From NCBI GenBank assembly GCA_964016885.1, contig OZ024745.1, forward strand, positions 106,950,001-107,014,000: a DNA stretch of 64,000 nucleotides. Direction: 5' to 3'. Shown here piece after piece: positions 1 through 64,000 of this stretch (the stretch's first letter is position 1; each line of letters begins with the position of its first letter). Source of the DNA: Eledone cirrhosa. Taxonomy: Eukaryota. The notes beneath the pieces are model-generated. The model had not been told where the DNA came from and did not search any database. It saw only the letters and a program-made list of their open reading frames with translations. Position numbers and translations under genes: made by a program.

Positions 1-805
1 TTAAGAGAAAATGAGTTTAACATTTTATTTAGTCACAAGGTGGCTAAAAATCCCCCAAAACTGTCACGTCAGTCTTAAGGTATGCATATCATTGTCCATG
101 ACCCTACACAAGAATGCAATGTGTATCTGAATCCTGTACGTATTTATGTGTTACACAAATAGCAAAATGTTGGCCAAAAAGATTATAACGTTTATACCAC
201 ACACACACACAAACGCACGTACACAAACTCACTTACACAAACTCACATACACAAACTCACTTACACAAACTCACATACGAGTGTATATGTGTCTATGGTT
301 TGTGTAGGCCTCCAGGACGTTTCTATGTAATAAATTTCATTTACTTCATATTGCTTAAACGCAAATTATGGTAGAAGACACTTGCCTAAGTTGCCTCAGA
401 GAGGAATAGAAGTTGAATCCATGGAGTTGTGAACTCCTTAACTACACAAGCATGTCGACACATATGTTACTCATAGACCTGGAGAAATAACATCAAACAC
501 GCACACATATCTACACATACATATTCTCATGATAAATACTATGAACTAACGAAGGCGAGTCTATGTTGTCTCTCGACCTTTGGAAATAGTAGCCACATAT
601 CTTCCAAATAATATTCCATTGACTTAGAAAAAGAGGTATAAACCTGATAATGTTTATTTAAAAAAAGACCGGATGGTTATATCATTTCAGCATAATTCTG
701 TTCTATCAAGTATGATGGAGAGCTGAACAACAACAACAACAACAACAACAACAAACGTATATACACGCAGTCCTATATTTATCCATCTATCTTTCTCCCC
801 CCCCC

Positions 806-838
<33 letters not shown>

Positions 839-933
839 GTGTGTGTGTGTGTATGTATGTATGTATATACTATACATACATTCATGTATACATCGCTATT
901 TCAGAGCACCAATCTTAATATATATATATATAT

Positions 934-1573
934 GGTGGCTGCCAACTCGTTTTCGAGTACGGCCACTACTTTACATCCATGTAGGATAACCCCTACCGAA
1001 GCGCTGAACGAGTGTGACTTTTTAGTCCAGCCAGCGACTTGAAACCTCTGGTACAAACACTACACCTGTGACAATCATTGACACATAGTGCTAGGCCCAT
1101 GGTAGGACAATTATTGACACATAGTGCTGGGCCCATGTGAGGACAAGTGCAGAGAGATCTCCAGATATAAAGCAATGCCTGTGCCGTGAAGCTTTTATAG
1201 TGAGCAAAGGCACTGCACAAAGCCAGTCCCACTCTCTTAACCAAGATGCTATTTACCAAAAAGAAGAACAAGTCAACATCATTGGATACCATCAGGGTTG
1301 CAGGTGTTATATCAGAGTTTTCCTTCTCCTAGAATTCTGCCTTGACTAAGGCTAAAGGGGTCATCTCTCCCGGTGATTTTGGATGGCCATTGACTCTTAA
1401 GAGCTCCTTTGGCCTTTGACAGGTTTTGTTTTTAGTCCTGCAGGATGTCCAAAGTCACCCTCCTCACCAAGAAACCTTGGTGGGGTTGCCAGTTTAGTCG
1501 CCAACGACCCGACCATGAGACAGGTTGTACTGGGATACATGTTACCAGTAGCACCAACTGGTGACCTGACATA
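934..1573 (-). mobile_element. Internally deleted RTE-like LINE derivative (5' UTR joined to 3' end), copy 1
   Basis: Near-identical copy at 61230-61840 and partial copy at 6601-6873. The minus strand encodes CSVCTRGFKSLAGLKSHTR, resembling the C-terminal C2H2-like motif of RTE-type ORFs. Flanked by (TA)n. Confidence 0.55.
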
Positions 1574-1617
1574 ATATATATATATATATACATACATATA
1601 TACATATATATATATAT

Positions 1618-2194
1618 CGATCGGTAAAGGTAACTATAGTAGGTAAAGTCAATTTTTTAAAATTTATTTTGAAACTTTTTCATTATTTGCTAAACCTTGT
1701 TTATATATGTTCTGGCTCGTTAATTTATTAACCTGCCATTGAACCACATTGGCATTTGATTGGACAATACATGCGTCCCTTAGTGCCTTGTGCGTGAAGG
1801 AACACATATCCTATTATTACTACTCTCCTCTATTGTTGAGAGACAAATTGGGTCGTTTCGACTGCTGCTAGTGATAGTTGCGGCCGGTTTGACCTACCTC
1901 CCTCTGCCTCTAACTTTACTTCGGCCCTTGAAAAAATTGATTCCACTTCATTCACTCTCATCTCGGGAACAGTTTTGGATAGCGCTAGTTCGTAATTTAA
2001 ATTCAAGAATTTTATATTCTTCGAATGAAAAGAACCTTCTGACGAGAATCTTTCTTTGCAACGAAGGCCGTATAGCCTCCGTTTATTTTTGGGATTCGAA
2101 ACCGATCGGTAAAGGTAACTATAGTAGATAAAGTCAATTTTTTTAAAATTTATTTTGAAACTTTTTCATTATTTGCTAAACCTTGTTTATATAT
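1618..2194 (+). mobile_element. HHR-bearing retrozyme/PLE-like unit with ~90-bp terminal direct repeats
   Basis: Direct repeats at 1618-1708 and 2103-2194 (period 485 bp). The left repeat starts within stem III of the HHR. (TA)n on both sides; no credible ORF. Confidence 0.75.
2034..2116 (+). ncRNA. Type I hammerhead ribozyme
   Basis: acctt-CTGACGA-gaatc...gattc-GAAA-ccgatcgg-TA-aaggt. Stems I, II and III pair; GUA cleavage triplet at 2109-2111. Confidence 0.85.
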
Positions 2195-2286
2195 ATATAT
2201 ATATATATAAATGAGAGGAACAAGTAATCATCAAACAATTTTTTAAATAAATTAAAAAACGATTTAAATATTCACCTGTTCTATTG

Positions 2287-2364
2287 CCGTTACCGACGGT
2301 TTCACTAATCAAAAGATTGGAAATTCAGAGAATTTCCAATGGAAAGAATTAGATCTTCAGACGG
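2287..2364 (-). ncRNA. Type I hammerhead ribozyme in element fragment 2208-2380
   Basis: Reverse complement reads ccgt-CTGAAGA-tctaat...attagt-GAAA-ccgtcgg-TA-acgg. The downstream tail resembles that of the 5603 element. Confidence 0.8.
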
Positions 2365-2410
2365 TTATTTCCGTACTATATGCATATAAAGCCTCTCCTC
2401 TCTCTCCCTC

Positions 2411-2445
<35 letters not shown>

Positions 2446-2475
2446 CTCTCTCTCTCTCTATCTCTCTCTCTCTCT

Positions 2476-2539
<64 letters not shown>

Positions 2540-2614
2540 GCTCTTTGATATGTGTTTTGATATATTTAATTCTTCACAGTACAATCTTAATATATATATA
2601 TATATATTGTGTGT

Positions 2615-2688
2615 GTGTGTCCAAAAAGATATACACACTCTGTTTAGAATGCTGCCGGTGTGTGTATACATGTTTAGGGACACCCTGT
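2615..2688. mobile_element. ~80-bp Tc1/mariner-like MITE (related copy 41122-41206)
   Basis: Inverted ends gtgtccaaaaagatatacac / gtgtatacatgtttagggacaccctg-TA. Confidence 0.5.
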
Positions 2689-2770
2689 ATATATATATAT
2701 ATATTAGCCATTTTTTAATGTATTTTTGGCGCGATCACTTTGGAAAACTAAATGTCTTATTTTGAGCTCG

Positions 2771-2844
2771 CTCCTGATGATTCCGAAGCTCCGGATATAC
2801 CTTGTTATAGGATGTCTTAAAATACGGATGAAACCATGGTAGAG
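2771..2844 (+). ncRNA. Type I hammerhead ribozyme in TA-flanked element ~2703-3125
   Basis: ctc-CTGATGA-ttccg...cggat-GAAA-ccatgg-TA-gag, with a palindromic minimal stem III. Confidence 0.75.
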
Positions 2845-3211
2845 GTAATTTGATATGTACGCAATTCATCTAAGTTCAATTTTACACCTAATTGTGTTTA
2901 GTTGACTGTATATCTGGTCGATCTTTACATGCTGTCGAAATGTTAGATAAATAATCTATTGTAGCCACTTCGAAGGGGCTGCTTTCGGTTATTTGTCGAA
3001 GATTTCATCATAGGAGCCTTTATTCTTATAGCTTGGTCTAATTGATTTTTTATATGGTTAGTTATACTAATTGGGAGAGGAAATGTTATATATTATATCT
3101 AGTGATTCTAAAGACATATTTTATGATATATATATATATATATATAAATATATAAAGACTGTGCTGTGCTGACGAATTAAATATACCAAAACACACACAC
3201 ACAGACACACT

Positions 3212-3248
<37 letters not shown>

Positions 3249-3711
3249 TCTTTTACTTTTTTTCTTGTTTAATTCATTAGACTGCGGCCGAGCTGGTGTA
3301 TCATCTTGTTATATATGATTCACTTGACACCAGTAATTTTTATCGAACCGCAAAATTACGAGACATGTACATGCCCCCACCCACCCACACCCACACCCAC
3401 CCCACACATACACATACACACACACACATACGCACATACACATTGATTCACACATATGAACTATAACTAGCATATGGTGGGTTCTGTCACATGAGCTGAA
3501 AAACTTCAATCAAATAAGATTATCCAAGCAATTACTCGGATAATCTTTGCTGATCAAAGCTTTTCAACTCACTATATTACAAATGTCAGTCTCTGCCGTG
3601 TGTGTATTTAGTATGCAGAACGTTCTCTTGGGGTATTCTACCTCAATGATATTCTACCACACCACGTCATTCACAGACACACAGCAGCCTTAAAATGGCA
3701 ATTGTCCCCTT

Positions 3712-3802
<91 letters not shown>

Positions 3803-4456
3803 GTATATACATGTATGTGTGTTTGTGTGTATATATATATATATATGTAATCACTCGTTCTGTCTCTCTCCATTTCCGCCCGTCTTCATTTTTCCCGTAA
3901 ACAAACACATATACACGCACACATACATAGACGCACATAAACACATGCTCACATATGCATACACTCACATAGGGACACCGTTTCACACCAGCCATCCAGC
4001 AAGCAAACAATGTATTAAATAGTACATCACGTTACAGTCACATTTTTACACTGTTAAATACCACTTCACTTTATATACCAGCATTCTTAGAACTCCAAAT
4101 TTCTCTAACACACACATACATCCCACACATAACATATACACAGAAATGCAACACATGCACACCTCTATGTGGTCGCTACACTTGACAAAATTAGCTGCCA
4201 CATCTCATTTAAATTACACCCTTAAAACGAAAATGAAGGAGACACTGAATAATGTAGTCCTAGATATATTGTGTCTGAAAAACAGATAGAGTGGATGGTT
4301 TTTGTTGGAATAATTATAATCATATGTCTGCTTAATGAAAACTGAGTTGAGGCAGAGCAACAATAAGTGATATACAACTACATTCTTACTACACTACATT
4401 TGATAATATAGAACAAGGGCTCTTGTAATATACACAAAACATTACATTATCATCGA

Positions 4457-4640
4457 GTGGATTGGCAGTATTGGTAGAGGGTCGGACGCCATGCTTTGAC
4501 GCATAGAGCTACGGCCCTTGCCATTCTGAGTTCAAATCCCGCCGAGGTTAACTTTGCCTTTCATCCTTACGGGGTCGATAAAATAAAGTACCAGTAATAC
4601 ACTGAGAAATTGCTGGCCTTGTGCCTAACGTAGAAATAAT
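4457..4640 (+). mobile_element. tRNA-derived SINE (octopod-type); representative of >25 copies
   Basis: A-box-like tggcagtattggta, B-box gagttcaaatccc, body ttgcctttcatccttacggggtcgataaaataaagtaccagt. Other copies near 7178-7570, 9400-9560, 10452, 20350, 21078, 34020, 35320, 37628, 39850-40240, 46075, 56645 and 62860. Confidence 0.85.
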
Positions 4641-4984
4641 TATCATCGAGTCTCACAAAACACACTGAAGAGGCAAAGCTGTTTTTAATGATAAATATAT
4701 TTGACAAATCATTGTTAAACACATATACAATTCTCCCTACCATTTATCATTTAGAACTGTGTTCTCCATAATTCATCGAATGGCAGAAAGTTTTAATATT
4801 GGCGTGACCTTGATCAACACCATAGATGACATCAGCTCTAATCGGTACAGGTCAATGGCTTACTAACTACTATTACTCCAAGAACTAATTATGGGGTTTT
4901 TGATTTGCTACAGATAGCAGCTAAACCTTTTTTTTTTCTTTCATATCTCCTCCCACTCTCTTTAAAGAATAATGTCATGATAGC

Positions 4985-5149
4985 CAGTGCCGGATTTACC
5001 ATTGTGCTTAGGTTTGCTTAAGCACATGGCCCCGTTGGTCAAGGGGGCCCTCTTCCTGCCAAAATATTGTCTTACCTCCTTCAGGGACCAAGTAAGGGGC
5101 CTCACAACTTAACTAACACAAGGCCACAATTGTCCTAAATCCGGCAATG
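4985..5149. mobile_element. hAT-type MITE
   Basis: TIRs cagtgccggattta / taaatccggcaatg; 8-bp TSD atgatagc / atgatggc. Confidence 0.8.
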
Positions 5150-5602
5150 ATGATGGCTAATGTAATCCTAGGTACACTACGACAATCAAAAACGTTGGTC
5201 ATAACTACAACATCTTTGATTATAGATCTGTACGATTCCGGCTGACCTATGTTAAACAACAAAAATAACCAAAATTTCACCATTCTGTTACAGTTTTATT
5301 TTAATTTAGGTAAAAATCTATCATATTTGCCTTCTTTTTAATTAGTGCAATAAATTTAAATATATATTACAAGGGCGGTGCCCCAGCATGGCCTCAGCCG
5401 GATGGTTGGAACTGGTAAAAGAGTAAAATAGTATTAATTTTCTGTAATACTGGCTATCTCCAATCTTTCGAATCTTTCCTTCCTGGCTGTAGCTTGGGTT
5501 ATCTGCATGATTAATAATCTTAATACCTTGAGCTTTCAAACATCTTGTTTAATAGAAATAAGTGATGTTCTCCATTTAAAAACTTTATGTATATATATAT
5601 AT

Positions 5603-6255
5603 GGAAAATGCTCTCTGATGAACTTCACTTTTCCATTGGTGGTCCCTGGATTTCTAATGTTTTGTGAAGCGAAACCGTTCGGTAAAAGCACTGGAGTGAG
5701 TAAATATTTAAATTATATTTTTTAATTTATTTAAAAAAAATTGTTTGAATTTTGCTTGTTCTGCTTATTTCAATATTATAGTTCTGGTATGTCAAAGTAA
5801 TACCATTGAACAATCCTGTATCATAGACAACCTATATATTTCCAGGGGTACTTAGTACCCGTGGGCATATTAACTTCATTTAATATTCTCCGTTATGTAG
5901 AGAACAAATCTGTTGTTCTATTTGGCTGCTATTTTTAGTGGCGATGTAGACAACACGTCTATGTTTACTTCTGCTTTTGCTACGGACTGGTTCAAGTATA
6001 GGTCAAATTTTGGCCTCATTCCGTCCTGTACTAGCTAGCAGATGGCAATATATTTTGCCGTTCCTGGGACTTTTTGTCCTAGGAAAGGAAAATGCTCTCT
6101 GATGAACTTCACTTTTCCATTGGTGGTCCTTGGATTTCTAATGTTTTGTGAAGCGAAACCGTTCGGTAAAAGCACTGGAGTGGGTAAATATTTAAATTAT
6201 ATTTTTTAATTTATTTAAAAAAAAATTGTTTGAATTTTGCTTGTTCTGCTTATTT

Positions 6256-6261
<6 letters not shown>
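5603..6261 (+). mobile_element. Retrozyme-like element: two ~174-bp direct repeats, each with an HHR
   Basis: Repeats at 5603-5776 and 6087-6261 (period 484 bp). HHRs at 5609-5690 and 6093-6174: tgctct-CTGATGA-acttcac...gtgaagc-GAAA-ccgttcgg-TA-aaagca. (TA)n flanks. Confidence 0.85.
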
Positions 6262-6353
<92 letters not shown>

Positions 6354-6556
6354 ATGTATGTATGTATGTATGTATGTATGTATTATGTATGTATTAATGT
6401 AAGGCCTTTACCCACTTAAAAAACCTTCAAAGCACAGGCATTGCTTGTTCAGGATCTGTTACAGGTTCGTGTGGCTGGCCGTAAACTAAAAGTGCACTAG
6501 TTTCTATAATCTGACAAGTGATTGCAATACTCTTAGCAGAGTAGGCAGCCATCATG

Positions 6557-6600
<44 letters not shown>

Positions 6601-6603
<3 letters not shown>

Positions 6604-6873
6604 TGGGACTGGCTTTGTGCAGTGCCTTTGCTCACTATAAAAGCTTCACAGCACAGGCATTGCTTTATATCTGGAGATCTCTCTGCACTTGTCGTCACAT
6701 GGTACCATGGGCCCAGCACTATGTGTCAATAATTGTCACAAGTGTAGTGTTTGTACCAGAGTTTTCAAGTCGCTGGCTGGACTAAAAAGTCACACTCGTT
6801 CAGCCCATCGGTAGGGGTTCTCCTACATGGATATAAAGTAGTGGCCGTACTCGAAAACGAGTTGGCAGCCACC
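6601..6873 (+). mobile_element. 3' part of RTE-like derivative (same family as 934-1573)
   Basis: Reverse-complement match to roughly 934-1235. Confidence 0.6.
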
Positions 6874-6896
6874 ATATATATATATATATATATATA

Positions 6897-7008
6897 TAAC
6901 GAAGGAGTTGTGGTAAAGAACCAGATGGACCATAACGCACCAGAGTAGTAGTCCAGAAATAGCCATCGAAACGCTTGAGCTCTGCCGGCGGATTCATACT
7001 TTCTCCTA
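6897..7008. mobile_element. Family F HHR-end fragment, rearranged with an inversion
   Basis: aacgaaggagttgtggt tail joined to tccagaaatagccatcGAAAcgcttgagc; homologous to 18297, 43019 and 55914. Confidence 0.65.
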
Positions 7009-7600
7009 TATATATATATATATATATATGCTTGTAAATGCAGATGAGAGACTACTAGTTATGACTAGTAAATCCATTATTCAACTTAGTATTCCAACGC
7101 AGATGTTAGATATTTTTATAGACTAGGATGCCCTACGTTGAAGCTGAAGCAGTTTTGATAGCCAAACCCTATAATAATTGTTTCTACTTGTGGCACAAGG
7201 CCAGCAATTATCCTAGTGTACTACTGATACTTTATTTTATCGACCCCGTAAGGATGAAAGGCAAAATTAACCTCAGCGGGATTTGAACTCAGAATGGCAA
7301 GGGCCGTAACTCTATGCGTCAAAGCATGGCGTCCGACCCTCTACCTATACTGCCAATCCACCATCTACTAATAATTGTTTCTACTTTTGGCTCAATCACA
7401 GCAATTACCCACCAGTGTATTACTGGTACTTTATTTTATCGACCCTTTAAGGATGAAAGGCAATGTTAACCTCTGTGGGATTTGAACGCAGACCATAAAG
7501 GGCCGTAACACTTTGCTGTAAAGCATGGCGTCAGACCCTCTACCGATACTGCTAATCTACCACCATCCTATAATAATATATATTAAATATATAAATGTGT

Positions 7601-7993
7601 GCAAACCGCATCAGACCCTTTACAAGTACACCTGTACACCACACAAAGATTTTTTACAGTACGAGCATATTTTATCTTTGTAATATAACATTTAAAAAAT
7701 TAGTTGTAATGTGTGCAATTAGTTGTCATGTGTGGCCCTCAGACAACACATATGTGACCCATGTGGTCCTCGGGGGACCCTCAGTTTGACATGTCTGATT
7801 AAGACCATCACTATCAACAATTTCAACATTACTAACAACATCATTAACTTCTCTAGATCTTCAGTTTACATATATATATGTGTATAAATCTATGTGTGCA
7901 TATATTCGTATGTGCGCCACTGCATATCAACATGTATATATATATATATATAGAGAATGTTTGTATATATATATTCCTGAGTGCGTGTTACTG

Positions 7994-7998
<5 letters not shown>
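7601..7998. repeat. ~400-bp segment duplicated in inverted orientation at 19047-19442; includes a hAT-like MITE end
   Basis: Direct comparison of the two segments; TIR-like cagacatgtcaaact. Confidence 0.8.
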
Positions 7999-8025
<27 letters not shown>

Positions 8026-8037
8026 TGTATGTATGTA

Positions 8038-8093
<56 letters not shown>

Positions 8094-8105
8094 GTGTATT
8101 GTGTG

Positions 8106-8161
<56 letters not shown>

Positions 8162-8566
8162 ACAAAGCCTCAAACTGTACGTCTATCTTATTTTGATTAC
8201 GTTTACAGTTAAGAGGTGACGGCATGTGAAGGAAGCAAATTTTCAGAGTTCCCCGTGTACTTATTAAGTTAACAGTTTAACATTACACACCTGGGTTTCA
8301 ATGTTACCTCTGCTACACCTGATCACTGTCATTTTAAGAAAGAAGGAAATGATAATATTGTCAGTTGACATATGTATATTGTTGAAAAGATGTCTTCTTT
8401 TTTTCTTCTTCCGTCCTTCATATTTAAATCTATCACTTTTAATATAATTATGTTTATTTTTTCTTCGTTTTGTACGTATCAAGTGAAAATCAACGCATAG
8501 ATAATTTGGTTGCTCTCTCTCTCTCTCTCTCTCTCCCCCTCTCTCTCTCTCTCTCTCTATCTCTCT

Positions 8567-8622
<56 letters not shown>

Positions 8623-8623
<1 letters not shown>

Positions 8624-8765
8624 GTTATTCTGGGTTGAATCGGAAGTAACCACAGTAAGTAAGGTACTCAATACATTGCAGAGTATAAAAGTTTTAATAT
8701 AGATGAGATTCTACAGGACTAGAACTGTTTCATTCTTTAGAAATCATCAGGAATCTCCTGATGAT
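8623..8765 (-). mobile_element. Family E HHR mini-element (HHR at 8705-8757)
   Basis: Reverse complement reads gagattc-CTGATGA-tttctaaagaat-GAAA-cagttctagtcctg-TA-gaatctc (7-bp stem I). A short fold-back ctgatgattt follows. Confidence 0.85.
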
Positions 8766-8786
8766 TTATTTTATCTCATATATATA

Positions 8787-9013
8787 ACAAAATGGCGTAG
8801 GACAGAACAAAGGAGAGGCACAGAAACAAAGAGAGGAATCCCCAGTCACTGAAGAGGTCACAGAGTGTGTGACGAAAGAACTATGACAATATATAAACAA
8901 CTATCTGGTTGTGGAACCAACCAACCAGAAATTTATAAATTTACTATAATAAATTGAAGTGAAAGCAACTGGTGCGTGTGTTTCTTATTGGCAACATGAC
9001 CCTCCCAAAGTAT

Positions 9014-9019
<6 letters not shown>
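8787..9019 (+). mobile_element. Family C HHR mini-element (HHR at 8845-8887)
   Basis: gtca-CTGAAGA-ggtcac...gtgac-GAAA-gaac-TA-tgac; ends aagtataacaa into (TA)n. Confidence 0.8.
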
Positions 9020-9066
<47 letters not shown>

Positions 9067-9067
9067 T

Positions 9068-9156
9068 GGATTCGCAATCGTGATGTTGTGAGTTCGATTC
9101 CTGGACCAGGTGATGCATTATGTCTTTGAGCAAGACACTTTATTTCACGTTGCTCC
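9068..9156 (+). mobile_element. tRNA-derived SINE head fragment (second family; related copy ~16960-17052 on minus)
   Basis: B-box gagttcgattcc followed by tgtctttgagcaagacacttt. Confidence 0.55.
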
Positions 9157-10069
9157 TTCTACCCGGAGTTGCGACCGATAGATAGTATAAGGAATTGGAA
9201 AGACCAACGGGGACATTGTTTCCTCGGTCCGATTTGACGAAAGTCGATCGACTGTCGATATATATATATTGGCAACAGGAAAATGGCCAAGGTCATTGGT
9301 CATCGAAATAATGTATGCAGTTTCGAACTCTATCGACGGTACAGCTGGTCCATTTGGGGTACTAGAATTGTTTTCTATATATATACTAACACATACCTAA
9401 TTGTTTCTACTTTAGGCACAAGGCCAGCAATTACCCAGTGCATTATTGGTACTTTATTTTATCGACCCCGGCGGGATTTGAACTCAGATCATAAAGGGAC
9501 ATAACTATGCTGGAAAGCATGGCGTCCGACCCTCTACCGATACTGCCAATCCACCGCCCTAACACATACACAATAAATGTGAATTGTTGTGCGACTGTCC
9601 TCGTGGCTTCGGCAACTAAATGTATTGTGCTTAAGTATTAAAGCAAAATAAACCGAAATAAACTCGTGTCCTCGTGCTTAAGTATTAAAGTAAATAAACC
9701 GAAAAATCAAATACGTAGTTGCAAATTCATACATTTATTTCGTCACGAGAGAAATTTTGCTTTTTAGTTATAGGCAATTCGATACACTGAAAGGGAAATT
9801 CTTAGGTGCAGATCCGTGATATCGCACGGCACACAGAGACTTCGTAATTATTACTAGTTATCTTTATTAAACACTGTCGTTAACTGCATTAAACACCTTA
9901 GCACTACATTCACTAATGAATTTATGTATAGTCGAATAGTTTGCAACTGAAAAGTAAATCGCATTTTTTTTATAATCCCGGTTTAGATTTGATCTTTGAT
10001 CAAAATCATTCTAACCAGGTTCATATATTCTTTTCAGACATATATTATCCACTATGTCTTTTTCTTTCA

Positions 10070-10400
10070 CCGACAGAATATAAGGAAAGGAAGACCAACA
10101 AATAACGGGGATTGTTCAGCCCCTTCCTCTTCGCACCGATCGCCATCGAGGCCTCAGGCGTACTTGGACCCCATACTGCCGAGCTTCTCCGCAAGATCGG
10201 AACGTCAGTAGCCAGTCTGAGGAAAGAGCCCCACGAGGTGGGGTGGCTGTTGCAGCGGGTGTCGCTGGTCATTGTCCGCGGAAATGCTTTTGTCGTCTTG
10301 TCCGCAGAGCGCAGCCCCACCACCACCGAGCCCTAGGCCTAGAGCTCATCACTCTCCTTCTTCTCCCACCATTCTTCTGTGACACTAGAGCCCTTACCCA
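10070..10400 (+). mobile_element. CRE-clade non-LTR retrotransposon 3' fragment
   Basis: FAPIAIEASGVLG...LLQRVSLVIVRGNA, typical of the CRE-like C-terminus following the restriction-like endonuclease. Confidence 0.7.
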
Positions 10401-10896
10401 TCCCTTCATTTTCCGTTTTTAAATATCTGTAGTGTTGTTGTTATTTGAAATAGGTTAACTTTGCCTTTCATCCTTCCGAGGTGAGATAGAATAAAGTACC
10501 AGTAATGCATTTGGTAATTGCTGGCCTTCTGCCAAAAGTAGAAACAGTTATTTGAAATAGATTTCTTTATGATTTTCTTGATTTTAAAACTGTAAATTTC
10601 TTACAAGAAAAATTGACTGTAATATCTATCTGTCTGATTTCAAGATATATTTATTGTCTGATTAAATAAAAACACATTTTTGGGTGTAAAATAGAGAGAT
10701 ATTTGTTATTGTTTCTAGCGTATCTTGCAACCACCTTCCGGACGAGAGTTTTGGGATTTCAACTTTATAAAAACCTTCAATAAATACAAATGCTTGCTTC
10801 TGTTCAAGATTTTGCTTCTTATTTGAACCACACCACAAAAGCCAAAACAGAAACGTAAAAAAAAAAAAAGAAACCCTGACTTTCCAAACACACACA

Positions 10897-10927
<31 letters not shown>

Positions 10928-11405
10928 GCACCCCCCCCCCCCCCACACACACACAGACACACACACGCACACACACAAATGAAAACGCACACACTCTGGT
11001 CCTACTTACTAGCAGCCTTCAGAAGAGAGATATTTATAAATACACCCAGTGACATATGTTGTGAAGAAAAAAGGAGAGGACCACTGATACTGAAGATTTG
11101 TTTGTTTTACTGCTCTGTTGGTGGCGGGTTCAAGCGGTCACTACAGCAGCTTGTATTGCTCTGTTAGCAAAAACTGATTGTTGTTTTTAGCCGAGGAATC
11201 TTGATGAGATAGTTTACAAATAAGACAAGCAACCAAATTGACATTCTCACTTCTTCTATCTTTCTTCCTCTCCGTCTCTCTCTTCTCTCTTTGTTTGTTT
11301 ACTTGTTGCTTTCTTTTCTTTTTTCCTTCTTCCTTTATGTCCTTGTTTTCGTTTTCCTTCTCTCACGATTTTTTTTTCATTTCCTAATTTTTCTCACTAT
11401 CTACT

Positions 11406-11441
<36 letters not shown>

Positions 11442-11821
11442 TTTTCTTTTACTGCCCTTCTTTCATTCTTGTTTCCATTTTTCCTTTCTTTATTGTATAA
11501 ATCCTTCTTTTTGCCATTCTTTCTCCTTTTCCTTTTCCCTTTCTTTCTTTCTTTCTTTCTTTCCTTCTTTTTCTAGTTCCATCAGTTTTTTTTCCCCCAT
11601 CTGTTATGTCTGTTGACGAAATGCTGGCTGTCTGACACACACACACACACACACACACGCGCACACATACACACACGCACACACCCACACAGAGCAAGAC
11701 AGAGAGAGAGAGAGGGAGAGAGAAACACAGACACACAGGCACATATACACACACGCACACAATACACAGACATATACAGGCACACACATACACACACGCA
11801 CGCACCCACACAGAGCAAGAC

Positions 11822-11894
<73 letters not shown>

Positions 11895-11895
11895 A

Positions 11896-11950
<55 letters not shown>

Positions 11951-12350
11951 ACAGACACACAGGCACATATACACACACGCACACAATACACAGACATATA
12001 CAGGCACACACATACACACACGCACAAGCACACGCAAAAGCACACACATAAATCAATGTGTGCGTGCGTGCAGCTGGGTATGTGTAAAGTTACTCAATCC
12101 GATTTTAGCAGAACATGGCATGTATGTGTGTATGTATGTATGTGTATATGCATGTATGTATGTATGTATATGTGTATGTATGTACGAATGGATGCATGCA
12201 TATATCTATGAGGATATATGCATGCATTTATCTATATATGCATGTATGTAACTAATGGTTTTTGTATGAATGTACATATGTATGTAACTATATGTTTATG
12301 CAGTCTCAGCGTAAAACACTTGAATCTCTTGCTGCACCATCACATGCGCT

Positions 12351-12446
<96 letters not shown>

Positions 12447-12584
12447 TGCAAACACATACATACAAACATACATATACATATATATATATACATACATACA
12501 TAAATACATACAAAAATAAATACATACATGCTTACATACATTCATTCATACATACATGCTTACATACATACAAACATACATGCT

Positions 12585-12630
<46 letters not shown>

Positions 12631-12651
12631 TATATATACATACATATATAT

Positions 12652-12693
<42 letters not shown>

Positions 12694-12768
12694 AAAAATT
12701 GAACGGGAACAAAACAGAGAGGCAGTACGAACAAAGGCTTATTAGTTTCACGCTCTTGAGAGTGGGGT

Positions 12769-12836
<68 letters not shown>

Positions 12837-13112
12837 TAGATAGATATATGCATACATACATATAGAAACGCGCAATCCCACGCACACTCATGTGCATCAG
12901 TACATTCTCACACAATCGTAAACACACATACAAGATGACTTAAAAAAATGAACATGTAAAATGACACAGACACATAAGATACGTATAAAAGAGATACAGC
13001 AGTTGTATATACACCACACTGAATAAACACCAGTTTTCCAGTGAACGAGGGAAACTCGTTGATTCAGTTTAAGTCTACGATGTCTCATATGAATATTAAA
13101 TGGACTAATATT

Positions 13113-13800
13113 GATTTCTAGTATAGGCACAAGACCAGTAATTTGGGGCGAAGGGAAAGTCGATTAAATCGATCCCAGTACGTTACTGGTGCTTTATTTT
13201 ATCGAACCCCCGTAGGGGTGAAAGGCAAAGTTAACCTCGGCAGGATTTGAACTCAGATCATAAAGGGACGTAACTACATCCCTGAAAGCATGTTGCTCGA
13301 TGCTCTACCGAAACTGCTAATCCACCGCATTTTTTGTATAAATAATTGTGTCTACTTTTGGCACAAGGCCAGCAATTGTCCGAGTGTATTACTGGTACTT
13401 TATTTTATCGACCCCCGTTGAAAGGCAAAGTTAACCTCGGCGGGATTTGAACTCAGACTATAAAGGGACGTAACTCTTTGCTGTAAAGCATGGCGTCCGA
13501 CCCTCCACCGATACTGCCAATCAACCGGTTTCTTACATAGGCACAAGGCCAGTAATTTGTGGGGAGGAGAAAGTCGATCAAATCGACCCCAGTGCGTGTC
13601 TGGTACTTTATTTTATCGACCCCCGTAAAGATGAAAGGCAAAGTTAACCTCGGCGGGATCTGAACTCAGACCGTAAAGGGCCGTAACTCTATTCTGCAAA
13701 GCATGGTGTCCGACGCTCTACCGATACTGCCAATCCATCCGCCTTTAAATGGAATAATATAGAATGGTACTTTCGTTCGGAAAGTTGAAAGGCAAAGTTA
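13113..13800 (-). mobile_element. Head-to-tail array of three or more SINE copies
   Basis: Repeated ggcacaaggccag...aaagttaacctcggcgggatttgaactc units. Confidence 0.8.
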
Positions 13801-13829
13801 ATGTTGGAAGTGTTTCTCAATTAAAGTTA

Positions 13830-13972
13830 AAGTTCATTTAAAGTCCTATCACTAGCCCAAAGGCTCATGAGGTTGGTGTTTGTCCCGGTTGCATTGGCAT
13901 TAAGTGACTAAAAGAGAAAGGTTTCACCCCCAACACCCGGACAGGAAACCAGTCCATCGCAGGGTTGACTCC
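13830..13972 (-). mobile_element. Fragment of a third SINE family
   Basis: ggacaggaaaccagtccatcgcagggtt motif resembling a widespread invertebrate SINE domain. Confidence 0.35.
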
Positions 13973-14159
13973 GTTTTTATTGTGGGTCGGGTGGGTCCGT
14001 TTTTATTGGGGGAGGAGTGTTCTATAAATTTTTATTGGGGGTGGTTTGTGTGGTGGTGGTGGTGGGGCGTTTACGTATTGGGACGGTTCAATTTTTATTG
14101 GGGGCGGTGGGTTCGTTTTTTTCTTATTAGGAGTGGGAGTCCGTTTTTTATTTGGAGGT

Positions 14160-14610
14160 AGCTGCACAGTGCTATAGTGCGGCACCCTAGCTTCAAAGTG
14201 CCATATTTCAAAGTGTCCCATTGTCATAGGTCATAGGGGTGGTCACACTTGCTCTGTATTTCCATACTGAGTCACTAAAGCTCCCCAGTTCTATAGTGTG
14301 CCACCCTTGCTCCGCAGTGCCATAGTGCAGTACGCTAGCTCCGAAGTGCCGTATTTTTCCACGCTATCTCCTCATAGCCATAGGGGGGTACCCTAGCTCC
14401 ATATATTTCTATACTCTGTCACAGCAGCTCCCCAGTTCCATAGTGTCCCACACTAGTTCCGCAGTGCCATAGTGCGGCACTCTAGCTCCAAAATGTCATA
14501 TTTCCCACACTATCTCCCCATTGACATTGGGGTGGGGTACACCCTAGCTCTATATTTCCATACTGTGTCACTGAAGCTCCCCAGTTTCATCGCAGTGCCA
14601 TACTGTCCCT
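14160..14610. repeat. Diverged GC-rich tandem repeat, ~148-bp period, ~3 copies
   Basis: agtgcYatagtgc...ctagctcc recurs at ~14167, 14316 and 14463. Confidence 0.6.
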
Positions 14611-14625
14611 AAACAGAATCTTAAG

Positions 14626-14782
14626 ACGATGATGATAATGATTCTAATGGTGATGATGATGATGAAATTGACGATGATTTTTATGATGATCTTGTGGATG
14701 ATGACGAAGATGATGGTGATGATGATGATGGTGATGATGGCAATGATGATGATGACAATGATGATGACGATGATGATGATGA
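14626..14782. repeat. (GAT)n microsatellite
   Basis: Visible trinucleotide run. Confidence 0.9.
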
Positions 14783-15329
14783 TAGGTATTTACTCACCAG
14801 TTCAGTCTCCTTTGGCGACACATACACTCACACAGAGCATAGTTTTGTACACCCTCCCCCTTCCTCGCATTTACGCACTCATACATTCACACACATACAC
14901 ACACGTGTGTGTGTGTGTTTTGTATGCGAAAAGTAAACGGAAACAACGAAGCAAACAATACATTACATTGAAGAAATGCATTAGTTTAACGCTTGATATT
15001 GTAGGAAAAGTGTTAGGACAGTAGCCCTTCATCAGAAGATAGAATGAAAGGCAGTGGGAAGAGGTAGAACCAGAAGAAAGCAAAAAAAAACAACACATTT
15101 TGGAGAAAACGCACAAAAGCACGTGCGCGTTCAGTCATCTCCCCCCTCTCTCTCTCTTTATACATTTATATATATTATATATATATATAAATGTATATAC
15201 ACACACATATATATATATATAAATGTATATACACACATATAAATATTTGCTCTACGGTTCTTATATATTTGATATATATTTATCCTTATCGAGCCCTCTT
15301 TGGATTTTAGTCTTCAAATTTATTATTAT

Positions 15330-15383
<54 letters not shown>

Positions 15384-15428
15384 GTATATATGAATGAAAA
15401 ATGGCGAGCTGTGTTGTTGCAATTATGA

Positions 15429-15828
15429 TATATATAATAAAATGAAGAATTAGAAATAGAAGCCAGGACTATTCATCATCAGTGGTCTACTAGCCATCAT
15501 AGGTATTTCTTCGCATTACAGACCATATACCTCCGGCTAGGACAATACAATAACTAAATTAAGTGATTGAGATAAAAACAATTGGGTGGGGAAAGAGAGA
15601 CAGGTAAACAAACAGGAATGGTGAGGCAACGTAAAGAGAGGAAAACATGAGAAAATCAAGTCAATGATTCATTTTGAACATAAGAACTTGCGAATATTGA
15701 CGAGAAGGCAAAGACACATCTTGGCTGAGCGAATGTGAGCGAGGAAAGAATTTCGTACGGTGGGGTCGATGGAGGAATTGAGAGAGAGGTTATGGATAGT
15801 CCTGGCTTCTATTTCTAATTCTTCATTT

Positions 15829-15840
<12 letters not shown>
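15429..15840 (-). mobile_element. Family K TA-flanked element with terminal inverted repeat and structured RNA motif
   Basis: Inverted repeat 15429-15472 / 15796-15840; motif at 15476-15540 homologous to 54293-54357. Confidence 0.65.
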
Positions 15841-15888
<48 letters not shown>

Positions 15889-15932
15889 CTAAATATTAAT
15901 AAATGAAGACATTCACATAATCAAAATATATG

Positions 15933-15994
15933 TTTTATTATATATATTTCGGAGGTACTGTGCTGTTTTTTCAGTACGTCCTCATCAGATAAAA
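15933..15994 (-). ncRNA. Hammerhead ribozyme (family G)
   Basis: Reverse complement reads ttttat-CTGATGA-ggacgtactg...cagtacctcc-GAAA-tatata-TA-ataaaa. Confidence 0.7.
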
Positions 15995-16364
15995 TATATG
16001 AATTGATGTATGACATACCTCAACGGTCTGGATGGTTCAATTCTAGTATTGGCAGTGATTTATTACAACAAATCTCAACATTTATATACCACAAATAATA
16101 ACATGATAAACTTAAATATGATGAAGAAGAGGATGTGGAGCGAGATATATGTATAAGGAGGGGGTGAGTATGAGAAAATGTAAGAAGAAATAAATAAACA
16201 CATACGTACATAAATATTTAAATATTTAAATGCGAAAATATCTGTGTTAGGGAAGAAAGGAAGAGATAGAGATAGATAGAAGAGAAGAAAGAAGAAGCGA
16301 GAAAAAGAAGAGAAGATAGAAGAAGGAGAGAGAGAGAAGAGGGAAGACGTAACTGCAAAAACTG

Positions 16365-16400
<36 letters not shown>

Positions 16401-16434
16401 GTATAGATTAGGAAAATCTGCTTCGTAGAATCAA

Positions 16435-16530
16435 GACGTATCTGAGGACCTTGCGATTTTCAGAGTCAGGTACGATAATCACATAGATCGTGCCTCGAGC
16501 TGGTCGCCAGAGAAACGATTGTAATATGTC
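16435..16530 (+). ncRNA. Hammerhead ribozyme in family D element ~16398-16656 (tail also at 35066-35135 on minus)
   Basis: gacgtat-CTGAGGA-[long stem II]-GAAA-cgattg-TA-atatgtc; 7-bp stem I. Confidence 0.75.
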
Positions 16531-16652
16531 CAATAAATTCCATTCGTCGCAACACTGGTTCTCTTTTTTTCTGTGATATCATAATCTGCTCTATGAAAGC
16601 ATCGAGTGCTCAGACGGCCTACCGCATACGGACGCTTTAAGCATCCAACACC

Positions 16653-16695
<43 letters not shown>

Positions 16696-16699
<4 letters not shown>

Positions 16700-16927
16700 T
16701 ACTTTGGGAGGGTCATGTTGCCAATAAGAAACACACGCACCAGTTGCTTTCACTTCAATTTATTATAATAAATTTATAAATTTATAAATTTATTATAATA
16801 AATTGAAGTGAAAGCAACTGGTGCGTGTGTTTCTTATTGGCAACATGACCCTCCCAAAGTATAACAATATCGGTTTCAACACACGATTTCAGATAAAGAA
16901 TCTTGCTAAACAAATTCAGAAACGAAA
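16696..16927 (+). mobile_element. Family C fold-back palindrome (16696-16865) plus extension encoding a putative ORF start
   Basis: ~85-bp arms; caacATG at 16845 opens MTLPKYNNIGFNTRFQIKNLAKQIQKR. Confidence 0.75.
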
Positions 16928-17937
16928 TATATATATATATATATATAATAATAATAAATCCCATGTCATACTCAAGGACACAGCGCACCGCCGGGAATCC
17001 AACTCACGACCTTAAGATTGTGAGCCGAACACCTTAACCACAAAGCCATGGTCCTTTATACATACATACAAACATACATACATACAGACAGACAGACAGA
17101 CCGACAGACAGGCAAACAGACATACAGGCAAACAGACGAATTAAACTTTTTTTCTTCAATGCCTTAAATGTTATGTTGAATGAATTATATCCCTTTGTCT
17201 CCTAGAAAAGAAATCAGAAAAGCACACGAATGTGGTAGAGTTAATCCATTGTGTGGTTTAATAACCCAGCTTGGCTCTTGGTTGACTTTAACGAAGTTCA
17301 CTCTTATTGTGAGCATTCAAACTCGTTCTCCGGCTTGAGCATAACATATGAATTGTGATTCATTTCACACTTTCTTTCTTCAGTCTCGGAGACCCTTCAA
17401 AAGGTCACAGGTACTACTCCTTCCTCCTTTCACTAAGTCTTAAATAAAATATCAAGCAAGTAAGAAAGAAAACATAAATAAACAAAGAAAAGAAACACAA
17501 ACACAAACTAGAAATCAATCTATAAAAAAAAAAAAATAACAAGATGTTCACAAATGTCGGACGAATCATGTATAATTCGGGAGAATAAAGAGACCAGTGT
17601 TATTTTTGTAGAAGTATACAAACTCCACAAGATCTCGAATTAAACCGAATCTAAACGAAATCCCAAACTAGAAAGAAACCAATTATCAGCACATCAGGCA
17701 AACGTAGACATGAACAATACGAGATAACGAAAAATACTTCTGTAACTGTTGGCATTCTATTTTGCGTTCGTGATTAAGTTATGTTTCTTTCTTGTGGTGA
17801 TGGTGCTGCAGTGCATGCATGTACACGCACACGCACACAAACATAAACATAAACATAAACATATATATCTTATATCATATTATTTGATGTTATATTATAT
17901 TATGTGTGTCGTGTGTGTGTGTGTGTATACATGTATA

Positions 17938-17996
<59 letters not shown>

Positions 17997-18001
17997 GTAT
18001 A

Positions 18002-18054
<53 letters not shown>

Positions 18055-18077
18055 ATAATGAATAAAAACAAAGAAAC

Positions 18078-18204
18078 ATTTTACGATCGTTTCTAGGATA
18101 TATATGTTTGTGTTGGTATGTATACCATATAGATCTATGTAAAATTTTTACAACTATCAGTGGGAATATACATATCTACACATATATATGCTGTCTTCAG
18201 AAAT
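18078..18204 (-). ncRNA. Hammerhead ribozyme with long stem II insert (family H)
   Basis: Reverse complement reads attt-CTGAAGA-cagcatatata...tatatccta-GAAA-cgatcg-TA-aaat; homologous to 63490-63638. Confidence 0.7.
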
Positions 18205-18241
18205 AATGTACTACTATACAGTACATTTTGGTAGATTTATC

Positions 18242-18296
<55 letters not shown>

Positions 18297-18298
<2 letters not shown>

Positions 18299-18485
18299 CG
18301 AAGGAAATGTGGTAAGGAACCAAGTGGACCATAACGCACCAAAGTACTCAATACTTAGGGTAGTAGAGTGGGTAATAGGAACAAGTAAGACCCCGACAGC
18401 TGAGCTCAAGCCGTTTCGACGGCTAATTCTGTACAGAATTAGCCGTCGAAACGGCTTGAGCTCAGCCGTCGGGGTCTTACTTCTT

Positions 18486-18490
<5 letters not shown>
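18297..18490. mobile_element. Family F fold-back element
   Basis: Palindrome ~18376-18490 centred at 18432/18433; contains GAAA-cggcttgagctcagccg-TC-ggggtc (3' half of an HHR). Confidence 0.75.
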
Positions 18491-18529
<39 letters not shown>

Positions 18530-19020
18530 AATTTTAGTACAGCATTAACGAAGTTTTATTTTACGGCCAAGCTAACGAATGCAAATTCGGTATGTAGCTT
18601 TAGCACTCGAATGGGAATAGTACCCCAGAGTAATAACAATACGTTTAGACAGCTTAAAATCAAATATAGCGATCGGCAGTCCAGCCGCATTACCACAGCA
18701 ACGAAAATGCTTGGACTGAGGAAAAGATTTTAGACTGACCCGGACATAACGCTGAGACCGAATGCAACATATAATGCATATCGTATAGCATACGATATAC
18801 ATCACATACAGCACACTACATCCGCGCTAGGTTTCTGCAAATCCAAGATCGTCAAATTCCGCTTGCAGGGGTCTGCAAGTTACTGGTCTTTGACGACAGA
18901 ACAAAGGATTTACTTCTTCAACAAGTCTTGTGTGTTCTTTAGCCTCTGCAGGTATGTTCTAGCAGTAAATTTCGCTATAGACACGTGGTTTTCTCCAAGG
19001 GAGGTAACCCCCATATATAT

Positions 19021-19051
<31 letters not shown>

Positions 19052-19549
19052 CAGTAACACGCACTCAGGAATATATATATACAAACATTCTATATATATA
19101 TATATATATACATGTTGATATGCAGTGGCGTACATACGAATATATGCACACATAGATTTATACACATATATATGTAAACTGAAGATCTAGAGAAGTTAAT
19201 GATGTTGTTAGTAATGTTGAAATTGTTGATAGTGATGGTCTTAATCAGACATGTCAAACTGAGGGTCCGCCGAGGACCACATGGGTCACATATGTGTTGT
19301 CTGAGAGCCACACTTTACAACTAATTGCACACATTACAACTAATTTTTTAAATGTTATATTACAAAGATAAAATATGCTCGTACTGTAAAAAATCTTTGT
19401 GTGGTGTACAGGTGTACTTGTAAAGGGCCTGATGCGGCTTGCGAACCGCATGTTTGATAACGAATATATGGTCTTGGTAACGAGTTTATTCATGTTAATG
19501 TTGGTGAAGCGGATAAAGTCTTTTTCTTTTTTTCTTCTAGTTTAGCTCG

Positions 19550-19731
19550 GATTCAGGTCACTCTTGAGTGCTACTGGTAGCATGTAACACAGTACAACCT
19601 GTTGCATGGTCGCGACTAAACCCGCAACTCCACCAAGTTTACTTGGTGAGGAGGGTGATTTTGGACACCCTCTAGGACAAAAAACAAAACCTGACAAAGG
19701 GTGAAAGAACTCATAAGAGTCAACAGCCATC
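19550..19731 (+). mobile_element. Diverged 5' portion of the RTE-like derivative
   Basis: Matches the reverse complement of ~1385-1570. Confidence 0.55.
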
Positions 19732-19756
19732 TAAAAGAAAAGAAAAAAAGAAAATC

Positions 19757-19928
19757 CTGCCAAATCAATGAGTAGCAGTAGTTCCAATCTGCACACATCG
19801 AAAGACTGGTGTAGTGGTTCTGAGAACAATGCGGCTTTGCAGATGATCAATGCAAATTGACAATGGAAAGGCGCTCCCACTCGAGTTAGAAGAGAACTAT
19901 TGATTTCCAGGAGAAGCCGCGACCCCTG
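19757..19928 (-). repeat. Interspersed repeat (second copy 31980-32147 on plus)
   Basis: gcctttccattgtcaatttgca...gcaaagccgcattgttctc is shared by both copies. Confidence 0.7.
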
Positions 19929-20650
19929 ATTGAATTCAGCTACCAAAACAAATATAATAGCTCGGATTCAGCTAATCAATGTGGAAATAATGTTGAAACC
20001 GTCCATGACCATCCCAACATTTAATCTAGGACTAATGAATTCAAGTTGTCTTTCGTTTAATTAAAATTGTGGGAATGTGAATTCACGGAGATTTTGCTTT
20101 GCAGTTGCTACGAACACGTAGCAGCTTTCTCATTGGCTTGACTCACAATGGTGTTCATTTTGGTGTTGGTAATGTTGGTCATGATGAGTGATCGGCTGAT
20201 GTTCGGTAGTGACTGTGGGTAAGGGTTCGTTAACTACTTGTAAAATAATTACGGAGATAATTGGTGTCATCTGATGGAAGTGGAAACTGGAGTGGAATTA
20301 GTGGCATTTTCGTATATTTCGGCAGTAAGTTGCTATATACTTGCCAATCCCGCGGAGGTTAACTTTGCCTTTCATCCTTACGGGGTCGATAAAATAAAGT
20401 ACCAGTAATGCACTGAATAATTACTGGCATTGTGCCAAACATTAGACACAATTATATTATCACCTCTTTGCTGTCCTTTTGACAGCTGACGTGACTCCAT
20501 GATCCACACGTCACCTTCCATTAAACATACACACACATACACTTAACCACACACACACACAAATATATATATATATATATATTCCAGAGCGTGAAATTAA
20601 TAAACATTCGTTGTACTGCCTCTCTGTTTTGTCCCTGTTCAAATTTTTCC

Positions 20651-20701
<51 letters not shown>

Positions 20702-20715
20702 ATACTTCAGAAACG

Positions 20716-20758
<43 letters not shown>

Positions 20759-20777
20759 ATGCTTAAGTAGTGAGGCT

Positions 20778-20821
20778 TGTTATTCTGGAGTTCGCTTGTG
20801 CTCTCACAAGATCATCAGACA
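20778..20821 (-). ncRNA. Degenerate hammerhead-like motif in a TA-flanked fragment
   Basis: Reverse complement reads tgt-CTGATGA-tcttgtgagagcacaagc-GAAC...TA-aca; core GAAA is altered to GAAC. Confidence 0.45.
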
Positions 20822-20842
20822 TGTACTCCATCTCACATCCGT

Positions 20843-20923
<81 letters not shown>

Positions 20924-21514
20924 CATGTATGTGTGCGTGACTATGTGACTATGTGACTATGTGACTATATGACTAATGTTTGTATGTGTATGTATTTATA
21001 TATATTTATATATGCACATAATTTATTATATATAATAGAAATAGGATTTTTTTTTACAACAAACGTAAGTTGAAACAATTGTTTCTACTTATGGCACAAG
21101 GCCAGCAATTACCTAGTGCATTACTGGTACTTTATTTCATCGACCCCGTAAGGATGAAAGGCAAAGTTAACCTCGGCGGGATTTGAACTCAGTCCGTAAA
21201 GGGATGTAACTGTGCTGCAACGTATGGCGTCCGACCCTCTACCGATGTTGAAATAATACACTTACACACTAGAGATTGGCAGAACTGCTTATGGGAATCG
21301 AACTATGTATCTGTTTCATACCTGACAACCACATAAACTACTGCACTAAAGAGGCTTGAAAGTTCTTCATTGTCAAATTTATTTTATTCAAATATCACCG
21401 TGGGGCAACTTCAATTATTTATTTGCAGTCATATTCGATAATTTCTTTAGGTAAGTGACTAATGACCGGATCATCCCCATTTGCTGTTGAACACAGCGAT
21501 GATATATATTTGAT

Positions 21515-21897
21515 ACCGTGGACAATGGCCAGCGACACCCGCTGCAACAGCCACCCACCTTGCGGGGTTCCTTCCTTAGACGGGCTGTTGTCGTTTCAAT
21601 GTTGCAGAGGAGCTCGGCAGTACGGAGTCGGAACACGCCTGAGGTCTCGACGGCGACCGGCACGAAGAGAAAGCGGACGGACAAGTCCGGTATTTTTTGG
21701 CCTTCTTGTCCTCTTCATTGTGGGCCGCAAGTACCGGGGTCTGTGGCCGAAGCGACTAAGTTGGCGGTGGAGAACGTGTCACAAGTTGTGTCACAACATG
21801 TGGCTTCCCAGATGAGGGATTTATCTCTTTCGAATAGGAAGACGGTAATTTCGTCGGGGCGCTTGCCGTCTGTGCGGTCGAGGCTTGCTGGCTCCAA
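21515..21897 (-). mobile_element. CRE-clade non-LTR retrotransposon fragment (restriction-like endonuclease region)
   Basis: EPASLDRTDGKRPDEITV...LIWEATCCDT and FVPVAVETSG, frameshifted. Confidence 0.75.
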
Positions 21898-22462
21898 TTG
21901 TATTGTATAATGGAATGTTCAGATTGAAAATTACTTTGATGAGCTCAACGATATTTATGAGAAGTTGAATTCAAGAGCTTTCTAACATAATTTCTGCATA
22001 TAACTTCTTACACTCTTTCCAGTACCACAGAGAAACGTGAACCCTAAAAGTTAACAATGCCTTTTATCATGTCTTGAATTTATGATCGCACTTGTAATGT
22101 TCGTGTGTGTGTGTTGGAGGTGCACATGCGTGAGATGGTTTGAATGTATACGTGTGTGTATGTGTACCTGATTGTTTTAGAATTTATATATGTGAAACTA
22201 GGCGACGAATTGGCAGGCTCTTAACCAATGCTGAGATTCGAAAAAAAAAAAAAAAAATTAAATTGGTAGTAAGACATCCTATCGATTCATCCATAGGAAA
22301 TATTCGTGCTATGCAATAACCACTTCTGAGATATTGCCTGAAATTCCACCTTACCGACCAAAAAATATTAGATAATGTAGTTCTATATATACAAAAATAC
22401 CTAATGGTTACGAGTGGAATGCGGAGCAAAACCTCCTGAGGCTAAGCAATATTTATAATTCA

Positions 22463-23065
22463 AGGGCGGTGGATTGGCAGTATCGGTAGAGCGTCAGGCA
22501 CCATGGCTTGCAGCATAGAGTTATGACTCTTTACGTTCTAAGTTCATATCCCGCCGAGGTTAACTTTGCCTTTAATCCTTACGGAGTCGATAACACAAAG
22601 CACCAGTAATGCACTGGGATAATTGCTGGCCTTGTGCCAAAAGTGGAAACAATTTATAATAATTGTTTCTACTTTAGGCACAAGGCCAGCAATTACCCAG
22701 TGCATTACTGGTACTTTATTTTATCGACCCCGTAAGGATGAAAGGCAAAGTCAACCTCGGCGGGATTTGAACTCAGATCGTAAAGGGACGTAACTATGCT
22801 GGAAAGCATGGCGTCCGACCCTCTACCGATACTGCCAAATGGTTTCTTATATAGGCACAAGGCCATCAATTTTTGGGGAAGGGAAAGTCGATTAAATCGG
22901 CCCCCGTGCGTAATTGGTACTTTATTTTATCGACCCCGTAAGGATGAAAGGTAAAGTTAACCTCGGGACGGGGGGGGGAATTTAAACTCAGATCATAAAA
23001 GGCTACAACTCTATGCTGCAAAGCATGGTGTCCGACTCTCTACCGATACTGCCAATCTACCGCTC
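22463..23065. mobile_element. SINE cluster: one plus copy tail-to-tail with two minus copies
   Basis: 22463-22655 (+) immediately followed by 22661-22840 (-) and 22840-23065 (-). Confidence 0.8.
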
Positions 23066-23101
23066 TTTTGAAACAATTTATAATAATAACAATCAGAATA
23101 A

Positions 23102-23162
<61 letters not shown>

Positions 23163-23565
23163 AGCAATGGTATGCATCTATGTTTATCTAAACACGGAGG
23201 TGGCATTGCTCTACACTAGAATCTACAATATTTAGCTTCAGTTTTTTTTTCTTTTTTCTCAACGTGAGGAAATCTGAACCAAGCTCTGACAGACAACCAA
23301 AGCAATCATTCGGTCGTTTGAATGTCGTTTTGGGGACAAAACCGCTCTTACACACACACACACACACGGAGGCCATCTGCGCATTCTTCTCACCCCTCTT
23401 CCCCTTTCTATTCCTATACTTTTCTCGCTCTTACTTTCTCTCTTACTTTGACTTCCGCAGTATGAATAAATTATTTATAATATATGCGTGTATAAATATT
23501 GCAGGTGTGTTGTAGTTATTTATGTTTACAAATCCATACAAATATAAACACACATTCACACGTCC

Positions 23566-23607
<42 letters not shown>

Positions 23608-26600
23608 GTGTTAAGAGTAGGATGTTTGAATGCACGTGGCCTGGGCTCAACTTGGAAGCAAGCAAAGCTTCTAAATGACCTCAGGTCATGTAGTATAAAT
23701 GTAATGGTTATCTGTGAGACTCGAATCAGCGTCATGCGGCAGCTGGCCCCCACCTTCGATGACTTTGAGGTGCATGCATCTCTCTGTCAACCTGGAGGTG
23801 GGGGTGGGGTTGTCGTGCTGCTGCAAAAACACCTGGGTCTTGCCGTACAGGTTGTGCACTCGGACCCGGGGGGTCGTTTGTTGGTGCTAGACGTTGGCAG
23901 TAGTGAAAGTGCGGCCTTGAGACTGGTCGCCGTCTACTCCCCTTTCGGAGCTGAACGGCCCGACTTCTTCCAGCGTTTGGAGACTTTTCTGGGAACGTCG
24001 CGTTCCCTGCTTCTAGCGGGGGATTGGAATGACATCCTGGATGCACGTTGGGACTATGCAGGAGCATGTCCTAATAGAGGGGGGTGTAACAGCCTCAAGG
24101 GGTTACTCGACCGTTTTAACTTGGTCGATAGATATCGACTAGATTTTCCAACTGTGCCTACCTGGACTTGGAGAAACCACAGTGGTCAAGCTAGATCGTA
24201 CTTAGATAGATTCTTAGTTAGAAGTAAGGATAGGGACATATTAAGCTGTCCAGAAATGCGCACGGTTGGCTACACGGATCACAAATTAGTGACCTGCGTG
24301 GTCAATCTCGAGAAAACACATAGACAGGGTCCCGGTTACTGGAAACTTAATTTGTCTTTACCGGCAAAAGAGACTTACAGAAACCGGATTAGCAGATTAG
24401 TTAAGGAGAGGTTGACGGGTGCAATCGTCAACAACCGATGGTGGGCATCTCTCAAAAGAGAGATTAGAACAGAATCAATAAGTTATAGCAAGATGTTAGC
24501 TGCCAATAGGAATAGAAACGAGAAAGAATTAACAGGTAAATTAGAAGAGGCAATCAAGAGCGAAGATGTGGCCAGAGTGCTGGCATCGAGGACGGCCTTG
24601 AACCAGTTTTTCGATGCAAAGCATGAAGGCTGCGTCATTCGAAGTAAAATACGTGCTCTAGGTAATGAGGGGGCCAAAGCCGTTGGATGGGCCCGCGTGA
24701 CAGAAGCTAAAAGTGGAAATCGATCCACCATCCGGTCGTTGCAAGACGAAGATGGACGAGTGATCCGGGAGCCTAAGCAGATGTGCGAGGCCTTTCAAAA
24801 GCACTTTGCCCGATTGTTCGGGGGAGGCGAGGGTCCGGGCCGGGGCGTGGATTTCGGTCCATACCTCGACGGCCTGCCGCGTCTCTCGAACAAAGAGGCA
24901 GAGTCCTGCGAGGGACCAATCTCGGCTGATGAGATCGGAGATGCGCTGAGCCAATGCAGCAGACGCAAATCTCCAGGTCTCGATGGTATACCTTACGAAC
25001 TTTATTTAGCAATGCCGGTCTTCTTCTCCGAACTCCTCGAAGCGGTCTACTGCAATTGGCAGCAGAACGGGAGAATTCCTTGTTCTGTAGCCAAGGGCGT
25101 AGTCACGCTGGTGAGGAAGGACGAGAACAAGGGGGATAGTATAAATAATTTTCGGCCCATAACCCTGCTAAACACAGAGTTAAAGATTTTGGCCAAGGTG
25201 TTAGCAAAGAGGTTGGCGCTTGTCGTGGGTGGCCTGGTGGGAGATGCGCAGACATGTGCTATCCCATCCAGGTCCATTCACGATAACCTCCACCTCATGC
25301 GATACATCATAGAGAGGGTTGGCAACAAACCCGGCTTCGGTGGGGCCCTGATCAACTTGGATCAGTCTAAGGCCTTCGATAGGGTCGACCATGGTTACCT
25401 GGATGCGGTGCTAGCGGCGGCTGGGTTCGGTCCTGTTTTCAGAGGCTGGATCACTGCCCTACATAGCAACCACATCTGTTCTAGGATCAAGGTGAACGGC
25501 TACCTTTCGAAGCCGTTCGAAATCACACGATCCATTCGACAGGGGTGCCCTCTCTCCTCCCTTCTGTACGTATTGACTCTCGAGCCTTTACTGAGGAAGT
25601 TGGAGTTGTTGCAGGGTATCCCCCTGGAACCAGGTTTGAGCAAAGCGGTGTCGGCCTACGCCGATGACGTAACAGTAATGGTATCAACCGACTCGGAGAT
25701 CGAGGCGATCGGTACCTTACTGGAGGAGTACGAAAGGTTGTCAGGAGCGAAACTGAACCGGGAAAAATCCATCGGGCTGCAACTCGGAACGTGGAGAGGC
25801 AAACCGATGCCTCCTGACGGTGTCGTCGGACACTGGACGGAGGGCCCGGTAAAGTTGCTTGGGGTCTGGTTTGGACCGGACCTCCAGGTGGAAAAGAACT
25901 GGAACGAGGTTACGAACAAGGTGTTTGCACTAACCCAGAAATGGGCCAAGTGTAAGCTGTCCCTAAAAGGCCGGGCGGAGGTGGCGAACATTTACATAGC
26001 GTCCGTCACTTACTACCGCCTGACTGTCGTGCCTTGCCCTAAGGAAACACTCACCACCATGGAACGCATGCTCTTCCAATTTCTTTGGAAGAAGCGTCCT
26101 CCTATGGTGAGAAGATCCATCTGCTGCCAACAACCTTCGAAAGGAGGGCTGGGGATGCCGTGGTTGATGATGCGTAGGCACGCATTAAGGCTACGGCACC
26201 TACAGGTATTCCTCACTGGTCAACCGGTGTGGGCTCCGTTCGTGAAACGAGCCTTTCCGAGACTCGTCTCACTCACCGAGCTACAGTCCTGGGTCAAGCA
26301 AAGATCCGGAAAACTGGGAGACTGGCACACTGAGTGTGCTCAGGCGCTCAGGGCTCTCTGGCAAGCGGGCCGGGCCATCGGTGGAGAATCCACCTCATCA
26401 TTCTATAGAGGGCTGGTGGCTAGCAGGGGCGATGACACCCTTGGAGAGTCGCTGGACATGGAAGAAGACGAACTGGCCAGCCTGTTCGGTAGGACTTTCG
26501 GCCCAGGACCAATGGACAACTTCCAGAAGTCACTGGCCTGGCAGTGCTACCGAGGGGCTCTACCCGTTCGAGAGAGGCTCTACAGACACGGGCGCCCGGG

Positions 26601-27039
26601 CAGGGATCCCTCAAAAAAGATTTGCCCTAGATGCGTGCGTCACGAAGAAACCGTGACGCACGCATTGGTGCAATGTCCGGGCGTGGCTGATCTGTGGGGC
26701 TACGCCGAACAACTGCTGTCGCGGGTGGCGCCGATTAAATTGACCGCCGAGTCCGTGATGACAATCAAACCGCCTCCCCTCTTCACAAAGGAAGCAAAGG
26801 CGGTTTTTCTGTGCGTAATAGCCATGTTGAAAGAGGTTGTTTGGTGGACACGATTGAAAGGTCTGAGGTCAGGCAACTTCCTCTCTGGCCATAGTCTGGT
26901 CTACTTCTTCCGATATCACTTCGGAAGAAGGATAAGAATGGAGAGAGAGGTGCTTGGCCACAGGCAGTTTTATGAAAGGTGGGTGATAGTGGCGAGAATG
27001 GCTCGTGTAAATGGGCCTTCTCTGTATACCATCCTGTAG
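23608..27039 (+). CDS. L1/Tx1-clade LINE ORF2: APE endonuclease, reverse transcriptase and CCHC zinc knuckle
   Basis: 1143 uninterrupted codons. Motifs: LNARGL, AGDWN, SYLDRF, TDH (endonuclease); SPGLDG, FRPITLLN, KAFDRV, QGCPLS, YADD (RT); CPRC...H...C. The frame begins at GTG exactly where (TCTA)n ends, so it is 5'-truncated. Confidence 0.93.
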   Translation: MLRVGCLNARGLGSTWKQAKLLNDLRSCSINVMVICETRISVMRQLAPTFDDFEVHASLCQPGGGGGVVVLLQKHLGLAVQVVHSDPGGRLLVLDVGSSESAALRLVAVYSPFGAERPDFFQRLETFLGTSRSLLLAGDWNDILDARWDYAGACPNRGGCNSLKGLLDRFNLVDRYRLDFPTVPTWTWRNHSGQARSYLDRFLVRSKDRDILSCPEMRTVGYTDHKLVTCVVNLEKTHRQGPGYWKLNLSLPAKETYRNRISRLVKERLTGAIVNNRWWASLKREIRTESISYSKMLAANRNRNEKELTGKLEEAIKSEDVARVLASRTALNQFFDAKHEGCVIRSKIRALGNEGAKAVGWARVTEAKSGNRSTIRSLQDEDGRVIREPKQMCEAFQKHFARLFGGGEGPGRGVDFGPYLDGLPRLSNKEAESCEGPISADEIGDALSQCSRRKSPGLDGIPYELYLAMPVFFSELLEAVYCNWQQNGRIPCSVAKGVVTLVRKDENKGDSINNFRPITLLNTELKILAKVLAKRLALVVGGLVGDAQTCAIPSRSIHDNLHLMRYIIERVGNKPGFGGALINLDQSKAFDRVDHGYLDAVLAAAGFGPVFRGWITALHSNHICSRIKVNGYLSKPFEITRSIRQGCPLSSLLYVLTLEPLLRKLELLQGIPLEPGLSKAVSAYADDVTVMVSTDSEIEAIGTLLEEYERLSGAKLNREKSIGLQLGTWRGKPMPPDGVVGHWTEGPVKLLGVWFGPDLQVEKNWNEVTNKVFALTQKWAKCKLSLKGRAEVANIYIASVTYYRLTVVPCPKETLTTMERMLFQFLWKKRPPMVRRSICCQQPSKGGLGMPWLMMRRHALRLRHLQVFLTGQPVWAPFVKRAFPRLVSLTELQSWVKQRSGKLGDWHTECAQALRALWQAGRAIGGESTSSFYRGLVASRGDDTLGESLDMEEDELASLFGRTFGPGPMDNFQKSLAWQCYRGALPVRERLYRHGRPGRDPSKKICPRCVRHEETVTHALVQCPGVADLWGYAEQLLSRVAPIKLTAESVMTIKPPPLFTKEAKAVFLCVIAMLKEVVWWTRLKGLRSGNFLSGHSLVYFFRYHFGRRIRMEREVLGHRQFYERWVIVARMARVNGPSLYTIL

Positions 27040-27253
27040 GTAAAGAAGTAAAGGAGAGGGGAGCACCTTCTCCATGTGCTCCCCGGGCAAAGGATTGCAC
27101 ACTTTTTCGGGGGTGTGTGCAACCCCCATCACGTCCCCTCCCTTTTGAGGTTATTTTCGATTATTTTCATGTTACACCCTTTTTACTCGATTATATGTAA
27201 ACTCCCCCTTTGTATTTGTCCCTTCTTTTTATGCCTTTATGGTAAATAAAGAA
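23608..27253 (+). mobile_element. Tx1-like LINE inserted in a (TCTA)n microsatellite
   Basis: (TCTA)n at 23566-23607 and 27253-27330; 3' UTR ends aataaagaaa. Confidence 0.88.
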
Positions 27254-27298
<45 letters not shown>

Positions 27299-27699
27299 GC
27301 TATCTATCTATCTTCCTATCTGTCTATCTATTTGTGGTGGTGTTTGTGTTGCTGTTTGTGTTGGTGGTTGTGTGTTCGTGTTGGTGATTGGTGTTTTTGT
27401 GGCTTTGCGGTGTCTCTCTCTTTTTTTTTTTTTAAATTTCCGAGGCTCTCCTTCATCTTCACTTGGGGATGGAGAAGTAGCCTCGTCTGACGATAAATCG
27501 TCATCAGAGGCGTATGGGAGGGGTATGTTGTGTGGTGATGATGTGTTTGTGTGTGTGTGATTGTGGTAGTGTTGGATGGAGTGGGATAGAATGGGACTGT
27601 GTTTTTCAGGGGAATTTTTTGTGTTTTTTCTGTTGTTTGTGGTTGAGCAGTTGTTTGTTTTTGTGTGTTTGTTTGTTTTGTGTGTTGTTGTTGTGGTTT

Positions 27700-28500
27700 T
27701 GATGTTGGTGTTGGTAAAAGTACTTTTTTTAGGGGGGGGGTCATAAGAGGGGACAGGAGGCCTTTAAATGCTATTTGCTTGCGCATTTAAAACAATGTGG
27801 CCTCTCTGCTTCTGCCGAAATGTGTATATAGTTTGTATTGTCTACTGGCACTCTTTCTGGTATCTTGGAAATTCTGTCCGGTTTCATTTGGACCCAAATT
27901 TCCAAGCTTGTGCTGTTCCAGGTGTTTCTTGTGGACTTTTGAATTGACAGTATTGTGTCTTCATCCTCCTCCAAGAACCCTGCCAGAATCCACAAGATGT
28001 TAATGTTGGGTGGTATATTGGTAATGTTTATCTTTTGTGTTCTTTTTCCCATATATGTAGCGAAAAAGGTGTGTGTGGCAAAGGTGACCGGGGTCACTGA
28101 GTAATTTTTTGCAGGGGCCTCACTTTTGAAGATCACCGAAATGCTTCCATATAGTTTAGCCCTTTGTATGAAGTGTATGTGTGGCATTGCCTCTTTCAAG
28201 ATGATTTCAATTTCGCCTTGAGTAAGGAAAGCCGCATTTTTTTGTGTGTTCGAAATCGTGCGAAAAATCACAGTCCTTCGCATTGTGTCGACTTTGATTT
28301 GTGGCGGAGAGGTGATTTTAAATGCTCCATTTTCCTCGAAGATAATATATTTTTTCCTTCATTGATCATTTCCTTCGCATTGGAAATATGAATATTTATA
28401 AAAGTTCCTTTACTTATTGTGGCAAAAGATTTTTTATGTTTGTTGTTGATGATGTTGTTGTCATTGTTGTCATTGTTGTCGTTGTTTTTGTTGTTCTCAA
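27700..28500 (-). pseudogene. Degenerate LINE ORF1/gag-like remnant
   Basis: ORF 27771-28283 (RRTVIF...RPHCFKC) ends at a zinc-knuckle start; a frameshifted N-rich segment lies upstream. Confidence 0.5.
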
Positions 28501-28508
28501 TTGCTTGA

Positions 28509-29622
28509 AGGCTGGGAATGCCGTGGCTGACGATGCGCAAACATGCACTGAGGCTACGGCATCTACAGGTATTCCTCACCGACCAACCGGTGTGGGCACC
28601 GTTTGTGAGACAGGCCTTCCCGCAACTTGTCTCGCTGACGGAGCTGCAGTCCTGGGTCAAGCGGAAACCGTAGAAGATGGGCGCCTGGCACACGAATGCG
28701 TTCAGGCGCTCACAGTCCTCTGTCAAGCGGGCACAGCAATCAGTGGAGACTCCACTTCGACATTCTATAGAGGGTTAGTACGTCGTGCTAGGCGACGACG
28801 TGCTCGGAGAGACGCTAGGCGTCGACTACGATGAACTTACCAGTCTGTTTGGTAGGACTTTCTGCCCGGGATCTATGGAGAACTTCCAGAGGTCCCTGGC
28901 CTGGCAGTGCTACCGAGGAGCTCTACCAGTTCGTGACAAGATCAACAGGCACAGACGCAGGGATCCTTCCAAGAGGACGTGTCCAAGATGCGGGCAGGAC
29001 ATTGAAACTGTCTTGGACGCAATTGTACACTGTCCGGGCGTAACAGACCCGTGGAACTGCGCAGAACAACTGCTGTCGCGTATGGGACAAATCCAGTTGA
29101 CTGCCGAGTCCATAGTAAGGATCAAACCGCCAACTTCTTTCAAAAACGAAAGAGAGGCGGTTTTCCTCTGTATAGTGGCTATGGTGAAAGAGGGTATATG
29201 GTGGATGATATTGAGAGGACTGAGGACAGATGTCTTTCTCTCCGAACAACAACTCATTCCCTTCTTTAGGTACCACTTTAGAAGGAGAATCAGAGAGGCA
29301 CTGCACCCCAGTAAATTTACTGAAAGGTGGGTGAATGTAGCAAAAATGGCCCGAGTGATTGGGCCTTCTCTGTATATAAACCTGTAGGTTGAAGAAGAGA
29401 GCAGAAGAAAGAAAAGAGCACTTGCACAACACGCTCCTGAAGTTGAGGGTTGTTCTATTTACGGGGTATTAAATAATCCATTTGTGGCGCCTCCCCCCTG
29501 TTGGGGATTTTGATTGTTAAATTTGTTTGTTTCAATATTTTTACACGATTGTATGTAAAATCCCCGGCATGTGTCTTTGTTTTGTCCCCGTTTCTTGTCC
29601 GCCCTTGTGGCTAATAAAGAAA
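28509..29622 (+). mobile_element. 5'-truncated, diverged Tx1-like copy 2
   Basis: Homologous to 26146-27253 (FQRSLAWQCYRGALP...GPSLYINL); ends aataaagaaa followed by (TCTA)n. Confidence 0.88.
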
Positions 29623-29658
29623 TCTATCTTTCTATCTATCTATCTATCTATTTATCTG

Positions 29659-29920
29659 CCTCTTCTCTCTATATCAGCCTGTAGGTTAAGGAAAAGGAGG
29701 AGGAGAGGAAAGGAGTACAAACTCTTCGTACTCCTGGAGATGAGGGTTGCACATTTTTTCGGGGGTATGTGTTACCCATATGAACTGTCTCCCCCTATTG
29801 GGGAAATTCGACTAATTTTTAAATTGCATTTGTGATAATATTTTACACGTTTTTATTGTATGTAAACTTCCCTCTTTGTATTTGTCCCCTTCTTTTGTGC
29901 CCCTGTGGCCAATAAAGAAA
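29659..29920 (+). mobile_element. Tx1-like copy 3 (3' UTR only)
   Basis: cctgtaggtt...aataaagaaa followed by (TCTA)n. Confidence 0.75.
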
Positions 29921-29926
29921 CATATC

Positions 29927-29957
<31 letters not shown>

Positions 29958-29961
29958 CTAT

Positions 29962-30927
29962 CTGGCACCTCGAGTGCCTTCAGACGCTCACAGCCCTCTA
30001 CCAAGAGGAAAGGGCAACCAGCAGAGACCCCACTTCGACGTTCTATAGGAGATTAGTGGAGGATAAGTGCGACGACGTTCTCGGGGAAACTCTAGGCATC
30101 GAGGAGGACGAACTGACCAGTCTGTTAGTGAGGACTTTCGACCAGGGACTATGGATAACTTCCAGAGGTCTCTGGCCTGGCAGTGGTATCGAGGATCTCT
30201 ACCAATTCAAGACAACATCTAAAGGCATGGACCCCTTGGCAGAGATCCTGCCAAAAGGACCTGTCCAAGATGCGAGCAGGATATCGAAACCGTTCTGCAC
30301 GCAATTGCTCAGTGCCCAGGGGTGACCGAACTGTGGTATTATGTCGAACAACTACTGTCACGTGTGGACGCATCCAGTTGTCAACCGAGTCCATCGTGAG
30401 GATCACCCCGCCGCCTTCATTTTAAGAATAAAGGAGAGGCGGTTTTCCTCTCTCTGGTGGCAATGGCGAAAGAGGTAATATGGTGGACGAGGTTAAAAGG
30501 ACTGAGGGCAAACACCTTTCTTTCCGGACAACAATTTATCCCCTTCTTTAAGTACCACTTCAGAAGGAAGGTGAGAGTGGAGAGAGAGGTGCTACACCCC
30601 AGTAAATTCGCTGAAATGTGGGTGAATGTGGCAAAAGTGGCCCGAGTGAATGGGCCTTCTCTGTATATAAACCTGTAGGCTGAAGAAGATAAACATAGGG
30701 AAGACAGGAACACCTACAAAGCATGTTCCTGGTGTTGAGGGTTGTTCTATCCACGGAGTGTAAAACAACCCTGCCGTAACGTTCTCCCCTATTGGGGATT
30801 TCAATTGTTATGTTATTATATATAGTTTATTGTTATTTATTAATGTTAAAGTTATATGATTTTTATGTAAAACCCCGCCGTCTTGTAATGCACCATTTTT
30901 GTACGCCCCTGTGTCAAATAAAGAAAT
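29962..30927 (+). mobile_element. 5'-truncated Tx1-like copy 4
   Basis: KEVIWWTRLKGLR...GPSLYINL, frameshifted; ends aataaagaaa followed by (TCTA)n. Confidence 0.85.
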
Positions 30928-31300
30928 ATATCTATCTATCTGCTTATCTATTTATCTGCCTATTCTGTCTATCTATCTATCTACTAATTTATACATGCAT
31001 ACATATATTCATCCATACATATATATATATATCTATATAAACAAACAAAAATGTTGTTAACACCTGCAACTTGATCTTTATTTGTGAGTGAATAAAACCA
31101 TTATTGTACTCTCCCCCTCTTTTTATTCATATCATAACTATGGCGTTGTCTCATTATAAATACATCTCATTTACCTGAAAAATCCCGTCGCTTTTCTCAT
31201 TATCACTTTCTTTCTCTCCCTCTCTCTTCCCTCCCCCCTCTCTCATGTCCTCTGTATATATATATATATATATATATATTTAAAAGGGTGATGATGATGA

Positions 31301-31367
<67 letters not shown>

Positions 31368-31406
31368 TATATATATAAATATATATATGTATTATATATA
31401 TATATG

Positions 31407-31460
<54 letters not shown>

Positions 31461-31531
31461 AAATCTATCTATCTATTATATATATATATACATATATGTA
31501 TATGTAAATATATACACATATATATATATAC

Positions 31532-31584
<53 letters not shown>

Positions 31585-31905
31585 AGTGTGTGTGTGTGTA
31601 TATATATAAAGATAGGCAGATAGAGATATATTTACAGCAACGCAGATGATAGAATTCTTGAAGAGAAGCAGTTTGGAAGTACGTCATTGGTCACTTTTAA
31701 ATCGTTTTGTAGTTAACAGACACTATAAAACACGGTTTTAAATGGATATGAGACAAGTAGAATTATCACCTATTTGTCTCTCAGGCACACTAGATAAATA
31801 AAAAAAAGTAAGTTTAAGTGCTGAAACGTATTAACTAATATATTTCTTTATTGTACTCTGTCGCTAGATTTGTCATTTCTGTTTACGTTTTGCAATACAT
31901 ACATC

Positions 31906-31937
<32 letters not shown>

Positions 31938-32593
31938 CACGCGTGCGTGCGCAGACACAGACACACACACACATATATCTGGGGTCGCTGCTTCTCCTGA
32001 AGGTCAATAGTTCTCTTCTAACTGGAGCGGCAGCGCCTTTCCATTGTCAATTTGCAGTGTCATCTGCAAAGCCGCATTGTTCTCCGAAACACTACACCAG
32101 TCTTTCGATGCGTGCAGCTGGAACTACTGCCACCCATTGATTTGGCAAAACAGTTGCGAAAAGAACTGGTCAGATTGTACACATCAGTTAATATTACCTA
32201 GAAAAACGTATCTAAGACCATGTGTATACATACAGGTGTAAAAGGCACAGGAAAATTAGGAAGGCAAACAATGAACTTAAGTGAAGATAGCAAAACACCG
32301 GTTCTTAAGGCCTTTACTGATCTCTTTCGAGCCGTCAAAATAATTAATTCAGGTTACCATTATTAGATATAAGGCATCATTAAGATGTTAGGGTCATCTT
32401 TAATAGGAAACATCTTACAATTTACACATAGCCCTAGCTTTAGTCATGCAGTCAAATGACAAACTTTAAAGCACATTTATAATAGCGGCTAAGTGAAAGG
32501 CAGGCTAACAAGAAAGGCAGGCTAACAAGAATGCTAAAAATAACTCCTCGTGAGACCCATAAAGAAACTCAACTAAAGTCATTGATATTAAGA

Positions 32594-32684
<91 letters not shown>

Positions 32685-34270
32685 CACATAAGTGTGGGTG
32701 CAATCGAAAGAAAAACGAGCTGACCACGGCGTTGTTGGTGTTCCAATGGACGAAGCCAGAAGCCTTTCTGATTTCGGGGTTGATGCCCTAGATTTTGGGA
32801 GGCAATTCACAAGGATCAGTAACCTGGATATAAGAATAATTTTGATTAGCTCACACTGGGTAAAAGGAAAAGGAAGGGGATTCATTCGTTCACATATCCA
32901 TGGGGTCCTCCAACGAGCCTGAGATCCTTGCTCTCATTGGTCTAATCATCCTCGACCTCCAATACAAACACATCCCTCTATAGAGATGTTAGCCTTGCTA
33001 TCTCAAACCATATCAACAGTTATGTCATGAATAAGTTCAGAAAGGCCTTATATGGATCTTTAAAGAGTTTGTTTAAACATCATGGTCACCACTAACGCAA
33101 ATAAAAGCAACTTATTGGATATAACTCTGAAACTCAAACCAGATAAGCTCTACTCCTGTGGGAAGCTTAATGAGGAAACACTATATTTACATAAGTGCTT
33201 GAATCTGGCCTCTCCCAGCTAGAGTTAAGTGACTAGAGAACTGGATTGGCAAAAGAAATCTCTAGCTAATCTTCCGACAGAGAGATCTTTGGATGGGCTG
33301 CACCTCATTACAACAAGATCCAAATGAGAAGTGGATTTAATGAAAAACCAATATACAGTAGAACACACTCCGCCCACGCAAAGAAAGTTATAAATGTAAA
33401 TATGTGCTGGTTCAACCCTCTAGTTAACCTAGATATAACTAGGAATATAGTTAAAGCTCACTGTCACTAATTGGATGACATTTCCGATACAACCAACGGT
33501 AAACTAAACCAATGTAATGGTAAGCTACTCCTATTTAAATAACATTCCTTTCAGTATTAGCAACTGTAACTGAAAAATAGGCACACACACATATCCCAAC
33601 ACATCCACACTGACCTGTAACAGCTGAAACCCTGCCAATCGTCCTTTGGGTGGAAACCACCTTTTAAAGACTGTTAACACCATAACGTGATCTTAACCAA
33701 CTAATCGCTGCTCTTAATAACATGCCCAACAAATTGTTAGACATCCATCTAAATAAAGCGGCGAAAGTGACATTGACTAATGTACTCAAAGTGGGGAAAA
33801 AAATGGGATGTTCAAGTATGGAGGTCATTTATCATTGATGAACTGAATCCATGGTAACTTGGGTCTAGACAACGTATTTGGCAATGTTGTTGCGAACCTT
33901 ATTTTTCCTTTGTATCGGTTGTCCATTTTGTATCGGTTACGGCATTCTTGTTGATAAATCTTAACTCAACATTTTATATTACAGTTTCGGTATGTATGCT
34001 CTGAAGTCTCTTGTATTAATGGCAGTATCGGTAGAAGGTTGGACTGCATGCTTTGCAGCATAGAGTTACGCCCCTTTATGGCCTGAGTTCAAATCCCGCC
34101 GAGGTTCACTTTGCCTTTCTTCCTTACGGGATCGATAAAATAAAGTACCAGTAATGTACTAGGATAATTGCTGGCCTTGTGCCAAAAGTAGAAACAATTA
34201 TTTATAACTTTGTTATTTTGAATGCGATAGGTGGCTGACAGGTGTTTTCATTTGCGTTTATTATGTACTA

Positions 34271-34749
34271 CTAGCAGAAAAACCACCCTTCGGGTGGTTT
34301 TCTACTAGCATGTGTAGTATGTATATTGATATTATACGCAGGTATATATACATGTAGATATGATACATCAAATAAAATCGTAATTGACAATATATAATAC
34401 ATAGAAATTGAACGAAGACTGCGTTACACTGTCTTATGTAATCAGTAACGTAATCCATGATACATTAAAAAAGACGATATTATATATAAACTGTATTAGG
34501 AGAAAATTAGTGACGGAAAATTAGTATGTTTATTTAAGCGATCGCCACCGGAAGTGTTGACATTTCAGAAATTTTAAAGAAGTGAATCTTTAAATAAACA
34601 AAATATATTCAATGACCAGCCACGAAATTTAGTAGATAAATTATGTAATATTCATTCATTATTTATTCAAAGTAATCCAACTTATTTTACAAACGGGATG
34701 AAAAAAAATCGTACGCAATCCCGCAGACCTTCTTTTATTATAGTTTAGA
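34271..34749 (-). mobile_element. Non-autonomous Helitron-like element
   Basis: Minus strand begins A|TC(taaactataataaaag) and ends with hairpin accacccgaagggtggt then CTAG|T. Confidence 0.6.
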
Positions 34750-34985
34750 TTATTTAAATTACGTAGTGACATCTGAGAAATTATATATTTTCAGATAAAA
34801 GTTAAATTAATTTTAAGTCCTAGTCAACAAGGATTTAAAATTAACATTAACACTAATCTATTAATCTAGATTAATATATTCAAGCGGAGGATAAAGCCTC
34901 ATTCTATGGTGTTTAATATCAACCAACTATTAGCAACTCCAATATTAATTAATGTAATGTGGAGTAGATGTTGGATTTAAAGTAT

Positions 34986-35066
<81 letters not shown>

Positions 35067-35135
35067 ATTGGTGTTGGATGCTTAAAGCTCCGTATGCGGT
35101 AGGCCGTATGAGCACTCGATGCCCTCGTAGAGCAG

Positions 35136-35171
<36 letters not shown>

Positions 35172-35625
35172 GTATATATTTGAAAAGGGAGTGAGGCTCT
35201 ATACAAAACAGAGGTTAAAGAGAAAAAGTGGAAAATTGGAAACAGTACGGAAAATATAATTTAAGAATCTGTTTTTCTTTTTTTCTTCTATGATCCGTCA
35301 ATGTGACATTATTAAAAAACTCCCGCCGAGGTTAACTTTGTCTTTCATCCTTACGGGGTCGATAAAATAAAGTACCAGTAATACACTGGGATAATTGCTG
35401 GCCTTGTGCCAAAAAGTAGAAACAATTATTAAAAAAATGAGAGGAAAAAAAAAAAAAAACGTTTTATAATGTATGTAAAATATACGAAATATAACCAGTT
35501 TCGATGTTTCGGTGTAATCGATCTCATCAAATGTTAAATATTACAATTAAAAAGAATTAAAAAGAATTAAAAAGAATTAAAAAGAATAAAAAATGTTTAA
35601 TTTAAAATGGAACCTTGTATATGGA

Positions 35626-35659
<34 letters not shown>

Positions 35660-35662
<3 letters not shown>

Positions 35663-35932
35663 GATATTAATAAATGGAAACTATATTTATAAAACCATAT
35701 TTATTTCATTATACATATTTCAGGGATACCAAATTAAATTATGGTATGCCTTCATCAGACAAAATACAATATATAACAGTTTTACAAATAAGCTTTGACG
35801 TACCCTTTTAAAATGCAACCATTAGTTTTGGAAGCCATCTGGATATCTACTCCAAATACTTGTCGAGTGCTTTATATCAAGTATAAAAATATTTACTTGT
35901 TGTATCCCAACAATTTTAAATAGAACTTTTGC
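35660..35932. mobile_element. Family G element: HHR on minus (35703-35765) with inverted tail
   Basis: Reverse complement reads attttgt-CTGATGA-aggcatacca...tggtatccct-GAAA-tatgta-TA-atgaaat. Tail 35850-35932 is the reverse complement of 62186-62270. Confidence 0.75.
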
Positions 35933-35973
35933 ATATATACATATATATATATATATATATACATATAAATATA

Positions 35974-36023
<50 letters not shown>

Positions 36024-36727
36024 CAGATATCGTATAGTAATTGGTATAAAGTGTCGAGGTCACCAGTTATAAAACAAAAAAATCTGATAGACACAGAGAG
36101 ACATATACATATACACATATACAGTCATGTATGTAAATCCCCACAATGACACATAGACACACGAACACAGACATACACATACACGCAATCCCTGTATTCA
36201 CACGCATTTATATATACAGCAACTCTGATATAATCCCACACAAACATACATAGATACACACACTTCCTCACGATACTCCCACACTAACATAACGCCGCCA
36301 TAAGCACTCACACAAAGGTTCACACACAAACATGCGCTGAGTGTCAGAAATTCAAAATAGACAATGTGAAACAAGATTTAAATATTTACATACAGTTGAA
36401 TTAATTTGCATATCCTTTTGATATTATATTTCAAGTGAGATTGCCTGAACACCTGTTCAGAAAAAAGGTCTTTGTGAGCGCGCGCGTGTGTGTGTGTCAA
36501 CCGTCGCTCGTTCACCTTACTGGACACAGGTGCGACTTTGGTATTCGAGAGCTTGTTTTCAAAGTGGTAGTGATGGTTGTGGCTATTGTTATTGTAGTTG
36601 TTGATGGTGTCTTATATCTTACGGGTAGCCAGGATCAAGTAGGGACATGAGCAAAAGGTATTACAGACATGACCACTCTCTTTGTAAAGATAAGGTAATA
36701 TATATATATATATATATATACTATATA

Positions 36728-36985
36728 TTGTTATACTTTGGGAGGGTCATGTTGCCAATAAGAAACACACGCACCGGTTGATTTCACTTCAATTTATTAT
36801 AATAAATTTATAAATTTAGGAGTTTATAAATTTCCGGTTGGTTGGTTCGTTCCACAACCAGATGGTTGTTTATATATTGTCAAAGTTCTTTCGTCAGACA
36901 TTCTGTGACCTCTTCAGTGACTGGGGATTCTTTTCTTTGTTTTTGTGCCTCTCCTTTGTTCTGTCCTACACCATCTTGTTTCTGT
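36728..36985 (-). mobile_element. Family C HHR mini-element (HHR at 36879-36921)
   Basis: Reverse complement reads gtca-CTGAAGA-ggtcacagaatgtctgac-GAAA-gaac-TT-tgac. Confidence 0.8.
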
Positions 36986-37178
36986 GTGTGTGTTGTGTGC
37001 TCCACATATATACTATATACATATATATATACTATATACACGAAGAAGAGATATCTCGAAAATTAAGGATATTTTAATAAATTTAAGGTAAAAGACTAAC
37101 TGTCAACAATATCTTTTGCATTTGCATTTATATTCTATATCCATACCTGCATTGTCTTGGCCTTACAACTCCAAACGT

Positions 37179-37220
<42 letters not shown>

Positions 37221-37221
37221 G

Positions 37222-37475
<254 letters not shown>

Positions 37476-37876
37476 TATATATATATATATACCTCTGTTG
37501 CCTTGTGTAGTCCACATGTATATTTTTCTGTTTTTCTTTCTATATTTTTCACATTAGGCTAAGCTACTGCACTCCTCGTTTATATCTCTTATCTTTCGGT
37601 TGTAGCCTTCTTTTGTCATTATTTTCCCGGCAGTATCGGTAGAGAGTCGGATGCCATGCTTTGTAGCATAGAGTTACGGTCCTTTACCGTCAGATTTCAA
37701 ATCCCGCCGAGATTTACTTTGCCTTTCATCCTTACGGAGGTCGATAAAATAAAGCACCAGTAACGTACTGGGGTCGATTTAATTGATTTTCCCCTCTCCC
37801 CAAATTACTGGCCAAAATAAAATAAAGAAATATTGTTTAGTAAAATATATATATTAATATATATATATATATATAT

Positions 37877-38007
37877 AGGAACCAGTAAGACCCCGACAGC
37901 TGAGCTCAAGCCGTTTCGACGGCTAATTCTGTCCCACTCTACTACCTCAAGTATTGAGTACTTTGGTGCGTTATGGTCCACCTGGTTCCTTACCACATTT
38001 CCTTCGT

Positions 38008-38008
<1 letters not shown>
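37877..38008. mobile_element. Family F element with inversion and deletion
   Basis: Inverted HHR half joined to the cccactctactacc...ccttcgtta tail. Confidence 0.7.
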
Positions 38009-38039
<31 letters not shown>

Positions 38040-39134
38040 TAATAGGTAATTATATAAAATATGTCCTCTATACATGTGATACCTCATGCAAATATTTAAA
38101 CAAATAGAAAGATATTATAAGATGTGTATGTATATTCTGTCTCTTCATATTCGTATATGTATATTGTATATATGCTTTGTCCAAAATACAAGTCAAACCG
38201 TATAATATTGTGATATTGTCTTATATAGTCCAGTTCCTTGTGTATTTCGTTCAAATTTTTTGGAGATATACTAAACTATACATTTTTGGAAACGTTAGGA
38301 TGTATTGAACACAAAAATCAATGTTGCCATTTTTTTAGGGTTCCGAACATGGCCGTCTTAAGGCTTCAAAATGGCAACCGTTTGAAATCTAAATTTACCA
38401 ATTTATTCACTTCCAAGCCCTGTAGCCATTTACTTTCAGTGGCTAAACTTACATTTTAAGGGGCCAGAAGTCTAGAGAAATTGACTACAATCACTTACGT
38501 TTAACATGAAGAAAGATTTAAAAAATAAAAATACCAATTTTAATGACAAAACTGCAAACACCACATGCAAATATCATATTTCTTCTCTAGATCCACTCAT
38601 AATCAGGATATCGCAGCACGAGTCAAACATAATAAAAATAAATTTGTCTTCACGTACACTTTATTTTAATACATAAAACAATTAATATAGGCTTATTCTG
38701 TGTCATTAATGTTTTATTTTGCCTTTACCTGTTGTGTTAATTTTTTAAAATAAAATCTTGTTTGATGGGGATGCCAAAATTAAATTTGTTTTTGATAGGG
38801 GATGCCGGGCATCCCCGGGCATCCCCTGGCATCCCCTTGTCTACGGGCCTAGTGTGTGTAAGTGTGTGTATGCTCAATATAGGAGGATGAAGGTGTAAGA
38901 ATATAAGGCTTGAGGTGAGGAGGATAACCAAGGTTACCCGTGAGCAATAATACACGTAGTGGTTAAAGGATTGTGGTCAGTAGGTTGAATTTAGAAGGAA
39001 ATTAAAGAGAAGAATGAGTTTGGAGAGGGGTCAGGTGTGCATGTGTGTATGTAGTAGAAAGATGGTTGCTTAGGGAGTGTCATAAAGGATTTATTGAAAC
39101 AACTGATCAGGGTGATGTTAGGTGTGTGCGTATA

Positions 39135-39183
<49 letters not shown>

Positions 39184-40378
39184 ATGTGTATGTATATATG
39201 TGTGTGTGTGTATAGTGGACAAAATGTAGTCTGGTCGAAAACAATTGGTTGGAGTGAGGTTTAATGCATGTGTGTGTGAGTGCTTCTATTGATGTGTGTA
39301 CATTTTTCCTTTCATTACATGTGTGTATTTTTTCAAAAGTGAAATAAGTGAGTTGTTTTATGTGTATTAAAGTGGGTGCATGTATGTTTATTCGTAATTC
39401 TGTCTTCATATTTTATGTTTGTTTATATGCGTATTTAATATGTGTTTATATGTGTGTTCGTGTGTTGTTGTAATGCCTGCTCTATGTGTATGTTTGTGTG
39501 TGTATTGCCAACGAAACAGTGTTTGTGCATATACCTGTGTCGAAGTGTGATTGTGCGTTTGTTTTTCTATAAACTAAGCTAGTGAACAATTTTTTATTCA
39601 CAATTGCACAAATAACATTACCAATATAATGCACAAAAATATATGATCAAAGAGAGAAAAAAAAATGACAAGATAAATGAAGCAAAATAACCCCCATCAA
39701 TTCATCAGCAAGTTCGTCAATCGGTCACACTCCACAGGGATCAACGGAAAACTTTGATCGAATATATCAGTTACCTAATGAAAAAAAAAAAAAGAATAAA
39801 CACCACTATACATATTCTGTGTCAACTTGGAAACTCATTTCATACATAATGATATCTACTATAGGCACAGGGCCAGCAAATACCCCAGTGTATTACTGGT
39901 ACTTTATTTTATCGACCCCGTAAGGATGAAAGGCAAAATGAAAGGCAAAATTAACCTCGGAGGGATTTGGACTAAGACAGCAAAGGGGCGTAACTCTATG
40001 CTACAAAGCATGGCATCCGACCCACTACCGATATTGCCAATCCACCATTTCATATATAATGATTTCCACTATAGACACAAGGCCAGAAATTTGAACGGGA
40101 AGAGAAAGTCGATTAAATAGACCCCAATGTATTACTGGGTGTCTATTTTATCGATCCCGTAACGATGAAAGGCAACGCTAACATAGGCGGGATTTGACTC
40201 GAGACCGTAAAGGGTCGTAACTCTATGCTGCAAAGCATGTGACACCCTGTTCATTATTCGTATACATGTTTACTACTCAGATTTTCTTGGTGCACGCCCC
40301 AACAAACACACATACATACAAACACGCTCCTGCATTCACATACATACTCCTACATCATTCACATAAATACTCACACGC

Positions 40379-40446
<68 letters not shown>

Positions 40447-40560
40447 TTATATATATAATACTTTTAAACACTCACAGTCATTAGCGTCTTTGTTTTTTTC
40501 AGCGTGATCATTACGGCCTTGATAATTCATACAGACACATAGACAACACAAGCACATAAC

Positions 40561-40591
<31 letters not shown>

Positions 40592-41050
40592 ACACACACA
40601 TCTACACACACACATCTACACACGAAAACAAACGTACATGTATAGACATACGAATACATGTTACATATTCATTAACTAATTTACATATTTCTCACACTCT
40701 CCTATATCAGAGAGGTTGAACACATTGATACGAACGAAGTCCACACATAATTTACTTCATTCAAATTCGTATAATCATTGCAGCATCACGTGTATACCCA
40801 CTACCTCCCCCTTTCTCTCCCTCCCTCCACTTTCTCTGTCGATATATCTATTTATCTATCTATGCTTCTATCCAATCTTTTACTCTTCACTCTTTAGATA
40901 ACCATTCCTTCATCATACAACATTGTTACTGTGTATTTTAGCAGACCAGACACCATGAAACATGCACTTGCCCCCCACATAAGAAAATCATAAATAACTA
41001 CACGCATACACACGTTTATATGTATATGAATATATACATATATATATATA

Positions 41051-41113
<63 letters not shown>

Positions 41114-41218
41114 GTGTGTGTGGTGTCCCAAAAATGTATACACCATTCTAATAAATATTGCTTGTACAAGTAATCAAAATGTGTATATATCTTTTAGGAC
41201 ACCCTGATATATATATGT

Positions 41219-41323
<105 letters not shown>

Positions 41324-41348
41324 CACACATATATATATATATATATGT

Positions 41349-41404
<56 letters not shown>

Positions 41405-41409
41405 ATATC

Positions 41410-41527
<118 letters not shown>

Positions 41528-41869
41528 AATGGGTGTGTCTCTGTATGTGATTGTGTGTGTGTGTGTGTGTGTGTATGTGTGTGTATGTACAAACATGTTA
41601 TTCACGCGCACAGTCACACGCGCATTTTTCATCGACATGCGTGCCAAAGAGAAAGTTTAAAGATTATCTTATGACAAGAGTACTGTACTCATTAACACAC
41701 CCAATTACCTCTGTTGACACCCGCAGATGCAATCAAAGTACACTTAATTGCCTGTTGCCAGTGAAAATTATGCTTATGTGTCAGTACTGTTATTTACATA
41801 TTCTTTACAACGTTATCTCTGAGTGGGGGCAAAGGATTTTGTGTATCTATATATGCTAGGGTGTGTGTG

Positions 41870-42510
41870 CGTGTGGGTTTGTGTCTAAGTTTGTGTGCGC
41901 GTGTGTATGTTTGAGTTTGTGTGTGCGTTTGTTTGTGTCTATGGCTGTGTGTGCGTGTGTATGTTTGCTTGCTTTCGTGTCTATGTTTGTGTGTTCATGT
42001 GTATGTTTGTGTCTAAGTTTGTGCGTGCGTGTGTATGGTTGTGTGCTTTTGTGTTTATGTCTGTGTGTTCATGTGTATGTTTGTGGTGGTTTGTGTCTAA
42101 GTGTGTGCGTGCGTGTGTATGTTTGCGTGCTTTTGTGTCTAAGTTTGTGCGTGCGTGTGTATGTTGCGTGCTTTTGTGTCTATGTTTGTGTGTCCATGTG
42201 TATGTTTGTGGTGGTTTGTGTCTAAGTTTGTGCGTGCGTGTGTATGTTTGTGTGCTTTTGTGTCTATGTTTGTGTGTTCATGTGTATGTTTGTGATGGTT
42301 TGTGTCTAAGTTTGTGCGTACATGTGTATGTTTGCGTGCTTTTGTGTCTATGTCTGTGTGTTCATGTGTATGTTTGTGGTGGTTTGTGTCTAAATTTGTG
42401 CGTGCGTGTGTATGTTTGCGTGCTTTTGTGTCTATGTTTGTGCGTTCATGTGTATGTTTATGGTGGTTTGTGTCTAAGTTTGTGCGTACGTGTGTATGTT
42501 TGCGTGAGTT
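41870..42510. repeat. GT-rich minisatellite, ~42/84-bp period
   Basis: Units gtgtatgtttg...gtgtctaagtttgtgcg. Confidence 0.8.
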
Positions 42511-42933
42511 TCTGTATACGCGTTTGTGTATATGCATTTTCTTTTATTTATAGCTCCATAGAGCAGTCATGATCGTGCGTCCTGTCATGTATTTTGGGAC
42601 TTAGTATACACAACGCTGTATTGCCTAATGCATGCCTTTTATTCATTTTTCAATTTATATTTTATTTTAGGTGGTAGGATGTGGTATCAGTAATATTTGA
42701 ATGCTGTTTGAAGCTAATGTACTCACGATGTAGAAACCTTTACGCTGGCTCGCTGATTCGAGCGTGTATTTAGATAATTTGTGTATGCATGCATTTTGTA
42801 TGCGGATATGTGCATGTAGGTGTGCGTGTGTGTGTTTGAGTGAAAAAAACTGGGAAATAGATTCAGGCCAGATGTTAAGTGTTGCAACCAGCCCTTCAAG
42901 TATTTCAGTAATCAGTAGTAAATACATATGGTT

Positions 42934-42990
<57 letters not shown>

Positions 42991-43018
42991 CTTTGTATAT
43001 ATATATATATATATATAT

Positions 43019-43230
43019 AACGAAGGAAATGTGGTAAGGAACCAGGTGGACCATAACACACCAAAGTACTCAATACTTAGGGTAGTAGAGTGGGTAATAG
43101 GAACGAGTAGGACCCCGACGGCTGAGCTCAAGCCGTTTCGACGGCTAATTCTGGACTAAAATCAGCTAATTTAGTCCAGAATTAGCCGTCGAAACGGCTT
43201 GAGCTCAGCCGTCGGGGTCCTACTCGTTCT
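43019..43230. mobile_element. Family F fold-back element
   Basis: Palindrome ~43101-43230 centred on a 22-bp-stem hairpin gacggctaattctggactaaaa / ttttagtccagaattagccgtc. Confidence 0.8.
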
Positions 43231-43358
43231 TATATATATATAAATCGGTGCCCCAGCATGGCCTCAGCCGGATGGCTGAAACAGGTAAAAGGGTAAAAGA
43301 GTAAATATATATGTATATATATATGTATATATATATATATACATAAACATACACATAT

Positions 43359-43464
<106 letters not shown>

Positions 43465-43869
43465 AAACGAACTGCACAATCCCGCCTTGCTATCGAGGTA
43501 TCAATTTCTTTAACATTCTTTTTCATTCGGTGTTTATAATTTCTTTTTGTTTGTTTTTATTTTACTATATATATATATGTATATAACTGAAAGCCAGCTG
43601 TGATTCAAATCATTTCATGAAACCAGAATTAGAGGTCACATTCTTATTTCCTTTCATTGTTAACGTTCGACCAGCTGTCCTGGATTTTAAAGCCTCACGG
43701 GATTAATTATTCTAACTCTGTTAAGATTAATAAAGTTGGTGTTGGTCTGTAGTCCCAGCTCCTAACTGGTCGAACAAACATGAGAGCACAGACAATCCAG
43801 TAATGACCATCTTATTTATTTTCTCACTTTTGGGGGCTTTTCAAGTCAACACATTGTACTATCGTACTG

Positions 43870-44060
43870 TATCATCCCCGGAAGTGGAGATTTCTGGTGT
43901 CCTCGACCCTTGGGCCACCTTCCTACTCACCACCATAGGCGCTGAGCTGGCCAGCCGCAGGTGTGAACCCCGCGAGTTGGAGTGGCTTTTCCAGCGCGTC
44001 TCCCTTGCTGTCCTCCGCGGGAACGCCTTCTCCATCCTGTCCGCCGGGGCTGTGGGGGGC
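43870..44060 (+). mobile_element. CRE-clade 3' fragment
   Basis: VEISGVL...LEWLFQRVSLAVLRGNAFSIL. Confidence 0.65.
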
Positions 44061-44461
44061 CCCCATCGCGTTACATTCCATATTTAGGTATCTGTGTTCT
44101 CACATGTAGACGCACGTCCTTTACCATAGTGGTGTGTCCCTAAACGAAGTTTATTTCCTTTAATAGTTACAATGTAGTTTGTCTGCAGTATGTATACAAT
44201 GAGAAGATATGTTAGTGATTTGGCTGGTATTTTTCTCAGGTGGAGGGATAACTAAGAAAATACTTCTCCCGCACTAATACACCTGTACCCCCTCCACCCA
44301 CACCCCCACTTCCACACACACACACACACACACATCTCTACAAACCAGAATATTTGCCGATGATTCATCGTCTAGTAGAGTAGTAGATACTGTCAAGAGT
44401 TTCCAAAGAATGGATCAAGGAAAAAAAAAAAAAAACGTTCTATGTAATGTACATATATACA

Positions 44462-44614
44462 CAGGTAAAATTCCGTTATAACGAATACCATTATAATGAA
44501 TTTTTTAGTACCCGGCCACACGCTCGATGTGTTAGGTCGATCTCGATATACAGAATTTTTCATTACAACGAATTTTTTATACCCCATGAATTTCGTTATA
44601 ACGGAATTTCACTG
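44462..44614. mobile_element. pogo/Tigger-like MITE
   Basis: TIRs caggtaaaattccgttataacgaa / ttcgttataacggaatttcactg-TA. Confidence 0.7.
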
Positions 44615-44677
<63 letters not shown>

Positions 44678-44679
<2 letters not shown>

Positions 44680-44723
44680 GATTTCATCTGAATGAAACAG
44701 TACTAGTCCTGTAGAAGCTCCTT

Positions 44724-44767
<44 letters not shown>

Positions 44768-44864
44768 ATATATATATTCCTGTAGAATCTCATCTATATA
44801 TATATATATATTTTATATATATATATATATATATTTTATATATATATTCCTGTAGAATCTCATC

Positions 44865-44900
<36 letters not shown>

Positions 44901-45009
44901 TATATGATATTCTACAGGACTAGAACTGTTTCATTCTTGAGAAATCATCTGGTATGTATTGAGTACCTTACTTACTGTGGTTACCTCCGATTCAACCCGG
45001 AATAACTTA

Positions 45010-45010
<1 letters not shown>
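44678..45010. mobile_element. Cluster of family E HHR fragments among (TA)n runs
   Basis: gaaacagtactagtcctgtagaa, two cctgtagaatctcatc stubs, an inverted HHR and the gtattgagtacc tail. Confidence 0.65.
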
Positions 45011-45039
<29 letters not shown>

Positions 45040-45042
<3 letters not shown>

Positions 45043-45069
45043 TGGGTGTTGTCATGAGATGTATATATA

Positions 45070-45149
<80 letters not shown>

Positions 45150-45180
45150 TATATATACATCTCATGACAACACCCAAGAT
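45040..45180. repeat. Palindrome centred on a (TA)n run
   Basis: atcttgggtgttgtcatgagatgtatatataaaca-(TA)n-tgtttatatatacatctcatgacaacacccaagat. Confidence 0.85.
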
Positions 45181-45489
45181 CATAAGATAACGACGATGTG
45201 TAGGAAGTAGTAATTTGAGAGTGTATTTGCTGTGAAAACTTCTTCCCTACCTCTCTCTGCCATGCACAGTGTTTACAAGACAGACCCATCCTCTAGTCAG
45301 TAAAATAGCAATCAATATATGTATGTGTGTGTCTTTTTATAGACACAGAAAGAGAAATAGAAAACAACGGCTGTCCATATGCAATGATTTTCGGACAACA
45401 AATATAACATCTAGCAATGTATTAAACTATCAATCTGCTTGTCTCCCAGTTTATCTATCTATCTATCTTTTTGTTAAGAAAAATGTTCA

Positions 45490-46390
45490 AAATGACCACC
45501 TTCCATAGATATGCACATATTAAGTCTCTTCACGAACATGCAGCTTCACGGTGTTCTTTTGTTATTTTGGCGAATGCAGTTGATATAGACTGTTTCAGTT
45601 CTTTAACTGTTTAAAGAGAGGAAACGTGTACAATAGACTTAATATGTTCCCACAAATGGATCCTTTTTTTTTCACACGGTGAGACTAGCAGTCTTATCAG
45701 ATCGAAACAGTTGTTGTATATATGGTGGTTCATAAGGCTTCCAGCCGATATCGTGAGAGATGTTGATGGTGCTTTTGCGAAAGTCTCTTCAATCTGCTTC
45801 ATCCTGTCTTCATCTTGTCTTCATTTTGTCTTCATCTTGTCTTCATCTTGTCTTCATCTTGTCTTCATCTAAATTGGGGATTCCATTCTTGTCAAGGTCA
45901 TGTACTGGTCCCGTTACTTTGAAATTTACAAAGCAAACTCATATTATTTTGTGTGAAGGGCTGGTGATTTGTGCTGAGTTGATCATTTTCGCTGAACAAC
46001 AGTTACAGACTTGAACTCTGCCATTAACAAAACAATAGAAATTGTTTCTTCTGTTGACAATTTTGTATAATAATGATTTCTACTATAGGCACAAGGCCAG
46101 CAATTATCTCAGTGTATTACTGGTACTTTATTTTATCGACCCCGTAAAGATGAAAGGCAAAGTTAACCCCGGCGGGATTTAAACTCAGATCATAATGGGC
46201 CGTAACTCTTTGCTGCAAAGAATGGCGTCAGACCCTCTACCGATATGAAAATGAAATCATTACTTGTTTACACATAACAATTTATTTAATTGGTGAATAT
46301 TTTTGACTAATCAAATTTCAATATATATGGCGTATGTTAGTTACATAATCATCAAAAATAAACTAGGAAGGGACTTTCCACTCACCCTGT
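45490..46390 (-). pseudogene. Highly decayed Tc1/mariner-type transposase remnant with a SINE inserted
   Basis: Fragments IEETFAKAPSTS and LWEHIKSIVH; end cactcaccctg. Confidence 0.4.
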
Positions 46391-46397
46391 CTATATA

Positions 46398-46470
<73 letters not shown>

Positions 46471-46473
46471 TAA

Positions 46474-46562
46474 ATGGCGTAGACATACAATACAAATACA
46501 ACAGGAGGAAATATAATAGTACCACTGATGATGTTGCAGATGTGGAACGAAAGAACTTTGAT

Positions 46563-46613
<51 letters not shown>

Positions 46614-47160
46614 TTTTAACCGCTGGTCAATCAATGGTAAACATTGATTGTCAAATAAATTAACTATGGAGATATATATAAAAGATACAGAAACGAAGCG
46701 TAAACCAACCCAAACCAAATAGTGAGTGTGTTCTGTTATTATTGCTGGCAATGTTACAACAATATGACCCTCCCCAAGTATAACAATATATATATATATA
46801 TTTAAATATATAACGGCGATGAATTAGTTTTGCGAGGTTTTTTATATGAAATCGTGTGTCGAAACAAATATTGTTATACTTGGAGAGGGTCATATTTGTG
46901 TAATATTGCCAGAATTAATAACAGAACACACTCACTGTTTGGTTGGTTTTCGCTTTTCGCTTCTGTGTCTTTTATATCGGTAATCTAATTTATTCGGTCC
47001 TCAATGTTGCCATTGCCTGACGAACGGTCAAAAATAATACAGATACAATATAGACACAAACACATATATATAGTTTATCAAAGTTCTTTCGTTGCACATC
47101 TGCAACATCGTCACTGGTGCTATTGTTTCCTCCCGTTACATTGTATGTCTACGCCATCTT
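46474..47160. mobile_element. Two diverged family C elements tail-to-tail (46474-46788 plus, 46812-47160 minus)
   Basis: HHR at 46521-46562 (+) and a degenerate HHR at ~47077-47120 (-). The minus copy has the ORF-start extension MTLSKYNNICFDTRFHIKNLAKLIHRR. Confidence 0.75.
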
Positions 47161-47272
47161 TATTTAGTCTGTTTATATATTTATTTATTTGTTTATTTTA
47201 TTTTGTCTTCTTTGCGCATGCGTTAGCGTGTGTGTATACACACACGCAAACGCATGAGCAAAGACAAAATAA

Positions 47273-47328
<56 letters not shown>

Positions 47329-47996
47329 ATATACATATATATATACATATGCTTTTGTGTTTCTTCAGGCTTTTGTCTAGCTCCAGGACAGCGGTAATCA
47401 TGTAAAATAGTGATGTCATTCAATCTATAAAAATCCTGTTCTTTTTATTTTATTCAAAGATATGGCTAACATTACACTATGCAGTGTGTTATACATCAAT
47501 GAATAACAGGTAAGATATAACAGAAAAGAAATTTGGCTGCTATTTCTAACCGCTGGATAGACCACACAGATTGTTCCTCACTAAGATGACAATTATTTTC
47601 GTGTTTATCTAGGCTGTTATTCTAGTTATTGTTGTTTTTTGAGCTTCTAATCAAATGTGATCGAAGAAAAAACGTCATCAAAAGCGTTCAAGCTCTGACC
47701 ACCCTGTCTTTCATTGTACAATTTATACTTATTTAATGTGTGATTTCAAGAATATTTGGGTTCTGTCGAAACAGGTGACACTACATTGCTAGTTTGTTTC
47801 CTTTCTTGTTGATTGTCGGCCAGCTGTAGCCTCTGAAGTGGATTCTCCAGCCTCACGGGACTAATTATTTTATCTGTTTTTTCAGGTGTTTAATGTTTGT
47901 CTCAGTGCTATGTTGTGTCAGCAGTATTTCTTTCTTTGGCGCATACACACACAAACACACACATACGCACATCCACACATACGCACACACACATAT

Positions 47997-48040
<44 letters not shown>

Positions 48041-48285
48041 ACACATAAAGAAAAGAAAAATACTTAAACAAGTTTCTAAATCTAGAAGTAATTGTAAACA
48101 TGAATACTGTCAAAATATATGTGTTCTGCACATATGTTTTTCGTGGAGAGTTTTGACCGCACACACACACACACACATACACACACACACATACACACAC
48201 ATATACACACACAGACACACAGACAGACACACAGACAGACACATACACAGGCAAACACACATATATATATATATATATATGGAAA

Positions 48286-48358
48286 AAAGATGAAATCGAA
48301 AATGCAACTGGAGTCTTTTTTTTTAAAAAGACTTGAGTTGCATTTTCGATTTCATCTT
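48286..48358. repeat. Short fold-back palindrome next to (TA)n
   Basis: aagatgaaatcgaaaatgcaact...agttgcattttcgatttcatctt. Confidence 0.75.
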
Positions 48359-48455
48359 ATTTTCGATTTCGTCTTTTTTCCTTATACTTTCACTCGTGCA
48401 GGACACCTCGTTTTTTTTCATTTTGTAAAAAATACCTCACTTTCTAATATATATA

Positions 48456-49336
48456 CGAGGTGTGTTAGAAAAGTTCCAGGACTGATGTCACAAAAGATTT
48501 ATTTCAAACCCAAACTTCACAATAAGAGTTTTCTCCCTCAAAGTAATCCCCCTGGAGTATGTAACTGTAATCTTAGCTCTCTGCAGCGATCAAACTTTTT
48601 TCTTCATAATTTTATATACATGTCCTCTGTTTCAGGTCATCAAGCAATGAGCACAGAGCAACGAACAAACTTGAAAACACCGTCAGAAGCACTGGGATTG
48701 CTGCAGCAAGTGTATGGAGATGAGATGATGTCACGCTCACGTGTTTTTGAGTGGTGCAAGAGGTTTAAAGAAGGACGCGAGGACGTGGAAGATGACCCCA
48801 TGAGCGGAAGGCCCTCAACAACCAGGACTGAGGTCAGGCAGATGGTGCGTAGTGATCGACGGCTGACTGTTCGACTGATGGCAAATAAGCTGGGCATGAA
48901 TCGGGACAGCGTCTGGAAGATTCTCACTGAAGATTTGGACATGAGGAAAGTCTGCGTGAAGATGGTGCCAAAACCGCTGAACGATGAGCAGAGGGGTCGA
49001 CGGATGCAAGTGTGCCAGGACATCCTCGAGCGTCTTGAAATTGAACCAGACTTGCTAGGGACAGTCATCACAGGTGATGAGTCATGGATCTTCGAGTACG
49101 ACCCGGAGGGGATCCGTTTTGAAGACGTGGACAACATCAAAAAGGCCATGACGACGGAACTGCGGAGGATCCCGGAAGAAGCCTGCCAAGAGTACATGCA
49201 AGCGTGGCAGAAAAGGATGGAAAAGTGCATTAGACTCCAGGGGGATTACTTTGAAGGGGAACACTCTTAGTGGGAAATTTGGGTTTGAAATAAATCTTTT
49301 GTGACATCAGTCCTGGAACTTTTCTGACCCACCTCG
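48456..49336 (+). mobile_element. Internally deleted mariner transposon
   Basis: ~60-bp TIRs cgaggtgtgttagaaaagttccaggactgatgtcacaaaagatttatttcaaacccaaa and its reverse complement; TA TSD. Confidence 0.92.
48647..49270 (+). CDS. Truncated mariner transposase (DNA-binding domain and C-terminus; catalytic core deleted), 207 aa
   Basis: RVFEWCKRFKEGREDVEDD.MSGRP, KMVPKPL, TGDESW, then YDPE|GIRF...KCIRLQGDYFE in one frame. Confidence 0.65.
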   Translation: MSTEQRTNLKTPSEALGLLQQVYGDEMMSRSRVFEWCKRFKEGREDVEDDPMSGRPSTTRTEVRQMVRSDRRLTVRLMANKLGMNRDSVWKILTEDLDMRKVCVKMVPKPLNDEQRGRRMQVCQDILERLEIEPDLLGTVITGDESWIFEYDPEGIRFEDVDNIKKAMTTELRRIPEEACQEYMQAWQKRMEKCIRLQGDYFEGEHS

Positions 49337-49804
49337 TATATAGCTTCCTGAGGTATATTGGGAGGCGACCACTGTTAAAAACGTTGCTCAAAACGTTAGT
49401 AGAATATAGATCTATTCATTTTATTCTAGACATGACTTCTACAGAGATATCATTGTTTTATTCGTAAGAAATCATCAAGAATAAAACAGTTCTAGTTTAT
49501 AGGCATTTATAGGCGCCTTAAGGCGAAGCATTCTGTTGACTGTTATTTGTGGGAAGTTTCAATTAGAATTGCGTGTGTGTGAATGTATTCATAAGATATG
49601 TAAGTGTGTAGTATTTTAGCTGTTTCCAGATAGACTGTTGTTGAAGCAGTGAAGTCGATGGATCTCAGAACTGTCGCTAATAAACTGCACAAAAATCCGG
49701 AGATAATAGGAAAAATTCTAAGTAGAAAAAAGTACAGAGGAAAAATTAACAACCGTGTTTTCAATGTAAAAGGAATTAGTATATATATATATATATATAT
49801 ATAT

Positions 49805-50225
49805 AACGAAAAGTTTAACAAGGTTCATTGATTAATCAATGAATAAAGTTTTACAATAGATTAGAAGCACTCAACAGTTAGGTTTTCTGGAGTTATTAAT
49901 ATTACTTCGAAATATTAATAAATATAGGCATTCCTGTGATCAAATATATTTTATTATACATATTTCAGAGGTAATGAGCTATTTCATCAGTACGTCCTCA
50001 TCAGATAAAATAAATTGATGTCTGACATACCTCAACTGTGCTGATGGTTCAATTCCAGTCTTGACTGTGAATTGAACCATCAGGACAGTTGAGGTATGTC
50101 AGACATCAATTTATTTTATCTGATGAGGACGTACTGATGAAATAGCTCATTACCTCTGAAATATGTATAATAAAATATATTTGATCACAGGAATGCCTAT
50201 ATTTATTAATATTTCGAAGTAATAT
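49805..50225. mobile_element. Family G fold-back palindrome (49899-50225) with an HHR on each strand
   Basis: ~157-bp near-perfect arms. Plus HHR at 50113-50176: attttat-CTGATGA-gg...cctct-GAAA-tatgta-TA-ataaaat. Confidence 0.85.
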
Positions 50226-50344
50226 ATATATATATATATATATAATAGTTAAAACAGAAAACAAAAACAATAGCGAAGAGTGCAGTACAAAGTGTTAGTA
50301 TTAGGTTCGCGCTTGAGAGTGTGTGTGTGTGGGGGCGGGGGGTG

Positions 50345-50417
<73 letters not shown>

Positions 50418-50420
<3 letters not shown>

Positions 50421-50731
50421 GAAGTAATTCCGTCGGAAAAGTCCAGGAAAAAAGAGTGCTCTATATAGGTAACAGAGCTTAATAGTTATGTAATAAACAA
50501 CATAAGGCAATTATTTCATTTACCAGTGGTTTCTTAAAAGCAAAAAAATTTTGCTTTCAATCATCAGAATGAAAAAATCCTGGTGTATTTATAGGCGTTG
50601 GATTTTAATTTTTAAAATCCAACGCCAATAAATACACCAGGATTTTTCATTCTGATGATTGAAAGCAAATTTTTTTTTGCTTTTAAGAAACCACTGGTAA
50701 ATGAAATAATTGCCTTATGTTGTTTATTACA

Positions 50732-50738
<7 letters not shown>
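50418..50738. mobile_element. Family I fold-back palindrome (50482-50738) with an HHR on each strand
   Basis: Plus HHR at 50645-50706: tttcatt-CTGATGA-ttgaaagcaaa...tttgcttttaa-GAAA-ccactgg-TA-aatgaaa. Confidence 0.9.
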
Positions 50739-50763
<25 letters not shown>

Positions 50764-52044
50764 CTAGAGGAACAGGTTTCCTTTTAGACATGTTAAGGTG
50801 GTATAATGCTTCTACTAGATAATATGTAATCGATATAAAGCAGAACATACAGTAAAAAGGTATGAACACATACCACAAGTAGTAACTGAAACTGAAGGAG
50901 TAACAATCCTTTGGGACTTTACCATCCACACAGATCATACTTAACTGGGCGACGGATCAAGTCTACCACAGATGTTGACCATAGCCTGAATTGACCATAG
51001 CCTGAATTGACCACAGCGTGAATTGACTACAGCGTGAATTGAAGTTAGAATGCAAAGAGATGAAAAAATAATGCAAAGTTTCTATTTTGATATTCTAACA
51101 ATTTCGTAGTCCACCTCTCTGGTATCTATTTCATCGGTCTAGAAAGGATGGAAGCCGAAATTAACCGCACCAGGATTTCAACTCAGAGCATGAGAGACGG
51201 AACAAATACTGCGAGGCATTTTAGCCTTCGTCCCAAAGGAAATATAATCATCACTCACGAGATAATACCTATGTGAAGAGACGACATTTAGAAATGATGA
51301 AATGAAGCCTTTGTAATTGAAATACCACCTCGAGATATACCACCTCGAGATATACCACTTCGAGATAATGCATTCAGATAAATAGAATGAATATTTTCAA
51401 TTTTTATGTTTTGTAAAACGTCAAAACGAGATATTTTTCTTAAGTCACCATTACACATCTAAAGGGGAAATGAAATTTTTTTTTATAATATAACCTTCAA
51501 AATAAATAAAACAAGACTTCCTCTGGGTAACTTACAGTAAATTACCTTATTTATGAAACAGAAGATGTAGAAAAGACGATAACTTTAGAATTTCAGTAGT
51601 GTGAGTATTCTGGCCAGGCTACAGGTCAACGTTTTGAGGATTAAAACAATTCTCATGGTCTATATAAATTACTGCAGTAAAAGTGCATTGTTGATGAATT
51701 TTTCATATCATAATAGTTTAAATCTAAAACGACTTTTTTCTTTTATCATTTCGGGGAAGTTTCTGAGAGAAAATGCCATTTCTCTACATAATATTATGTC
51801 ATTTGCTTGTGACGAATCCAAGAGCTAGATGATGGTGAAAATAGATTCCATAAAGAATATTACGCAAAGCTATTACAATTCCTCAATTGGTACATTATTT
51901 ATTGAGTCCAAAAGGGTGAAAAGCAAACTTCACCTGGGTGGGATTTGAACTCAGTGTGCAAAGAACCAGAATAAATAATATGAGACATTTTAATCATTTG
52001 CTCAAACGAATGTCATTTTAACAACACACACACATAGATAATGT

Positions 52045-52089
<45 letters not shown>

Positions 52090-52132
52090 CACACACACAC
52101 ACACACATACACTCGTATACACATACGCACGA

Positions 52133-52188
<56 letters not shown>

Positions 52189-52390
52189 TAATTTAGGCGG
52201 GAGATAATAGATTAATTCAATTCTAAAATTAAATGGAGTCTAAGGTATTGATTTTGATATTATATCGTGCAGAGTTATCTAACATAACATTAGCGTTACA
52301 TAAACAACCTTTCCAGGAACATCTCTTTCATTCTCGCTCTCTCAAAGAGACACACAGATATACACATAAATACATACATACATACATACA

Positions 52391-52425
<35 letters not shown>

Positions 52426-52426
52426 G

Positions 52427-52457
<31 letters not shown>

Positions 52458-52515
52458 GTATATACATATATATATATATATGTATATACATATATATATA
52501 TATATATGTATATAC

Positions 52516-52582
<67 letters not shown>

Positions 52583-53260
52583 TATATATAGATATATACA
52601 TAGATATATATGTACGTGTGTGTGTGTGTGTATGTGTGTGTGTGTGTGTGTATACAACGCCGACAATCCTCAATCGCATTATGAATATTAAGACACAACA
52701 CGCAGTTCTTCATTTTGGAGAGATTCAATTGTTAAACCAATGCCTTAAACAGAATCGTCTTTCAAATTCGTTTCTCTTCTCTCTGCTACTTTTATTCTCT
52801 GCGAAGAATCACGTTCTTTGTTGGCTATGTCTACAAAATTCCAATCCACAGGAGCAAATTCCTGAAAACAAACTGACATTTCTATGTCTAAACATCTAAA
52901 TATCTTTGTGCTATTCTATAAAAGATGTCAAATAAGGGTGAAGAGACAAAAATGAAAACTTTTTCTTCCAGACAGTTGCCGTGCGTCTCACTGAACGGAG
53001 CAACTGAGCGGAAACCATTTTTGAAAGAAGCTCTTCAGCTCATGATTATGCGTACAAAGTGAAAGAATCGTTCTTGTATGTATATTGTTCTATGAGTGTG
53101 TTTGTGTTGTGTGTGTGTGTGAGTGTGTATGCGTGTGTGAGTGTGTATGCGTGTGTATGCGTTTGTATGTTTGGTGTGTGGCGTGCGTGACTTTGTGTGG
53201 ATATATATATTATATATATATATATGTATATATATGTATATATATATATATATGCATGTA

Positions 53261-53312
<52 letters not shown>

Positions 53313-53356
53313 TATATATATGTATGTATGTATGTATATATATATATATATATAAG

Positions 53357-53389
<33 letters not shown>

Positions 53390-53392
<3 letters not shown>

Positions 53393-53524
53393 ATGCTATG
53401 CCTTCATCAGACAAAATACAATATAAACAGTTTTATAGATAAATATATTCGACATACCGTAATAAACATCAACTTCATTTGAAGAGGTTCACTCTAGTAG
53501 TGAACCTCTTCAAATGAAGTTGAT

Positions 53525-53530
<6 letters not shown>
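53390..53530. mobile_element. Family G fragment with fold-back at 53462-53530
   Basis: Half HHR (reverse complement ttttgtCTGATGAaggc); 32-bp arms. Confidence 0.7.
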
Positions 53531-53575
<45 letters not shown>

Positions 53576-53728
53576 AATACATATATGCATATATAAATAT
53601 ATATATATATATATATACATAAATACATATATGCATATATAAATATATATATATATATATATAAATATATATATACACATATATAAATAGACATATATAA
53701 ATATATATATATACATATATAAATATAC

Positions 53729-53791
<63 letters not shown>

Positions 53792-53795
53792 TAAG

Positions 53796-53921
<126 letters not shown>

Positions 53922-54190
53922 TCTATTTATGTGTCTGAATGTATGCATGAACCGCTTTCTGCATGATTGTCTGTGTATGTATGTGTATTTGTAAGAATGA
54001 GTATGGCTATGTATATTTATATGCATGTATAAATGTATGTGATATTAACTGTATAAGAATGCAAGCACACACACATATATCAGTCTCTATATAAACGTGG
54101 CACCATAGGCATGTGTGTTTGACCATAGCTTTATGTTGACCAACGCATTGCGAATATAATTTGATAGACGAAAATGTATGTGAGCCTGTC

Positions 54191-54230
<40 letters not shown>

Positions 54231-54231
54231 C

Positions 54232-54781
54232 ATGAGAAGAAAGAGGAATACTGCGTGGTTGCACATGGGTTACATATTATAAAATTAGTCCCTCGTCAGT
54301 GATTTGCCAACCATCATTGGTATTTCATCGCATTAAAAATCATATACCTCAGGTTGGTGCGAGCAATAACTAAAATAAGCTATTGGGACAAGTGAATCGC
54401 GTAAAGCGAGTGAGACAAGTAAGCAACAGGCAAGGATAAAAGCAAACCGAAGATAGGAAAAAAAACAAGCAACATGGTTATCCGGTCAGCATAAGCCGGG
54501 TGAATTTCATGAGCGATCAGAATACAGACCGTCCGACGAGAGTGAGATGTGAGCAAGAAAGGACCCCACTACTAACGAAACGGGAGGAAGTGAGAAGGGG
54601 AGAAACAGAGAGTGAGTGAGTGGAAGTGCGAGGAAGAGGTCAGTCGAGAGAAAGTGTAACTGACAGAGCGGGCGAAAGAAGGTAAGAGAAACAGAGAGAA
54701 CGGGGGAGCAGTAAGAGAGAAAGAGAGAAACAGACAAACGCAGGCGAGGTAAATATGTATAAAAAACAGGAGAAGAAAGAG

Positions 54782-54786
<5 letters not shown>
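54232..54786 (-). mobile_element. Family K element with 17-bp terminal direct repeats and structured RNA motif
   Basis: gagaagaaagaggaata at 54234 and 54770; motif at 54293-54357; (TA)n flanks. Confidence 0.65.
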
Positions 54787-54831
<45 letters not shown>

Positions 54832-55030
54832 GTAAGTATGCATGTATACGTACATACATATATGTATACAGACGTACAGTAGCATGCACATATATATATA
54901 TATATATATACATATATATATACATATGCATACAGGTACACATACATATATGCACGGCTGCTCAGCCGTTAATTTTCATAAGGAAAGTATATACTTTCGA
55001 ACGTTCAACTATCTGGCAGATGGGTAAACG

Positions 55031-55067
55031 GTGCTGATGATAGCTAACAAGCTTGAAACTAGTACAT
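55031..55067 (+). ncRNA. Minimal hammerhead ribozyme
   Basis: gtg-CTGATGA-tagctaacaagctt-GAAA-ctag-TA-cat; lies between ~125-bp inverted arms at 54827-54956 and 55196-55321. Confidence 0.7.
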
Positions 55068-55377
55068 GGTTCCTGTGTCAGTGTTGAACAAAAAGGTGAC
55101 GTGGTTGCCTTAACACCGTATGGCATAAATTCAGGCTGTTCAGTTTGTTTACAAACGAACAAAGCGACGTTATAATAAGCGCCGCTAAACTGATACGTGC
55201 ATATATGTATGTGTACCTGTATGCATATGTATATATATATGTATATATATATATATATGTGCATGCTATTGTACGTCTGTATACATATATGTATGTACGT
55301 ATACATGCATACTTACATTTAAGTAAGTGCCATACTAAGAGTGAGAAATGAAATTTCGTTTTCATTTTGTTTCAATT

Positions 55378-55420
<43 letters not shown>

Positions 55421-55427
55421 ATAGATA

Positions 55428-55625
55428 TATTTAATATAGAAAGGCTTCTACAGGACTAGAACTCTTTCATTTGGGAGAAATCATCAAGAAGCTTCCTGAT
55501 GATTTCTCCCGAATGAAACAGTTCTAATTCTGTAGAAGCCTTTCCATATTAAATATTCATACTCTGCTTTGTATTGAGTACCTTACTTACTGTGGTTACC
55601 CCCGATTGAACCCGGGATAAACTTA
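55428..55625 (+). mobile_element. Family E fold-back element (HHR at 55491-55539)
   Basis: gcttc-CTGATGA-tttctcccgaat-GAAA-cagttctaattctg-TA-gaagc. Stem I covaries with the gattc/gaatc of the 8705 copy. Confidence 0.85.
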
Positions 55626-55912
55626 TATATATATATATATACGTGTAAATTCCCCCTCTCTCTTTACTCTTTCTCTGTGTATATATTTCTAGACATATAA
55701 GTGTGTGTATATGTGTGTGTGCGTTTTGGTGTTAAAATATGTCTTTTGGGAAAAAGCTTCAATTAACACAAATTATCCTTGTAATGTTACGACCAAAACT
55801 CCCTTTAGCTGAGTTCAGTTAATGAGAAATAAACAACGTGTGAACCCATAGAGTCGTTGCTGATCCAAATCTTCATACCTATGCAAACACAAACATATAT
55901 ATATATATATAT

Positions 55913-56108
55913 ATAGGAAAAGGTATGACCCTGACGGCAGAGCTCAAGCCGTTTCGACGGCTATTTCTGGTCCAGAAATAGCCATCGAAACGGCTTGAGC
56001 TCTGCCGTCAGGGTCATACCTTTTCCTATTACCCACTCTACTACCCTAAGTATTGAGTACTCTGGTGCGTTATGGTCCATCTGGTTCCTTACCACAATTC
56101 CTTCGTTA
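55913..56108 (+). mobile_element. Family F fold-back element
   Basis: Palindrome 55913-56029 centred at 55971, then the tail. Confidence 0.8.
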
Positions 56109-56117
56109 CACATGGGC

Positions 56118-56196
<79 letters not shown>

Positions 56197-57009
56197 TATG
56201 TGTGTATGTGTGTGTGTGTGTCTGTGTCTGTGTGTGTCTGTGTGTGTGTGTGATATAAATAAAACTTCATCCTTACACAAACACACATGCCATCAAACCA
56301 CGAAAAAAAAAAACAACAAAAAAGAAAACAACACAATATCATAATCGTAAAATGCTCAATGTAGTCACTTGTCTTGCTAGAAATAGCAGTCATATCTCAC
56401 TCTATAAAAATGACCACTATGGATGATGATGTTTACGACATACTTATTTTATTTGAAATTAAGTCTTGATATATATATCATGACTGCCTTTGGTCAAAGA
56501 GTCGCTGTAGTAAAGCTGATTTTGACTACATAACAGCAACAAAAATACCAGCTTCAGCTTCTGATGGTCCCTCAACAGTCTAGAAATAACTACACAATTC
56601 CAATCAAACCAAACTACTGTGTTAGAAAGGAATATAATATTAAATAATTGTTTCTACTTTAGGCACAAGGCCAGCAATTAACCAGTGCATTACTGGTACT
56701 TTATTTTATCGACCCCGTAAGGATGAAAGGCAAATATAATATTAAATAATGCAGTTCTTTTTCCTGGACTTCTATTGATTTCGACGATGATTGCTTTAGT
56801 TTTTTCGTCCTCCAGAAAGGCCTGCTCGTTAAATTAAAAAGTGACTGAGTATTTCCACAGGCACGTGTACCCTTAACATAGTTCTCAGTCAGAATCAGCA
56901 TTACACAGCGTGTAATAAGCTTGCTCTTTGAATTACAGGGATAATGCATCCCACGAGTTTTGAAGCAGCTTCCATCTACTCTGTTTCATCTACAAAGCAA
57001 GGTTTAGTC

Positions 57010-57281
57010 CAGTCATGGGTAACCTGCGGCCCGTGAAGCTTTCTGAATGGCTCACCAAAGTCACCTAAGTGAAATCTTTCTGGTTTTTTTACCCCAACTT
57101 TTCAGTCGTAATTTATCTTTCTATCATTTTTACGATCGAGGAAAACAATGTGTAGAATTCTGAAGAAACAAATCAAAACAACCTGAGTTACCACCCTTCT
57201 ATTTAATGTGGGCTTGCGACCCGTCTGATAATGAGCTATATCTCTTGCGGTCCGCTGCTTGAAAAAGGTTGCCCATGCCTG
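57010..57281. mobile_element. hAT (Charlie-like) MITE
   Basis: TIRs cagtcatgggtaacct / aggttgcccatgcctg; 8-bp TSD gtttagtc / gtttagac. Confidence 0.8.
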
Positions 57282-57282
57282 G

Positions 57283-57712
57283 TTTAGACAGAAAGGGGCC
57301 GAATTCAGAACCGCATAATTATGAAGCAGATTTTTTAAACTTTCTGCCGTGCGGCGCCCAAACGAAACGGGATGATCACGGCTGGAACGCCTTTGAATGT
57401 ATTATATCTAGTCGAATAGCGTCGACATCAACAACAACAGGAATAACAACAGCACAAGAAAAATGAACAACCAGTGTTTTAGTGTTAGACAGAAAGGGGC
57501 TGAATTCAGAACCGCATATTCATGAAGCGAATTTCTTAAACATTCAACCCTGCTGCGTCCGAACGTTGAAGGATGATTACATAAAACGGGATGATCACGG
57601 CTGGAACGCCTTTGATTGTATTATATCTAGTCAAACAGCGTCGCCATCAACAACAACAACAACAACAACAGGAACACCAAGAGCACAATAAAAAAGAACC
57701 ACAACCAGTGTT
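57283..57712. repeat. Tandem duplication of a ~200-bp unit
   Basis: ttagacagaaagggg...gatgatcacggctggaacgcctttga...aaccagtgttt occurs twice. Confidence 0.75.
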
Positions 57713-58203
57713 TCAATGCCTTTAAGTAATTTTGGTCCGTCCATGTGGCAACTTCTATCAGTGTCGACATAAACAGCATAAGACAAAAAAAAAAAAACCG
57801 TAACATCCAATTCCTTAATACATTTGCTTCTTTTTGTCCATCCATCTTCCTATTTCTAACATTTACTCTTCTCTTACACTCATTTATTATCATGTCCAGT
57901 TAAAAATAGTGCCGCACCGTTATGTCTACACAATAATGGCACACCTATCCTTCTTTCTTTTAACTCTTGTAACTGTGATCCTCTTGTTTTTTTTTTCTTT
58001 CTTCATGTTCTTTCGCTGCGGCGCCTGTGTGTGTGTGTGTGTGTAAATGTGTTTTTATTGCAGATATTCTTGTCGTTGCTGCTTATATCACTGTAGTTGT
58101 TGTCGTCGTTGTTGTGTTGTTGCATGTTCTTATTGTTGTTGTTCTTATTGTTGTTGCTTTTGTAGATCTTCTAATCCCAGCAACTACTACTACTACTACT
58201 ACA

Positions 58204-58289
<86 letters not shown>

Positions 58290-58317
58290 TACTACTACTA
58301 CTACTACTGATGATAAT

Positions 58318-60190
58318 AATTGTTTCTACGTTAGGCACAAGGCCAGCAATTACCCAGTGCATCACTGGTACTTTATTTTATCGACCCCGTAAGGATGAAA
58401 GGCAAAGTTAACCTCGGCGGGATTTGAACTCAGAATGGCAAGGGCCGTAACTCTATGCGCCAAAGCATGGCATCCGACACTCTACCAATACTGCCAATCC
58501 ACCGCCTGATGGTTTATTATATAGGCACAAGGCCAGCAATTTTGGATGAGCGAAAAGTCGATTAAATTGACCCCAATGTGTTACTGGTACTTTATTTTAT
58601 CGACTCCGTAAGGATGAAAGCCAAAGCTAACCTCGGCGGTATTTGGACTCAGAACGTAAAGGGCCATAACATTATGCCACGAGGCAGGTTGTCCGACGCT
58701 CTACCGATACTGCCAATCCAGCGTTCTCCTACTATCAATAATATTTGTTTCTACTTTAGGCACAAGGCCAGCAATTACCCAGTGCATTACTGGTACTTTA
58801 TTTTATCGACCAATAATATTATTGCATTGCCCTCTATGACATTATCATCATCATCATCACCGATGTATTCGTCGTCATTTCGCTACAAATTCCTTTAGCA
58901 ACCCTTCATTCCTTCACCTCTTATAATATTCTCAATGTATTTTTTTCATATTTTATGAATTCTTACACTATAATATCTTAAAAATTGTTTCTACTTTTGG
59001 CACAAGGCCAGCAATTGCCCAGTGCATTACTGGTACTTTATTTTATCGACCCCGTAAGGATGAAAGGCCAAGTCAACCTCGGCGGGACTTGAACTCAGAC
59101 CGTAAAGAGACGTAACTCTATGCTGCAAAGCTTGACGTCCGACCCTCTACTGATACTGTCAATTCACCACCCATATATAATTGTTTCTACTTTTGGCACA
59201 AGGCCAGCAATTATCCCAGTGCATTACTGGCACTTTATTTTATCGACCCCGTAAGGATGAAAGGCAAAGTTAACCTCGGCGGGATTTGAACTCAGATCAT
59301 AAAGGGAGGTAACTCTATGCTTCAAAGCATGGCGTCCGACCCTTACCGATACTGCCAATCCAAATAATGGATTCCAAAGACCTCAGTTTGGGGGTGGGGT
59401 AGGAAGAATTAAAAGCAAACTTAACCTCAACGTGATTTGAACTCAAAACGTAAAATCCAGAAAAAATACCACAAAAGAATTTTTTCTGATGTTCTCACGA
59501 TTATAGCATTGTACCGTCCTAAAAATGGTTTCTACTATAGACATAAGGCCACTAATTTCGTGGTAGGGGAAAGTCGATTAAATCGTCCCCAGTTCACGAC
59601 TGGTACTTTATTTTATCGATTTCCGTAAGGATGAAAGGCAAAGTTAACCTCGGCGGGATTTGAATTCAGGCCGTAAAGGGCCGTAACTCTATCCTGCAAA
59701 GCATGGCGTCTGACCCTTTACCGATACAATAATAATATTAGTTTCTACTATAGGCACAAGGTCAGCAATTTTAGGAGGAGGGGAAAGTAGATTAAATCGA
59801 CTCCCATACATTACTGGTGCTTTAGTTTATTGACCCCGTAAGGATGAACGACAAAGTTAACCTCGGCGGGATTTGAATTCAGGCCGTAAAGGGCCGTAAC
59901 TCTATGCTGCAAAGCATGGCTTCCGACCCTCTACCGATACTGCCAACCCACCACCCCTACAGCGACCTAATAATAATTGTCTCTACTGTTGGCAAAAGGC
60001 CAGCAATTAGAAGGGAAGGAGAACACCAATTATATCGACCCCCATTACTTAACTGGTACTATATCTTATCGACCCCGGAAGGATGAAAGGCAAAATTAAC
60101 TTCGGTGAGATTTGAACTCAGGACTTAAAGAATTGGAACAAATTGACTCAAGTATTCGACTCAACATTTTAACTACTCTACCAATTCTAC
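58318..60190 (-). mobile_element. Array of ~9 same-orientation SINE copies
   Basis: Repeated full and partial SINE units, bracketed by (ACT)n at 58181-58308 and 60188 onward. Confidence 0.85.
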
Positions 60191-60297
60191 TACTACTACT
60201 ACTACTACTACTACTGCTGCTTGCTGCCGCTACTACTACTACAACCAGCACCACCATTACTACTACTACTACTGCTACTAGAGCCATCACCACCACC

Positions 60298-60374
<77 letters not shown>

Positions 60375-60494
60375 CACCACCACTACTACAACCATCACAC
60401 CCATCACCACCACTGCTACTACCACCACCACCAACAACAACAACAACAACACCACCACCACCACAACCACCACTACAACCACCACCACCACCAT

Positions 60495-60566
<72 letters not shown>

Positions 60567-60600
60567 CAACAACACCACCACCACCACAACCACCACTACA

Positions 60601-60659
<59 letters not shown>

Positions 60660-60717
60660 CAGCACCACCACCACTACTACTACTACAACCATCACCTCCA
60701 TCACCACCACTGCTACT

Positions 60718-60749
<32 letters not shown>

Positions 60750-60768
60750 CAACACCACCACCCCTACA

Positions 60769-60851
<83 letters not shown>

Positions 60852-60865
60852 AACTACTACTACTA
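60188..60865. repeat. Compound (ACT/ACC/AAC)n trinucleotide array
   Basis: Visible; generates spurious poly-T, poly-V and poly-L ORFs. Confidence 0.92.
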
Positions 60866-61191
60866 TTTCACCATCAGCTTCTCTCCTGTATTCCCTTCAT
60901 CTATTCCCATACACCCCCTACTTTCACTATTACCTTCTCGCAATGTTTTAATAATCTTTCTCTGCTGCTTTTGTCGCTTTTTTTTTTATCGTACGCCATC
61001 TTATTTTCCAATTTGTTTCTTTACGTTTTCATATGTGTTTCCATCAGTATAAAGAGACACGAAAATAATCAGCCAAATTCTCATTACCATTGTTATCTAA
61101 GCACCATTGATTAGATAATTATTATCGTGTCAAACAACCGGTAAACCAGCCAGCCAACCAGCCAGCCAGTCGATCAGTCTATCACCAGTCA

Positions 61192-61229
<38 letters not shown>

Positions 61230-61231
<2 letters not shown>

Positions 61232-61840
61232 TGGCGGCCAAGTCGTTTTCGAGTACGGCCACTACTCTATATCCATGTAGGAGAACCCCTACCGTTGCGC
61301 TGAACGAGTGTGACTTTTTAGTCCAGCCAGCGACTTTAAAACTCTGGTACAAACACTACACTTGTGACAATTATTGACACATAGTGCTGGGCCCATGGTA
61401 CCATGTGATGACAAGTGCAGAGAGATCTCCAGATATAAAGCAATGCCTGTGCCGTGAAGCTTTTATAGTGAGCAAAGGCACTGCACAAAGCCAGTCCCAC
61501 TCTCTTAACCAAGATGATATTTACCAAAAAGAAAAACAAGTCAACATCATTGGATACCATCAGGGTTGCAGGTTTTATATCAGAGTTTTCCTTCTCCTAG
61601 AATTCTGCCTTGACAAAGGCTAAGGGGTCATCCCTCCCGGTGATTTTCGATGGCCATTGACTCTTAAGAGCTCCTTTGCCCTTTGACAGCTTTTGTTTTT
61701 AGTCCTGCAGGATGTCCAAAGTCACCCTCCTCACCAAGAAACCTTGGTGGGGTTGCCAGTTTAGTCGCCAACGACACGACCATGGGACAGGTTGTACTGG
61801 AATACATGTTACCAGTAGCACTAACTGGTGACCTGACATA
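61230..61840 (-). mobile_element. RTE-like derivative, copy 2
   Basis: Collinear with 934-1573 except for a ~28-bp duplication present only in copy 1. Confidence 0.6.
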
Positions 61841-61960
61841 CATACATAATACATACATGCATACATACATACATATATATATACACATATATATATATAT
61901 ATATGTATATACATATATATATATATATACACACACATATATATATATATATACATACAT

Positions 61961-62051
<91 letters not shown>

Positions 62052-62156
62052 GATATGTAAACACATATATACATATACATACATACAAATATATATATAT
62101 ATACATATATACATATCGCATACACTATTCGATTTTCACTTCGGCTTCATTATCAG

Positions 62157-62185
<29 letters not shown>

Positions 62186-62188
<3 letters not shown>

Positions 62189-62603
62189 AAGTTTTATTTA
62201 AATTGTTGTGTTACAACGAGTAAATATTTATAACTGATATAAAAGCACTCAACAAGTATTTGGAGTATATTTACGATATTAAATGGAAACTATATTTATA
62301 AAACCATAATTATTTCATTATATATATTTCAGGGATATCATATTAAAAATATGGTATGCCTTCATCAGACAAAATACAATTTAAACAGTCTTATAAATAG
62401 ATAGATTTGACATACCTTACACTTCAACTTCCATTTTTTAAAAATGGAAGTTGAAGTGTAAGGTATGTCAAATCTATCTATTTATAAGACTGTTTAAATT
62501 GTATTTTGTCTGATGAAGGCATACCATATTTTTAATATGATATCCCTGAAATATATATAATGAAATAAATATGGTTTTATAAATATAGTTTCCATTTAAT
62601 ATC

Positions 62604-62606
<3 letters not shown>
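62186..62606. mobile_element. Family G fold-back palindrome (62272-62606) with an HHR on each strand
   Basis: ~167-bp arms centred at 62439; plus HHR at 62503-62566. Confidence 0.88.
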
Positions 62607-62669
<63 letters not shown>

Positions 62670-63104
62670 TTAAACGATGTACGTTAATCATTCCGTCATT
62701 AATCTAACAGAAGTCTGATGAGCTTTTGATTCCAGAATCAGGCCCTGTCGATGGAGATATAACCTTGAAATAATCAATCACGAAGCGGGTGTCACACCTG
62801 AATAAACTTAATGAAAATTTGACACTTCGTCTATACTTACTATTATTATTATAACAGAGCGCCACATACCATGCTTTGCAGCATAGAGTTATGGCCATTT
62901 ACGTTCTGAGTTCAAATCCCACCGAGGTTAACTTTGCCTTTCATGCTTGCGGGGTCGATAAAATAAAGTACCAGTAATGTACTGAGGTATTTGTTGGCCT
63001 TGTGCCAAAAGTAGAAATAGTTATTATAACACTCCAAAGTACATACTGGCGACTACACATATATTGCTCACTTTTGTGATCCAATAGTAACATGATGTTA
63101 CAAT

Positions 63105-63138
<34 letters not shown>

Positions 63139-63141
<3 letters not shown>

Positions 63142-63695
63142 GATAAATCTACCAAGAGTTTACGGTAGTGTCCAATCCGTATGAAGAACTCAATGTATTC
63201 CGGATATCATGGAAAGAAGAGATGTAATGAAAAATCACTTTCGGTGAAAGATAAACGGAATACAGAGTCAAGATAAAATATTAAACAAATAATGAATAAA
63301 ACAATGAAACAGTTCCTTATATTAAACAAAAAAAGTTCATTATTTAACGATCGTTTCTAGGATATATATGTGTTAGAATTGGCATGCATATTCAACAGAT
63401 CTATGTACAAAATTATACAAAATTATACAAACTATCAAGATTAAATATACATACCAAACACACATATATGCCGTCTTCAGAAATAATTGATTATTTCTGA
63501 AGACGGCATATATGTGTGTTTGGTATGTATATTTAATCTTGATAGTTTGTATAATTTTGTATAATTTTGTACATAGATCTGTTGAATATGCATGCCAATT
63601 CTAACACATATATATCCTAGAAACGATCGTTAAATAATGAACTTTTTTTGTTTAATATAAGGAACTGTTTCATTGTTTTATTCATTATTTGTTTA

Positions 63696-63704
<9 letters not shown>
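63139..63704. mobile_element. Family H fold-back palindrome (63273-63704) with an HHR on each strand
   Basis: ~215-bp arms with a 2-nt loop at 63488-63489. Plus HHR: attattt-CTGAAGA-[~116 nt]-GAAA-cgatcg-TT-aaataat. Confidence 0.88.
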
Positions 63705-63750
<46 letters not shown>

Positions 63751-63754
<4 letters not shown>

Positions 63755-63944
63755 TTAATATAGATGAGATTCTACAGGACTAGAACTGTTTCATTCTTTA
63801 GAAATCATCAGGAATCCTGATGATTTCTAAAGAATGAAACAGTTCTAGTCCTGTAGAATCTCATCTATATTAAAACTTTTATACTCTGCTATGTATTGAG
63901 TACCTTACTTACTGTGGTTACCTCCGATTCAACCCGGAATAACG
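63751..63944 (+). mobile_element. Family E fold-back element (palindrome 63751-63877)
   Basis: 63-bp arms centred at 63814; CTGATGA at 63817; tail gtattgagtacc...ccggaataacg into (TA)n. Confidence 0.88.
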
Positions 63945-64000
63945 TATATATATATATATATATATATATATGATAAACTTAGGAAAATTTAGGGAGAAGA

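Follow-up and report, generated by a model that had tools for sequence, protein, structure and literature searches.

Two copies of a four-helix RNA motif in the window

The window, a stretch of 64,000 nucleotides from Eledone cirrhosa (assembly GCA_964016885.1, contig OZ024745.1, positions 106,950,001 to 107,014,000), carries on its minus strand two diverged copies of a compact RNA motif, each embedded in a non-coding repeat unit (Table 1). Re-reading of the sequence confirmed the positions and spacing of both copies in the initial annotation and its four double substitutions, two in the helix that changes from ctagcc/ggctag to ccaacc/ggttgg and two in the helix that changes from tggtct/agacca to tgattt/aaatca. 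A third helix, ggtat/atacc, had been described as invariant; it is identical in the two window copies but covaries elsewhere, reading GAUGU/ACAUC, AUAGU/ACUAU and GGUGU/ACACC in other subfamilies. In the whole 3.0-Gb genome, a strict pattern found 6,345 matches (3,144 + 3,201) against none for the reversed control pattern (0 + 0), so the motif is not a product of chance.

Table 1. Features of the two motif copies and their carrier units in the window; positions are given in window numbering, and folds and cuts are predictions.
Feature	Positions	Strand	Details
Four-helix hammerhead-type RNA, copy 1	15475..15545	-	R1 score 80.2 bits (copy within the R1 training set)
Predicted cut, copy 1	between 15526 and 15525	-	GGUAUA^UGG
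Stem II, copy 1	15511..15545	-	leader 15545-15542 with 15514-15511; 15475 (10.1) with 15510 (11.1)
Bracing helix, kink-turn and stem III, copy 1	15490..15540	-	
Bracing helix strands, copy 1	15540-15535 with 15495-15490	-	
Kink-turn, copy 1	GA 15533-15532; bulge 15501-15499; GA 15498-15497	-	3n G, 3b U
Stem III, copy 1	15531-15527 with 15506-15502	-	
Stem I, GAA and CUGAUGA, copy 1	15476..15525	-	15525-15520 with 15488-15483; GAA 15509-15507; CUGAUGA 15482-15476
Four-helix hammerhead-type RNA, copy 2	54292..54362	-	R1 score 84.7 bits (copy within the R1 training set)
Predicted cut, copy 2	between 54343 and 54342	-	
Stem II, copy 2	54328..54362	-	leader UCGC 54362-54359 with GCGA 54331-54328; G54292 with U54327
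Bracing helix, kink-turn and stem III, copy 2	54307..54357	-	3n U, 3b U
Stem I, GAA and CUGACGA, copy 2	54293..54342	-	54342-54337 with 54305-54300; GAA 54326-54324; CUGACGA 54299-54293
Element 1: copy of a non-coding tandem unit of 574 nt, truncated on the 5' side and running up to (TA)n	15386..15789	-	92-95% to unit L003
Unit tail, inverted, at the 5' junction of element 1	15792..15846	+	
Roughly one complete unit (520-nt subfamily), running up to (TA)n	54212..54786	-	91-95% to unit L032

The units are pyrimidine-rich, non-coding, 520–640 nt long and arranged in tandem, with one motif each. Many copies of the copy 2 subfamily are 99% alike over 161 nt. Of 86 young copies, 77 have (TA)5 no more than 120 nt away on the 3' side and nine on the 5' side, against a background of 2,050 of 9,000 (23%), and the unit is present in both orientations at 15 of 90 loci. 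Copy 1 had been thought to be cut by an inversion directly after CUGAUGA. The tail at this point is instead the repeat's own sequence: it continues alike in the tandem units L003 and L010 and, among the matches listed, recurs in 28 of 30 dispersed loci with a visible tail, for a query that itself included the tail. The actual inversion is the inverted copy of the unit's tail at the 5' end of element 1, and the motif itself is intact.

Architecture of the predicted fold

Read 5' to 3', the motif opens with a leader, a, of 4–5 nt, followed by one base, strand b, N-GA, a stem III strand with U16.1, H17 and a stem I strand. A 5-nt linker (mostly UUAAU) leads into a', N11.1, GAAA with the other stem III strand, and a 3-nt bulge; the motif closes with GA-N, b', one base, the second stem I strand and CUGAnGA. 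The core letters CUGAnGA, GAAA and UH are complete in both window copies, and stems I, II and III flank the core in register. The proposal of hammerhead core elements in a non-standard strand order is thereby borne out, the order being S-G-C, and the pseudoknotted stem I (the tggtct/agacca helix) is likewise supported.

Stem II: The initial annotation could pair no stem II, yet pairs were found in both copies between the 5' leader and the bases before GAAA. Leader a pairs with a' directly before N11.1-G12 and is, on this register, predicted to form the hammerhead stem II, which draws 4–5 bp from the leader and 0–2 bp from the tail; the point at which the chain is opened slides between subfamilies. 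The window families lack the usual G10.1-C11.1. Their pair 10.1-11.1 uses the base after CUGAnGA and covaries, with U-A and G-U supplied by the tail in the window copies. This pair is present in 77 of 94 sequences (A-U 21, U-A 19, G-U 19, G-C 18; shuffle mean 46, maximum 60), and the remaining 17 have no tail-derived pair at the position. In LINE-borne and other-animal copies, the leader supplies the whole of stem II, usually with a G facing C11.1, and the base after A9 is unpaired. Two other pairings, a stem II drawn solely from the 3' tail and an extended helix between leader and tail (UUAGUU/GACUAA), were rejected, neither being kept across subfamilies.

By analogy, stems I, II and III would meet around the core as in any hammerhead. 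The 10.x strand of stem II would come wholly or mostly from the 5' leader, so that the chain would be opened just after A9. Helix b, which would follow the 10.x strand and precede the 2.x strand, appears to take the place of the helix that Eckert et al. call 'I'.

Kink-turn and bracing helix

The internal loop between helix b and stem III agrees with the kink-turn consensus, as had been suggested, with a 3-nt bulge, G1b.A1n and A2b.G2n and the standard GA/GA in both window copies. The same bulge and the same two pairs define known kink-turns, in which 2n is the position most often substituted (Huang and Lilley 2016, PMC5061560); in the motif, too, substitutions are concentrated at 2n, as in Kt-23. 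Among 145 members of the motif called on other grounds (see below), A1n is kept in 140, A2b in 139 and G1b in 121, and 2n is G in 99, U in 26 and A in 20, counts that reflect the search, since GA was imposed by the patterns behind most loci and G was excluded by the one behind some others. When both G's were excluded, 112 hits were obtained, compared with six in the control; the 30 examined were mostly from subfamilies with U at 2n, whose partner copies keep G1b, plus chance hits. The L300 subfamily may or may not have lost G1b in its master: the majority of a ten-copy cluster reads AA in place of the GA that holds G1b, a count biased by the search, and three of four unselected partner copies read GA, the other GG.

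Through the kink, helix b, the fourth helix, would leave the foot of stem III and turn back to lie beside stems I and II at their tops, where it would stand in for the usual loop-loop contact. This would answer the puzzle raised by Eckert et al. of how the end of stem III joins the stem I–II helix directly. Unlike in known kink-turns, the predicted K-turn here would brace a putative self-cleaving ribozyme, and a K-turn beside the core would be a natural handle for protein-switched cleavage.

Covariation across subfamilies

The check called for by the earlier reading, covariation in larger alignments, was carried out on two sets of sequences, and covariation persists in all four helices, across subfamilies and in other animals. 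A pattern required to carry bases other than those of the window at both positions of pair 15.2-16.2 returned 106 hits, compared with 10 in the control, and exposed many older subfamilies; 88 of the 106 were used, 12 being left out by eye as chance-like and six lying beyond the matches listed. Alignment A2 (MAFFT) holds 58 sequences taken by anchors only, chance hits included, and across its 22 pairs 75.8% of positions are paired, against 60.4% after shuffling and 33–45% when the strands are slid (score 0.453 vs 0.220). Alignment A3 holds 28 sequences from both sources, genome and metagenome, hand-picked for canonical spacing, and here 93.9% of the cells of 21 pairs are paired (93.5% in bracing helix b), against 63.1% shuffled and 31.5–48.1% slid. 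Its covariation score is 0.887, compared with 0.290 for shuffles, of which none of 500 reaches it, and 18 of the 21 pairs change on both sides; these shuffle statistics are inflated by related copies, copies within one subfamily not being independent. Pair-counting and type-counting measures on A3 were not above shuffles (113 and 249 of 500).

A held-out test gave a further line of evidence. Membership was decided on stems I and III only, which admitted 145 of 243 anchor hits; the bracing helix (at least 5 of 6 pairs) is present in 126 of these and stem II (at least 3 of 4) in 121, compared with 19 and 32, respectively, of the 98 non-members. Of 29 hits from a scan of metagenomes, 11 retain the four helices in changed sequence, and in most of these a G of the leader faces C11.1. 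On A2, a noisy alignment, RNAalifold returned no base pairs, and single-strand folding is not unusual (z -0.8 to -1.7), as expected for a double pseudoknot. Most loci came from patterns that impose the core and GA letters, so the conservation of these letters is independent evidence only in the set found through proteins (next section). N7 varies (U, C, A), as does H17 (A, C, U), within the H imposed in the search patterns.

A coding host: R2-group LINEs

The same four-helix fold lies 60–90 nt after the stop codon of R2-group LINEs, both in the E. cirrhosa genome and in fish-like contigs; in L349 and L336, the predicted cut falls 60 and 92 nt after the stop codon. In at least seven of the 11 metagenome members, a common region upstream forms the end of an ORF, and the relatives of this ORF are RT proteins of teleosts, amphioxus and a clam. 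The carrier has a single ORF with RT, a CCHC knuckle and a PD-(D/E)xK-like (RLE-like) end, and the best PDB matches of its protein are R2 proteins. We name these coding carriers HERO-like, presuming that they belong with that clade. R2 carries an HDV-like ribozyme at its 5' end, unlike the hammerhead-type fold described here, which lies in the 3' UTR. The HERO clade is listed among the RLE non-LTR retrotransposons (PMC4640811, PMC7650587). The carriers share with it the single RT-CCHC-RLE ORF.

A motif-blind protein search of the E. cirrhosa genome also led to the fold, which follows RLE ORFs at about 64 nt from the stop and has helix sequences that differ from those of the units. Of 21 parsed LINE tails, 12 have an intact core and 4–5 bp of stem II from the leader, and the rest are decayed or misparsed; in LINE copies the last stem II pair, directly before G12, is a G-C from the leader. 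Model R1, which was built without the loci of this protein search, recovers 19 of 30 of them at E<0.01 and 23 of 30 at E up to 1. A BLAST comparison of the units with the LINE of this genome gave no match below E 0.02. The HERO-like family is sparse and decayed here (10 exact 35-mers, copies 89–96% alike), and in two of four longer stretches a truncated copy runs directly into the next (partial tandems, L405 and L406). By eye, L393, L397, L399 and L403 form a second, older RLE-LINE subfamily; its motif, 3' of the RLE match, has CUGAUGA, a linker of 3 nt and a U at the predicted cut.

Occurrence elsewhere: In viruses, the short pattern gave 24 hits, none with the upstream block by eye, the full pattern gave none, and no ORF related to the carrier was found. 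A prokaryotic occurrence was rejected, 17 of 18 hits being unpaired. L367 (493-580) pairs at 20/20 and nearly equals L342; it lies in a 2.7-kb contig of a bacterial MAG, has a fish-type motif, and is probably host DNA in the MAG bin. Four-helix copies were also seen in AT-rich animal-like contigs with no linked ORF seen (L333, L339, L347, L351), possibly further non-autonomous families.

Relation to known hammerheads

The hammerhead is the best-studied small ribozyme. The window has no Rfam match at gathering score, and at E up to 10 no ribozyme family appears among 112 matches for five loci, which include a weak match (E 3) of a C/D snoRNA to part of copy 2. The initial annotation had called the motif unassigned. 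This holds for Rfam; the S-G-C order itself has been published, as type SGC (PMC10085705), though the wiring here departs from what that type requires of stem II. The suggestion of a regulatory fold upstream of a truncated hammerhead finds no support.

Type-SGC hammerheads (HRIMA-1 and variants) were described by Eckert et al. in 2023 from metatranscriptomes only, and were found in the genome of no known organism; five relatives cleave in vitro, and an extra U after A9 is tolerated (PMC10085705). The authors assume that CUGAnGA and its adjacent paired strands are inseparable and derive six block orders on that basis (PMC10085705). Their descriptor requires CUGAUGA(U)G plus 2–6 bp of stem II and therefore cannot find a form in which the strand after CUGAUGA is split off; 33 variant rows inspected in the supplement all have a stem II strand after CUGAnGA (PMC10085705). 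The present motif shares with type SGC, as described there, the S-G-C block order, the full core, the short linker between stems I and II and, on an equivalence that we infer, a fourth helix joining the free strands of these stems. It differs in that the stem II strand comes from the 5' leader rather than directly after CUGAnGA, so that block C is broken; in that a K-turn sequence connects both strands of the helix corresponding to 'I' with stem III; and in its presence in animal retroelements. A word search of the text and supplement of Eckert et al., as available, found no kink-turn wording (PMC10085705). On these sequence features, the motif appears to be a hammerhead-type RNA with a new wiring and no member of type SGC as defined.

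A literature search covering mainly openly available papers returned no description of a split-block-C, K-turn-braced hammerhead wiring and no report of a hammerhead in a HERO 3' UTR; type-SGC hammerheads returned only the paper of Eckert et al., and hammerhead and kink-turn combined with Penelope or retrotransposon returned none. For variant layouts, a 2026 paper, in its accessible part, cites only Eckert et al. and one other (PMC13725137).

The units resemble non-LTR retrozymes in being non-coding and tandem with one (here putative) ribozyme each (Cervera and de la Pena 2020, PMC7229834), and in their thousands of copies and low GC (PMC7229834; Li et al. 2026 preprint 10.64898/2026.07.22.740005). 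In contrast, retrozymes are described as carrying type I hammerheads and as tied to Penelope pLTRs, whereas the unit here carries the S-G-C form and the rewired form is found in RLE LINEs.

Cleavage and alternative readings

We consider it probable that the RNA self-cleaves after GGUAUA. Tandem transcripts would be cut into monomers and the monomers closed into circles; reverse transcription would start 17–95 nt behind CUGAnGA and run round the circle. Copying of this kind from behind the ribozyme would account for the form of the insertions, in which an incomplete copy comes first and the end lies just beyond a complete motif. The cleavage, the circles and a helper are all read from sequence and remain conditional. 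For the broader proposal, that nature holds a hammerhead wiring outside the six block orders, with block C opened, braced by a kink-turn, active, and standard in HERO-like LINEs across animals, we see the case for and against as evenly balanced.

Several observations temper the reading of cleavage. An A9 without a full stem II strand after it counts against it, Eckert et al. having assumed this strand to be necessary (PMC10085705). So do the lack of G10.1-C11.1 in the window families and the 17 of 94 sequences in which the tail supplies no pair there. Moreover, no pile-up of 5' ends was seen at the predicted cut in 21 distinct loci among the matches listed: of the TA-joined 5' ends, three of 21 fall at the cut and eight of 21 at the UAA linker, where they follow TA microhomology (distinct loci among the first 100 of 3,978 overlapping matches). 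A circular template does not require such a pile-up, yet its absence lends no support.

Recognition structure: The missing pile-up would also suit a fold that does not cut, perhaps a former ribozyme, serving as a 3' recognition structure that the LINE protein binds to start reverse transcription and that the units keep for their mobilisation. The location of the fold in the 3' UTR, 60 and 92 nt behind the stop codon in L349 and L336, and the retention of the whole motif at the 3' end of insertions fit this as well, and we regard it as the most serious rival, though an unlikely one. A mere binding site would not call for a helix before GAAA in the exact register of stem II, with its last pair directly before G12 and a G-C in the LINEs, nor for N7 and H17 that vary as in hammerheads (H being imposed in the patterns). 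Furthermore, the helices of the units and those of the LINE in this genome are free to differ in sequence, unlike the tail shared by a SINE and its LINE.

Conditional activity: Still less probable, and to our minds rather doubtful, is a ribozyme that would be slow or inactive by itself and would need a K-turn-binding protein (15.5K/L7Ae type), or an exchange of strands between leader and tail, to turn it on. Ion-induced folding of a K-turn is permitted by G at 3n or C at 3b (PMC4382518); U.U at 3b.3n, outside this rule, occurs in six of 19 clusters, window copy 2 among them, which points towards a protein requirement. The sliding of the opening point between subfamilies and the poor cleavage of metazoan PLE hammerheads alone (PMC4209133) lean the same way. 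Against this, copy 1 and the LINE of the same genome have G at 3n and should fold with ions by the rule (PMC4382518).

Shared repeat ancestry without selected structure, which could draw on the non-independence of copies within a subfamily, is strongly disfavoured by compensatory changes in all four helices between subfamilies and distant animals, by the collapse of the slid controls, and by prokaryotic chance hits that pair at most at 12/20 (17 of 18 hits).

If the preferred reading of an active, rewired hammerhead is true, an R2-group LINE gains a Penelope-like, ribozyme-processed and probably circular RNA cycle, and its ribozyme has been passed on to parasitic units moved by another machine. 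A conserved split of block C would break the six-order enumeration and would explain why thousands of copies in animal genomes escaped searches by descriptor and with Rfam. It would also place non-circular permutations in cellular genomes and tie a hammerhead to an RLE LINE.

The helper of the non-coding units

Truncation, 5' inversion, partial tandems and a microsatellite bias are reported as Penelope-like traits (PMC8557442), and internal priming by a PLE protein has been reported (PMC11167929). Intact Penelope-like ORFs, 98–99% alike, abound in the genome. Since the HERO-like family is sparse and decayed and the copy 2 subfamily is young, a Penelope-like element is the most likely helper for the young window families. 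The ribozyme-like fold would be shared between the units and HERO-like LINEs, and the helper borrowed.

An origin of the motif in a Penelope pLTR was rejected for three families. These lack the motif (in 90 loci, eight model hits in seven loci with no shared place on the coding strand), as do 10 further flanks of one Penelope-like family, and the motifs in the flanks of L285 and L286 are separate insertions split off by (TA)n. A young Penelope-like family (L095/L439, L096/L442, L102/L444) has frames as long as 1,289 aa, and its 3' region exceeds 2 kb and consists largely of TG/TA microsatellite-like sequence; the family's shared part yielded no CUGAnGA..GAAA motif. Another repeat, in L234 (3400-4100), L141 and L145, has a minimal CUGAUGA-C-GAAA core with no stem II and precedes a Penelope-like RT of the same orientation by about 600 nt; these loci were rejected as members, being false positives of the search pattern from another repeat family.

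Further features of the window

Motifs that resemble ordinary type I hammerheads, have a very small stem III and belong to another repeat family lie at 8843-8893 (+) and 36923-36873 (-), with a weaker one near 46525 (+). At 23548-27039 (+), an open frame of 1,163 aa has endonuclease, RT and zf-RVT domains, and we take it to be an L1/Tx1-like LINE; 48104-49270 (+) holds a remnant of a Mariner/Mos1-type transposase HTH. Near-perfect palindromes lie at about 63766-63853 and 63445-63532. The former contains CUGAUGA and GAAAC, has relatives near 8700 and 55440, and is perhaps the inverted end of a hammerhead-bearing retroelement.
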